DNA of 64,000 bases from Anthoceros angustus (Eukaryota > Plantae > Anthocerotophyta), in NCBI GenBank assembly GCA_010909165.1, contig VJWM01000187.1, positions 62,001 to 126,000 on the forward strand, written 5' to 3'. The position numbers and the translations under genes were made by a program. Of this stretch, positions 1 to 64,000 are shown one piece after another. The notes under the pieces are model-generated. The model was given only the letters and a program-made list of their open reading frames with translations. It was not told the origin of the DNA and searched no databases. The stretch's first letter is position 1; every line of letters begins with the position of its first letter.

Positions 1-3000
1 GATTTCGCACCGTATGGAATAGTGGGCGTCAGTGTAGTGAAGGTCACTCGGATACACAACCGTTTCCTCCAAGATCGACTGACCAGAACGTTTGAAAATG
101 TGAGTCGCATGACCCTTATTTTCTGTGGACAGGACAATTGAGGAATTTCAATGTCAGCACTTGCACAGATTGCTGATTAGAACTGGTTTTCCTCGATCAG
201 ATGCGACCGACCAAAAGAGTCACAGAGCATCTGTTGTACGGGGAGAGCCTACAGGCCCCTGATGAAATTCAGTGGATTATTGAAGAAGGCTTTCCGTTTC
301 AACCAGATAACCTTTGTCCCAGAGCTTCAGAGAGTGCTGTGTCGTTGTCCAACTCAATTGGTCTTGCAGACATTCACCGTTTGAAGGTACTCCTATGTTG
401 CTCGTACTCATGAACGGGTCAAGCTTCGTTAACATGGTCACAGACTTTGGGCACCGGTGTGTGCTTATTGTTTACCTTTTCTTGTCTCGTCATGACTGTT
501 TTTTTTGTTCAGCGCTCTGGTGCCTTCCTCGTTTGCAGGCACTCCCAAAACAGTTTCAGCAAACAACATTTTGGAAATCAAGAGCTACAGGCTGGCTGTT
601 GGTTGTCAAGGCTTGTCTGGGCACATCCATACAGGATTTAAATGGTCAGTGCCCCTTCTCTACAAATCGAACCTACTGATAAGTTGCCCGCTGCTTTCCA
701 GGATAAAAATGGAGGACCACTCTAATGCTGCTATCAGCTTTGATGATTGCCTCGTTTTATGTGCTGTAGATTCCGCTACAGTAAAGAAGGCAGCATTTCC
801 AAGTGCAGATTCTGTATACAGGCTCCATCCCAGGGATTCCAAGCAGAAATCTTGGTTCGTATTTGACTCAACAGTCCTAGTCCCGGAGTACCTCGTTGAG
901 TTCATGTATGAATTCGGGACTGATGTCCGAGAGCCTCAGAAGTCCGCACGACCATCAGAGACAGAAATAGATCTTTTCATCTCAGAGCGCAGCAGATGGC
1001 CTGAACAGGAGTCTCAGAGTCTGTCTGAGCAACCTCCTTTCGATAGTCTCCTTACCATTCCTCAAGCTAATCCTTCAGACTTCCGGTCATGGGTTGTTGA
1101 AACATGCACATCGCAAGGGCGAGATGAGAAGGGAGTACTACTCAAGGATGAGTACATCATGCGGAGAAACTTTGTCAAGGATATCTCCAAAATAACTCAT
1201 CTCAACTTGCACGGCGGCAGTATCATGGGTATCGAGTCTCTGAGGACCCTGACAAGCTTAAGAGTGCTAGTCTTGTCATTCAACAAGATAACCAAGATTC
1301 ATGGGCTTGAACAGCTACATTGCCTTCAAAGGTTAGACGTCAGTTTTAACCTCTTGAAGCGCATCGATGGTTTGAGTGGGCAAAGCAACCTGGAAGTGCT
1401 CGACCTCACAGGAAACGAAATTTGGAATCCGGATGATCTTGCAGTTCTGCAAGGGCAGGTAGTGGTTCTTTCTACTGGTTCCTCCCACACCATGTGTTTT
1501 GTGAAACGCCACATCTCATCGTATAACCCGTGCGCCTTGGTGTCCATCCAGTCTCTGTTCAGAGAGCAGCAGAAGCCTATCTGACCCCGATGTGGCTCCA
1601 GGTGCCCCGACTCGTGAACCTCAACTTGAGGTGTAATCCTTTGGTCGAGGAGTTTGGATATCGCACAATGGTATCGAAAGCTGTACCCTCGCTCAAGACA
1701 TTGGACTGCATCCCTGTCACACCTGGTAATACTAATTTTTCATGATGTTCTGTTTCTGTGGCATGATATAGTGAAGTGCTAGGCATGCATGCCCGCTGTC
1801 TTAACCGCAAAAGCAAGTCATCCAATAGTACTTTGATCTCAGAGACACAGGCTCTCAGCCAAAGCCCTTGAAGTTGTAAGTATAAGAACTGAGGCAACAA
1901 CCTTCCATTGGCTTGGGTGGTCCTTGAGCTGCCACTCTTCAATGCACAAGTGCTAGCTGTGGCCATATCGAGATGTGTGATAGCTTGATGACCAGGTAAG
2001 CGAGATCACCACCATGCTTCTTGTTTTTTGTGTAGAAGATCGTGATGAAGGCCTCTCCAAGAGCAACTCAACTCCTGAGGATGTTATGTCAAGCTCCATT
2101 TCGCAATGGAGTGCTATGCCACTGTCGCCTCCCTGTTCCCAGCTTGTTGGCGACAAAGGCTCGAAGAGTGATGACTTTAAAGGAATCATGAGTGTCAAGT
2201 GCACCGCAGAGAATGCTTGTAGACGTCAATCTCATGTCAGACTCAACCCTTATACTAAACTTCTGAGATTGGACATTCTGAACCCCTTCACAAAACTCTT
2301 CAAGGGATTGCAAAATCAACCTACAGCCTTGAAGGAAGACTGCATATTTTACGAAGGTGTTGAAGAAGTTCATCTTGAACATCGAAGACTCAGAACCATG
2401 CATTGCTTTGACAGGCTGCCAAACCTGAGGCGCCTATTTCTTTCTGGCAATGAGATATCGGTGATTCAGGGATTGGAAAATTGTACAATGCTGGAGGAGC
2501 TCATCCTTGACGATAACCGCATCAAGCAGGTGTCCAGAACTTCCTTGTGATTCTACCGGATAAATCACATTTTCGGGAGCTAACTGCCGCTCCCCATGTT
2601 GCTGCAATACCACGTTTCCTGTTGTCTTATTGCTTTGAATGCCGTGATCAGCTTCCTTCAACCAAGTGACCGCCTGTCTCCCTCTGACATAATTTGTTGA
2701 GTCAGCCTGAATCTGATCTCCAGTGCACTTTTACAGGTGAAGGGACTGTCTCAGCTGCAATGCCTATGGAGGCTAGATCTTGGCCGAAATCAGCTGACAT
2801 CTTGCATTCCTATAAGTAGTTGTGCATCCCTCACACAGCTGTCGGTAGAAGACAACAATATTTCCTCCCTTGAGGTAAAACTAAAGCTTGCAATGATGCT
2901 GATGTATGTGTTGACTACAGTTCTAAGCTTAATCTTTTCCGGCTGATTTCAGGGGTTGGCAAGTTTATCCTGTCTGATGGAGCTTTATGCAGCTCACAAT

Positions 3001-5107
3001 CAATTGTCCGATATACGGGAAATTTATCACATTCGTGATTTGCCTAAGCTCATGGTTATGGATTTGACCGGAAACACGCTATGCCGAGCTAATGACTATA
3101 GGACTTACACCATATTCTCTCTGAGGAAGCTCAAGGTTTGTTACTACATTTTTGTCCTGTTCTTGTTGCCTTGGTACGAGAGGAGTCACGTTATGGTTGT
3201 TTTCCTTGCACATCTATACAGCACCGTGCTGCTTGTAGGTCCTTGACGGAAAAAACGTAGACAACAGCGAGTTGGCAGAAGCCCGAAATAAATATCTTGG
3301 GCGCTTAACTCGTGATGTTTTAGAGGAATGCCTTGGCCATAGCCAATTCTCTCACATGAAGGTATTCAACGTTGAAGTTGTCAACAAATATTCTAAGCTC
3401 GGTGGGAGCTGTTATACAGGTTTCTGATTCCACTTCATGCTTCTATGTTGCAGAAAATGGACCTCTCTAGCCAAAGTTTGAGGCACTGTGGCGATGTTTT
3501 CAGGATGAAGGAGTTGCAGGGCCTCATGGAGCTTAATTTGAACAATAATTTGTTCACTTCTCTGCAAGGTTTAAGGTATGCGTGAATGCTTAGCTAACAC
3601 TTGATAAGAAAGACGGTCCTTGATTCACTTGATTGTTGCGTGTGTATCGTTGACTGGGATTTTGATATCATGTAGGTACTTGAGGAAGCTTGCTATTCTG
3701 CGACTTGACAATAACAAATTTGAAAATGGGCCTATTGTTGAGGAATCGCCTCCAAGCCTTGCTAGTGACGGGAGAAACTCTGTCATGGAGTGTTCTGAAC
3801 CACCAAGCATGGAGGTCGAAGTCCTCGAACTTGCAGGAAATAACATCAGCAGTATTACTTCCTTATGCTTGGGTCAGACATTTCCCAAGTTGAAGCTGCT
3901 CTCTCTCCAGTATAATCGGATTGGAAAGGTGAGCACGTCTGATGGCTCCTGATCAAGTATACTCAGTTGGGATAAAACGTAGAAACAAAGCACCAAACGG
4001 GGTTCTACGGTGCGGTGTTCAGTACAGGTCCTTCACTTTAGGGGGTAATCTTGTGTTTTGTTTGTGAAGGTGGATGGCCTAGAAGGCATGGGAAAGCTGG
4101 AGAAGCTGCTGATCGGTCACAACAACATAAAAGAGCTCGATCCTTCCTCCTTTGTTGGGCTTACCAGCCTCAAGAATCTGCACATGGGGGACAACACACT
4201 GCGAACATTGGCTCATATTGGAAACTTACCGTCCCTGCAAACACTGGACGTGTCGTCCAATTTTCTCACATCCAACCGTTTTGGTTGTCTGTCAAGCATT
4301 GATAATCTGGCTTTTCTGCCAGGGCTAGTTGAGCTCACGCTAACTAATAATCCAGTAAGTGGAATGATCTGTCTTCCTCTCTTCAGCTTTTCACATGCAG
4401 TAAATATGGTAGATGCATACTGATTCTCCTCAACCCAGCCTCAACTGTATCTGATGAGAATGAGTGCAATCAGATGACTCGTCAACATCTATATCGCACG
4501 GCAGTGATCAGCAAACTGACACAATTGAAAGTATTGGATGCTAAGGAGATTACCCAGGTTGGATTTGAACCCCGGTCCTAATTCCTTTCCTTGTGACCCC
4601 AAGTCATCCTAACTTTCCAGCTTTGACGTTACTCAGGAGGAGAGGTTGGAGGCCGAACAGTTCTTAGCAGGGAAGGAGGGACCTGCAAGCGCATCCGATA
4701 TAAACAGTATGCTGGATCACCAGTCAAGCAACGGCCACGTGGGAATCCACAATGGGCAAACAAAAGTGCCACTCAAAGTAACATCCCTGGATTTCGAGGC
4801 TATGTGCACGCAAATTCTGCCACCCTCTCCACAAAATCTAGGCTATCTGAGTGGAGCGAAGGGACTTCATGTTGGCACCACCGTGACTCAAAATGGTCAG
4901 ATTGGGCCTCCAAAGCCCTGGGAACCGGGAGACGTAAAGCAGACAAGCAGTCACCTTATACAGTCTTATTTTAGGAGCAGATTGCGGGGGGAGCAAAAGG
5001 TTATTGTTCTTCCTCTCGATGTGTTGATGATAAGAAACAGCAATGCCAAGGATCGGACCATTTCGATGTATGAGACCTGTGCTAAACAACAACCTCAACA
5101 ACAATGA
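1..5107 (+). CDS. LRRC9: Leucine-rich repeat-containing protein 9-like (ciliary/axonemal LRR protein), multi-exon, 5' end outside the window
   Basis: Exon fragments read DFAPYGIVGVSVVKVTRIHNRFL (1-99, then gtgagt donor), EHLLYGESLQ, VPEYLVEFMYEF, many SDS22-like LRRs (LRVLVLSFNKITKIHGL, LRRLFLSGNEISVIQGL, LEKLLIGHNNIKEL) and LRRcap-like YRT.VI..L..L..LD segments. Introns are GT-AG and ~80-130 bp. Last exon ends at TGA 5107. Exon boundaries are not all resolved. Confidence 0.75.
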
Positions 5108-5930
5108 CATTTGCACCAGTGAGTACAGGTCTGCCTCCAGGTCCTAGCAAATACTTGGAGTATTCTCTTGGAGCTGGCCTTGTCTCTCAGGGCTGGTTTA
5201 TGGATTGCGGATGTGCTACTAGACAGCCAGTCTTACAGACTCAGCTGAATTCAGCTCAACATTCTTTTTAGTTCCCTTCGTTTCAGTTTCCTTTTTGTTT
5301 TCCGTGGACTGTTACAGCCAGGACTTTCCAGGTGGGAAAATGGTCAGTCTCTATTCAAAATGTTGTCCAGGTGGGCGATAGATTTTTTCGAGGTAAGTTG
5401 AGCATGAGAAACCGCGGTTCCCTAGCCTTGCGCTGGTTGATTATGCGAATGTAGCTTCCCTCTAGTTGGGCATTAGTTCCAGCTATATACGTGTCATATC
5501 CTAGGGATGGATGTACAAATTTGTTTGCTTCGTTCTTAACAAACTACTGCTTGAGACTTTGGCACAACAGGGCAGCAACTCGTTGCAGGTAATATGCTTC
5601 TCGTCACTTGGTACAAAAAACAGTGTGATCTAGCAAGAGACTCTTTAATATATTTTCTCGCGATTGTTTGACAAGAAAGTGCTAAAAATGGTGTCAAAAT
5701 TGTTGCTATCACAGATCCTGCTTACGGCAGGAGATCTGAGAACCTGTCTCAAGAGAGGATATTATTCATGTCGCCCAACTCCCCGCTGAGAGGTAATTAC
5801 ATCCACGTTCATACTGCTTGAAGTGCAAGGCCCCGGTTTTTCAAAGAGGCGAAGCTTGTTGGGAATGATGAGACAAAAACTCTAGGCCCATCGCGCTGCG
5901 TAGTATATAGATGAAGGATTGGATCTGCAG

Positions 5931-7460
5931 TCACATGTCCCTCGTTTGATGATCGTACAGAATAACACTCCTGTATTCGTCGGTGTCAATCTGTTAAGAA
6001 GCAAGCTTTTTGTCAAATTCGATCTGTCCTCGAGCTTACATACGAAACTAGGTGCGACAGCCAAGAGCCTAACAGTAGGCACGGTGTGCTCACCTCTATC
6101 CGGGTGGTCAAATCCCCAGGAGGTGAACTTGGATTGACCTACGCCAAGGCAGAGTTTAGGATCAGACCTAGTGATAGCTGCAATCTGTCAATCCTGCAAG
6201 TAAGCTGCTGTACCTTAGCAAAGCTGGAAAAGTGGAGGAACTCACATTGATGATCTTGCGGTCTATCTTGTTCTTGAATTGGAGCCCAGCGTCACTTTCA
6301 GCAATCACCTGAGAGTGTAAGCACGGCATGTCAGCTGTTTTCAAACAACCATGCACATATGTGAACCTCATCTTATGATAGCCCGCAATCCTGAGCCAAA
6401 CCTGAAAATTTGAAGATGATGATGATAATGCGACCTTCGTCTTCCTGCGCGACAGATCCTCACTAAGTGCAACTGACCAGTGCCAAAGACCGTTCTCTCA
6501 CTGACATGAGCCATTTGGTTACCAGTTGTAGTAAGAGAGGTCGTAAGGCTTCGGAAGAAGCCGTTTCTTCCTCAAAAACAATGGCTCCAAGTCTTCTGAT
6601 TTCAAACGCTCTCCATAGTCTATGTACCCTGACACCTGGTAGTCCAGTTACTTGTTGGGATCCTAAGCGTCTACGTGAAAGTTTCATTTGCTCATGAGAA
6701 GCAGCTCACCTCGTGTCCTCGCGGATGCACATCCCTTACAAAAATGATTGTCTGATTCGAGTTAAGCAAATCTTCACAGCGAGCTCGCGACACCTTGTAA
6801 ATCAGAAGCTGCTAGAAGGTAAAGGATACTGCCAATTTTCCATCACGACACAACACCTCTCTTTCAGCCAATGCCTGCCGTCGGAACAGGAATGCAGCAA
6901 TTTCCGCGTAAGTTAGGCCTCTGACTGCTGAACCATTTGATGTACGAAACCCGTGAAAGACATGTCAAACCTTCAAAAAGGGCGAGTCGTCTAGGTCCTT
7001 CCCTTCACTAAACACTTTCTTCGGCGCTTTTCTCAAAGCCTGCATAACAAACCAGAAATGCTATCAGCAGCAAACACGATGTTGCCTGCCTGATGTCTCG
7101 CTATATAGATACAGATGCCATTGACCTGAATACGGGCAAGCTCTGCTGCATCCTTCAAACTCTTGAATTCCTCTCGAGACAGAATTTCCGCATTACCTCG
7201 GTACCTGTTGAAATCAATTGATTACGGAGAAGTACGAATCAAGATTGAATATCTTCACTAAAGAGTGAACCAAGCAATCAGCAAACCACTCTCCGCGGAG
7301 ATCAGAAACTATAGCATGATAAAAAACCGGTCAAAGTGAATGCATGCATTCATTGAAAGAAATTTCTCACCCGTGTTCAACCAGCTGTCTAGCCAGGTCC
7401 GTGTCTTCCAGGTAGTAGAGGTCTAGCGGTGTGATCTGCGCGTCCAAGTAGTCCTCATAC
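5931..7460 (-). CDS. CFAP299: Cilia- and flagella-associated protein 299 (DUF4464 family), multi-exon; first exon not located
   Basis: Minus-strand exons translate to [138 protein letters not shown] (stop at 5931-5933). This matches the CFAP299 motif order as I recall it. It is missed by the ORF track because the exons are short. Confidence 0.85.
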
Positions 7461-9492
7461 CTGAAAAAGGAGCAGAATTCTTCTTACGCAATACTAGGGT
7501 CGCCAACTCCCCGGAATCACATAGAGCAATGATATAAGCAGGAGAGGCACAGTCCTCGTCCTTAGGCTCTGAATCTTGCGAACTATCTGAAGTACAGCCA
7601 TAACTCGGATGAGTAGTTGTGAATTACGTTCCATAACCGGAGATGGATTCGCCTGGAGAAGGTGCAAGAGGCACAGCAGCTGCACTTCCGCGCTTTGTAG
7701 GGACAGGAGTCTTGGTCTTCATGGCATAATCGCAGCTACGCCTTCCTGTCAAGCTATCTGCATGAACGTCCTCCGAAACATTTCAGGTGGCCATTCCATA
7801 AAGCCGCATGACAAAATGTTTCCAAATTGATCCCTCTCCACGTCGCTAGCAGTTGCCCCACTCATTGCATTTTCCGGAAGACAACAGATCTGACCTCGGC
7901 AACCATTTCTAAAGCTTCCTCTGGAGCCGCAAAATCCAACCTCAGAGCACTGGTTCCTCGGGCCGTCACGGTGGCGGGCTTACGCTGCAGTCCTATTAGC
8001 ACAAATGCATCTGAAGGAACACTGGAGAAATCTCCGTCTTTGCGTTCGCGAATCATCGTAATCTGCGGGCGCTGGCAATGCTGCCAATGGCGTCTAGATT
8101 CGCCGTTATAGTTTCGCCGAGTTCACATGAACGGAGTTTCACGGGATTCACGGGAAGGGCGAACCGCCTCCCCTCAACGACTTCACGTTTCGCTAGGTGT
8201 AAACCGCGGGAACCACCTGTCGGGTTATTAATCCACCTATGTACGTAGCTAATAATGAACGCTTTATTGCATACATACGCAAAACCCTACACAAGGCTTT
8301 CTTTAGGGCTTTCTTTAGGGCTTTCTTTAGGGCTTTATAGTGTGATACCCTCTGCGGTTCCATCAATCTTCCGACCACTATCGCGATGGTTCCCACCTAG
8401 TGTCGGGCCTCGGCTCCCAGTGAGCGTTCATTCATCTTGGGCGAGTTTGCCTGGTTGATGCATGTTCAGGCTTGTGTCGCTTGGCATTTGCAGTGGTCGC
8501 CTGAGGTTTTTCTGCGGGAGGACTGATGCCGTCTCAGCCTTTCGTCCATACCTGAGGAAAAGCCCCTTGTATCGTCTGCTGTCTGGCAGGTTGTTAGCTG
8601 CGCATGTCGTGCCATGTAGGGTTTGGTGCCTGAGGGCTGCTGGTGTCCCTTGGCCGGCCTGTGTGTGAGTGAGAGCTGTTAGTGAGCTGGAGAGGTTGCC
8701 ATGGATGACGAAAAAGCGGATTTCTGTGAAGCCTTTCAGGCTTGGGAGCATCCATGTTACACACGCTGAGGCAATTCGGTTTACGTCAGTCTAGGTTGTT
8801 GGCTGTGGTGTTTGCGGCGTCGTAGTTTTGGGGTTTTAGGTTAGGGCCCTGCCGTTGGCCTTGATACTTGACGCCTTCACCGTTCCACATTTTCGGATGA
8901 TGAATCTTACCGCTGATTCTCATATGATGTTGAATCGTAGTATACTCTAATTTTTTGCTGACGAGATGTGGAGCCCGTACAAAGAGAGAGTCCAGGTCTT
9001 CGATCGCCGGAGTTCGGTGCATGATCTCTCTAGTTAGAGGAGAGTGAGGACTTGGATGGCCGGAACTGGGTGTTTTCCCAGTTAGCTACCCTAATTGGTC
9101 ATGCACAACATCCACCGAGTTCCCGAGATTGAAGACCTTATTTTGTAGCTTGGGCTTTTCTCGATTGCTGTACGTCCCTTTCCTCACGCTTTAACTTTGG
9201 CTTCTCCTCACACCGATTGAAGACCTCACTCCCTAGCTTTGCCTTCTCTCAAATTTAGCTCAGCCCTTTCCCCACGCTGTAACTTTGTCTCTTCCTCCTC
9301 GACTTTTCTTACTCCTCCGCTTCTATGAGCTTTTCTGTGAACCATTGCACGATATGGCTCAAGCATCGCGAAGCTGGCTCGTCCTCAGCGATTCTTGAGC
9401 CATGTCGTGCAGTATCTTCCTTTGGGTTAGATTGGAACTGGACCTCTAACTTAAACCCTACTTTGGACAGTATTTGGGGGTTTTGTATTCTC

Positions 9493-12400
9493 TCAACAAT
9501 ACTGCCTGTTGCCTTGCAACAAATTCAGTGCAGAGGTTGAAGCACCTTCATACCATGCTCGTTTGCTCCGAAGACTAGCCCGCGGGCTGAAGAAAGGGTT
9601 GTTGGTACACCAACCGGTAGATTCTTCACGATGACTCTGGGATTCCCTGGTGTTGTTGACAGTAAATCCTATTCCCAGGTTCACGATTTGCCCATTTAGA
9701 TGATCTTCCGTTGTATCATCACAAATGTCTGCCTGTGAAGAGGCCAGATGTGGCACATATCCTTCTTTCTCCATTTGTGGAAATGCATGTGCCAGCATTG
9801 TGGTACTCTGGGGCTGCTTCTCATCCCCAACTGAAAATGTATGCACTTGTCCGTCCATGTCTGCCCACAAGCTTTGACCCGGCTGCTTCCATGCTCCGGT
9901 TTTCACTCTCCTGGCCTGCATCTTGTGTGCCTGCTCCCACATCTCGGCACTGGTGTATATGTGTGACATCAAAACATATGCTGAGGCGTCTTTCTCGTCT
10001 AGCTTCACTGCTTGGTCGAAAGCATGGCATCCCACCTCCACGTTGTTCCACTTCCGACAGGCACCCAGCAGCGTGTGCCAAACTGCAGCATTAGGCAGCA
10101 CAGGCATTCTCCTGACCAAAGCAAGAGCCTCTTCTAGTCGGCCGGCACGGCCCAGGAGATCCACCATGCATGTGTGATGCTCCAATGTGGGAGTGATGCC
10201 GTAGTGCTTGCTCATAGCCTCGAAGTAACCTCTTCCCTTGTTCACTAGACCCGCATGACTGCACACTGTTAGAACGCTGAGCAATGTGATGCCCACTGGC
10301 TGTACCCCATCGTCTTTCATCCTCTGAACCAAGTCGAACACCACTTCGCTGTCTCCTTGGCAGGTGTAGCCTGCAATGAGGGAATTCCAAGCAACAAGGT
10401 CTGGGTCCGGCAATGTATCAAACACCTGCTGTGCATCAACCATGCTCCCGGACTTCCCATACATGTTTATCAAACTGCTGGCTACAAACACATCAGCTTG
10501 AAGTCCTTGTTCCTCAATCTGGGCATGGAGCTGTCTTCCCAGATGCAAGGCTGCAACATTTGCACATGCCTGCAGGAGGTAGACAAATGTCATGGGATCA
10601 GGTACAGCAATGCCTTCTTCTTGCATAGCACTGTAGCGACGAAGGGCTTCATGGCCCATGCCCTGCTGGGAATACCCTGCTATTAGAGCAGTCCAGGTGA
10701 CCACGTCCTTTTGGGTGAGCCCGTTAAACACCCTCTGAGCATCTTCGAGGCTTCCACACTTTGCATACATGTTCACCAAACTATTGGCGACAAACACATC
10801 CGCTTGCTGTCCGTGTTCCCTGACTTCTGCATGAAGCTGCTTCCCCTTCTCCAAAGCTGCGGTTCCCACACTTGCACAGGCATGCAGAAGACACACAAAT
10901 GTAACAGGAACCGGGACGGCGATGCCGTCTTCCTGCATAATATTGTAGAGATCGAGGGCTTTCTGGCCCATGCCCTGCTGGGAATAACCAGCTATCATGG
11001 CATTCCATGTCACAACATCCTTCTGGCCAAGTCCGTCAAACATGCTCTGCGCGTCTTCCAAGCTGCCACACTTTGCATACATGTTCACCAAACTATTGGC
11101 CACAAACACATCACCTTGGTGTCCCCGTTCCTTGATTTGTGCATGAAGCTGCTTCCCTTTCTCCAAGGCCGCAGTGCCAACACTTGCACATGCCTGCAGA
11201 AGGCACACGAATGTCACTGAATCGGGCACAGCGATGCCTTCTTCCTGCATGGCAGTGAAGAGACGAAGGGCTTCCTGTCCCATGCCCTGCTGGGAGTACC
11301 CTGCTATCATGGCATTCCAAGTCACCACATCCTTCCGACTGAGCCCGTTAAACACTCCCTGTGCATCTTCCAAACTGCCACACTTTGCATACATGTTTAC
11401 CAAGCTGTTGGCTACAAACACATCAGCTTGACGTCCTCTTTCCCTGATCTTCATATGAAGCTGCTTCCCCTTGTCCAATGCCGGCTTGCCCACACTTGCA
11501 CATGCCTGCAGGAGGCACACAAACGTCACGGAATCAGGAACAGCGATGCCTTCTTCCTCCATAGCACTGTACAGACGAAGCGCTTCCCCACCCATACCCT
11601 GCTGGGAGTATCCTGCTATCATGGCATTCCATGTTACCACATCCTTCTCACCAAGCCCGTCGAACACTCTTTGAGCGTCTTCCAAGCTGCCACATTTTGC
11701 ATACATGTCCACCAAGCCACTACAAACAAAGGCATCCGGCTCCACCTCACTCGCCAATACATCAGCATGCACTTCCTGCCCAGTTTTCATGTCCGCTCCC
11801 CTTGCACAAGCCTGCAGGGCTGCCACAAAGACATGCCCATCAGGTTTTACACTGGACCTCCGCATCCGGTGGTACAGTTCTATGGCCTGCTTGTCTTGCC
11901 CGTGTTTAACATGGGCAGAGATGATGGCAGACCACGTGAAGGCATCCGGCTTATCCACCACTTCGAACACATCCATTGCATCCTGCAACCTGCCATGAGA
12001 AGCATACATTCGCAGGATAAGGGTGCCCAGGAAAGTGTCCGACTGATACCCATTTTTCACCATGAAAGCATGAACTCGGCAACCGAGAACAAGATCCTTC
12101 TGGACTACACATTTCTTCAGCACAGAGTTGAAAACAGACTTGGAAATGCAACAGTCTGTCTGCACCAGGACTCCCAGAGCCTCAACAGCCTCGACCAGCT
12201 GCCCCTGCTGACAGAGCTTCCCCACGGTCTCCACCGTCACGTCCCTATCGTAGCCTGCAGGCCTGCGAGGATAAGGATCACCTGGTAATGTCCAGTCCAG
12301 ATTAGCAACCTGGGCACCCACCCAATCTCCCTTGAAGAAGCTGTTCAACCAGAGGACATCCTGGGACTGCTTGTGCTGGACATGAGCACGGACAGGGATT

Positions 12401-12585
12401 GTTGCCGAAATGCTGCACCTCCCGACTTGCTTGTGCGGCAATGCTTGATTGCTTGAAGTCAGGCGGGCGGGAACTTTTCCCAAATTTGCCACGCATCCAG
12501 CAATTTGCTGGGTCCACGAAACCTGCCCCATGAACTGATCATGTTGCCCTTGGCGTGACTGCAATGCATTGCTCCAGGCAGCCAT
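9493..12585 (-). CDS. PLS-class PPR protein, E1/E2 plus degenerate DYW:WW-type domain (organellar RNA-editing factor family)
   Basis: Uninterrupted 1030-aa ORF with repeated P-L-S triplets, P2L2S2 ([15 protein letters not shown]), E motifs and WKQPGQSLW box. The deaminase core is degenerate: no HxE or CxxC, and VIVKNL appears only in a shifted frame. Confidence 0.9.
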   Translation of the reverse strand: MAAWSNALQSRQGQHDQFMGQVSWTQQIAGCVANLGKVPARLTSSNQALPHKQVGRCSISATIPVRAHVQHKQSQDVLWLNSFFKGDWVGAQVANLDWTLPGDPYPRRPAGYDRDVTVETVGKLCQQGQLVEAVEALGVLVQTDCCISKSVFNSVLKKCVVQKDLVLGCRVHAFMVKNGYQSDTFLGTLILRMYASHGRLQDAMDVFEVVDKPDAFTWSAIISAHVKHGQDKQAIELYHRMRRSSVKPDGHVFVAALQACARGADMKTGQEVHADVLASEVEPDAFVCSGLVDMYAKCGSLEDAQRVFDGLGEKDVVTWNAMIAGYSQQGMGGEALRLYSAMEEEGIAVPDSVTFVCLLQACASVGKPALDKGKQLHMKIRERGRQADVFVANSLVNMYAKCGSLEDAQGVFNGLSRKDVVTWNAMIAGYSQQGMGQEALRLFTAMQEEGIAVPDSVTFVCLLQACASVGTAALEKGKQLHAQIKERGHQGDVFVANSLVNMYAKCGSLEDAQSMFDGLGQKDVVTWNAMIAGYSQQGMGQKALDLYNIMQEDGIAVPVPVTFVCLLHACASVGTAALEKGKQLHAEVREHGQQADVFVANSLVNMYAKCGSLEDAQRVFNGLTQKDVVTWTALIAGYSQQGMGHEALRRYSAMQEEGIAVPDPMTFVYLLQACANVAALHLGRQLHAQIEEQGLQADVFVASSLINMYGKSGSMVDAQQVFDTLPDPDLVAWNSLIAGYTCQGDSEVVFDLVQRMKDDGVQPVGITLLSVLTVCSHAGLVNKGRGYFEAMSKHYGITPTLEHHTCMVDLLGRAGRLEEALALVRRMPVLPNAAVWHTLLGACRKWNNVEVGCHAFDQAVKLDEKDASAYVLMSHIYTSAEMWEQAHKMQARRVKTGAWKQPGQSLWADMDGQVHTFSVGDEKQPQSTTMLAHAFPQMEKEGYVPHLASSQADICDDTTEDHLNGQIVNLGIGFTVNNTRESQSHREESTGWCTNNPFFSPRASLRSKRAWYEGASTSALNLLQGNRQYC

Positions 12586-12867
12586 GGCTCGCAGGAGCCT
12601 ATGGATGCAAGACGCATCAATTCGCCATCACGAGATATAATCAAGCTAGAGTCCTTCCCGGAAACGATTTGTTTCCATTTTGGCATTTTATCGGACCTTT
12701 TTCATTCCAAACTACGGGTATCATTCATTCACATTGCAATCCAAACCGAGGCACTTTCAAGAGGTGCCTCTCGCCGGGCCGTGCTGGGAGTATGTTGGGG
12801 CTGCTCGTGCTGGGGAGTACGATAGGGCTGTCCCTTCTGTCTGGACAAGGTGGGAGGTGCGCATCAA

Positions 12868-13027
12868 GAGGTCCTCTTGCTGGGCCGTGTTAGGGAGTAT
12901 GCTAAGGCTGTGCGTGCTGGGAGGTCCTCTTGCTGGGCCGTGTTAGGGAGTATGCTAAGGCTGTGCGTGCTGGGACGTCCTCTTGCTAGGCCGTGTAAGG
13001 GAGTATCCTAAGGCTGTGCGTGCTGGG
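12868..13027. repeat. 53-bp minisatellite, 3 copies plus a degenerate copy at ~12758-12830
   Basis: Unit gaggtcctcttgctgggccgtgttagggagtatgctaaggctgtgcgtgctgg starts at 12868, 12921 and 12974. Confidence 0.9.
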
Positions 13028-13035
13028 AGTAATAG

Positions 13036-13320
13036 GACGTTGAGGAATGTGATGCCAACTGGCGGTATGCCATCCCTTTTCATTGTATGGACAAGGTCGA
13101 ACACCACTTCACTATGTCCTCGACAGGAGTACCCTGCAATCAGTGAATTCCATGCTACCAGGTGCCTTTTGGGCAATGCATCAAACACTTCTTGAGCATC
13201 AACCATGCACCCACATTTTCTATATATGTTTATCAAAATGTTGGCTACAAACTCATCAGCTTGAACCCCTTGTTCTTCGATCTGCGCATGTGTTGCCGTC
13301 CCAAATGCAAAGCTGGACAG
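13036..13320 (-). pseudogene. Isolated PPR fragment (S1-P2-start of L2)
   Basis: Reads INIYRKCGCMVDAQEVFDALPKRHLVAWNSLIAGYSCRGHSEVVFDLV. It is nearly identical to ~16480-16740 of the neighbouring PPR gene and truncated on both sides. Confidence 0.85.
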
Positions 13321-13475
13321 ACGAAAGAAGTAAAGACGTAGCGTCAGAAGTCAACACATCATATATCATCACTTCACATATAGATAATCTTTCACTGTAG
13401 GAGTAACGGCACTGGTGAAATAAGGTAGAAAGGTGAAAAGTTGAAAGAGGTAAAAAGCTAAATTAGTAACTGCCC

Positions 13476-15812
13476 TGTTAAGAAGATGCATGTGTTGCAT
13501 GCTTCATGCAATCTCCTGTTAGAGAGGAATTGCTACAGCCACATGAAGAGCTGCCTAGAGAGGACTCTTAGTGATCAGTGGTCTGTAAGAATCCCTAGAT
13601 TTAGCAGCTGCCTAGTTGAGGTCAGGCTGCGGGTTATATAAGGGATAGAGCAAGGGCTTTGAGGAACAAGTGAGACTCACTCTTTGAGAGAGCAGGCAAG
13701 TGTGCGCTGCAAGCCTTGTGTTGAGAGAGCTGTGGAGAGCTAGCTAGTGAGCTTATCGTGGAGTCAAGGGCGGTAGCCAGTTGGGAGTAGATAGCCAGAT
13801 TCCATCGTTGTATTCTTGCAAATAAAGAGCAGCACCTCGAGGAGGTGGCCTGCGAGTCATCAATGGACGGTGGGCTACTTGGAGCTCAGTGCTGTGTTGT
13901 GAGGTTGAGAGAATCGTGCAAGTCTCTTGTGGAGTGAATTGGCGAGGTCCTAGACATTGGAAGCTTGACTTGTCGCTTCCTTATTGGCTCTGTGAGGGGT
14001 TTTTAGTGGTATCGTGTAGTCCATTCCTCAGTGATTAGAGTGCACAAGATGGTCAATCGAGCGTAAGGAGAGGTTGAAGAAGCGGCGGTCTCCGCCAATC
14101 ATCCGCCTCAACCGAAGATTCAACATCGCCGAACAGAGGAGAGGCTCGAGAGCACAACAAGCCCATCTAGAGAGAAGTCAGAGGACTAGAAAAAACAGAT
14201 GGTGAACGATGTAATGACTTCAAGGAAAAAGACAAGGAAGAATGCAGAGCCCACAGCTCAACAAGGCGAAGATGCGGAAGATCAACAAAAAATCTTTCCG
14301 GCGAATTCAGCAGGCATCTTCAAAGTGGCTCCAAAGTCGAGCATGAAGTTAGCTCTACCAGTTGGAGATCTCTTTCTCCCTACCAGTTGGAGATCTCTTT
14401 CTCCCTCGTACTTATCTGGTAGAGCTAATTTCATGCTCGACTTTGGAGTCACTTTGAAGATGCCTGCTGAATTCGCCGGAAAGATTTTGAGGCAGTACCT
14501 GCGGTCGGTATGGCCAGACTAGAGGAAGCTTGTGGACAAGGGAAGAACGGTAGACTCCCCCTTAGGAAGGTAATAGGAGTTGTTTTTGTCTTTTTTGGGT
14601 GTTTAGTGTGAGGAATAGAAATAAGGTTGAACGGACCGGACTCGCTCGGAAGCTGGGCGCCTGCTTCTTCGGAGCTGGGCGGAGCACCCAACCCGGACTC
14701 GCTCTGGAGTGCGGTTTGGCGGTCCTTGACGGACCGGCAGATGCCTGCGCCGCCGGAGGGGTTTTTGGGAGCATCGCCGACGGTGGCCGTGGAGGAGACA
14801 CGGCGGGTCTTGCTGTCTTGCCAGGATCGAAGAAGAGAAGCGCCGGACATTGGAGATAGAGGCGAGGTCCGCCCAACAAGACAGGGCTCGGGTGCTTCAT
14901 CCGGGCAGTTAAAGCATGCCGGAGGCTTAAACGGCGGAGGACGCGCCAAGAAATGGGCAGTAAGGGTGGCGAGGCGCCTTAGCAGGCGGAGGAGGCCCAG
15001 GACCTAGTCGAAACCGTGCGGAGAGAGCAAAGCTAGGCGTTGGAGGCTCAGCTGAAGGGAGCCAAGGAAGTTGAGGCCACCACCAAGACAGACCGGGACC
15101 ACTACAGGGACCGGAATCGCTCGAGGGAGGCGGCTGGAGCAGCCACAACTCGCCTGAAGGAGGAGCAGGCGGCCGCGGAACAAGCACGCACGGCCCATGG
15201 GGCAGAAATGGAGGAGCAGTTGAGGGAGTTGGGGGACCTTCGGATGCAGCTCCAACAGGTGGGGGAGGCACAGCCACAAATGAAGAGCTGCCTAGAGAGA
15301 ACTCTTAGTGATCAGTGGTCTATAAGAATCCCTAGATTTAATAGCTGCCTAGTTGAGGTCAGGCTGCGCGTTTATATAAGGATAGAGCAAGGGCTTTGAG
15401 GAACAAGTGAGACTCACTCTTTGAGAGAGCAGGCAAGTGTGCGCTGCAAGCCTTGTGTTGAGAGAGCTGTAGAGAGCTAGCTAGTGAGCTTGACGTGGAG
15501 TCAAGGGCAGTAGCCAGTTGGGCGTAGATAGCTAGATTCCATCGTTGTATTCTTGCAAATAAAGAACAGCACCTCGAGGAGGTGGCGTACGAGTCATCAT
15601 TGGACGGTGGGCATTCTTGCAAATAAAGAACAGCACCTCGAGGAGGTGGCGTACGAGTCATCATTGGACGGCGGGCTACTTGGAGCCTAGTGCTGAGAGG
15701 ATCGTGCAAGTCTCTTGTGGAGTGAATTGTCAAGGTCCTAGACCAGGAGTGAATTGTCAAGGTCCTAGACCACTGGGAAGCCAGCCCTTGTCGCTTCCTT
15801 ACTGGCTGTGCA
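13476..15812 (+). mobile_element. Non-autonomous LTR-retrotransposon-like element (direct repeats flanking ~1.2 kb without pol)
   Basis: Direct repeat 13535-13994 recurs at 15270-15812. The left copy extends to a TGTTA start (13476) and a CA end (~14046), followed by tggtcaatcgagc, which resembles a tRNA-iMet PBS. The interior has only low-complexity or coiled-coil ORFs. Confidence 0.6.
14289..14488. other. 73-bp near-perfect inverted repeat (hairpin) with 54-nt loop
   Basis: Arm 14289-14361 is the reverse complement of 14416-14488 except at two positions, both G:U in a plus-strand RNA. Confidence 0.95.
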
Positions 15813-15944
15813 GTGAAGGGTGTTATTGTAGGAGAGGCTATAGAGGTGGCATTTATTACTGAAAAAATAGTGTTACAATTTCAATTTAAGTACATGTGTG
15901 CAGAAGGTGATGAAGCCCCGGGGCCCTTCACAGACGAAAAGAAG

Positions 15945-18900
15945 TCAAGACGTTGCCTTCAGTTTGAAAAGGTTACCTGTTTCACTCTTTGCCAGACTCC
16001 TGGGATGCTTCTCATCCCCAACCAGAAAACTATGCACCTGGCCATGCATGTCTGTCCACCAGCTCTGACCTGGCTGCTTCCATGCCCTGATCCTTGCCCT
16101 CCTCGACTGCATCTCAAGTGCCTGCTCCCACATCTGGGCAGAGGTGTAAATATTTGCCATCAACGTGTATGCTGCGGCATCTTTCTTGTCTAGTTTCACA
16201 GCTTGGTCGAAAGCATGGCACCCCACCTTCACGTTGCCCCACTTCCGACAAGCACCCAGCAGCGTGTGCCAAATTGCAGCATTAGGCTGGACAGGTATCC
16301 TGCTTACCAAGGCTAGAGCCTCATCCAGTCGGCCTGCACGGCCCAGCATATCCACCATACATGTGTGGTGCTCCAGTGTAGGATTGATGCCGTAGTGTTT
16401 ACTCATAGCTTCCAAGCACTCTGTCCCTTTGTCCACTAGACCCGCATGACTGCATACTGTTAGGACACTGAGGAATGTGATACCATCTGGCTGTATGCCA
16501 TCCCCTTTCATTTTCTGGACAAGGTCAAACACCACTTTACTGTGTCCTTGACAGGAGTACCCTGCAATCAGTGAATTCCATGCTACCAGGTCTCTTTTGG
16601 GCAATGCATCAAACACATCCTGAGCATCAACCATGCACCCACATTTTCCATACATGTTTATCAAACTGTTGGCCACAAACTCATCAGCTTGAAGCCCTTG
16701 TTCTTCGATCTGCGCATGCAGTTGCCGTCCCAGATGCAAAGCTGCCACATTAGCACATGCCTGCAGGAGGCACACAAATGTCATGGGATCCGGTACAGAA
16801 ATGCCTTCTTCCTGCATAGCACTGTATTGACAAAGTGCTTCCTGCCCCATTCCTTGCTGGGAATACCCTGCGATTAAAGCAGTCCAGGTCACCACATCCT
16901 TTTGACCAAGTTCATCAAATACTCGCTGAGCAGATTCCAAGCTGCCACACTTTGCATACATGTTGACCAAACTGCTGGCTACAAACACTTCAGCTTCATG
17001 TCCTTGTTCTCTAATTTGTGCGTGAAGCTGATTCCCCTTCTTCAAAGCTTCGGGGCCCAGACTTGCACATGCCTGAAGCAGGCACACAAATGTCGCAGGA
17101 TTCGGTACCACCATGACTTCTTGTTGAGTAGCACTGTAAAGACGAAGGGCATCCGGGCCCATACCCTGCTGGGAATGGCCTGCTATCATGGCATTCCACA
17201 AAGCCACAGTGCTGTTAAAAACACTCAGCGCATCCTCAAGGCTGCCACACTTTGCATACATGTTGACTATACTACTAGCTACAACCATATCCAAATCATG
17301 TCCTTGTTCTCTAATTTGTGCATGAAGCTCCTTCCCCCTAGCCAAAGCTGGGATCCCCACACTTGCACATGCCTGCAGAAGGCACAAAAATGTCACGGCA
17401 TCAGGAATAGCCAAGCCTCCTTCTTGCATGACCCTATAAAGCTGGAGGGCTTCGTGGCCCATGCCCTGCTGGGAATATCCTGCGATTAGAGCAGTCCACG
17501 TCACCAGCTCTTTTTGACCAAGTCCGTCAAACACTCTCTGGGCATCTTCCAAGCTGCCACACTTTGCATACATGTTCACCAAACTGCTGGCGACAAACGC
17601 ATCAACTTGAAGTCCTTGTTCCCCAATTTGCGCATGAAGCTGCTTCCCCTTGTCCAATGCTGGCATGCCCACACTTGCACAGGCCTGCAGGAGGCACACA
17701 AACGTCACAGTATTGGGCACAGCAATGCCACCTTCTTGCATAGCACTATACAGACTAAGGGCTTCCTGTCCCATGCCCTGCTGGGAATATCCACCAATTA
17801 GAGCAGTCCAGGTCACGACATCCTTTTGATCAAGCGCTTCAAATACCCTCTGAGCATCTTCTAAGCTGCCACACTTCGCATACATGTTTACCAAACTGTT
17901 GGCGACAAACACATCAGCTTGAAGTCCTTGATCTGTAATCTGAGCATTAAGCTGTTTCCCCTTTTCTAAAGCTGGACTCCCCAAACTTGCACATGCTTGC
18001 AGGAGGCACACAAATGTCACAGAATCCGGTGCAGCCGTGCCTTCTTCTTCCATTGAGCTGTAGAGACGAAGGGCTTCCTGCCCCATGCCCTGCTGGGAAT
18101 ACCCTGCTATTATGGCATTCCATGTCACCACATTTTTTTCACCGAGTCCATCAAATACTTTCTGAGCATCTTCTAGGCTGCCACACTTTGCATACATAGT
18201 AACCAAACCGTTGGCCACAGACACATCATCTTGGTGTCCTCGTTCTCTTATGTGTGCATGAAGCTGCTTCCCCTTCTCCAAAGCTGGAGATCCCACATTT
18301 GCACATGCCTGCAGCAGGCACAAGAATGTTACAGAATCAGGTAGAACAGTGCCTTCGTCTTGCATAACCTGGAAAAGATGGAGGGCTTCCTGCGCCATGC
18401 CCTGCTGGGAATACCCTGCTATCATGGCATTCCAGGTCACCACGTTCTTTTTACCAATTCTATCAAAGACAGCTTGAGCATCCTCTAAGCTGCCACACTT
18501 CGCATACATGTCCACCAAACTGTTTACTAGAAACGCATCATCTTGATGTCCTCGTTCTCTAATTTGTGCATGCAGCCGCTTCCCCTTCTCCAAAGCCAGT
18601 GACCCTACACTAGCACATGCCTGCAGGAGGCATACGAATGTGATGGAATTGGGTACAGCCACACCTTCGTCCCCCATAGCACTATAAAGACGAAGGGCTT
18701 CCTGGCCCATGCCCTGCTGGGAGTATCCTGCAATCAGAGCAGTCCATGTCACCACATCTTTCTGATCAAGCCCATCAAACAATCTCTGAGCATCTGCCAA
18801 GCTGCCACACTTTGCGTACATGTTCACCAAGCAGCTACTTACAAAAACATCAGGTTCAACCCCACTGGCCAACACATCAGCATGCACCTGCTGCCCAGTT

Positions 18901-19682
18901 TTCAAGTCCAAACCCCTGGCACAAGCCTGAAGCGCTGCCACAAACACATGTCCATCGGGCTTCACAGTCGACGTGCACATCTGATGATATAGTTCTATGG
19001 CTTGCTTGTCTTGTCCATGTTGAACATGCGCAGAAATTATGGCACACCATGTGAAGGCATCAGGCTTGGCAACCACTCCAAACACATCCATCGCGTCTTG
19101 CAACCTGCCATGAGAAGCATATATCCGGAGGATGAGGGTGCCGAGGAACGTGTCCGACTGCCATCCCTTTTTCACTGTAAGAGCATGGACGCGACAACCT
19201 CGAACAAGATCGTTCTCGTGTAAACATTGCTTCAGGACAGTACAAAAGAGAGATTTAGGTGCAAAACAGTCTGTTTGCACCAGAACTCCCAAAGCCTCAA
19301 CAGCCCCAGTGAGATGGCCCTGTCGACAAAGCTCTCTCACACATTCAGCCGATGCGGTCCATTTGTATCCTGCAGGGCTGCGAAGGTCAGAATCATCCGG
19401 CAAGCTGCATTTCGAGGCATCCCGACCCATCTCCAGAAGTGTAAGCTCCCGAAGAAACTGCCGCCTCAAGAGCGAATGAGCACCACCCTCGCTGCAGGAC
19501 GACCCACCTCCAGCAAGAAATCCTCTTGCACGGGCTGGATTTCTTCCAGAGGTATTGCACCTCGCGGCCTGGTTGTTTGCCAAGGGCTGGTTCCTTGAAG
19601 CCAGGTGAGCGGGAGCTCGTCCAAGAAGACATGCTCCACACAGCCATCGCTCGCAGAGACGAAGCAAGCTAAATCTACGCAT
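15945..19682 (-). CDS. PLS-class PPR protein (~30 motifs), E1/E2 and DYW:WW-type PG box, truncated before the deaminase core
   Basis: Intact ORF; the ORF track starts at GTG 19700 and the first ATG is at 19682. It has repeated P-L-S triplets, P2L2S2 and E motifs, and ends WKQPGQSWWTDMHGQVHSFLVGDEKHPRSLAKSETGNLFKLKATS*. Confidence 0.9.
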   Translation of the reverse strand: MRRFSLLRLCERWLCGACLLGRAPAHLASRNQPLANNQAARCNTSGRNPARARGFLAGGGSSCSEGGAHSLLRRQFLRELTLLEMGRDASKCSLPDDSDLRSPAGYKWTASAECVRELCRQGHLTGAVEALGVLVQTDCFAPKSLFCTVLKQCLHENDLVRGCRVHALTVKKGWQSDTFLGTLILRIYASHGRLQDAMDVFGVVAKPDAFTWCAIISAHVQHGQDKQAIELYHQMCTSTVKPDGHVFVAALQACARGLDLKTGQQVHADVLASGVEPDVFVSSCLVNMYAKCGSLADAQRLFDGLDQKDVVTWTALIAGYSQQGMGQEALRLYSAMGDEGVAVPNSITFVCLLQACASVGSLALEKGKRLHAQIRERGHQDDAFLVNSLVDMYAKCGSLEDAQAVFDRIGKKNVVTWNAMIAGYSQQGMAQEALHLFQVMQDEGTVLPDSVTFLCLLQACANVGSPALEKGKQLHAHIRERGHQDDVSVANGLVTMYAKCGSLEDAQKVFDGLGEKNVVTWNAIIAGYSQQGMGQEALRLYSSMEEEGTAAPDSVTFVCLLQACASLGSPALEKGKQLNAQITDQGLQADVFVANSLVNMYAKCGSLEDAQRVFEALDQKDVVTWTALIGGYSQQGMGQEALSLYSAMQEGGIAVPNTVTFVCLLQACASVGMPALDKGKQLHAQIGEQGLQVDAFVASSLVNMYAKCGSLEDAQRVFDGLGQKELVTWTALIAGYSQQGMGHEALQLYRVMQEGGLAIPDAVTFLCLLQACASVGIPALARGKELHAQIREQGHDLDMVVASSIVNMYAKCGSLEDALSVFNSTVALWNAMIAGHSQQGMGPDALRLYSATQQEVMVVPNPATFVCLLQACASLGPEALKKGNQLHAQIREQGHEAEVFVASSLVNMYAKCGSLESAQRVFDELGQKDVVTWTALIAGYSQQGMGQEALCQYSAMQEEGISVPDPMTFVCLLQACANVAALHLGRQLHAQIEEQGLQADEFVANSLINMYGKCGCMVDAQDVFDALPKRDLVAWNSLIAGYSCQGHSKVVFDLVQKMKGDGIQPDGITFLSVLTVCSHAGLVDKGTECLEAMSKHYGINPTLEHHTCMVDMLGRAGRLDEALALVSRIPVQPNAAIWHTLLGACRKWGNVKVGCHAFDQAVKLDKKDAAAYTLMANIYTSAQMWEQALEMQSRRARIRAWKQPGQSWWTDMHGQVHSFLVGDEKHPRSLAKSETGNLFKLKATS

Positions 19683-19989
19683 GCAAATGTGCCCGACCAC
19701 AGGTAGCTCGTAACGTGCAAGAAGTGAGCCCAGCTGCTATCAGACGGAGGAAGGCAGCACATCCATGGAAGGCGAGGAAACATCCAAAATGGCAACTCAG
19801 GCACCGAAATTGTGAAGACACTACAAGCATATTTTCCACCAACGTAGACACATTCATACCGACGATGACAGAAATGTCCTGTTCTCCTGTTCTTCCACAA
19901 TGATAATGTGGTGTCTAGTGTAGAGCATGTGCCATAGCCAGCTTCTCGGTTGGCACATGTGAATGATGTTCCTTAGTATCATCACACAA

Positions 19990-22577
19990 ATCTCCCGGAG
20001 CCGGTTTCCGCTGTGGCTTTACCTGACTTCTTGAAATGCTTCTCAGCACCAACCAGAGAACTCTGCACAAGTCCGTGCATGTGCGTCCACCAGCTCCGTG
20101 CCGGCTGCTTCCATGCCTTGATGCTTACTCTACTTGCCTGGATCTTCTGTGCATGCTCCACATTTGGGCACCGGTGTAAATATTTGACATCAAAACATGT
20201 GCAGCGGCATCTTTCTTGTCGAGCTTCATTGCTTGGTCGGCATGGCGTCCAACCTCCACATCGCTCCACTTTTGACAAGCACCCAACAAGGTGCACCATA
20301 CTGCAGCATTAGGAAGTTCAGGAATGGTCCTTACCCAGGCCAGTGCCTCATCCAGTCAGCCTGCACGACCCAGGAGATCCACCATGCATGTGTGACGCCG
20401 TAGTGTCTGCTCATGGTCTGAAAGTACTCTCTCCCCTTGTTCACTAGCCCCACATGACTGCACACTGTTAGTACACTAAGGAATGTGACGTCGGATGGCT
20501 GTATGCTGTCCTCGCTCATTCTCTGAACCAGGTCAAAGACCGCTTCGCTCTCTCCTTGGCAGGTGTAGCCTGCTATAAGTGCATTCCAGACAGCACCGTC
20601 TTTTTCGGGCAATGCATCGAACACCCGCTGTGCATCAAGCATGCTCCCGGACTTTCCGTACATGTTTATCAGACTCCTGGTTACAAACGCATCAGCTTGC
20701 AAACCTTGTTCTTCAATCTGTGCATGGAGCTGCTTCCCCAGATGCAAAGCTGTCACATTTGCACATGCCTGAAGGAGGCACACAAATGTCATCGCATCAG
20801 GTACAGCGATGCCTTCTTCCTGCGTAGCACTGTATAGACGAAGAGCTTCTGGGCCCCTGCCTTGCTGACAATATCCTGCAATTACAGCAGTCCACATCAC
20901 CACATCCTTGTGACCAATTCTATCAAAAACTCTCTGAGAATCGTCCAAGCTGCCGCACTTTGCATACACGTTCACCAAACTGCTGGCTACAAACGCATCC
21001 GCTTCAAGACCTTGCTCTGTCATTTGTGCATGAAACTGCTTGCCCATTTCCAAAGCTGGGGGCCCGACAGTTGCACATGCTTGGAGGAGGCAAGCAAACG
21101 TCACAGAATCAGGAACAGCAGTGCCTTCTTCTTGCATAGCACTATAAAGACGAAGGGCGTCCTGGCCCATACCCTGCTGCGAATATCCTCCAATCATGGC
21201 ATTCCACGCCACGACATCTTTCTGAGGAAGCCCGTCAAAAACTCTGACCTCTGCATCCGACTATACAGCTCTATGGCCTGGTCAAGACTCCCACACTTTG
21301 CATACATGTTCACCAGACTGTTGGCTACAAATTTATCCGTTTGATGTCCTTGTTCTTGTGTGTCCGCATGAAGCTGCTTCCCCTCCTCCAAAGCTGGGGT
21401 CCCCACGGTTCCACAAGCCGGCAGGAGGGACACAAATGTCAAAGAATCAGGAGCAATGATGTTTTCATGCCGCATGGCCCTCTGCAGATGAAGGGCTTCG
21501 GGAATACCCTGCTATCATGGCATTCCTCGTTATCACATTTCTCTGGCCCAGTCCATCAAGCACAGCACGAGCGTCTACTACGCTGCCACACTTTGTATAC
21601 ATGGCCACCAAACTGCTGGCTACGACCACACCACCTTGGTGTCCTTGTTCGCTGAGTTCCATATGAAGCTGCTTCCCCTTCTCCAAAGCTGGGGTCCCCA
21701 CACTTGCACACGCCTGCAGGAGGCACACAAACGTCACGGAATTGGGCACAGCCATGCCTTCTTCTTGCATCGCACTGTACACAAGTCCATCAAACACTCT
21801 GTGTGCATTCTCCAAGCTGCCACACTTTGCGTACATGTCCACCAAGCCGCTACAAACGAACAAATCAGGCTCAACGCCACTGGCCGACACATGGGTTTCA
21901 AGGTCTGCTCCCCGTGCACAAGCCTGCAGGGCTGCCACAAACAGGTGCCCATCAGGCTTCACACTGGACCTCTGCATCCGACTATACAGCTCTGTGGCCT
22001 GCTTGTCTCCATGTTTAACATGGGCAGAAATGATTGGAGACCACGTGAAGGCATCCGGCTTATCTAGCACTTCAAACACATCCATCGCGTCTTGCAACCT
22101 GCCATGAGAAGCATACATACGCAGGATGTGGGTGCCCAAAAATGTGTCCGACTCATACCCGTTTTTCACCACGAAAGCATGCATGCGGCAACCCAGAACA
22201 ACATCCTTCTGGACTGCGCATTCCTTCAGTACGGTATAAAGGAGAGATACAGAAATGCAGTGGTCTATCTGCACCAAAACTCCAAAAGCCTCTACTGCCC
22301 CAGTGGGATGGCCCTGATGACATAGCTTGCTCACGGTTTCTCCAGTTACGCCCCTTCCACATCCAGCAGGCCTGCCAGGGTCACTGTTGTCAGAGTTGAC
22401 TTCCATGGCACCACCATCCATCTCCCATCTACACCTGTCTTCAGCCTCACGTCTCCTTGCATTCCGTGAAAAGCTGCTGCACCTCGCAGTTTGGTTGTTC
22501 GTCAAAGCTTGCTTCCTTGTAGTCAGATAAGCGGGAGCCCGTCCTAGAAGACCTGTTAACACGCTCCAGACAGCCAC
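19990..22577 (-). pseudogene. Decayed PLS-PPR (WW-type) pseudogene
   Basis: PPR motifs are split across several frames (21465-22577, 21194-21475, 20331-21212), with internal deletions and a terminal AWKQPARSWWTHMHG remnant. Confidence 0.85.
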
Positions 22578-22707
22578 GGTTCGCTGGGTTCGCAGTTTTC
22601 TTTGTCATACCCGTCCTTGGCATCATCCAGAAACACGTCGTTTAGCTTCTGGGCAAATTGCTCTCCCCAATCTTGCAGGAACATCATAAACCACATAAGC
22701 TTGAGAC

Positions 22708-23148
22708 ATGTACATACATGAACGCTGTTGCTTGATTCCAACATTTGAGCAACTGAACAAATCATCGAAGCCAGCATCAGAGTGCATGTACATTTCAGGT
22801 GGGACGACGATGGGAGATCACCAAAGTGAAAACTATGCTTGTCCTTCAGGACGATTCCACCTTTTGCATACACGTGCAGGACTTTGCCCCCTGCTACAGG
22901 AACTACACACCCTTGTCTTTTACATGCAAGCCGTTGCTTGCTTTGATCGTTCGGGCAACCGATCAAGTGACCAACGCAAGCGTCGGACTGCATGTAGATA
23001 TCAGATGGGAGAGTTCATGCGAAAACCTGGACTTGCCTCCTCTTGCTCGGACAGCAGCTGCAGACCACCTTTTTACATGCACGCAGCTGCTTGCTTGAAT
23101 CATTTGTGTACGGAGCAAGTGATCAAAGCAAGCATCGACATGCATGTA
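22708..23148. ncRNA. Three related imperfect hairpins (candidate small-RNA precursors); transcription not shown
   Basis: Units 22708-22793, 22921-22996 and 23074-23148 are each bounded by TACAT...ATGTA arms with inner GCTT/AAGC pairing and similar 3' flanks. Confidence 0.35.
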
Positions 23149-23417
23149 GATTTCCGAAGGGACAGACCTTGGAAGTGAAATCTAGATCTTGAACGTGCTC
23201 TTCAGTTGGTCCGGCCTCTTGCGCTCAGGCTCTCCTCTTCGTCAGTGGATTAGCTCGGAAGGAACGTTATCTGATACTGACATGACACCACATGGCAATC
23301 GTCTTCGTGAGGGGTCTTATGGTACTGTGAATCCCATCTGTAGCTCCAGGTGAAGTGTCGGTGATGAGATGCAGGGTGGGTGCCTTTTGCATCCACAGGC
23401 TTAGGGCGAGCATCTGC

Positions 23418-24820
23418 GAGCAATGGCTAGCAGCAGGTTTTCCGGGAAGAGCTCCCCCTGACCTGACTTCAAGGAACCAAGGTTTAGGAAGGAAGCCAGG
23501 AGATGCACCACCTCGAACTCCAAAACGATCTTGGAGGATGGTTCTGACCCTGACAGGCGTGCCTGCAGGACATAAAGTGGCGTAACGGGTGAAACCGTGA
23601 GCAAGCTATGCCATCAGGGTCATCTCCGTGAGGCTGTTGAGGCTTTGGGAGTTCTGGTGCAGATAGGATGTTACATTTCCGTATCTCTGTTTTATGCTGT
23701 CCTGAAGGAATGTGTAGTCCAGAACGATCTTGCTCTGTGTGGCCGTGTACATGATTTCACGGTGAGAATGGGTTTGGTGAACATGTATGCAAAGTGTGGC
23801 AGCTTGGAATTTGCTCAAGGCGTTTGTCACGGACTTGGTCAGAAGGATGTGTGATTGGAATGCCATGATAGCAGGGTATTCCCAGCAGGGCATGTTCGAG
23901 GAAGCTTTTTGTCTAAACAGTATGATGCAAGAAGGAGGCTTCGCTGTACCCAGTTGCGTGACATTTGTGTGCCTCCTCCAAGCATGTGGAAGTGTTGGGG
24001 CCCCGGCGTTGGAAAAGGGGATGCAACTTCATGAGCAAATTAGAGAACAAGGACATCAAGCTGATGTGTTGGTAGCCACCGGTTTGGTAAACATGTATGC
24101 AAAGTGTGTCAGCCTAGAGGATTGCTCAGGGAGTGTTTGAAGATCTTGGTAAAAAAGATTTGGTGACATGAAATGCGATGATAGCAGGATATTGCCAGCA
24201 GGGAATGGATCAGGAAGCCCCTTGTCTATACACGGTTATGCAAGAAGAAGGCTTGGCTGAACCCAATTCTGTGACATTTGTATCCCTTGCGGGCATGTGC
24301 AAGTGTGGGCACCCCAGCTCTGGAGACGGGAAAGGAGGTTTATGCAGACGTTAGAAAGCAAGGACATCTCGCTGATGTCTTTGTAGCCAGCAGCTTGGTA
24401 GACTTGTTTGCCAAATGTGAGAGCCTAGAAGATGCTCAGAGCGTTTTTCACGGACTTAGGCGAAAGGATGTAGTGACATGGAATGCCATGATAGCAGGCT
24501 ACGCCCAGGAGGGTATGGTGCAGGAAGCCCTTCATGTCTACAGTGCTATTCAAGAGGAAGGCATTGTTCTGTCCAGTCCTGTGACATTTGTGTGCCTGCT
24601 GCAGGCATGTGCCACTGTGGGGACCGCAGCTCTGGACAAGGGGAAGCAGCTTTGTGCACAAATCAAAGAACAAGGACATGAAGCTGATGTATTGGTGCCG
24701 CCGGGAGGGGCATGGAAGCCGCCGGGACAGAGCTGGTGGGCAGATATGGAAGGACAGGTGCATAGCTTTCTGGTTGGGGCTAACAAGCACCTCAAGAGAA
24801 AAGGAAGGCTGACCCGGTAA
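23418..24820 (+). pseudogene. Decayed PLS-PPR (WW-type) pseudogene, inverted relative to its neighbours
   Basis: Shared leader (GRAP), SKLCHQGHLREAVEAL and fragmented triplets with stops and frameshifts. An internal deletion jumps directly to GAWKPPGQSWWADMEGQVHSFLVG. Confidence 0.85.
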
Positions 24821-25112
24821 GTTCGACAGCATCATCAGGATTTGGTTCTCAGAATCCTTATGGCCATGGAAGGAGACGATCATCTCTGAGCACTTTCCCG
24901 TACATACCATGGGAAAGGCTACCTCGGAAAGCTTGCAATAACGCCGGTTTCGCCAGAGTGTTAGGCGTCGATTCGAAGTGGCGAAATGTGGCGAATCTGG
25001 TTTTGCAAGAAGACATCTGCATGCAGGGATCGGAGCCCGGATCGATCCTGAGGTTGTTGAGGAAGAACGATGCGGATGCAACGACCTGCAGCGACGGAAA
25101 TCGCTGCCTGTC

Positions 25113-26580
25113 ATGATCATCTTTAACCCCGCTGCGGCATCAGGATGCCGACATGCACGCACATTACTGGGCGGCGTTGCGAACAGAGCTTCGTACAACA
25201 GAACCGTGGCGCCTGCGCTGGGATCGATTTGCTGGTACTCAGAGACGCCAACACCGAGCCAGGGAACAGTCGCGTATCTGCGGAATTGGAAGAACGGAGC
25301 GCACCTCTACCTTGTGGGCACAGCGCATATTTCAGCTCAGAGTGCTGAGCAAGTACGGCAGGTGTGTGATCCAGTGGACATGGTCTACAGGTTGCATTCT
25401 TCCGCGACTGTCAAATGTTGAGCTCACCGGGAACACTTCTGATTCATGTGTTGCAGGTGATCAACGAGGTGAAACCTGACGCTATTGCGGTATGGCGTCT
25501 TCTAAGCTAGCATAAACCTGAGCCTGGATGTCGATACTGGTAGCCCTCGTGCTGCGTATTGCACTGACCGGAGCTCCTACTTCCTTGCCTGCTTTTGTCT
25601 GCGTGGTTGGACCATGTGGCCGCTGTAGGTTGAGTTGTGCGAAGCAAGAGTAAAGAGCCTGCAGTCTGAAAACAGAGCGCCTAAGAGCTTCATCGAATTG
25701 CTTAAGATAGTTTTCGGAACCAAAGGAGGGCCAGGGCAGAAACTTCTCGGCTTGGTCATGCACAGCTTCTACGAGCATTTGCGCACCTTAGGGTTGGAGC
25801 CTGGGAAGGAATTCCAAGTTAGTAGAGCTGCAGAAACAAACTTGGGAACCTGAGGGAGGACTGACGGTGTCGTTGGGGAATGGTCCCTATTGCTGCCAGG
25901 TTGAGAAGCTCACAATAACTGATGTGTCGTTTTGCAGGTAGCCATTCAGGAGGCTGAACGCCTGGGAATAAAGCTCTACTGCATTGATCAGGATGTCAAT
26001 GTGCGTATATCTGGTTATAATCCAATGGGCTGTTTATCAGATTTGAACTTGGGTGCTGTTTTTCCATTGTCAAATGCATGTTTTCATCGAAACAAAGAGT
26101 TATCTTTGTTGCAGCAGATGTAGTATGTCCCTCCCTTGGTTACTCTAGTTTTTGCAGGTTACAATGAAGAGGTTATGGGATGCCCTTTCTGTGCGGGATC
26201 TCTTCCGCTTGTATACGCAGGTACCCAAACCCTGGGTTCATCAAGCTATGGCCGCCAGTCGGACTGGCAACCCCGGCGAATGGGTAGAAAGTGTCAAGAC
26301 AAGGGAAGTCGTGAGGAGCATGTTTCAGGACATGGAAGCAGCAGCGCCAAATGTGGTCCGTTTCCGAGTTTTACGACTGCAGTAGCAATGGTTCTCCCTT
26401 CAACCTCAGTGCAGATGTCATTCAATGTCGTTTGTGCACATTCAGGTAAGAGTGTTAGTGCATGAGAGGGATGAGGTAATGGCAAAACAACTACGACAGT
26501 ACGAAGGAACCATCGTTGGCGTTGTGGGTATGGCTCATATGGATGGTATCGAGCGCAGATGGAGAGAAGCTGATCAATAG
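25113..26580 (+). CDS. TraB/PrgY-domain protein, multi-exon
   Basis: Spliced motifs LYLVGTAHISAQSAEQV / VINEVKPDAIA / VELCEAR / GLEPGKEFQ / VAIQEAERLG..DQDVN / VTMKRLW / VLVHERDEVM..VGVVGMAHMDGIERRW*. Introns are GT-AG. The start Met is inferred. Confidence 0.85.
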
Positions 26581-26879
26581 GCAGACCGTTCAAGCTAGGT
26601 AGGCGGGAGCAGGCTCAACAGGTGATGTACACGAGCCCAGTACTATTTACAATCAGGGTATTTCCGCGTGACTTTCCTCTAGCAGTCTCTAAAATGATCT
26701 GGGGAATTCCGTGTTACGGAAAGTCTGTTCGCTCGACGTCATTGCAACCTGTCGGCGTTGTTTTTGGCAGGAAAAAACCGATGCTTCCGGATGTTCTCAA
26801 ATCGCCAAAAGGTAGAAGAACTTATGTGATCGGAGACAGATGCTGCTTTGCTATGGTATGCGATAAACACCGCATCACT

Positions 26880-27230
26880 TTAGGGCCTGTGAAGAAGTCA
26901 GAAAATGCAGCGTCCATCGTCCAGTTCAGTACACGTTACAGTCATTTCCACCAGACAAGTGCCCACAGTCATGTTTTTTTGTGTGGCCTGCCGTAAGGCA
27001 CAAGCACTTGAGCACGCCATCAGGAAGGCAAGAAAGAGTAACGTTGTCCGCCACAATCAGGCCCTCCTGCTCCATTTTTCCATATGGATCAAGTGCCTCT
27101 TGGCCGAGCCCCTAATTTGCATAGCCAGTCTTGTGTAAGAAGCACCTCGGTGTTACCGGCAGTTAAGTATCCGGCACCTTCCAGATCGCCGCGTTTGCAT
27201 ACATGACGCCACCGGAATCAGGCCCCGCCT
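26880..27230 (-). pseudogene. Heavily decayed PPR remnant (KP-gene-like motifs)
   Basis: The minus strand reads MYANAAIWK (frame-broken S motif), GLGQEALDPYGKMEQEGLIVADNVT and TVGTCLVEM..ELDD, resembling the triplet of the KP-type genes. Confidence 0.5.
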
Positions 27231-27505
27231 CCACTGTCAGGACCTCGGGCGCACTCATCACGCCTCCCACAGCTACAGGCTGAATCTGGCTAGCGCAGCC
27301 TCAATTCCACTGAATCTGACCCCACTTGCATGCCTGCACCCCCGATCCCTGATCTCCTACAGTTGCTCGTACCTTGCAGGTGCGCTCGCAGGACTACGTA
27401 ACGCAGCCAGATTGCAAGCCTCCATAAGAGGCAGGTGCGTGACCCACAAGCCCCGCAGTATTCTCTGGCATACAGGCTTGAGTACTGGCTAGTTCTTCAT
27501 TGCTC

Positions 27506-29660
27506 TCACGGTCGACCCTTACAACTGCAACAACCAGCTGCAAATCGATGCACACGGTACCCATCCCTCACAACAATGTCTCTCTGTTCAAGCATTGACA
27601 TGATGTCCGTGGAACTGTGGCAGTCACTGCACATGCGTAGATTCTTCGTTACCACCAGAGGTGTCCCACTCGGAGTGTTCAACAAACCAAACGCCAGAGC
27701 TAGCTTCTCGGCATGCCCACAAAGCACATCTTCCTTTTCCTTCTCACACACAGGCTTCAACACCAACTTTGTGTGAGGCACGTGGCCCCCTTCCTGCTTC
27801 AGACGTGCATTGGTGCTCTCTACCTTAAGCGCGATATCCTCCCTCCTTTCTCCCACCAAAAACCTCTGCACCTGCTTATTCACCTCAATGCTCGCCACTG
27901 CACGTTTCTTGTTAGCTCCTGCAACCTTTCTCAGTGTCTCAATCCTGTCTACATCGGTCCACCTGCCTGCATCTGCGTAGGCATTGGCCATGAGCACATA
28001 CGCAGACGCCCTTTGAGGGTCCAGCCTAATAATGCTTTCAAAACACCACATCGCCCTCTCCAAATCCCCGTGACCTTTGCAGGCATTTAACAACGACGTC
28101 AAGCCCACAACATTGCTTTGGCCCTCACATGATAATAGCATCTTCTCTGCCTCATCTAAGTGGCCGGCACGACCAAGAAGATCAATCATGCAATTGCAAT
28201 GCTCAAGAGTCGGTTTGATGCCATGCTGTTCAGCCATGGAATCATAGTGCTTGCGACCCTCGTGGACCAGTCCCTTATGACTGCATGCTACTAGAAGGCA
28301 AGTAAAAGTAGCACCATCAGGCTGAATACCGGCAACTAACATCTCCTCAAAACAAGCTAGTGCCCTGTGACCATCATCACAAGTACCATACCCAGATATC
28401 AGGGCAGTCCATGTCACATGTCTCACCATTGTCCGCAAGTCCTGTTCTGAATATGCTGTCAAAAACCCGGCGTGCGTCTTCCAGTTCACCACATTTTGCA
28501 TACATGTCCACCAGGCAGTTAGCCACCAGTATGTCATCCAGCAGTCCTCTTTCGACAATCTGCGAGTGCAGCTGCCTCCCCTTCTGTAAGGCACCAGTGC
28601 TTGCACAGGCCTTCAGAAGGCAAGCAAAAGTAACATGGTCAGCTGAAACGAGGCCTTCTTGCTCCATTTGTCCATACGTGACAAGCACCTCTTGGCCGAG
28701 TCCTCTTGGCCGATATCAGGGCGGTCCACGTCACCACATCCTTTGTGTTCATGTTGTCAAAAACCTGGCGTGCATCTTCCAGTTCACCACATTTTGCATA
28801 CATGTCCACCAGGCAGGTGCCCACCAGTCTGTCATCCAGCAGTCCTCTTTCAACAATCAGCGAGGCAGCTGCCTGCCCTTCTATAAGGCACCAGTGCTTG
28901 CACAGGCCTTCAGAAGGCAAGCAAAAGTGACATGGTTAGCCAAAATGAACCCCTCCTGCTCCATTCGTCCATACAAAACAAGTGCCTCATGGCCGAGCCC
29001 ATACTGTCAAACACCTGGCGTGCATCTTTCAGCTCGCCACACTTCGCATACATGTCCACCAGACAGTTGCCAACAAACAGATTGGTAGGAATGCCACTGT
29101 GCAACACGTCACAGTGCACTTTTTTGCCAGATTCCAAGTCGGAGGCAAATGCACAAGCTTGAAGGACAGCTACAAAGACGTGACCATTCGCCTTCACCCC
29201 TGACCTCCGCATCTCATGGTACAGTTGTATGGCCTCATTAGGCTTCCCATGTTTAGCATGTGCAGAGATGATGGAACCCCACGTGATAACATCTGGTTTG
29301 CCTAACCTGGTGAACACATCCATGGCCTCCACTAGCCTCCCTCCACATGCATACATGCGCAAGATACGGTTCCCCAAGTATGCATTTGACTCGTACCCAA
29401 GTTTGACACTGAGATAATGAACTCGTCGACCCACAACCAAATCCTTCTTAGCTGTGCACAGTTTCAGCAATATCCAAGGAAACGAGCTGCTCATCAACCC
29501 AAGCTGGCTTAAACATGTTTTACCACAGCACCTCGCCGGACCCCTTACGCCGGAAGTCAGGCGAACGGGAGCTCTTCTTATCTTGTAGGGTTGTCCCACC
29601 AGATGGTAGGCTCCAGAAAAAATTGTCGCCACAAGTGCTCCTGCTCCTGCATGTAGCATA
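27506..29660 (-). pseudogene. PLS-PPR with intact DYW:KP (GRP-ending) domain but frameshifted and deleted N-terminal half
   Basis: The C-terminal ORF ends [33 protein letters not shown]. The 5' part has frameshifts, and about 200 bp present in the paralog (~49262-49468) are missing. Confidence 0.8.
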
Positions 29661-30146
29661 TCAGGATTTTGGTACGGGTGCTTGCATAGTTTAGGCTAAT
29701 TGTACGCTGACAGCTAGTTTTCATGCATAGCCGATCTACTCGATTCACCGGCTATTTCCTTGTATGCCCGTCCTTGCATCTACCAATCTATACATAAACA
29801 GTGGACCAAACAACTTTCTTTAACGGCCTAGTATTTCCAAGGGAGTGCCGGCTTCCTTTGTGTGAGCTCTTTAGTGCGAGATTATTTATTTTCAAAGTTG
29901 AAGTTTATAATTGTGAACAATTCCTAGAAAATAGACTTTCCTCGTGTAGGAAGCTAAGAAAGCATCCGGTGCCATGGTTGCTCTATAAAGCAAACATGCT
30001 TTGAAGAATGTGGATGGTAAAGACCTACAAACTTGCGGAACACCAAAAACTTAGTGCGAGTATTGCACTCACCTGTAAAACTAGCACATGGATGCCACAC
30101 CGCGACAACTAGTTATGTGATTAGAACCCTAACCATAACAAGCAAA

Positions 30147-30272
30147 AAGCTTGACACTCATCACACAAGTCCCTTATGTTGCAGCCTCAAGCTTGACACT
30201 CATCACACAAGTCCCTTATATTGCAGCCTCAAGCTTGACACTCATCACACAAATCCCTTAGGTTGTAGCCTA
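30147..30272. repeat. 42-bp tandem repeat x3
   Basis: aagcttgacactcatcacacaagtcccttatgttgcagcctc at 30147, 30189 and 30231. Confidence 0.9.
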
Positions 30273-30397
30273 GACTTAAAGTTGTATGCTTCACCGCTTG
30301 CGCTTACGTACACTTCCATCACATACAACACTGCTTTACTACTCTCGCTCGCAAACTAGCAATAACTAGTGCTGCAGAATGTTTAGCCAGTGGCTAA

Positions 30398-31617
30398 GGG
30401 CAAGATTGGTCAAGAATGAACCATCTTGGTTCTGAGAATATTGATGCACAACTTGAGGATAATTATTTACTTCCTATTAGTGTGTATTCTACCACTTGTA
30501 AGGATAGGAACTCTAGTCAAACTCTTTCTTTGTCAATAGACACTGGAAGTAGTTTGACATGGGCACAACTAGATGGGTGTGAAGTGTGTTTTCAAACAGG
30601 GGAAGCCGATTTCTCGCCTAAAGATTCACACACTTGCAGTGCACTCTCATGTAAAGATCCACTTTGTCATTCAGGTGCAGACGTGACACGAAATTGCCAG
30701 CGTACCCGAATCGGAAACGATGAACTGTGTGCTTACAAAGTAAAGTATGGAGATGGAATAATAACATATGGATGGCTTTTTAACTGACACGTTATCTCTT
30801 GGAAGTGTTGACGATGGATCAGACTTCACAGAATTTTTATTTACATTCGGTGTTGGTAATATACAAAGAGGGATGTTTACCCCAGATGAGTCAGGAGTAC
30901 TTGGCCTTAGTAGAGGAGATTTATCCATGAATACACAACTGCATCCGTTCACTGGTGGTGTATTTGGATGGTGCTTATTACCAGCATCGGAATCTTACTA
31001 CGGAGACACCGGAAAACTGGTATTTGGAGATGCTACTTTATTTGTTGATAAACGTTTATTAAGCACTATTTCTTTATTGGTCAATAGTAAATTTCCAGAC
31101 ACCTATTATTATGTAAAAATTGTCAATATGTATGTGGATTCATACAGATTTTACATCCCTCAAGACCAATTTGACATCAAGGCTGACGGCAGTGGAGGTA
31201 CTATAATTGATACCGGAACTATAGTGACATACTTTAGTCAAACCATATACGATATTATTGCGAAGGATGTAATGTTTCAAATGATGCCAAATCGTCCAAT
31301 AACATCGAAAAACTTCCATTTATGTTATCCTGAAACTCCTGGAATGCATCTTGTAGATGTTTCTTTTGAGTTCGATGATCCAAAAAATCCTATTAAGTGG
31401 ACCACTCAAAAATCTATGGATAAAAACGAAGCAAGATCAACATCCCCTTAAAAATATGATATGTCTTATGATCGCTCCAAAAGCCAATGGTGAATTTCCT
31501 CAAAATGTGATAGGAAGCTTAATGCAAAGAAATACCTTCATAGCAGTGGATACTCATGATTCTAAGGTATATTTTAGGCAAGAACTTGCTCCCAAATGTG
31601 AACTTAATTGGTTGTAA
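30398..31617 (+). pseudogene. A1-family (nepenthesin/CDR1-like) aspartic protease, 5'-truncated and frameshifted
   Basis: SIDTGSSLTW and IIDTGTIVTY catalytic motifs, YGDG motif and IGSLMQRN. The signal peptide of the paralog is missing, and there are frameshifts near 30780 and 31400. Confidence 0.85.
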
Positions 31618-31900
31618 GGTTTTTTTAGTATGTTATTAGAGCTAGCTCATTTTAGATAGTAGGTTTTAAAACCTTACAACCCATCACCTACTATAGCTAG
31701 CTCTAGCTGATAGGCTTTCTAAGCTCATTGTAAGGTTTTTAATTTAAACTTTGCTGGACTGTGATGACTAGCGTGACAGCCCATTGTTAAGGCTGCTCTT
31801 TGCATTATTTTTTGTTAATCGAAAGCCGAGCTTGTCCCGCCGGAACGGACGAGCTTGAAAACATTGTGATAACTTTTAATAAACTCAACTTCCTCAGCTC

Positions 31901-31973
31901 GGGGGAGTAGCTCAAATGGTAGAGCGCCCGTTTCGCATACGGGAGGTAACGGGATCGATGCCCGTCTTCTCCA
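31901..31973 (+). tRNA. trnA-CGC: tRNA-Ala(CGC)
   Basis: Full cloverleaf: acceptor GGGGGAG/CTTCTCC with the G3:U70 Ala determinant; anticodon stem CCCGT/ACGGG with loop TTCGCAT; T-loop ATCGATG. Confidence 0.95.
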
Positions 31974-32338
31974 CAATCTGACAGAAGAATGAAAAGGTGT
32001 TCGCTTTTTCCGTTCTTTAAAGTCATGTAATATGTTCTAAGACGGTTTGGGTTGGCGGCGGCGGCGGCCAGTGACACCCTTCGATGACATTCATCGCAGT
32101 ACATATGTACTGTTAAAAGGACTGTTTCATGACAGTTGGTGTCACTGCACCTCCTTGCCTCTCATCATGGCGCCCTGCTTTGTCGCAGTGATGGAAAGAG
32201 TGGGCACTTGGCTGGCGGTGGTGCGCTCCTGGAGTGACGCTCCTCGACATTGGAGAGCTCAGCAATGTCCGACCTGCGGCGCTGTCGTCTGAGAGGCCCT
32301 GGAATTTTCGGGCGGGGGCGGCAGGATTTGGGGTGGGC

Positions 32339-34773
32339 ATGGACTCCCAGACTTCACGCTGCGGTGCCCACAGCCGGAAACGGGCTGTCAGAATCGGGGC
32401 ACCTGCGAATTGGGCGAAGCGGGTGGCGAATCGGTTTCTGGGCTGGCTGCAGGACGAGTGGGAAACTTCGGATGCCCTCAGGCCTGTGGTCCGCTTCTGG
32501 AACAAGCATGTCACATTTTACCGTCTGCATCTCACCTACTTCATCGTCTTCGCCGTGGTGGGCACCTTGCTCGTCTGGCTGTCCCCCAAGCGGAACGGCC
32601 AAGTCCCGCTCATCGACGCGCTGTTCGGCGTCACCTCCGCTCTGTGCGTGACGGGCCTGTTCAGTCTGAAGATGGAGCAGTTGTCGGTGTTCGACGAGTC
32701 GGTGCTCATGGTGCTGATGCTGCTGGGGAGCCAGGTGTTCACTTCCCTGTTGCCGGTTTTTGTGAGAAGGTTTTATTTCCACCGCTATCTGAGGAAGTAT
32801 ACTCGGGACAAGGGCAGGCTGGAGAAGGGTGCCGGGGGCACTGACCTGGAGGAGAATCCGAAGCCTGTGTTGCAGACCCAGAGCTTGGGGAGAGGTACCG
32901 GTGTTGGGTTGGAGTCTCCCAGGTGGTCGGAGGATGAGCAGATTCAAGATGAGATAGTGCACCACACTTGGTCTGGGGAGATGTCCAGGAAGGAGGCCCA
33001 GAAGCTGGCCATGGTGAGGAACATCTCCAAGGCTCTCAGTGCCAGGCTGGCGGAGAGGGAAGGCGTTAGGATTTCCAAGAGAATGCAGCAGGGTGGAGAG
33101 GGTAACGAGGATGAGGAGTTTATGGATTTGCCGACATCCAAGACTCTGGAGCATGAGGCTTTGACGTACCTGAGCTGGCTCGTTCCTGTTTACTTCTTCG
33201 GAGTCCAGGTTGCAGGCTTTTGTATCGTTCTTCTCTACTTCGTCGCCGCACCTCATGCTCTGCAAGCTCTCAAGGAGCGAGACGTGAATCGCACCTTCTT
33301 TGCCATGTTCACGTCTGTGTCTGCATTTGCAAATGCTGGGCTTACCCCGATTGATGAGAGCATGGTGCCGTTCAGGAAGTCTGTCCTTCTGCTCCTGAAT
33401 TACGGGGTTCTCATACTGGTGGGCAACACTCTCTTCGCACCTGTCATGAGGTTCTTCATCTGGGTGCTGTCCCGTGTGGCCAGGAGGAAGAGCAGGGCTG
33501 TGTGCAAGTATCTTCTGGATCATCCTCGGAAGTGTTACACTCACCTGTTCCCTCGAGATCAGACCCTTTGGCTTGTTCTCACGGTCATGGCATTCAATGC
33601 AGTTGAGTTCATTGCTTTCTGCGCTCTGGACTGGAGGTCGTCTGCCCTGAAAGGGTTGGGGCCAGGCTACAAGGTGGCTGATGGCCTCTTTCAGTCCATC
33701 AACACTCGCAGCTCAGGCTTCCAAGTGATCAATTTGGCCCAGCTCTCCTCCGCCATGCTTGTGCTGTATGTGGGCATGATGTGAGTCCAAGCCAATCCAA
33801 TGCCTGGTGCCTTGTTTTCATACTGATGTAATCTGTTGCTGCATCTTGTTGGACTGCTTAGTTCTTCAATGCTGCCAAAGGTGACAAGAAGTTTCTCGTG
33901 TTTCAGGTACATCGCAGCTTACCCTGTCTTCTTGTCTCGTCAGAACACGAAGGCAGCACAGGAAGTTTATGACGAATCAGATCTTGGCGTGTACGCCAAT
34001 AACTGGGAATCAGAGTTAGTGGACAGCAAGATATCGGTGCAAGCCAGGAATCTTCTAGCACGTGATTCTGCTTACTTATTCGTGTCCGTGTTCTTGATCT
34101 GCATCCTCCATAACAGACAGACCAAGAACGATCCTCTCAACTTCTCCATCTTCAACATCATTTTCGAGGTCATCAGGTGAGTTGCAGCCTCCTCTGCGCA
34201 ACACCAGCTGCAGGCAGAGTTTTCATGTCAGCTGCCTCACACTCACTTGTGCTTCAAATATGCAGTGCTTACGGAAACGTGGGACTGTCCGTGGGCTATA
34301 GCTGCGATTTAGCAAGAAAAGTGCAGCAGAACATCGACTGCAAAGACGTATCCTTCAGTTTCTCTGGCAAGTGGAATTCAGGAGGCAAGGCTATACTTGT
34401 AGTGGTCATGTTCCTGGGTAGACATCGAGGGCTGCCAGACAACATCGATTCCGCAGTGAAGCTGCCTCGGCGTAAGGAGTTTGATGTCAAGAGAACCCGA
34501 AGCCTTTCAAGGTTTAGGGATCCTGTGCTGTGGACTTCAGTGCAAGGGAGAAGTTCTCGTGGAGGCTTCGACATGAGTGCACCACCAGGAGAGACCACAA
34601 CCATTGAAGCTTCCTCACTCCGCCAGGACAACACCCCAAACCCTAGGCCTGCTCAAACCCTAGACCAGGGAGTCATGGAGGTTAGTGGGAGCACATGCAG
34701 GCAGTCAAACCCGGAGCCTGAAGCTGTTGCTTGCCGTGACCATGCCATTTCCATGGAGAGCACCACAGCATAG
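32339..34773 (+). CDS. HKT: HKT/Trk-family cation transporter (TrkH domain), 3 exons
   Basis: Four pore loops (SALCVTGL, SAFANAGL, NTRSSGF, SAYGNVGLS), HPRKCYTHLFP and MFLGRHRGLP. Introns are at ~33782-33907 and ~34177-34265. Confidence 0.92.
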
Positions 34774-35262
34774 GAGTAGATCTCCAGTCTGCAGACAGCA
34801 AGAGTATAGGTAGGATCTGTGTACAGTATATCTTACAGTCGGCCTGGCCGGCAATCAAAACGGTAGCTTGTTCCAATGCCATCGAATTCTCCCCCGCGCT
34901 TCTGGCGAAACCGGCAGCGAACGTGGGACTGGGACGGCGTTGTGGCGAATGTCTCGCAAGCATGGGACCGTACCATGGCCTTCCCATTCACGGATTCAAC
35001 ATTTGATTGCAGAAGTAGTGCACGGCGCGACGCAGGCAAGCTTGATTGCAAGACATATGTGGCCATCGTTCCTTGGAGTTGAGGAAGAAATCCGCTATAG
35101 GGCTGGTCATTCTGGTCAGAAGGCCCTGAATTTTACAGCTTTCTTCCTCTTCTGCCTCTTCCTTCGTCAAGCCAGCAAACTGCAGGTCACGTTTTGGTCC
35201 CGGTGTCTGATCAGTTATGTGTTTCGCTTGGAAGACGTCACTGAAGCTTTGCCCGCACAGCC

Positions 35263-35572
35263 ATGGCCATGGTTGGGATTGCGGCGAGTGTTGGCCTGCT
35301 CATGATCATGTGTGCTGCTGCCTATGTGCTGCTCGGCCTCTCCCACCCCCACATCGATATCGCACTGACGCGGCAGGCTCCTGGCTGTCCTGCAAGGCCT
35401 CCTTCTACGGCCCTCAGGACGGCATGCATGCGTTCTGGATTGCAGGGTGCCGTGCTCCTGCGGTGCCCAAACTGTGGCATTCGCAATGGACGCGAATTGC
35501 AACCCCTATTGGATCGCCTTTGTGGTGAAGTTCCAAGCAGGTGATGGCGATTTCCACTCTGTTCAACTCAAG
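35263..35572 (+). pseudogene. Beta-expansin-like remnant
   Basis: A frame absent from the ORF track reads RVPCSCGAQTVAFAMDANCNPYWIAFVVKFQAGDGDFHSVQLK (35432-35572), matching the expansin RVPC..NPY..GDGD motif. A signal-peptide-like segment lies in another frame. Most of domain 1 and the C-terminus are absent. Confidence 0.6.
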
Positions 35573-35604
35573 GTATGTACAAGGAATTCTAGAGATCATT
35601 TCGT

Positions 35605-35765
35605 GAGGTGAGTGAGGGTGAACATCTTGGCACAATTATAAATATATAATCAGAAGGGAGGTGAGTGAGGGTGAAAATCTTGGCACAGTTATAAATATAT
35701 AGTTAGAAGGGAGGTGAGTGAGGGTGAAAATCTTGGCACAATTATAAATATGTAGTTAGAAGGGA
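35605..35765. repeat. 53-bp tandem repeat x3 (a further copy at ~36377)
   Basis: gaggtgagtgagggtgaa(c/a)atcttggcaca.ttataaatat unit starts at 35605, 35658 and 35711. Confidence 0.9.
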
Positions 35766-37140
35766 GATGAAGGTCGCCGGTTTTAAGTTTGGAGATTCAT
35801 TTTGAGAAGAGATGGCAAAATGAGTGGCAAAATGAGAAGAAAGAGAAACTGGGTCAGCAAAACGGAATAAAACCCAGTGATACCATCCGGTCCGATGTAG
35901 TACCACTTCTCAATTTCCGGACAGCAGGCAACGATTAGAGGAAACGGAGCAAGAAGAGTAGAGGGGATGTGGTAAACGCCATCAATGTAGGAGAGGAGCT
36001 CAGAGTCAGCTTTGAGAAGGATGAGAGAGTGAGGGTGGAATTCCTTCCAAAATACAGAGCCACCAGGGGACATCTGAAGGAGGGAGGTAAGACGGATGTG
36101 TTCAGATTGGAGGAATTGAGACTTTTTCATGGAGAGGAAGGTTTTATAAGGTTTGACAATGGCTTTATAGAGAGGGGAATGATGAGATCCAGGGGGAAGG
36201 TGAAGCTGGCGCAAGGTAAGATGTAATTGAGAGCACATGCGCTTACAATCGGCATCAAACTAAGGATGGCGGGGGGCCCGATGGTTGCGGGGAGGGTGAC
36301 AAAATTTGAAAGGGAAAGTAGAGCGAGTAGAAGATAGGATGGCAGAGGAGGAAGTAGCGGCCCAAGAAAGGAAGGAGGTGAGTGAGGGTGAAAATCTTGG
36401 CACAATTATAAATATGTAGTTAGAAGGGAGATGAAGGTCGCCGGTTTTAAGTTTGGAGATTCATTTTGAGAAGAGATGGCAAAATGAGTGGCAAAATGAG
36501 AAGAAAGAGAAACTGGGTCAGCAAAACGGAATAAAACCCCAGGATACCATCCGGGTCCGATGTAGTACCACTTCTCAATTTCCGGACAGCACGGGCAACG
36601 ATTAGAGGAAACGGGAGCAAGAAGAGTAGAGGGGATGTGGTAAACGCCATCAATGTAGGAGAGGAGCTCAGAGTCAGCTTTGAGAAGGATGAGAGAGTGA
36701 GGGTGGAATTCCTTCCAAAATACAGAGCCACCAGGGGACATCTGAAGGAGGGAGGTAAGACGGATGTGTTCAGATTGGAGGAATTGAGACTTTTTCATGG
36801 AGAGGAAGGTTTTATAAGGTTTGACAATGGCTTTATAGAGAGGGGAATGATGAGATCCAGGGGGAAGGTGAAGCTGGCGCAAGGTAAGATGTAATTGAGA
36901 GCACATGCGCTTACAATCGGCATCAAACTAAGGATGGCGGGGGGCCCGATGGTTGCGGGGAGGGTGACAAAATTTGAAAGGGAAAGTAGAGCGAGTAGAA
37001 GATAGGATGGCAGAGGAGGAAGTAGCGGCCCAAGAAAGGAAGGGGAGGTCAGGGGGATGGAACCAAGGGAGGGATGGAGAGTGCGGGCGAATTGGGGAGC
37101 AAGTTTATGGGAAAAGGTGAATTTGGTGGTACGATCATGT
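35760..37140 (-). mobile_element. LINE ORF2 fragment (endonuclease-RT linker), tandemly duplicated with ~665-bp period
   Basis: The minus strand reads RHP*FDADCKR (PWFD motif with TGG>TAG), then LYKAIVKPYKTFLSMKK..FWK. Segment ~35745-36410 is repeated at ~36410-37040. Confidence 0.65.
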
Positions 37141-37162
37141 GTAGGAGCAAAAAGAGGAGGCC

Positions 37163-37440
37163 CTACTAGAAATGCCTGCTTATGTTACACTTTATGTTAA
37201 GATTTGGACCCCTGGATGTAACACTCATGTTGCAATTTTGGGGCTATGTAACACTTTTTGGGCCCCTTGTTACACTTTGGCTTGGAAACCAGACCAACGC
37301 TTTTGTTGCAATCATGTTGCAAGGGTGTTGCAATTATGTTGAGATGAAGTGAGAGGTGCTTTTGTCCTCTCTCAAGATTGCAACAAGATTGCAACATATA
37401 AAGTGTTACAAGAAAAGTCTTGTAACACTTTTCAAGGCTT
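37163..37440. mobile_element. Possible DNA-transposon terminus (CACTA-like subterminal repeats)
   Basis: TACTAGAAA followed by many direct and inverted TGTTACA/TGTAACA and TGTTGCAA/TTGCAACA units. No partner end was found. Confidence 0.3.
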
Positions 37441-38527
37441 GGTACCGAAGCTCCTCCCCATCTACTATTCTGTTTTTACTTTTACCCTATGGAATATCAA
37501 GTTTTACATAGTCGTTACTACTAATACGCCCATCAATACCACCACACATAAATGCCCGTATCAATAGGTTCTTCGTACTATACGTGTATCATTTACGGTG
37601 ACATATACGATATCGTATTTTCAATGATATATGTTCATATTATATTTTGTATGTAATAAATATGTATGTCATACGAATTACGTACGTATGCTCGTCTGTA
37701 CATATTTATTATATGGTACTTTGTATTTACCATTTGTACAAATCTCGATGCATCTTTATCCCCAAATTTCTAACATGACAGCCTATTTTTCTCTATCCCG
37801 TGCCTCCTAAAAAGGCACATCTTGAATTTCATCGACTGCCTCCTCTTCTGCCTCCATGTTCTCCTGTGCGTCACCGCCATTACGTGTCCCCCCCACGGCC
37901 ACGAACTGTCGACTTCCCCTAGCTCCTTTTTAACGCACCTGAATGTTCCCCCCCTAGTCCTCCCTCCTTCTCTCTCCCCCTAGACAACTGCCTCTTGTCC
38001 GTTACGCGCCTTTTTGCCCCTGCCTCAACCATGGCTGCTATTGGCTGCTCCACTCCCCTCCCTCCTCGCCACCCGCCTCTTCCACTCCCTTGCGTTGTTT
38101 TCACTGTCCACACTCAACACATGTACATTGCCTTGTGGCGGTGACATTCGCCCTCCTCGTACCCGATCGCCTCCAAACACGTCCCTCCTACCGTGCACCG
38201 GCCTTTTCACTCCCTATTCACCCAAATACCTTGCTCGGTCATCTATTTCCTAGCCGTCGATGACAAGCTCCAGGATAGTTTTGTGCGCTGCTTTTCTATG
38301 GAGATTTTAGAGCCTGAGATGAGTGTCCATCTGCTTATCCTCCAAACTCATGTGCAACTTATCCTTCAAACTCACCAGCATGCATTCGCGACATTTGAGG
38401 ACCATTATCACTATACATTGGCAGAAAAGTTTGGGCACGACTTTAAGTTTTATCAACGGGTAATCTCGAGCCGAAGACCACACACAAGGGAGGCCAGGCA
38501 GCTTGCGGGGTGCGAAGACAGTTTTTG

Positions 38528-39030
38528 ATGGACTTGGTCAAAAAGATGTGTTGACTTGGACTGACTATGAGGAGGGCAGGGGCCCGTAGGAAGACCTTCC
38601 TTTCAACAGGGGTATGCTACAAGAAGGCATGGCGAAACCTGATTCCTCGACATTCTCTAGGCATATATGTGCAAACGTAGCAGCTCTGCATCTTGGAAGG
38701 CACGTACATGTACAGATACTAGAACAAGGCATGCAAACCAACCTGTTTGTAGCTGACAGTTTGACTAACAAGTAGGGGAAGCTTGGGAGCCTTGTTGACG
38801 CACAACAAGTGTTTGATACGTTATCTGAAAAAAGCCTTGTGACCTGGAATGCTCTCATTGCACGCTATTGTTGTCAAGGGGAGAGTGAGGCAGTCTTCAA
38901 CTTGGTCATTAGAATGAGAGAGGAAAGCATAATGTGCATGCTGTTAGGCGCTTTGTCGAAAGTGGAGCAATGTGGACGTGGGACGCCTTGCTTTCCATGA
39001 AGCAGTGATGCTTGAAAAGAAAGATTGCTA
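38528..39030 (+). pseudogene. Decayed PPR fragment (WW-gene-like)
   Basis: Reads [67 protein letters not shown] and an E-motif remnant, with stops and deletions. Confidence 0.75.
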
Positions 39031-39454
39031 GGTCAGGTGTTGAAGAAAGCAGAGAGGTAGCCTGCCTTCTCAATTCGGCACAACGTCATTTGTTTTTTTA
39101 TGTTTGTTGTTCAATGTCCGCTGTGGTTTCCTCCTGACAATTTCAAACTTATTGATGGAAAATATTAAACATCCAAGCTTGAGCAAATCATACTACTATA
39201 TAGGATTTTACATCTATCGAGATTAGTGGATTCTTTGTCACTAGTTGAGTCGTTGGAGCTGACGTCTTCGCCGCCGTGTTGTTCATTCTTATGGCTTTGT
39301 GTTGGTGGCTCTGATCTTAGTATGTTCCTGGTGCAGGTCCAGGGTGGAGAAGAACTCACACGCAGTCCCGTATGCCCAGCTACGTTCCCCCGACTTCCAG
39401 GAACCTGAACCTCTACTTTGCCATAGATAGAAGCCCATCTGGAAGGAGGAAATT

Positions 39455-42400
39455 TTGTGTAGGTGGGGCCGGATCAGAAGCGCGCACCGCGAGGAGATTG
39501 TTCAATACTATTTGCTGAGATTGTTGCAACAAATTATGCTTCCGCAAGTTAACAAAAGAAGCCTTCCATATAACAGATGTTTTCGAATGGGCGAGCAGGA
39601 GACATTTCGCAATCGCCAGGCAAAGATGATTTCCGCCGTAACAAGGGAGAGGGTTTTCACTCACCTCATGGGTCAGGCTCCTATGCAATGTTGTTTGAAA
39701 GCCGTCAGACGAGTATACTGCATAGGATTCGCAAAGTATGAGGAGTTGAAGCGGAGAGTTCTTCTGAATGCACCATGGGATGCTAACAAGGCCAGCCCTT
39801 GTGTACAATCCTCTCATGCATTGGCTACAATTTCCTGGATGGACTCCACTTTCCTCCACTTGGCGGGGCGACTACCGAATGTGGAGGTATACAATCTACC
39901 AGACACTTTCACGAAGCATGAGGTTTGGATACAATACAAGAGTGGAATGGAGTCAAAAGCTCAACGCTTTGTGTCGTATGCATATTTCTTGCGGCTGCGG
40001 GATCAGAGTTTCAAGCGGGTGAAGATACCCAAGTCAAATAGATTCTCAACTTGTTTCATAAGCGCGGGGCTGAAGTTCAACATACGCAGCACCGATGCTG
40101 GGATTGACCAAGGTAGGCCTCCTCTCTAGCTATTACGGTCTGTCTGTATACATGGCTGAGAAGCATGTGGAGTAATGAAGGGGATTAGCAGTACTAGTGG
40201 ATGGGTGTGCCCCGGCGAGTAGCACGTGGGGTAGCGGGCGTGGCGGCGGCATCAGCGCACGCCCGGCACGCAGCGATATTTACAAGATGCCTGTTCTCCA
40301 TCAGACAAAAAGGCGCCGCATGCCGCTTTGTGGAGTGAGGGCACCGACATGGCGCCATCCTCTCCTTACAACCGCGGGTGCCCTTTGGCATAAGGAGGGC
40401 GCCACCATGCCGTGCCATTCCTAAACACTTCAGCAGGCCGGCATGCCCGCGCCCAAGTTGCGCTTATGTTCATTGCAGCTGGAAGCGCGTGCGCCGCCAG
40501 GCTGGGACTCTAGTTTGGTCGGTAGCCGCACCAAGGACTTCCCGTAGTCACCGCCGACATGCACATCACAGGCATTTGACAGCTTGAAAATCGTAATCAA
40601 GATGTGTCGCACGAGGTAAGCACTTGAATTCATATAAGCACTTCCTCGACCAACAACCAAGCAAACAAATCTAATACGCAGATATATAGGTGTAAACCAA
40701 TATAACAACAGGAGGGAGTAGCTCACACGTCGTGGCACAAACGCACTCTCCCCACGAGAACAACACGCAAATTCCTCACACATCGCTCTCGGAGTCATAG
40801 CTTTGGCCTCCTCACAACACCCTTGAATTGCATATCTAGAGGACAAGCTATGATCTGAGCTTGTCTTCAATGGAAGGGTCTATATATACTAGCCCTTGGC
40901 ATCGGCATATTCCTAAGATATCCTATTGGCATTAGCATATGCCGGAAATATGCTAAGAATACACTATAATATGCAAGGAATATGCCAAAGCATATTAGTT
41001 GAGCTTATCCACTTAGCTATTGTATCCTAAGAATACACTATAATATGCAAGGAATATGCCAAAGCATATTACTTGAGCTTATTCACTTAGCTATTGCTAA
41101 CCATGTGTAATTAACACTACTCAATGCTTAATTAACACAAGCACCTTATATTAATTAACACTAATCAATGCTTAATTAACATAAGCACCTTAGATTAATT
41201 AACATTAATCAATGCTTAATTAACATAAGCACATTAGATTAATTAACACTAATTACTTACTTAAAGATAAGTAATTAGATTGATTAATGCTAATCAAACA
41301 CTAAACCCAAGTGCAGAGATTAGTATCCACGGCATGACATATGCCTCTGTGCTAGTCTCCGATCTCATATTCAATGCACGTTAATGGAGTCTTGCCAAAT
41401 AACTGTGTTGTCTTGAAAGTTTTTGAACTTGGGTGCCCACACGTCTGACAATTGTGTTCGATGATCTACAGCTTTGTATCAAGAGGCACTCAACAAGCAT
41501 CGGATACGATTGATGGAGGAACGGAAGAAGTTGACGAAGCATCGCTCGAAGTCCTACAAGGAGCCGCAGAAATATATGTTGTTATCTATCGACGGCATGG
41601 ACCAGAAAAAAACATCTCTCCCGCATATTTGGAGGTGGCCAAAGGACTTGAAGGAGGATAGTCGGATCATAGTGCATGTTGTTGGATGCATGATACATAA
41701 TTACACGTTCAGAGGGCGGGCGTATTTGCATTATGCCAATATCAAAAATGATGCAAATTTAACAATAGCTATTATCCAGAACGTCATACACAGGTATGAA
41801 GGGATACTTCCCAAAGTCTTATACCTGCAACTGGACAACAAATATCGGGAGAACAAGAATCAGCTTCTATTGACATATTTGAACATGCTCGTTGAACTCG
41901 GGACGTTTGAGAAGGTGAAGGTTGGATTCCTCCTTGTGGGGCATACGCACGACCAAGTGGATCAAATGTTTTCTTGTTTCTCTAAGCATTTAAAACATAA
42001 GGAGGCCCGGTCATTGACAACTATGCAAGAAATATTGAAGGCTTCGTTCACGCCGAATCCAGAGGTGAATGTATTGACAGAGGTGGCTGACTTCCGGACA
42101 TACGTGATACGTATGGCCATTACAAATAGTGACCGGCAGCCGGAAATATACAGCTGCGGTCCGGAAGTTGAACAATCTTTCATTTCAGCACCAGTTCAAA
42201 ATCACACGCGAGGACAAAGTTAGACGGGGCAAGGTTACCATTATTCGCAGTAAGCAATACTCCACTTCCCCCTTGTGGGAATCTAAAGATGGGCTTGAGT
42301 TCTTGTCTTTTGTTCCGGACACCGTCATCGGGGCCACTCTCCTTTGATGGCATTGCGGGCAAAGGACAAGACAGCTAGTGATGGGGGTTTGACCGCACAT

Positions 42401-42742
42401 GAAGGCATGGATCACTTGAAAAAAGGACTAATGAAGCTACCAACTTATTTCACTGTTGTGGAGGAAGAGTGGTGGACGGATTTCTGGAATGATCAACACG
42501 AAATCACAAATATTGTGGATCATAACATTGGGCTTGTTCTGCAAAACCCTTGGAGATGGTACGATAGGGCAGCCGCTGAAGCCCAAGTCCCCCCTTTGCA
42601 CATACCGGAAGAGGCTGTATTGGATGAGGCTTTCATGAAAGACCTTCTGAGCCCCAACTACGAGACAACATGTTCAGGCGATTTTATCGTAGGTTTTACG
42701 GGATCTGAGTGCCCAAAGTGCTGCTCCAGCAGGAAATTGTAG
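39455..42742 (+). mobile_element. Degenerate DDD-type DNA transposase (Sola-like), split by a 1359-nt intron
   Basis: N part LPNVEVYNLPDTFTKHEVW..VKIPKSNRF; C part IDGMDQKKTSLPH, YLQLDN..ENKN, FLLVGHTHDQVDQMFS. A GT at 40113 and AG at 41470-41471 join the parts in frame (IDQ-A-LYQEAL). Frameshifts occur near 42130 and 42345. Confidence 0.75.
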
Positions 42743-43051
42743 CCGCTACTTTGGCAGGGGGGCCATTTGCGGTTTTGACTTGGTAATGGTGCTCACAACA
42801 GTTAGAGTTGGGTGTGAGTTATCATGGAAATCCTTGACTGAACGCTGTAAAGTGTCATGAGCGCTATGCAGCCGTGGTGCGACAGTCGCAAGTAGGCCTT
42901 CTTGAGTTAAGACATCACGTAAACATCTCCAATATTTTTGTACCCTTCTAGCGAATTAAAGGTCATTTGTCAACTTCAAGACATTCATGGCTAGATTCCA
43001 TAAATGCGAGAGTGCAAAAAGTCACTGGATCCCTACATTTTGCTTCAAACA

Positions 43052-43207
43052 AGGCTGGAATTCAAGCTCAAACGAAGCTGGAATTCAAGCTTAAATGAAG
43101 CTGGAATTCAGGCTCAAACGAAGCTAGAATTCAAGCTCAAACGAAGCTAGAATTCAAGCTCAAATGAAGCTGGAATTGAGGCTCAAACGAAACTGGAATT
43201 CAGGCTT
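43052..43207. repeat. 23-bp tandem repeat, ~6.7 copies, near-palindromic core
   Basis: Unit aagctggaattcaagctcaaacg repeated head to tail with no spacers. Confidence 0.9.
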
Positions 43208-43439
43208 CCTTTCCTCAAGAATCACAATTAAAATATGACTAAATCAAGATAAAAATATGACTCAAAAACCATTTGAGTTTCTCACTAATTCGTCATTCAT
43301 CAAAGAGGTCTATATATGTAGCACAATAGTGGTTTTTATTGTAAACAATCTTTTGTTCTCTTGACCCCCTTTTCACGTTCATCTTTCCTAATCTCATCTT
43401 TGTTTCTCCACCACAAACTTTTTGACTACTACAAGTCAT

Positions 43440-44888
43440 ATGATCAAAATGGCGAGCTTTTACGATTTTTTCGTATTTATTATCGTTTTATCATTATGGA
43501 GTCTCTCATTATGCTTCGTCGCCACACCTTATGTTTTGATGAACCCGGCGAATGCAAGTGTTGAGCGTACTCTAATAACTTTAACATTAGATATCAGTGA
43601 ACGCAATCCACTTGTCATACACGGAGTTTTGGTTGATAGTTTATCATCAGGACGAGAACCGTTATTGCAAGATCAATCACGAATGAAGCATCTTGATTCC
43701 AAGAATGTTAATGCACAACTTGAGGATAATTATTTGCTTCCCATTAATGTGTTTTGTGCCACTGTAATGATAGGAACTCATGGTCAAACTCTTTCTTTGT
43801 CGATAGACACTGGAAGTGGTTTGACATGGGCACAACTAGATGGATGTCAAGAGTGTTTTCAAACAGTGGCAGCCAATTTTTCCCCAAAGGATTCACTCTC
43901 TTTCAGTCCACTGTCATGTAAAGATACGCTCTGCTCTTCAAGTTTAGGCGTGGCATGAACTTGTCAGCGTAGTCAAAACGGAAAAAATGAGTTGTGTGGT
44001 TATAAGGTGCAATATGGAGATGGAACAGTAACATCTGGATGGCTTTTAACAGATATATTATCTCTCCCAAGTGTTACTAATGCATCACAATTCACTAAAT
44101 TTCTATTTACATTTGGTGTTGGTAATATACAAAGGGGGATATTTACCCGAGACGAGTCAGGAATACTTGGCCTTAATCAAGGAGATTTATCGATAACTAC
44201 ACAAATGGAACCATTCACTGGTGGTGTATTTGGATGGTGCTTATTACCAGCTTCGGACGCTTACCTTGGAGACACTGGAAAACTAATATTTGGAGATGTT
44301 GCTTTACCTATTGACAAACGTTCATTAAGCAGCATTTCTTTATTAGTCAATAATAAATTTCCAAACAACTATTATTATGTACAAATCGTTAATATATATG
44401 TGGGTTCATATAAACTTTATATTCCCCGTGAGCAATTTGAAATAAAGGTTGATGGCAGTGGAGGTACCGTTATTGATACTGGAACTATATTGACATTCTT
44501 CAATCAAGACATATATAATATTATTGCGAAGGAGGTAATGTTCAGAATGACGCCAAATCGTCCAATACCATCAAGAAAGTTCCCTTTATGTTTTGGTGAA
44601 GTTGCTGGAATGCAACTGGTAGATGTTTCTCTTGAGTTTGATGATCCAAAAAATCCCGTGGAGTGGAGAATTCCACTTAAAAATCTATGGATAAGAGCAA
44701 CGCAAGATAAGGATCCCCTTAAAGATATGATATGTCTTATGATTGGTCCAAATCCTAATGGTGGAGTACATGGAAACATAGTAGGAAACTATGTGCAAAG
44801 AAATACCTACATAGCAGTGGATACTTATAATTCTAAGGTATATTTACAGCTGGTTGCTCCCAAATGTAAACTTAATTGGTTGGGTTGA
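43440..44888 (+). pseudogene. Secreted A1-family aspartic protease, intronless, with one in-frame TGA (43956-43958)
   Basis: Signal peptide, SIDTGSGLTW and VIDTGTILTF motifs. ORFs 43422-43958 and 43992-44888 are in the same frame. The paralog has CGA at the stop position. Confidence 0.85.
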
Positions 44889-45011
44889 GTGATGTATAAA
44901 ACCAAAGAACCCTGAAAAATAAGACTTTAATATAAAAAAGAGATGAGAAAAACCCATCCACCCCAAAAACAAAGGGGGAAAAACCCAACAAAGGGCACCA
45001 TGCCAGAGGGA

Positions 45012-45341
45012 CTAGCCCTCACAATCACGCATTTCAAAACTACCAATCGCCCGAAGAACTTTGTGGTCAGGGATGTGAAAAAGCCTACTTACCACCGGTG
45101 TCGAAGAAGCTGCATCTCCCGCGCTCGCTGTCGTTTTGTACACTGCGTTGGCCAACGCCCTCTGCAAAGGGATGGAAACCCTCTGCCGAAAGAAAGCAAC
45201 AATACAAGAAAGGTGGAGGCCAACCCAATTCTTGCAGCTGTGATAAGCCTTGGCACAGGCCTTGATGAAGCTAGAGAAATCCTTGTCCATGGCTCCGTGA
45301 GTCTCGATGGCAAGGGGGACGAAGGCGTGACCATCTTGCAT
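45012..45341 (-). mobile_element. 3' fragment of a restriction-like-endonuclease (RLE) non-LTR retrotransposon
   Basis: FVPLAIETHGAM..F..RQRVSIPLQRALA matches the C-terminal RLE signature of R2/CRE/NeSL-type elements as I recall it. Confidence 0.6.
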
Positions 45342-45747
45342 AGGAGAGTCCTTGTGGACCCTAGCCGAGCAGAGTTTAGGGATTAGTCAAAATTTTGAAT
45401 CAGGCTTTCCAACTTGATGAATGTTGAAAAACCGTAACGTACATTTAGGGTTTGCGTGACTGCTAGTGACTAGCCGTGACAGCCCTTTGTTTATGCTATT
45501 TTTTCGAAAGCTGAGCTTTCGATTCGGTTTAATTCGACATCAAATATCGATCGATATTAATGGCATAGATTCGCGAGATCCATTCGGTTCTGATCGCCTC
45601 TGTTCTAGGAAAGGTGAATAACTGTTAGGCATCCATTTCCATGTCTCCGTTTGAACAGGGATGAAGATGAAGCAAGCATGTTCACTCCCCAGAAAAAAAA
45701 AATTCTCCGGAGTATACAAGTAAGCAGCGGCTACTTCTTCCTTTTTC

Positions 45748-48700
45748 TCACGGCCGACCCTTACAACTACAACCACCACTTGCGAATCGATGCACACGGT
45801 ACCCATCCCTTACAACAATGTCTCTCTGCTCAAGCCTTGACATGATCTCCGTGGAACTATGGCAGTCACTGCACATGCGTAGATTCTTCGTTACCACCAG
45901 AGGTGTCCCACCCGGAGTGTTCAACAGACCAAACGCCAGCGCCAGCTTCTCAGCATGCCCACAAAGCGCATCTTCCTTTTCCTTCTCACCCAGTGGCTTC
46001 AACACCAACTTTGTCTGAGGTACGTGGCCTCCTTCCTGCTTTAGACGAGCATTTGTGCTCTCCACCTTAAGCACAATATCCTCTCTCCGTTCTCCAACCA
46101 AGAATCTATGTACCTGCTTATTCACCTCAATGGTTGCCACGGCAGGTTTCTTGTTAGCTCCTGCTAACATTCTCTGTGCTTCGATCCTATCTGCATCTCT
46201 CCACCTACCCGCATCTGCAAAGGCATTGGCCATGAGCACATGTGCAGACGTGTTTAGAGGGTCCAGCCTAACAATGCTTTCAAAACACCACATCGCCCTC
46301 TCTATATCCCCGTGACTTTTGCAAGCATTCAACAAAGCCGTCAAGCCCACAACATTACTTTGGCCCCCGCATGATAATAGCATCTTCTCAGCCTCATCTA
46401 AATGGCCCGCACGCCCAAGAAGATCAACCATGCAGGTGTAATGCTCAATAGTAGGTTTGATGCCATGCTGTTCAGCCATGGAATCAAAGTGCTTGCGACC
46501 CTCATGGACCAGTCCCCCATGACTGCATGCTACTAGAAGGCAAGTAAAAGTAGCATCATCAGGCTCAATCCCGGCAACTAACATCTCCTCAAAACAAGCT
46601 AGTGCCTTGTGACCTTCATCACAAGTACCATACCCAGATATCAGGGCATTCCATGTCACCACATCCTTTGTGGCCATGCTGTCAAAAACCTGGCGTGCAT
46701 CTTCCAGTTCACCACATTTTGCATACATGTCCACCAGGCAGTTGCCCACATCCAGCAGTCCTCTTTCACAATCTGTGAGTGCAGCTGCCTGCCCTTCTGT
46801 AAGGCACCAGTGCTTGCACAGGCCTTCAGAAGGCAAGCAAAAGTAACATGGTCAGCCAAAATGAGGCCCTCCTCCTCCATTTGTCCATACACAAGCGCCT
46901 CTTGGCGAGTCCTTGCTGTGCATACCCAGCAATCAGGGCATTCCATGTCACCACATCCTTTGTGTCAAAAACCTGGCGTGCATCTTCCAGTTCACCACAT
47001 TTTGCATACATGTCCACCAGGCAGGTGCCCACCACTATGTCATCCAGCAGTCCTCTTTCAACAATCTGAGTGCAGCTGCCTGCCCTTCTGTAAGGCACCA
47101 GTGCTTGCACAGGCCTTCAGAAGGCAAGCAAAAGTAACATGGTCAGCCAAAATGAGGCCCTCCTCCTCCATTTGTCCATACAAAGCAAGAGCCTCTTGGC
47201 CGAGTCCTTGCTGTGCAAACCCAGCTATCAGGGCATTCCATGTCACCACATCCTTTGTGGCCAAGCTGTCAAAAACCTGGCGTGCATCTTCCAGTTCACC
47301 ACATTTTGCATACATGTCCACCAGGCAGGTGCCCACCACTACGTTATCCAGCAGTCCTCTTTCCACAATCTGTGAGTGCAGCTGCCTGCCCTTCTGTAAG
47401 GCACCAGTGCTTGCACAGGCCTTCAGAAGGCAAGCAAAAGTAACATGGTCAGCCAAAATCAGGCCCTCCTCCATTTGTCCATACACAAGCGCCTCTTGGC
47501 GAGTCCTTGCTGTGCATACCCAGCAATCAGGGCATTCCATGTCACCACATCCTTTGTGGCCATGCTGTCAAAAACCTGGCGTGCATCTTCCAGTTCACCA
47601 CATTTTGCATACATGTCCACCAGGCAGTGCCCAACACTACTTTATCCAGCAGTCCCACAATCTGAGTGCAGCTGCCTGCCCTTCTGTAAGGCACCAGTGC
47701 TTGCACAGGCCTTCAGAAGGCAAGCAAAAGTAACATGGTCAGCCAAAATGAGGCCTGCTCCATTTGTCCATACACAACAAGCGCCTCTTGGCGAGTCCTT
47801 GCTGTGCATACCCAGCTATCAGGGCATTCCATGTCACCACATCCTTTGTGCTGTCAAAAACCTGGCGTGCATCTTCCAGTTCACCATTTTGCATACATGT
47901 CCACCAGGCAGGTGCCCACCACTATGTCATCCAGCAGTCCTCTTTCAACAATCTGAGTGCAGCTGCCTGCCCTTCTGTAAGGCACCAGTGCTTGCACAGG
48001 CCTTCAGAAGGCAAGCAAAAGTAACATGGTCAGCCAAAATGAGGCCCTCCTGCTCCATTTGTCCATACAAACAAGCGCCTCTGTCCGAGTCCTTTGTGCA
48101 TACCCAAATCAGCTCCATGTCACCACATCCTTTGGCCAAGCTGTCAAAAACCTGGCGTGCATCTTCCAGTTCACCACATTTTGCATACATGTCCACCAGG
48201 CAGGTGCCCACCACTTTATCCAGCAGTCCTTTCCACAATCTGCAGCTGCCTGCCCTTCTGTAAGGCACCAGTGCTTGCACAGGCCTTCAGAAGGCAAGCA
48301 AAAGTAACATGGTCAGCCAAAATAAGGCCCGCCTCCATTTGTCCATACACATTTGAGTCCTTGCATACCCAGCATCAGAGCATTCCATGTCACCACATCT
48401 TGTGCTGTCCCTGGCGTGCATCTTCCAGTTCACCACAGCATACCCAGATATCAGGGCATTCCATGTCACCACATCCTTTTGGCATGCTGTCAAAAACCTG
48501 GCGTGCATCTTCCAGTTCACCACATTTTGCATACATGTCCACCAGGCAGGTGCCCACACTACGTCATCCAGCAGTCCTCTTTTGACCATCTGTGAGTGCA
48601 GCTCCCTGCCCTTCTGTAAGGCATGCGCACCAGTGCTTGCACAGGCCTTCAGAAGGCAAGCAAAAGTAACATGGTCAGCCAAAAGCAGCCCTCCTGCTCC

Positions 48701-49856
48701 ATTTGTCCATACACAACAAGCGCCTCTTGGCCGAGCCCTTGCTTGCATACCCAGCAATCAGGGCATTCCATGTCACCACATCCTTTGTGGCCATGCTGTC
48801 AAAAACCTGGCGTGCATCTTTCAGTTCGCCACATTTTGCGTACATGTCCACTAGGGAGTTGCCAACAAACAAGTTAGCAGCAATGCCACTGTTCAACACA
48901 TGACAGTGCACTTCTCTGCCAGATTCCAAGTCAGCGGCGAATGCGCAAGCTTGAAGGGCAGCTACAAAGACATGAGCATCCGCCTTCACTCCTGACCTAC
49001 GCATCTCATAGTACAGTTGTATGGCCTTCTTAGGTTTCCCATGCTTAGCGTACGCGGAGATTATGGAAAACCACATGAAGGCATCTGGTTTGCCCACCCT
49101 GCTGAGCACATGCATGGCCTCCTCTAGCCTACCTCCACATGCATACATGCGCAAGATATGGTTCCCCAAGTACGCATCCGACTCGTACCCAAGTTTGACA
49201 CTGAGATCATGAACTCGTCGCCCCAAAATCAAATCCTTCTTAGCTGTACACAGTTTCAGCACAGTATAAAACAGAGCCGGAGAAATAGCAGAGCCTATCT
49301 GCGCCAGAGATTCCAGCGCTCCAACGGCCTCGGAAAGCTTCCCATGCTGACATAACGTGCTCACGGTTACAGCCGTTACGACGCCCATTTCCGGACCTGC
49401 ACGCCTGTCAAGTCCAGGCTTATTAGGAGAGCTGGATTCCGCAGGAGAGGCACCAATACCCATCTCCATATCCAAGGAAATGAGCCGCTCATCAACCCAA
49501 GCTGGCTTGAACATGTTGTTTAACCACAGCACCTCGCCGGACCCCTTACGCCGGAAGTCAGGCGAACGGGAGCTCTTCTTATCTCGTCTGTTGTCCCACC
49601 ACATGGTAGGGTCCAGGAAAAATTGTTTCCACAAGTGCTCCTGCTCCTGGCAACTACCATCGCTGGAAAACCTGTCCCAACCCACACATGTTTTCGGAGG
49701 TGGAAGTGCTGGGCTCCTTACACTGCTGCACCTGGAGGCTTTGTTTGCCAGGGGTAGACTCCCTAAGATGAGGTGGGCCGGAGCTCCTGGTAGAATCCCT
49801 GTATACACACCAATTTGTTGGATCCACAGCGGGTCCGGTTGCCATACTGTGGCCAT
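45748..49856 (-). CDS. PLS-PPR-DYW:KP (GRP) protein with N-terminal PDF motif; putative U-to-C editing factor; indels in the repeat array may be assembly errors
   Basis: Clean 5' ORF (48675-49856) and clean 3' ORF (45748-46836) ending [36 protein letters not shown]. Seven near-identical ~300-bp triplets with scattered 1-3-nt indels lie between them. Confidence 0.8.
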
Positions 49857-50396
49857 CCTTCAGGAACCGCTGTCGGACGATCAGTCTAACGACGTCCCAT
49901 GGCGGAACGCCCAGGGACTGTGCTTGACCAGACCACACTGAAGCCTCGAGGCTGTAGACGGCTTTCTATTTAGTACCCAGGTGTTGTTTCATTTAAACTA
50001 ACTACCCCATCTCTAGTGATCGATATCCTTCACATCAGTTATTCTGTCGCCGTGGCCCGTTGGCTGTTCCGTTAACTTGACCCGTTAAGGCGTTCCGTTT
50101 CCGTGCACCGAAATGGTGTTCCGTTTACAATGGCCCGTTACAGTGTTACAGCAAGAATGGCATGTTAAATAAGTAAACGCAAATTCATATGACTCCACGA
50201 TGCATAGACAGGTTAGCACTTTGCATGGGCATCATTCACTATCTCTCCTTGGGAATAGTGAAAAATCTCTCAGGTCTTTTGCTTCGTCATAGGCAGCAAG
50301 CAAATACACGCAGTCATAGGGTGCTCCTGGTCACACAACTTTGGACTAAAATGTCTTGTGTCCTGGCAAGCTTGTTGTGTGAGTTGATCCCACCGG

Positions 50397-50540
50397 GCTC
50401 CACGATGTGAGACGAGGGCTAGGAAGTGCACAACATCGGCAGTCACGATGGCAAGGCACACACATAGAGCTCCACGATGTGAGACGAGGGCTAGGAAGTG
50501 CACAGCATCGGCAGTCACGATGGCAAGGCACACACATAGT
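50397..50540. repeat. 72-bp tandem duplication
   Basis: gctccacgatgtgagacgagggctaggaagtgcac... at 50397 and 50469. Confidence 0.9.
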
Positions 50541-52337
50541 GATCAGCTGCTAGTTGGTGGGCATGGGACATGGCGTACCAAAGACAACAATGACTTCGTT
50601 AGTTTATAGGAGAGTTGTGAGACGAGGAGCACCCTATGATTGCATGCAGGATGCAATGCAGAGTTTGTCCCTTGCACCTAAAAAGGCACGCCTACAGTAC
50701 CGGCCATGCCCAACTGACAAGGTACTCCAAAGTGGCATCTGTTTGCCCCTCACACACCACAATGACATAGCCAGCCAGCTAATACTCAATGAACATCAAA
50801 ACAAAATGTGTATTTGGAGCCATGCTCTTGTACGGGCCTTTTTCTCATTTCATATCGATTTCATTCTTGTAGCTCAAGTTCACAAATTCCCTAGATGCCA
50901 CCTTCAGAATACTAGGAGTCACTTTTGTTGAGAGCCTTTCAATCTCTATCGTCTTATATACAGGCAGCATGACACATTCCGCAATGCTGGCCTCCTATGC
51001 TAAGCTTAAAGCACTTCTCTAACGTGATTATGTGCTTCTACTTAACAGGCCAAGTGTTGCTGTTGACCAAACTTCAGAGTTTGCCAATGGTTACATGCTC
51101 ACCAAACTTCAGAGTTTGCCAATGGTTACATCTACAGCAAGTTCAAGTATGACTAACTCTAGACACAATCCATCCGAAATGCTCGATATGGTCATGCAGA
51201 GTACCTAGGCATCCATTCATAGTCTGTTGTCAAACTCACCTTGCGACAGCGGTCCCTGAACCATGGTCACAATAGGGCAACCAGACCACAATAAAAAGGC
51301 ACCGGCCAATACGATTTTCAAGACGGCAAATGAACGTGAGAAATGCTGCATCATGGAGCCCAGTGGTAGGTAGACCCTTTTATTTACCCAACTACAATAG
51401 GTTAAGAGCAGTTAGTAATTTCTAAATAGACTATCACAGGGGCTAGTCCCCAAGGCTGGGGTTGTTTCCCAACGCCTTCATATAGACGAGAGATCCATCT
51501 ATGAAGTTCTATAAAGTCTTTACAATACATCTTTAGTTCATATTTATAAACCTATTTGATTTTTATAAATATATCTTATATATAAAAATGCATGGCACAG
51601 GCGCGTTGGAAAGTAGAAGCTACTTGACACGGGCGAATTTGCACCGGCAAATTCACACCAGCCTTTTTTTTCCTCTTCGATAGACGAATTGTCACTAAAA
51701 ATCCACATTATTATCCGTAAAATTCAGAATGAGAAATTGAAATTCCTCTTTCCGGATACCATGACAAGGGCAGTTGGCCGTTGGGATAGCAATCGGTGCT
51801 TCGTTGAAACATTTTAGGTTTTTGAAACGCGGAGACATTATCGCGATATTACAATTTCCAAGGTGTGGGTTCGTCACGTCCCTTGCGAGGCGACCATACC
51901 ATAGGGTAGGTCATGTCTGCCTTTTCTTTTTTTGGCGACAATCGGCATGGGAATATGGTTTGATTTCAAGACTTGATATTTGGTGAGATCGTCCGTTAGG
52001 TCAGTGCATGTTGTACATTGTACAAGACGCGCAAATGTTTGTTTCCATGCTGACAGAGATGTGACGTCCTACAAAAATGCTCGGATTTGATGCCAAGTTG
52101 CCCGGCATTTTGAGCACCTAGCTGAGTTCTTGTCAGTGTAGTATATGCGGGATCCTTGGTGGATGCTCGTACAGCGGATGACTTTTCATGCGGAGCAGAA
52201 GGTCTGCATCCAGCGACATCGGTACATGTGTACAGTTATGATCTGTTTCTCTCAGTTGTTGACAATATTTTCTTGATTTTGCTGGGCAGATTAGTGTAGG
52301 CAGGAAGGTTGTAAAGTAGAGTTCCAAGAGGGAGGAC

Positions 52338-55300
52338 ATGGGAGGAGGGGAGGACTTGTGTCTTGTGGAAGAATTTTCCCGGTGGCCTGGTGCACAAGAC
52401 TGCGGAGCTGTAGAGTTAGTTGAGAACGAGGAGAAGGGCGATGTATGGACAATATTGTCGTCTCCGTCGGCACAGACGGAAGGCACAACGCTGGCTGTTT
52501 CAGTCTCTGGAGATATCATAGAGGTGGAATGTATTTCGACGCCCTTGGAGTGCGCCTCTCCGTCTTTACAGATGGAAGACACAACGTTCGCTGTTTCAGT
52601 CTCTGGAGACATCTTAGAGGTGGAATGTGTTTCGACGCCCTTGGAGTGTGCGTCAAAGGCAGACTTGGACCATGACACCGCCTCACTTGGCATTAACTTA
52701 CTTGAACCTGGATCTGACGTGGCCTATGATACAAATGTGGTTTTACCCTCTGAATCAGTTCGTACTCAGGCTGAGATGCAGACGCGGGTGTGTGTTCACA
52801 GGGAAGAGGAAATACTAATTGGCGGTTCACAAGATGGGCACGTGACAAGCTCTGACCCCGAGCTTGTGCCTGAAAAGCTAGAGCATGCCTGTGTTAGTGG
52901 TGTTGAAACAAGACTGTACAATCTGATGCAGATCAAGGCTGATAGGGTAGATACAAGCTTGGTGGAGAAAATGCTTGTTTCTCCAGACCAGATCGTTGAA
53001 TTATGCAACGGTATCTTGGAAAAGTCGGCATCTTCTCAGGATGCAACAATCAACCTGGACTTTGACTCCCTCAACGGAGCTGCCCTGCATGTGGTTGGCC
53101 TCTATGGGAGCAAGGTGGTGCTCACTGGTATGCTTGAGAAACTCAAGCTTCTTGATGAAACCCTTGCAAGGTTGATGACCTCTGACGGGCTGGAGACAGG
53201 CCTATACGGAATTCATCACGGCAGTACGTTCTACGTATTTTATTGGCACCATGGGCAATGCCTCCAACCAGCCTCTAAGCAGTGTTGCAATTTCATCAGA
53301 TATGTGGCTGACCTGTGTGAGACGGTTTATGTCTGCCTCGACGCCACGGCACTGGATGCCTCCCACTTATCTGTTGCCGGGGGCATGAAACTGAAGAAAA
53401 AGCAGAGAACTCAAAGGTTGCAGGTGGCTATAGTCAAAGATTCAGAGAACGCGTTGAGTCTGCACCCAGGGTTTGATGTTCACCCAAAGCTTCCAGGTTA
53501 TGCCCAAGACAGGACTCCTGTGATGCTGAAGCTCTGTGAAGGGAGGCAGCGTGCTGCATTGCTGTACCCAGTCTTTCATCAATCGCAACAGATCCAGCGT
53601 TCTGTCTCCACAACTGTTAAAACAGAGAAGCTGCGTGAGGCTGTGAGGGACTGGTTGACCAATAACAACGTCGATATAAGCCGACTTTCAAAGCAGGAGT
53701 TGTCATTGTTTCTTCAGCATGCTGGTCTGCAGGAAAGTATAGATTACTGCAAGCTGCTCAAGGAAGCCAGTTGTAGAAGAACTGCTGACCAGCACCTGGC
53801 TGGTGAGGTGGGCACACTAGTACAGGAACAACAGCGACTGATCGGGGACATTCTTGTGAGCTGTTTGGAAGCATATCGGGTAATTCACTATCTTGATGAA
53901 GAAAAAGCACTAAGGCAAAGCTCACTACAAAAAAGGGAAGAATATGCCGATGACGACGTTTCTTCTCCCCCAGGACTCCATCCTTGGGGAGAAAGCACTG
54001 CTTCAGATCTTCTCGACCACGCAGGTGCCCAGCTTTTCGACGCTTGGGCAGGAAGTGAGAAGCAGCCTGATGCAACGGACTTACCCTCGGCTGTGGTCTT
54101 TGTGGGCTCTCAAGTGATTGTTGAGTCTGTAGATATTAGTCTCCCTCTCCTATGGGCAGAGGGTAACCTGTTTGTTGTGGAAGCTGCTGAGGGAAGCCGT
54201 GCAGGTCCTATTCTCCTAAAGCAGGACTTCGTGTTGACTAATACAGGTGAGAACATCAGCCACAGAGTAGTTGTAGAGGCCCCTGAAAGAGATTGCCCAG
54301 AAGGTCCTGTACCTACATCTCGGTCTCTGCGGTGCAAGGTAAGAGGAGGTGAGGACAATTCCTGCCATCTCATACAGCTCAAGGTGGTGGGGCATTCAGG
54401 GATCGTGAAATGGATTAAGGCATCCATCAACATTGATGTGTCCAACCTCTTGGAGAGATCAAAGAAGCTAGCCTACTTGACGTTGGGTGCTGACGACGTT
54501 CCTCGTGCCGTATCCGAAGCCTTGGTTCGAGAAGCTCGGGAAATCATGGATTCTGCTGATGCGCTGAACCTCTTCAGTCGACATTTCTCAGATGAGAGAC
54601 TCAGTGATCTGCTAGAAAACACCGCCTTTGAGTCCCAAGCGCAGTACGCCCTCGTCGCCGTGGAAGCTCGAGAAGCCGTCAGAGCTGCATACACGCGAGC
54701 CTGGTTCGATACTAATCTCAGGATTACGAGGGCAGCGAAGAGATGCATTCAGCCATCTCTGCGGGCCAGAATGCAATTTCAGAAGCAGCAAGCCACCTCC
54801 TCTTTGCTGAAGTCGCTGGATGAAGAGGAGTCAAAGTTCTTAGACTCAGTTGACAAATTGAAGCTGTGCTCACAGGCAGGAAGGCCAAGCCTCACCATAA
54901 CAACCTGTTCGCCAGCCAGGAAGACTGATACCGTCAAGTATGCCCAGAAGAGAGGCCTTGTGACCTTGGCTTTGGAATACACCTGTGAGGTCACTCAGCC
55001 CGAGCGAATAACATGGAATGTGATTGAACTCACCCCAATGAAGAAAGATCTTGACAAACTGACTGTTAAAGAGGACGTTATTGTGCCCAAGTGTTCTCCA
55101 CCTACCAAGTTGATCAACGTGGATGCAAGCTCTGAGACAGTCCTGCTTGTAGTGCTTATCAAAACAGGTGAAGTCCTGGTGGTGGTCAAAGATACAAATG
55201 ATTCAACTGTGAGCGTCTATGTGACCAGGAAGATGGGTTCTGAGATGACACCTGCCAACCTGGTCAAATTGTTCAGAAGAGGCTGTGACCTGGTAGCTTA

Positions 55301-58300
55301 CGATGAATGCCTGGAATATTTGGCTCTGTATGACAAGACTTCGAGTAAGATCAGCATCTTCAGATTCTGTGACTCCTTTCGGAAGCTGCACTGGGTGGAC
55401 CATGATTTGCTGCTGTCTGAGTACACCGGAAGCAGGAATCTCACTGCTTTGATGTTCATTCCGGACAAGAGGGCCCTTATTCTCATAGATGATGCACTAA
55501 AAGTACGAGTCTTGGAGTTCGAAGGTGCTACCGTGATCAGACCCAGAGCCATTTGCCTTCCAGGTCCATTTGCACTTGCCAAGGTCTCGATGGATGGATC
55601 GTGCCTTCTCGTCTTCCACGGACCTGGTAGTCAGGATGGTGACGCTGCGGAACCTGACGAGGTTTCTAGTTTGGATGTGTACTTTCTGGACGACAGTATG
55701 GCGAGTCTGAAGAGCATCCAACTTGAGCACTCTATGCTGGGCACTGCCAGAATAGATGCCGCTCTTGTAGCATTTGGTGCTCAGCTACATCTTATTTTGC
55801 TTGATACGTCAGATCCAGCCAGAGGACTGCAGTCGCACATTATGAAGATCAGTCTGGCAGCTGAAGTTCGTCGGTTGCAGAAAGTGGGAAAGTTGCGATC
55901 AACAGAGCCGGAAATAACTGATGCGATTCATGCAACCTGCCCAGAGCTTGACTATGTATACCAGATATTTGACAAGTACTCAACCAGCCCTCCACTTGTG
56001 GGAAAGGTGAGAGACTTCCACCTGCATGTGGTCCTGGGAGGTAAAGGACCTGAATCCGAGACAGATGGGCTTCGAAAAAAGTGTGAGCTGTATGTGACAT
56101 CCTTGATGAACAGGCTCGAGACTGAGGAGGGCAAGAACTTTTCCAAGCTGAAATTTTCTGTGGCTTCGGGTACACGAGCCCACTATGTTGTTGGAAATGA
56201 GCTTAAGGACAGCTTGGAACCTAGGAACCTCATGGTCATGGGAGACTGGATACGGCTGCTGATTTGTTTGGTGCCCATCCAAATAGCAAGGGCAGAAAAC
56301 AACACACTCACTCCCTTGATTGACGGCCTGCAAATGTCGTCAAATCATGACTACGTTGATGCTGTGTCCCTATCCAACGGCCTCCGTTTTGGCTTATATG
56401 ATTCTGTCCTAGAAAACTGGAGACAGCCTGTGAAGGTCATATCATCCATGGGCAAGCAAAGTAGCGGCAAATCTTACCTGCTGAATCACCTCAGTGGGTC
56501 GATACTGGATGTCGCTGGAGGACGTTGCACCGATGGCATATGGATGACTATGCGGCCCTCTCCAGGCTGCCTGTACGTCCTGCTGGATTTTGAAGGATTA
56601 GGCAGCTTTGAAAGGAGTGACCAAGAGGATGTGTTACTGTCTGTCCTGAATGCTGCGGTCAGCAACATCACCATCTTCAATAAAAAGGTAACAGGCCCTG
56701 AAGCTCTGCGTTCTCGACTGATTGCATACTTCTTCACTCTGTGGACTGAAAACATTTTCACGTTCTGCAGGATTTCAATCTCGACAAAGATACGGAGGCG
56801 GTGTTTCAGCGCTTCCAGAAGGCAGTCAGCCTTGTGAAGGAGGATACCCGATTTTTCAAAGGGGTATTTTACATTGCCATCAAGGATGTGGTGTCGTCAG
56901 ATGTAGATGAGCTGAAAGACGAGTTCATCAAAAAAATAGACCTCCTACAAGGAAAGGCTGAGGAAAGCTTTCTTACAAAGATGTATGGGAGCGGCCTCGT
57001 AGTTGCTGCAATGTCCCCAATTCAGAGAAGTGAGTACCACGAAAACGTGGAGGAAATTGCAGAGGAGGTGGAAGACCTGCAAACAGGTTTTCCTAGCGGC
57101 AGACAGTTTGCCGCGGACTTGAAGCTCATCACAGCTCAAATCAGCACCAGGGACTGGTCTCCTACTGACACCAAACGAGAAGCCCTGAAACTGGATCTTC
57201 TGAGAAAACACCTCAGCACAGCCATCAACCTGGGAACTCTTTTGAAGGACACTCCTCTGACCAACCTCGACACAGACGAGGTGGTGTTGGACTTGCCCGT
57301 CAACATCGATGGCCACATATTCGACATCCCTGATGCAGGCCTGGAGCTCTTCACAGATTCTGACCAGCAAGCGCTTGGCAGCACAATCGACACTCTGAGA
57401 CCAAAATTCGAGACGGTTTGGGAGAGATCTGGGGAGAAGGACGAAGCCTGGCACAAAAGCTTCAACAATTTTCTATTAACACTGGCAAACAGACGCCGCA
57501 GTAGAGTTCTCGACTGGCTGGTTTGCAACACTGCAGAATTTGCACTGGACAGCGATGTTCAGACCCTGCGTTTGGAAGCCGCCTCCACGCTGGCTGGGCT
57601 CAAGCAAGCCCTGACTCTCTGCAGCTGCAAATGCAAGGACTGCCTCCTCTACTGTGTTCTGGGAAAGGCGCATCCCGGTGGGCATAGCTGTATGGGAAGC
57701 CATATATGTGCCAAGTCCTGTACATACTGCGTCCAGGAGGGAGGCGAGGAGCAGAAGCCATGCACGCACCCAAGCGGGCACGAAGGCGCCCATGACTGCA
57801 AAATCAGGACCCATTGCTGCGGGAAGGAATGCAGGTTCAAAGGGCAGTCTCAGAACTGCGCCCACGCTTGTGCCTTCAAGCCATACCATGTTGGAGAGCA
57901 CAGATGTAACACCAGCCACCACCTGTGTGGAGAGAAATGTTCTTTGCCATCTTGTGTGAATCTCTGCGATATTGCCCTGGACTCCGACCATGATCAGCAT
58001 AAATGCCGCGAGAAGATGTGCCCCATCACCTGCTCCATGGAGGGGTGTAAGAGAACATGCGGATCATCCGATCACTTCCACGCCCTGGAATCTGACAAAC
58101 ATCTCTGTGACCAAGAGCACGTATGTAACGCGCCGTGTGCAGCAAGAGGATGGTGTGATATACATACCGAAGTGATCCATAACCAAACCTTCAATGGCAA
58201 GAGGAGTTGTTTTGTGATTGAGCAAGTGTCGGAGCAGCATGGTGTGAGGAAGACTTGCTGCTTCCCAATTCCGGCAGGGGAGGAGCAGCATGAAGGGCCG

Positions 58301-59551
58301 CACTGTCACAGCACCAACCTCAATGCGCCACACACCTGTGAGGAGAGGTGTAAGGCATGTGGGTACCTGTGCCACTTGGAAATCGGGCACGGAGGCAAAC
58401 ACGAAACCACGCATGGCAACATGAGGAACGTTATGTTTGCGTCGGAGAAGGAGGAGATTGAGCTGGAAGGTCGTGAGTACGCATGGGGTGACTCAGGAGT
58501 GGCCGAGCTGTGCATGCTTGTCTGCGAGAAACAGGGGAGAGGTCATACCCATCTCGCCAAATGCGAGCCCAATGCATATGGAACATGTCAAAGGCAGTAT
58601 AAGGGCGCCAGGCATGAAAGATCGCCATACGGACCTGACTTCCACGTCGCCAAAGATGAGTTGACACACCAGGCGTATTGGGAGGAATTGGGCTTCAAGG
58701 ATCCCTGCCCCGAGGAACATCGCATGGAATTCGAACTCTGTAACCACTACTGCCACTCGGAGGAACACCGGGATACTTCTGACGGCAGGTCTTTCTGCAC
58801 TCAGCCGCTATGGCACCTCCCTGTGGCCAAAAGCGCCCTGCCCACAGGATATGTCACCGAAGATGGTCATGTGTTCGACTGCAAGCATGCCGCAAGCCTC
58901 CAGCATATCATCTTTGTAATCGACAAGTCCAGGTCCATGGAAGGCAACGACATCTTCCCCACCCTTCGGCTGTTGGAAACCACTCACCGCAACAGGTTGG
59001 GGGCTGTCTTTGAAGCCATTTACAACTTCCTGCAGACGAGAAAGAGAGCAGCCCGAAGGAAAGGAGCCCGGCAGGACATCATATCCATCGTACTCTTTGA
59101 TGACAATAGAGATATAGTGGCGCAGACATGGGAAAACAACCCAGACCCTCTCCTCCACCTTCTCCTGCACAAAATTCCAAGATTCGGCACCAACTACGCC
59201 AGCGGCCTGGGTGGAGCAGAGGAGGTAATGAATCGCGCAGCCTTCGGGGGAACAGCGCAAGTGAAGTTGGCCAATTCTGCACCTGTAATCATCTTCTTCA
59301 GCGACGGTCGCAACGGAAATCACAGTGTCAACCCAGTTGAAGCCGTTCAGAAAATGATGAAAGACCACCCACAACTGATAGTCCACACCCTCCTGTTTGG
59401 AAGTCGGGCTGATCTTCACACCTTGGAGGCCATGGCGGCGGCTGGAAATGGCACATTCACGCTCAGCCTGGACGACGTGCAGCTTGCAAGGAGCTTTGAG
59501 CGACTGGCGCACAGCCTCAGGCCGCAGGTGGCATCCCTTATTGAATCGTGA
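52338..59551 (+). CDS. Very large GTPase (GBP/atlastin/VLIG-like G domain) with Cys/His-rich Zn-finger-like repeats and C-terminal vWA domain, ~2376 aa
   Basis: Exon 52338-56687, GT-AG intron 56688-56770 (phase 0) and exon 56771-59551 join in frame. Motifs: G1 GKQSSGKS, G2 GGRCTDGIW, G3 LLDFEGLG; Cys-rich region ~57620-58880; vWA MIDAS FVIDKSRSM..GTNY..FFSDG. The start codon is uncertain. Confidence 0.85.
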
Positions 59552-60451
59552 TTCAGCCGTGTTATGCTAGGTAGCTGATGGGCAATCTCTTCCATCAGAG
59601 GCCACACCACCCTGCAGTAGCGCCGTAACTGCTTAAGGTGTTGGAATGAGCCCCGGCAATGCCGTCGGGAGGCGCGAGCAACCAGCTGCCACAGCTTCGA
59701 CCTGACCATCTGGAGCCTCTTAGGCTCGAAGGCCAGGCCAAGATGAAGCTGAAGGAAGTCAGAGCAACCTCACCATCTGGAGCATCAGAGCTAACTTTGT
59801 CCACCCCGAGGTGCAGCTATGGAAAGCGTGAGCAATCCCACCATCCGCAGCCGAGAAGGAGGGCAGGCAGCCACGTGCACTGCCTCTTAGCAATTGTGTC
59901 CAGATTTGTTGCAGGTTGAATTATCCCCTGCACAGCCTGACCAATATCCACATGCAGTCTTCGTTCCAACCACCAATGTAGCGTTGGTGAAGCATGTGGC
60001 CCTTCTCGAGACCCTGAGCATGAGTGGGCTTCCTTGGATGAAATTCAGGAAGCCTCAAGTTCTTGCAAATTTCAGATTCTCACACCATGGAGTGTGATGA
60101 CCTGCGAGGGGATGGTGGGACGCTCTTGCTTTGACTCATGCTGTCAATATGCCATGGTTGTCCTAAGACATTCATGGGTCTTGACTACGGTCCGCACTAG
60201 TCTTACAATATCCATGATGATACCTGCAAAACACAGGAAATCGCAGGGTCAGATGGACTTTTCCGCATCACTGGTCTTGCTGAAGAACAGAACATTGCAA
60301 TAGATCATACAGTACTCTTCGTGAAATGTCATGATATACACGAATTCGCAGGAATCAGACAGACCCTTCGCCATCACTGTTGCTTGCTGAAGACCAGAAC
60401 ATTGAAATAAATCGAACAATCTTCATGATGAAACGTCCCAGACAGTCACGG

Positions 60452-61357
60452 TTACATAGGCTTGAAATTGCGATAAGCAACAACAGCGTAGAAGGGGTCT
60501 CTGCCGGCTGCCACGCCCTGAAGGAATCGGCTCAACTGTGCAAACCAGCCCTGATGCTGCTCGGAGCCAGGTTGGGGGAGCTTGCGCACCACCTCTGCCT
60601 GCGTGAACCCGGCAACGCACTGGAAGTACTGCACCACCAGCTGCACGCGGCTGTACGCAGAGCCGTCCCGCCAGGCTGCCACCGCCTTATCGTAGAACAT
60701 GCGGTTGCTGAAGCTCATGACGCACACTCCACCGGGTCGCAGCACGCGGTAGATTTCTGCAAACACTTTCTCAGGTTGCTGGAGGTACTGCACGCTCACA
60801 GCGCACAGCACTGCGTCGAAGCTGGCATCGGCCGCGGCCAACTCCTGCGCCTGGTTCAGGTCGTTGATGAAGAAATGGTCCAGCCTGGGGTTTCGAGCAA
60901 GCTCAGCGGCGTTGAGGCCATGGCCGACCACTCGCTTGAAGCGCCTCTCAGGAGGAAGATGGCTCACCCAGGAGCTCATGAGATCCAGCACCTCAGCTCC
61001 CTCCGGCACCCTCTCCCTGTAGAGCTGTGTGAGGGAGGCTAGGAAGGCGTCGTCCACATGCTTGACAAATCTGGGGAAGCTGTAAAATTCCCGGTCTGAG
61101 GCCAAATTCAGCTTCTGCCTGCCCTCGTTGGAAAGCACTCTACGTTGGATTTCCCCGCCCCTTGTAACAGGGCCTGCATCACTGCACCGAGGTGTCAACT
61201 GTTCCATTCTAAATCTCAGAGAGACGGAGGGACAGGGCTTGCCAATCCGTACGCATGCTCGCAATTGATCAACTCCTGCACAGGGCTTGCCAATCCGTAC
61301 GCATGCTCGCAATTGATCAACTCCTGCACAGGCCAATGTCAGAGACACGGCTGCCAT
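60452..61357 (-). CDS. Class I SAM-dependent methyltransferase (Methyltransf_11-like), probably plastid-targeted, single exon
   Basis: DREFYSFPRFVKHVDD, VLDLMSSWVSHLP, GHGLNAAEL..NPRL, FDAVLCAVSVQYL, EIYRVLRPGG..SFSNRMF, with a transit-peptide-like N-terminus. Confidence 0.9.
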   Translation of the reverse strand: MAAVSLTLACAGVDQLRACVRIGKPCAGVDQLRACVRIGKPCPSVSLRFRMEQLTPRCSDAGPVTRGGEIQRRVLSNEGRQKLNLASDREFYSFPRFVKHVDDAFLASLTQLYRERVPEGAEVLDLMSSWVSHLPPERRFKRVVGHGLNAAELARNPRLDHFFINDLNQAQELAAADASFDAVLCAVSVQYLQQPEKVFAEIYRVLRPGGVCVMSFSNRMFYDKAVAAWRDGSAYSRVQLVVQYFQCVAGFTQAEVVRKLPQPGSEQHQGWFAQLSRFLQGVAAGRDPFYAVVAYRNFKPM

Positions 61358-61600
61358 TGTCGGAACTCAAATGTCCTTGAGCTTCTCGTTTCTGGCAGCT
61401 TAGAACGATCAACCCTAGAGGCTTTCCCAATGCTCCTGCTCCCTTGTCAAAGCACACATTTAGAGGCATCAAATTGAACTACGCAGAGTAACTACAATTC
61501 CAGAGTCACAAGGCACACCTGCTAGTGGCACTTGGCTAGAACCTTAAAGCAGGTCGGGATCACGAATGTTCCAAGGGTGCAGGGATCAAGGACGAGCGCA

Positions 61601-61975
61601 TCAACTATTCATGATCCACACCACAAGGAGGCTGCCAATAAGGAACAACACAACTCTTGCTATCTCTGCATAAACATGCCGCAACCTTTGTTGCCTGAGC
61701 TGTATGCGCATCATCTTCAAATCTTCCTCCATAATCCGCAAGGCTGCAATCAAGCGGTCGTGTTTCTGTTTCACGCATACACCAGACCTTGTCAAATACA
61801 CTTCAAATTCCTCTCGCATCCAGCTCCGAACGAAATGTTTCGAGCTGGGAGCTGAAAATGTTGTCTCAGGTACTGTTTCTTGAACAGTGCGGACACTTTG
61901 TAATACCTCAGATAATGTCTCGGAATTTTGGTGCTTGCAGACGATGCAAGTTCTTGAGTTGCTGATCGCTGCAAT
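61601..61975 (-). CDS. Possible last exon of a small coiled-coil, tail-anchored protein
   Basis: The ORF ends in a coiled-coil stretch and a C-terminal hydrophobic helix (IARVVLFLIGSLLVVWIMNS*) after a pyrimidine-rich AG acceptor. No family was recognised. Confidence 0.3.
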   Translation of the reverse strand: MAAISNSRTCIVCKHQNSETLSEVLQSVRTVQETVPETTFSAPSSKHFVRSWMREEFEVYLTRSGVCVKQKHDRLIAALRIMEEDLKMMRIQLRQQRLRHVYAEIARVVLFLIGSLLVVWIMNS

Positions 61976-62521
61976 AAAGGAAAACGGATATCTCGTTAGA
62001 AGAGCAACACCAGCACCTTCGAGAACAACTTTTTCAGAAATCTCGAACAAGTCGCAGATCTGAAGTCATGCAAAATGGTTGAGTTCAAGCAAGTTCCACA
62101 CTTCTCCATTCAGCCATGGTTTCTGAAAGGAATTTCAAATCTTGCTGAATGGCATTGAAGTCAAGGCGAACAGCTTGAAACACAGTGCAAATCAAGCTAC
62201 ATGACGAACCGGAACACTGAAGGGAGCGCAAAGACAGAAGCAACCGCAGAGCAGAATTCCCACGGACAAAATCTGGATCTCCCTCCAAGGTCGGCACCTG
62301 CTCCATGCTCGGATGCTGATGACCCTCTTCCCCCTGAGAAGGAGTGGAATTGCGAGGATCTGGCGACATTCTTTGCAACGTGGTAGATTTTGTTGGCTTG
62401 ATCGTGTGATCGTTCCAGAGACATACTGTAAGTGGGTAGGTGTTGCAGGGTAGAATTGGGATACTTGGTAAAAAATTATGTTATAAATTGATAATTAACT
62501 ACCCACATTTATTATGCAAAT

Positions 62522-62594
62522 GGTCGCGTGGCCTAATGGATAAGGCGCTCGCCTCCGGAGCGGGAGATTGTGGGTTCGAGTCCCACCGTGATCG
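62522..62594 (+). tRNA. trnR-CCG: tRNA-Arg(CCG)
   Basis: Cloverleaf GGTCGCG/CGTGATC, anticodon loop CTCCGGA, T-arm GTGGG-TTCGAGT-CCCAC. Confidence 0.95.
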
Positions 62595-62764
62595 TGATCC
62601 TCCTCACTGTCGGTATCCACGTTAATGACTTGAACTGATTTTGCTTCCGTATCCTCTTGGGACTTCCCAAGGGGAAGATGCAAGCATTCATTCATTACAT
62701 CAAGGTATATCATGTTGGAAGAAGAATAATCATAATCGTAACATTACCTATATAGGAAGGAGAA

Positions 62765-62918
62765 GAAGAATTTTGTTATAGTTCACAAGTGGGGAAAGGG
62801 AGGAGGAGAAGAAGAATTTTGTTATAGAAGAATTTTGTTATAGTTCACAAGTGGGGAAAGGGAGGAGGAGAAGAAGAATTTTGTTATAGTTCACAAGTGG
62901 GGAAAGGGAGGAGGAGAA
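62765..62918. repeat. 46-bp tandem repeat (3 full copies plus a 16-bp partial)
   Basis: gaagaattttgttatagttcacaagtggggaaagggaggaggagaa at 62765, 62827 and 62873; partial copy at 62811. Confidence 0.85.
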
Positions 62919-64000
62919 AGAGACCACAGCCCTAAGGGAAGGAGTCTATGGTTGGGATAAAAGATAAGAGGATGACCTGCGACCAAAGCAAGGGTTCGAA
63001 ATATGTTTTTCTCGGGGACATGACAACTTACACTACCCTCATAATGCACCATGGTTGCTTGAGCTACTTGCATCAAGGGCATCTTATTCTTTTAAGCACC
63101 ATGTTTGGGTCCCCAATTCCAATCTAAGTGCAAGATGTTCAATTATTACAGCCATGTTCATATGAAAGCGCGTTCATTTAGCACACCTTTATAAGTGCAA
63201 GATGTCTAATAATCATGGTTTTATAAAGGTGTGTTCATTTAGCACATGTCCACTTGGCACATTTGGATGTGTTAGGAATTATTCTTATTCCAATTCACAT
63301 TTGGATTTTTTCTAACTTCGATTTCGATATGATTTGAGTTTCTATTACTACCACATGAATACGTATCATTTTTTCTCTCATTTGGTTTCCTTTCATAAAC
63401 ATCATAATATGATATTTCTTGCCTGGTATGCAAAAGAAAATAATTTGTTAAGTTCAAGTTTACAAAGTGCATACATGTTCAACACATGGAAGACCATTAA
63501 TCTTACCAAGGAAATCAAATATTTTTATGAATGATTGTTAAGTTTGCTGGTGCGTTATTGAAATATAGTGCTAGGTGAATTAGGTTTTGTCACTAATAAT
63601 GCATATGTTTGAATATTTTGAAAATCGCATCTGCAAGACATGAGTGAAGATCAAAAAGAATTTTGAAGTCATCAAAATGCATTCTGTAAAAATAAAAATA
63701 AAAATAAAAATCAATCATAATTTTCTTTAAAAAGATTTACCTTCTATTTTCAGGTGGTGAATTCATGATAATAATGCCTTTGCAAAAATTTTGTGAAAAG
63801 AGAATGTTTGTATGGGAGTAGGTGATATGAATCATCAATATACGCAGCTTAACATTGCATTATGTCAAGGTTTATGTTGTCTTGGTGTTCGTTTTGTAGC
63901 AAAAATTAGGTTGGACCGCGTATTAACTTGAGGGTATATGGTTCTTCATAATCACCGTGTTATCACCAATTCTATTAATCTCTTCTTAAGAGATCACTGT

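What the first reader, a model, noticed from the sequence alone, without database searches (positions are those of the whole stretch)
52338..59551. Giant GTPase-zinc finger-vWA gene: candidate uncharacterised immune-type system
Seen: ~2376 aa with one intron, in a region where ordinary genes have many. It comprises a long N-terminal region with a beta-strand-rich, propeller-like stretch (~55000-55800), a GBP/VLIG-type G domain (GKQSSGKS, RCTDGIW, DFEG), a helical stalk, ~400 aa of C/H-rich repeats resembling NF-X1-type fingers, and a vWA domain with an intact DxSxS..T..D MIDAS. Established: GBP and very large inducible GTPases act in animal cell-autonomous immunity, and this architecture differs from plant RHD3 and GBPL proteins. 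From memory, similar architectures occur in fungi and protists (unverified). Inference: an ancient or horizontally acquired defence or symbiosis-surveillance GTPase absent from model angiosperms.
Basis: partly seen in the sequence, partly recalled or inferred. Interest (0 to 1): 0.8.

Follow-up and report, generated by a model that had tools for sequence, protein, structure and literature searches.

The report
Giant GTPase–zinc–vWA gene, old family
This non-flowering plant has an intact, two-exon gene for a 2376-residue protein that joins a propeller-shaped domain, a GBP/VLIG-like GTP switch, a large zinc-binding block and a vWA binding domain. It belongs to an old, unstudied family found across eukaryotes but not seen in flowering plants, and a defence role is plausible but untested.

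Summary
Exon 1 (52338-56687) and exon 2 (56771-59551) are joined across an 83-nt GT..AG intron and encode 2376 aa. The junction is seen in a relative's spliced contig, the intron sits at the same place in a 65%-identical copy, and land-plant homologues run through the junction without a gap.

The layout, in order:
- a variable N-terminus
- a conserved alpha/beta domain
- a beta-propeller split by a helical insert
- a GBP/RHD3/VLIG-clade G domain with G1-G4 motifs intact
- a helical stalk
- a 425-aa Cys/His block
- a vWA domain with a complete MIDAS

The Cys/His block is not NF-X1 by any test. It matched no Pfam family or PDB sequence, yet it is the best-conserved part.

Collinear relatives occur in liverworts, a moss, a lycophyte, ferns, gymnosperms, streptophyte and red algae, oomycetes, dinoflagellates, amoebae, a malawimonad, fungi, a sponge and an acoel. 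No angiosperm appeared. Land-plant copies form one clade, so inheritance looks vertical, not horizontal. I found no paper on the family.

The scan found this family before on other DNA of the same genome: a frame-broken copy, a six-copy tandem array and a head-to-head pair.

The immune role remains an inference.

The parts
52338..59551 (+). Whole coding region of the giant GTPase gene (2376 aa, two exons)
   Evidence: ORFs; translations; full-length collinear homologues
52338..56687 (+). Exon 1 (1450 codons)
   Evidence: An in-frame stop lies 6 codons upstream of the ATG
56688..56770 (+). Single intron, 83 nt, GT..AG, phase 0, inside the G domain
   Evidence: Sequence. A relative's contig joins 56687 to 56771. 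Same intron position in L001. No gap at the junction in homologues
56771..59551 (+). Exon 2 (926 codons plus stop)
   Evidence: AF2 model with mean pLDDT 88.2
52338..52889 (+). Lineage-specific acidic N-terminal extension (aa 1-184). It contains a 96-bp tandem duplication at 52461-52648
   Evidence: No homologue aligns before about aa 146-185. Tandem repeat. Listed differences from relatives at aa 106-190 are spread over all codon positions (7 of 19 at third positions; my count, table 3)
52890..53372 (+). Conserved N-terminal alpha/beta domain (aa 185-345), fold family unresolved. It carries the conserved GxYGxK motif (GLYGSK at 53097-53114)
   Evidence: Conserved block across the family. pLDDT 84-96 through aa 185-334, falling to about 75 at the domain's end. 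No Pfam or Atlas match. 16 of 20 listed differences from relatives at aa 221-389 are at third codon positions (my count)
53418..53621 (+). Four-strand sheet (aa 361-428) that fold searches include in the propeller: a probable first blade
   Evidence: Strands at model residues 177-244. Propeller matches span model residues from about 185 to 990
53622..54869 (+). Poorly conserved, mostly helical insert with a small beta subdomain (aa 429-844)
   Evidence: long helices, pLDDT 45-80. 15% identity to plant homologues and 11% to others
54870..55892 (+). Main body of the beta-propeller (aa 845-1185)
55941..56408 (+). Conserved alpha/beta region before the P-loop (aa 1202-1357), including the family motif LICLVPIQIARAE (56259-56297)
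   Evidence: (40% identity to plant homologues)
56409..56687 (+). G domain, first half: G1 GKQSSGKS (56451-56474), switch I RCTDGIW (56523-56543), G3 DFEG (56586-56597)
   Evidence: Pfam GBP, URGCP_GTPase and RHD3_GTPase hits. PDB GBP1/2/5 hits. Family conservation
56771..57145 (+). G domain, second half (exon 2 aa 1-125), with the G4-like AIKD at 56876-56887
   Evidence: 50% identity to plant homologues. dN/dS 0.04 against L001
57146..57610 (+). Helical stalk or middle domain (exon 2 aa 126-280)
   Evidence: Helices 132-154, 199-214, 224-253 and 261-281 at pLDDT about 90 or higher
57611..58885 (+). Family-specific Cys/His-rich block, presumably zinc-binding (exon 2 aa 281-705)
   Evidence: 47 Cys and 40 His. 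About 60 Cys/His columns at least 90% conserved. pLDDT about 90. No Pfam, PDB or named Atlas match. It is the most conserved region across eukaryotes
58886..59524 (+). vWA domain with MIDAS: DKSRS at 58922-58936, T807 within 59186-59206, D845 within 59294-59308

Best explanation
What it is (about 0.9). The locus is an intact, transcribed member of an old, eukaryote-wide, uncharacterised family of soluble giant GTPases. Databases label its members only as 'VWFA domain-containing' or 'VLIG-type G domain-containing' proteins. Every full-length member has the same order of parts: a conserved N-terminal alpha/beta domain, a beta-propeller interrupted by a helical insert, a dynamin-superfamily large G domain of the GBP/RHD3-Sey1/VLIG branch, a helical stalk, a roughly 430-residue Cys/His block, and a C-terminal vWA domain with a complete metal-ion-dependent adhesion site (MIDAS).

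How it most likely works (inferred, about 0.5). As in GBPs, atlastin/Sey1p and GVIN1, GTP binding drives G-domain dimerisation, and hydrolysis moves the stalk. The rigid Cys/His block passes this movement to the vWA domain, whose MIDAS grips an acidic residue of a partner or of a neighbouring protomer. The propeller, which evolves faster, picks the target. The result would be a nucleotide-gated assembly or coat on a target.

Biological role (about 0.35-0.4). Cell-autonomous defence or conflict.

Origin in this plant. Vertical descent, followed by copy-number expansion.
For: Shown:
- Intact two-exon ORF with a supported splice junction.
- G1-G4 motifs intact and matching the family consensus.
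- G domains of 45 of 46 members hit URGCP_GTPase, RHD3_GTPase and GBP. The family profile hits GBP5/2/1 (E 1e-13 to 1e-10) and Sey1p (3e-10) in the PDB.
- vWA fold and conserved MIDAS.
- Propeller fold.
- Cys/His ligand columns conserved across 53 members.
- No transmembrane segment and no CaaX box.
- The family is large and collinear: 310 representative clusters below 1e-30, many of 2000-2600 aa. Named members span land plants, algae, oomycetes, dinoflagellates, amoebae, fungi and animals.
- Land plants form one clade with support 100.
- Purifying selection: dN/dS about 0.14 against L001, lowest in the G domain and the Cys/His block. Differences from relatives in the conserved N domain fall mainly at third codon positions (my count).

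Indirect support for a conflict role:
- At least 15 Cryptomeria loci with closely numbered tags, and adjacent Ceratopteris loci.
- Several copies in this genome, according to earlier scan notes.
- A long terminal branch of 0.83 against about 0.4 for the liverwort and moss.
- The N-terminal half is less conserved than the C-terminal half.
- RING, B-box, SAM, C2 or ankyrin additions in other lineages.
- The giant GTPase GVIN1 forms an antibacterial coat (bioRxiv 10.1101/2025.03.24.645074).
Against: - No experiment or expression-under-challenge data bears on function.
- Transcription in this very organism is not shown. Only short, low-depth contigs of uncertain kind were found (run X1).
- The GBP1 P-loop arginine aligns with Ser here, so the catalytic details cannot be copied from GBP1.
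- The fold of the Cys/His block and of the N-terminal domain could not be compared on their own.
- Conservation from algae to conifers under purifying selection also fits a housekeeping role.
- Gene-family expansion and loss are not specific to immunity.
- dS against L001 is saturated (1.3-3.4), so the dN/dS values are rough.
Confidence: 0.55

Rival explanations
1. It is a housekeeping mechano-GTPase. The family would remodel an organelle, membrane contact or large ribonucleoprotein or protein complex in all cells, using the MIDAS as a hook, much as the AAA+ motor Rea1/midasin does. It would have no role in defence. Flowering plants would have replaced it with another system.
For: - Ancient, vertically inherited and under purifying selection.
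- Its closest sequence relatives include RHD3/Sey1p, which fuse ER membranes.
- Intracellular vWA proteins such as Rpn10 and TFIIH p44/Ssl1 are among the best structural matches.
- The family is present in free-living unicellular eukaryotes.
Against: - No membrane anchor.
- Complete apparent loss in angiosperms, and many lineage-specific tandem copies, are unusual for a core housekeeping gene.
- Variable N-terminal additions such as RING, B-box and SAM.
Confidence: 0.3
2. It was acquired horizontally by this plant lineage from a fungus, oomycete or other microbe.
For: Fungi, oomycetes and other microbes carry the same architecture. The gene has only one intron.
Against: - The window protein lies inside a land-plant clade with support 100, next to liverwort, moss, lycophyte, fern and gymnosperm copies. 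Fungal and oomycete clades are far away.
- Its best identities are to plant proteins, 45-52%.
- The intron position is shared with a 65%-identical copy.
- No bacterial or archaeal relative was found.
Confidence: 0.03
3. It is a decaying or non-functional duplicate of a multi-copy family, and the open frame is kept only by chance or recent duplication.
For: The terminal branch is long.
Against: - 7.1 kb of uninterrupted frame.
- All G motifs, the MIDAS residues and the conserved Cys/His columns are intact.
- dN/dS is about 0.14.
- Orthologues about 93-95% identical are transcribed and spliced in relatives, and their differences fall mainly at third codon positions.
Confidence: 0.05

Closest known systems
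Guanylate-binding proteins (human GBP1/2/5; Pfam PF02263)
   Same: It has a large G domain of the same branch. The P-loop, switch I Thr and DxEG motifs align residue for residue with GBP1. The Pfam GBP hit is above the curated cut-off. A helical region follows the G domain.
   Different: - The GBP1 P-loop arginine aligns with Ser.
- No GBP_C domain and no CaaX box.
- It is four times larger, with propeller, Cys/His and vWA domains that GBPs lack.
- The plant GBP review never mentions vWA, VLIG or bryophytes (PMC12489281).
Very large inducible GTPases (VLIG-1, GVIN1, URGCP; Pfam PF25683)
   Same: Both are giant cytosolic GTPases. URGCP_GTPase is the best-scoring Pfam model for 45 of 46 family G domains. 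UniProt names some members 'VLIG-type G domain-containing'. GVIN1 shows that such proteins can form an antimicrobial coat.
   Different: - Scores stay below the Pfam cut-off (32-44 bits against 55) and cover only about profile positions 186-285 of 396.
- GVIN1 is described with two LG domains and no zinc block or vWA domain.
RHD3 / Sey1p / atlastin ER-fusion GTPases (Pfam PF05879)
   Same: Sey1p gives the longest profile alignment to the family G domain (positions 13-210, E 3e-10). The GxQSxGKS type of P-loop is, from my memory, typical of RHD3 and Sey1p.
   Different: - The Pfam RHD3_GTPase hit is below the cut-off (20-33 bits against 42.4).
- There is no C-terminal transmembrane hairpin, and no hydrophobic segment at all in exon 2, so it cannot act as a membrane-anchored fusogen.
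NTPase motors coupled to a MIDAS/vWA domain (Rea1/midasin; MoxR-vWA pairs such as CbbQ/CbbO and NorQ/NorD)
   Same: The logic of a nucleotide-driven motor with a MIDAS domain that grips a substrate. The NorQ-NorD vWA domain is among the structural matches.
   Different: Those motors are AAA+ ATPases, not dynamin-like GTPases. This is a functional analogy from established knowledge, not homology outside the vWA domain.
NF-X1-type zinc fingers (NFX1, ZNFX1; Pfam PF01422)
   Same: The half-pattern C-x(1-6)-H-x-C-x3-C occurs four times in the Cys/His block.
   Different: - No PF01422 hit in the window protein or in any of 53 family members at E up to 1.
- The full NF-X1 pattern, written from my memory, matches 0 of 53 members.
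TRIM-NHL and WD40 beta-propellers
   Different: There is no NHL or WD40 Pfam hit, and identity is only 10-12%. The propeller seems to be interrupted by a 415-residue insert. A shared fold does not show a shared function.

Membership tests
vWA domain superfamily | Sequence match to a vWA model above the curated cut-off | tested here: met
   PF13519 VWA_2 scores 37.5 bits against a cut-off of 27. PF00092 scores 23.7 against 23.8, which is borderline. The family profile hits PTMP1, ITIH and CLCA1 vWA domains, E 2e-12 to 1e-8
vWA domain superfamily | Rossmann-like vWA fold | tested here: met
vWA domain superfamily | Complete MIDAS (DxSxS, T, D) | tested here: met
   D718-K-S720-R-S722, T807 and D845 are present. 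D718, S722, T807 and D845 are at least 90% conserved in 71 sequences
GBP/RHD3/VLIG branch of dynamin-superfamily GTPases (GB1/RHD3-type and VLIG-type G domains) | G1 P-loop, switch I Thr, G3 DxxG and a G4-like motif in a large G domain | tested here: met
   GKQSSGKS, RCTDGIW, DFEG and AIKD are present and match the family consensus. The first three align to GBP1
Guanylate-binding proteins proper | P-loop arginine finger (GBP1 R48, from established knowledge) | tested here: not met
   The Arg of GBP1's LYRTGKS aligns with Ser of KQSSGKS. The family consensus is GKQSxGKS
Guanylate-binding proteins proper | C-terminal GBP helical domain (GBP_C); isoprenylation CaaX box in some members | tested here: not met
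   No GBP_C hit at E up to 0.1. The C-terminus is ...ASLIES
VLIG / URGCP family | Match to PF25683 above its cut-off over the whole model | tested here: not met
   32.4 bits here and 15-44 bits in four full-length homologues, against a cut-off of 55. Only about profile positions 186-285 of 396 are covered
RHD3 / Sey1p / atlastin | Match to PF05879 above its cut-off | tested here: not met
   20.6 bits here and 27-34 bits in homologues, against a cut-off of 42.4
RHD3 / Sey1p / atlastin | Two transmembrane segments after the stalk | tested here: not met
   The highest Kyte-Doolittle 19-residue mean in exon 2 is 1.21. The exon 1 maxima are charged beta strands
NF-X1-type zinc finger | Match to PF01422, or to the NF-X1 Cys/His spacing pattern | tested here: not met
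   No Pfam hit in 53 members at E up to 1. The full pattern, written from memory, matches 0 of 53
Beta-propeller fold | Radial four-stranded blades; structural match to solved propellers | tested here: met
The uncharacterised giant GTPase-Cys/His-vWA family itself | Collinear full-length similarity to members from other eukaryotes | tested here: met
   Both exons align in order to proteins of 2000-2600 aa. Examples are Calypogeia P0175, Ginkgo P0177, Cryptomeria P0004, Selaginella P0151, Adiantum P0171, Galdieria P0156 and Gefionella P0009
Immune or conflict protein (functional class) | Induction by, or a phenotype towards, pathogens or symbionts | not testable with these tools
   Only indirect genomic signs are available

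The most novel reading that the evidence does not exclude
The family is a cell-autonomous immune sensor-switch-effector as old as the last eukaryotic common ancestor. Here a dynamin-like GTPase plays the part that STAND NTPases play in NLRs. The propeller recognises a non-self or damaged target. GTP-driven assembly builds a coat or signalling platform. The zinc block and MIDAS recruit or cross-link effectors. Non-flowering plants would keep and expand this arm of immunity, and angiosperms would have lost it. The conserved N-terminal alpha/beta domain may be a degenerate second G-like domain, as in GVIN1.
Probability: 0.3. Interest if true: 0.85.

Novelty: new variant of a known kind. Interest (0 to 1): 0.6.

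Why it matters
If the inferred role holds, plants outside the angiosperms would have a defence GTPase family related to animal GBPs and giant GTPases, with its own target-binding and effector modules. This would link animal interferon-type GTPase defence to a pan-eukaryotic ancestor and show an immune component that model flowering plants cannot reveal.

Even without an immune role, three things are worth follow-up:
- A 430-residue zinc-binding block with no known relatives is the most conserved part of a protein found from red algae to conifers.
- The pairing of a dynamin-like GTPase with a MIDAS domain has no described precedent that I could find.
- The family is experimentally accessible in mosses, ferns, hornworts, fungi and oomycetes.

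Tried and rejected
Searches and comparisons that gave nothing:
- Word-indexed search with all of exon 1 found nothing. Its words come from the first 500 residues, which are largely lineage-specific. Restricting the search to aa 1100-1450 worked.
- NF-X1 fingers were rejected.
- The Atlas feature search gave nothing for the N-terminal domain. For the Cys/His block it gave only unnamed fungal fragment clusters.
- Whole-model fold searches were filled by the vWA domain or by the propeller.
- Scan for bacterial and archaeal relatives: A3 had no usable conserved stretch. The A4 patterns matched 74 stretches, but none was a relative.

Literature: six searches found no description of the family. The plant GBP review and the 2020 paper on vWA conflict systems do not mention it.

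Limits on what the data can say:
- dN/dS against L001 is limited by saturated dS, and no site test for positive selection was possible.
- The sequencing runs are Logan contigs of uncertain kind. They show splicing in relatives, but not expression level, strand or induction.
Full report
GENE MODEL

The + strand carries two long overlapping ORFs, 52338-56837 and 56801-59551. Exon 1 ends after ...ITIFNKK at 56687. A GT at 56688 and an AG at 56769-56770 bound an 83-nt intron, and exon 2 starts with DFNLDKD at 56771. An in-frame stop lies six codons upstream of the ATG at 52338.

Three independent observations support the junction:
- A contig of a related organism (run X3, about 94% identical) is laid up to 56688 and then continues with 27 letters. 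These letters are the start of exon 2 with two substitutions (table 7).
- Contig L001, which carries a 65%-identical copy, has an intron after the same NKK codon.
- In every land-plant homologue the residue aligned to exon 1 aa 1450 is followed directly by the residue aligned to exon 2 aa 1.

Contigs of two relatives cover all of 52200-58150, so orthologues are transcribed. For the window's own organism only short, low-depth contigs of uncertain kind were found.

ANATOMY

Exon 1:
- aa 1-184 is acidic and aligns to no homologue. It holds a 96-bp tandem duplication at 52461-52648.
- aa 185-345 is a confidently modelled alpha/beta domain, conserved across the family and with no Pfam or Atlas match.
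- All these matches span model residues from about 185 to 990. The propeller therefore seems to use a sheet at aa 361-428 and the main body at aa 845-1185, separated by a poorly conserved helical insert.
- aa 1202-1357 is a conserved alpha/beta lead-in to the G domain.

The G domain is split by the intron. It has GKQSSGKS, RCTDGIW, DFEG and AIKD, each matching the family consensus.

THE CYS/HIS BLOCK

It has 47 Cys and 40 His in 431 residues. In 53 family members, 25 columns are invariant, 23 of them Cys or His, and another 59 are at least 90% conserved, most of them Cys or His. It is the best-conserved region between plants and other eukaryotes, at 37% identity against 18-28% for the other domains.

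It has no Pfam hit in any member at E up to 1, no PDB sequence match at E up to 10, and only unnamed fungal fragment clusters in the Atlas. The NF-X1 spacing pattern, which I wrote from memory, matches none of the 53 members. Only its first half occurs, four times here. So 'NF-X1-like' is a resemblance of flavour, not membership. Its fold could not be searched on its own.

WHICH GTPASE

- G domains of 45 of 46 members hit URGCP_GTPase (best E 1e-13), RHD3_GTPase and GBP.
- Only the GBP hit passes its curated cut-off.
- The family profile finds GBP5/2/1 and Sey1p in the PDB.
- The residue aligned to the GBP1 P-loop arginine is Ser.

The domain therefore belongs to the GBP/RHD3-Sey1/VLIG branch of the dynamin superfamily, as a separate subfamily.

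FAMILY AND HISTORY

An exhaustive HMMER search with exon 2 found 1156 representative clusters, 310 of them below 1e-30. Many are 2000-2600 aa long and match over the whole query. Exon 1 aligns collinearly to the same proteins.

Named members are:
- Liverworts: Calypogeia, Riccia.
- Moss: Ceratodon.
- Lycophyte: Selaginella.
- Ferns: Adiantum, Ceratopteris.
- Gymnosperms: Ginkgo, Cryptomeria, Taxus.
- Algae: Klebsormidium, Mesostigma, Galdieria.
- Other groups: dinoflagellates, many oomycetes, Reticulomyxa, amoebozoans, the malawimonad Gefionella, a basidiomycete, a sponge and an acoel.

No angiosperm protein appeared in three searches, although gymnosperm and fern proteins score E 1e-70 to 1e-90.

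A quick maximum-likelihood tree puts all land-plant copies in one clade (SH-aLRT 100). Ferns and gymnosperms sit together in it, as do the liverwort, moss and lycophyte. The window protein is on its own long branch at the base. Red algae are in the sister group, and fungal and oomycete clades lie far away. This supports vertical descent and rejects horizontal acquisition. The two G-motif patterns found no bacterial or archaeal relative.

Cryptomeria has at least 15 loci, many with closely numbered tags on one chromosome, and Ceratopteris has adjacent loci. Earlier notes of this scan report more copies in this same genome: a frame-broken copy, a six-copy tandem array and a head-to-head pair. 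I did not re-check those notes.

SELECTION

Against L001, dN/dS is about 0.14 overall. It is 0.04 in the G domain, 0.07 in the Cys/His block, and 0.23-0.26 in the stalk and vWA domain. dS is saturated, so these values are rough.

Table 3 lists 40 of 404 differences from relatives, and I counted their codon positions by hand. In aa 221-389, 16 of 20 lie at third positions. In the unconserved aa 106-190, only 7 of 19 do.

MECHANISM (INFERRED)

By analogy with GBPs, atlastin/Sey1p and GVIN1, GTP binding should dimerise the G domains and hydrolysis should move the stalk. The Cys/His block would be a rigid zinc-stapled connector or binding surface. The MIDAS would grip an acidic side chain of a partner or of the next protomer. 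The propeller would select the target. This resembles the motor-plus-MIDAS logic of Rea1/midasin and the MoxR-vWA pairs, with a different motor.

A defence or conflict role fits several observations: copy-number dynamics, loss in angiosperms, the faster-evolving N-terminal half, RING, B-box, SAM, C2 or ankyrin additions in other lineages, and the coat-forming giant GTPase GVIN1. Nothing here tests that role, and a housekeeping remodelling function remains a serious rival.

LITERATURE

Six full-text searches and two targeted readings found no description of this family.

VERDICT

Ancient origin, absence from angiosperms in these searches and presence in fungi and protists are supported. Horizontal acquisition and NF-X1 fingers are not. 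An immune role is open.
- The gene is a new variant of a known kind: a dynamin-superfamily GBP/VLIG-like GTPase in an undescribed, conserved architecture.
- The same family was already noted by this scan elsewhere in this genome.

Noticed in passing
window 52461-52648: A 96-bp unit repeated twice (89% match) inside the coding region gives two 32-residue repeats in the lineage-specific N-terminal extension.
   Followed up: partly
window 54548-55342 and 56180-56378 (reads of relatives): In three runs of related organisms, extra contigs show a 'goes back 795' joint (55342 to 54548, with a 34-nt filler) and an opposite-strand joint (54583/55285). Depth rises to 127 at 56180-56378 in one run. Rearranged or additional paralogous copies probably exist in the relatives.
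   Followed up: no
   Followed up: partly
L001:1-351: A 65%-identical copy from another public run has its intron at exactly the same codon (after ...IFNKK). That intron is about 110 nt long, against 83 nt here.
   Followed up: yes
window 45748-46836 (-) and 48675-49856 (-): Upstream neighbours are PPR genes, one of them with E and DYW deaminase domains. An earlier scan note calls one of them a DYW:KP type, which points to a hornwort, lycophyte or fern genome.
   Followed up: partly
window 60452-61357 (-): The downstream ORF has a class I SAM-dependent methyltransferase domain (Methyltransf_11, E 2e-12). There is no evident link to the GTPase gene.
   Followed up: partly
homologues P0013, P0205, P0203, P0009, P0015, P0253, P0226 and others: Family members in other eukaryotes add RING, B-box (TRIM-like), SAM, C2 or ankyrin domains, according to precomputed Pfam hits. 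SAM sits at the N-terminus of Gefionella P0009, and many oomycete copies carry a RING.
   Followed up: partly
Cryptomeria japonica and Ceratopteris richardii records: Closely numbered locus tags on single chromosome-scale records (SUGI_0690960 to SUGI_0691520; KP509_35G015100 to KP509_35G015400) suggest tandem clusters of this family in a conifer and a fern.
   Followed up: no
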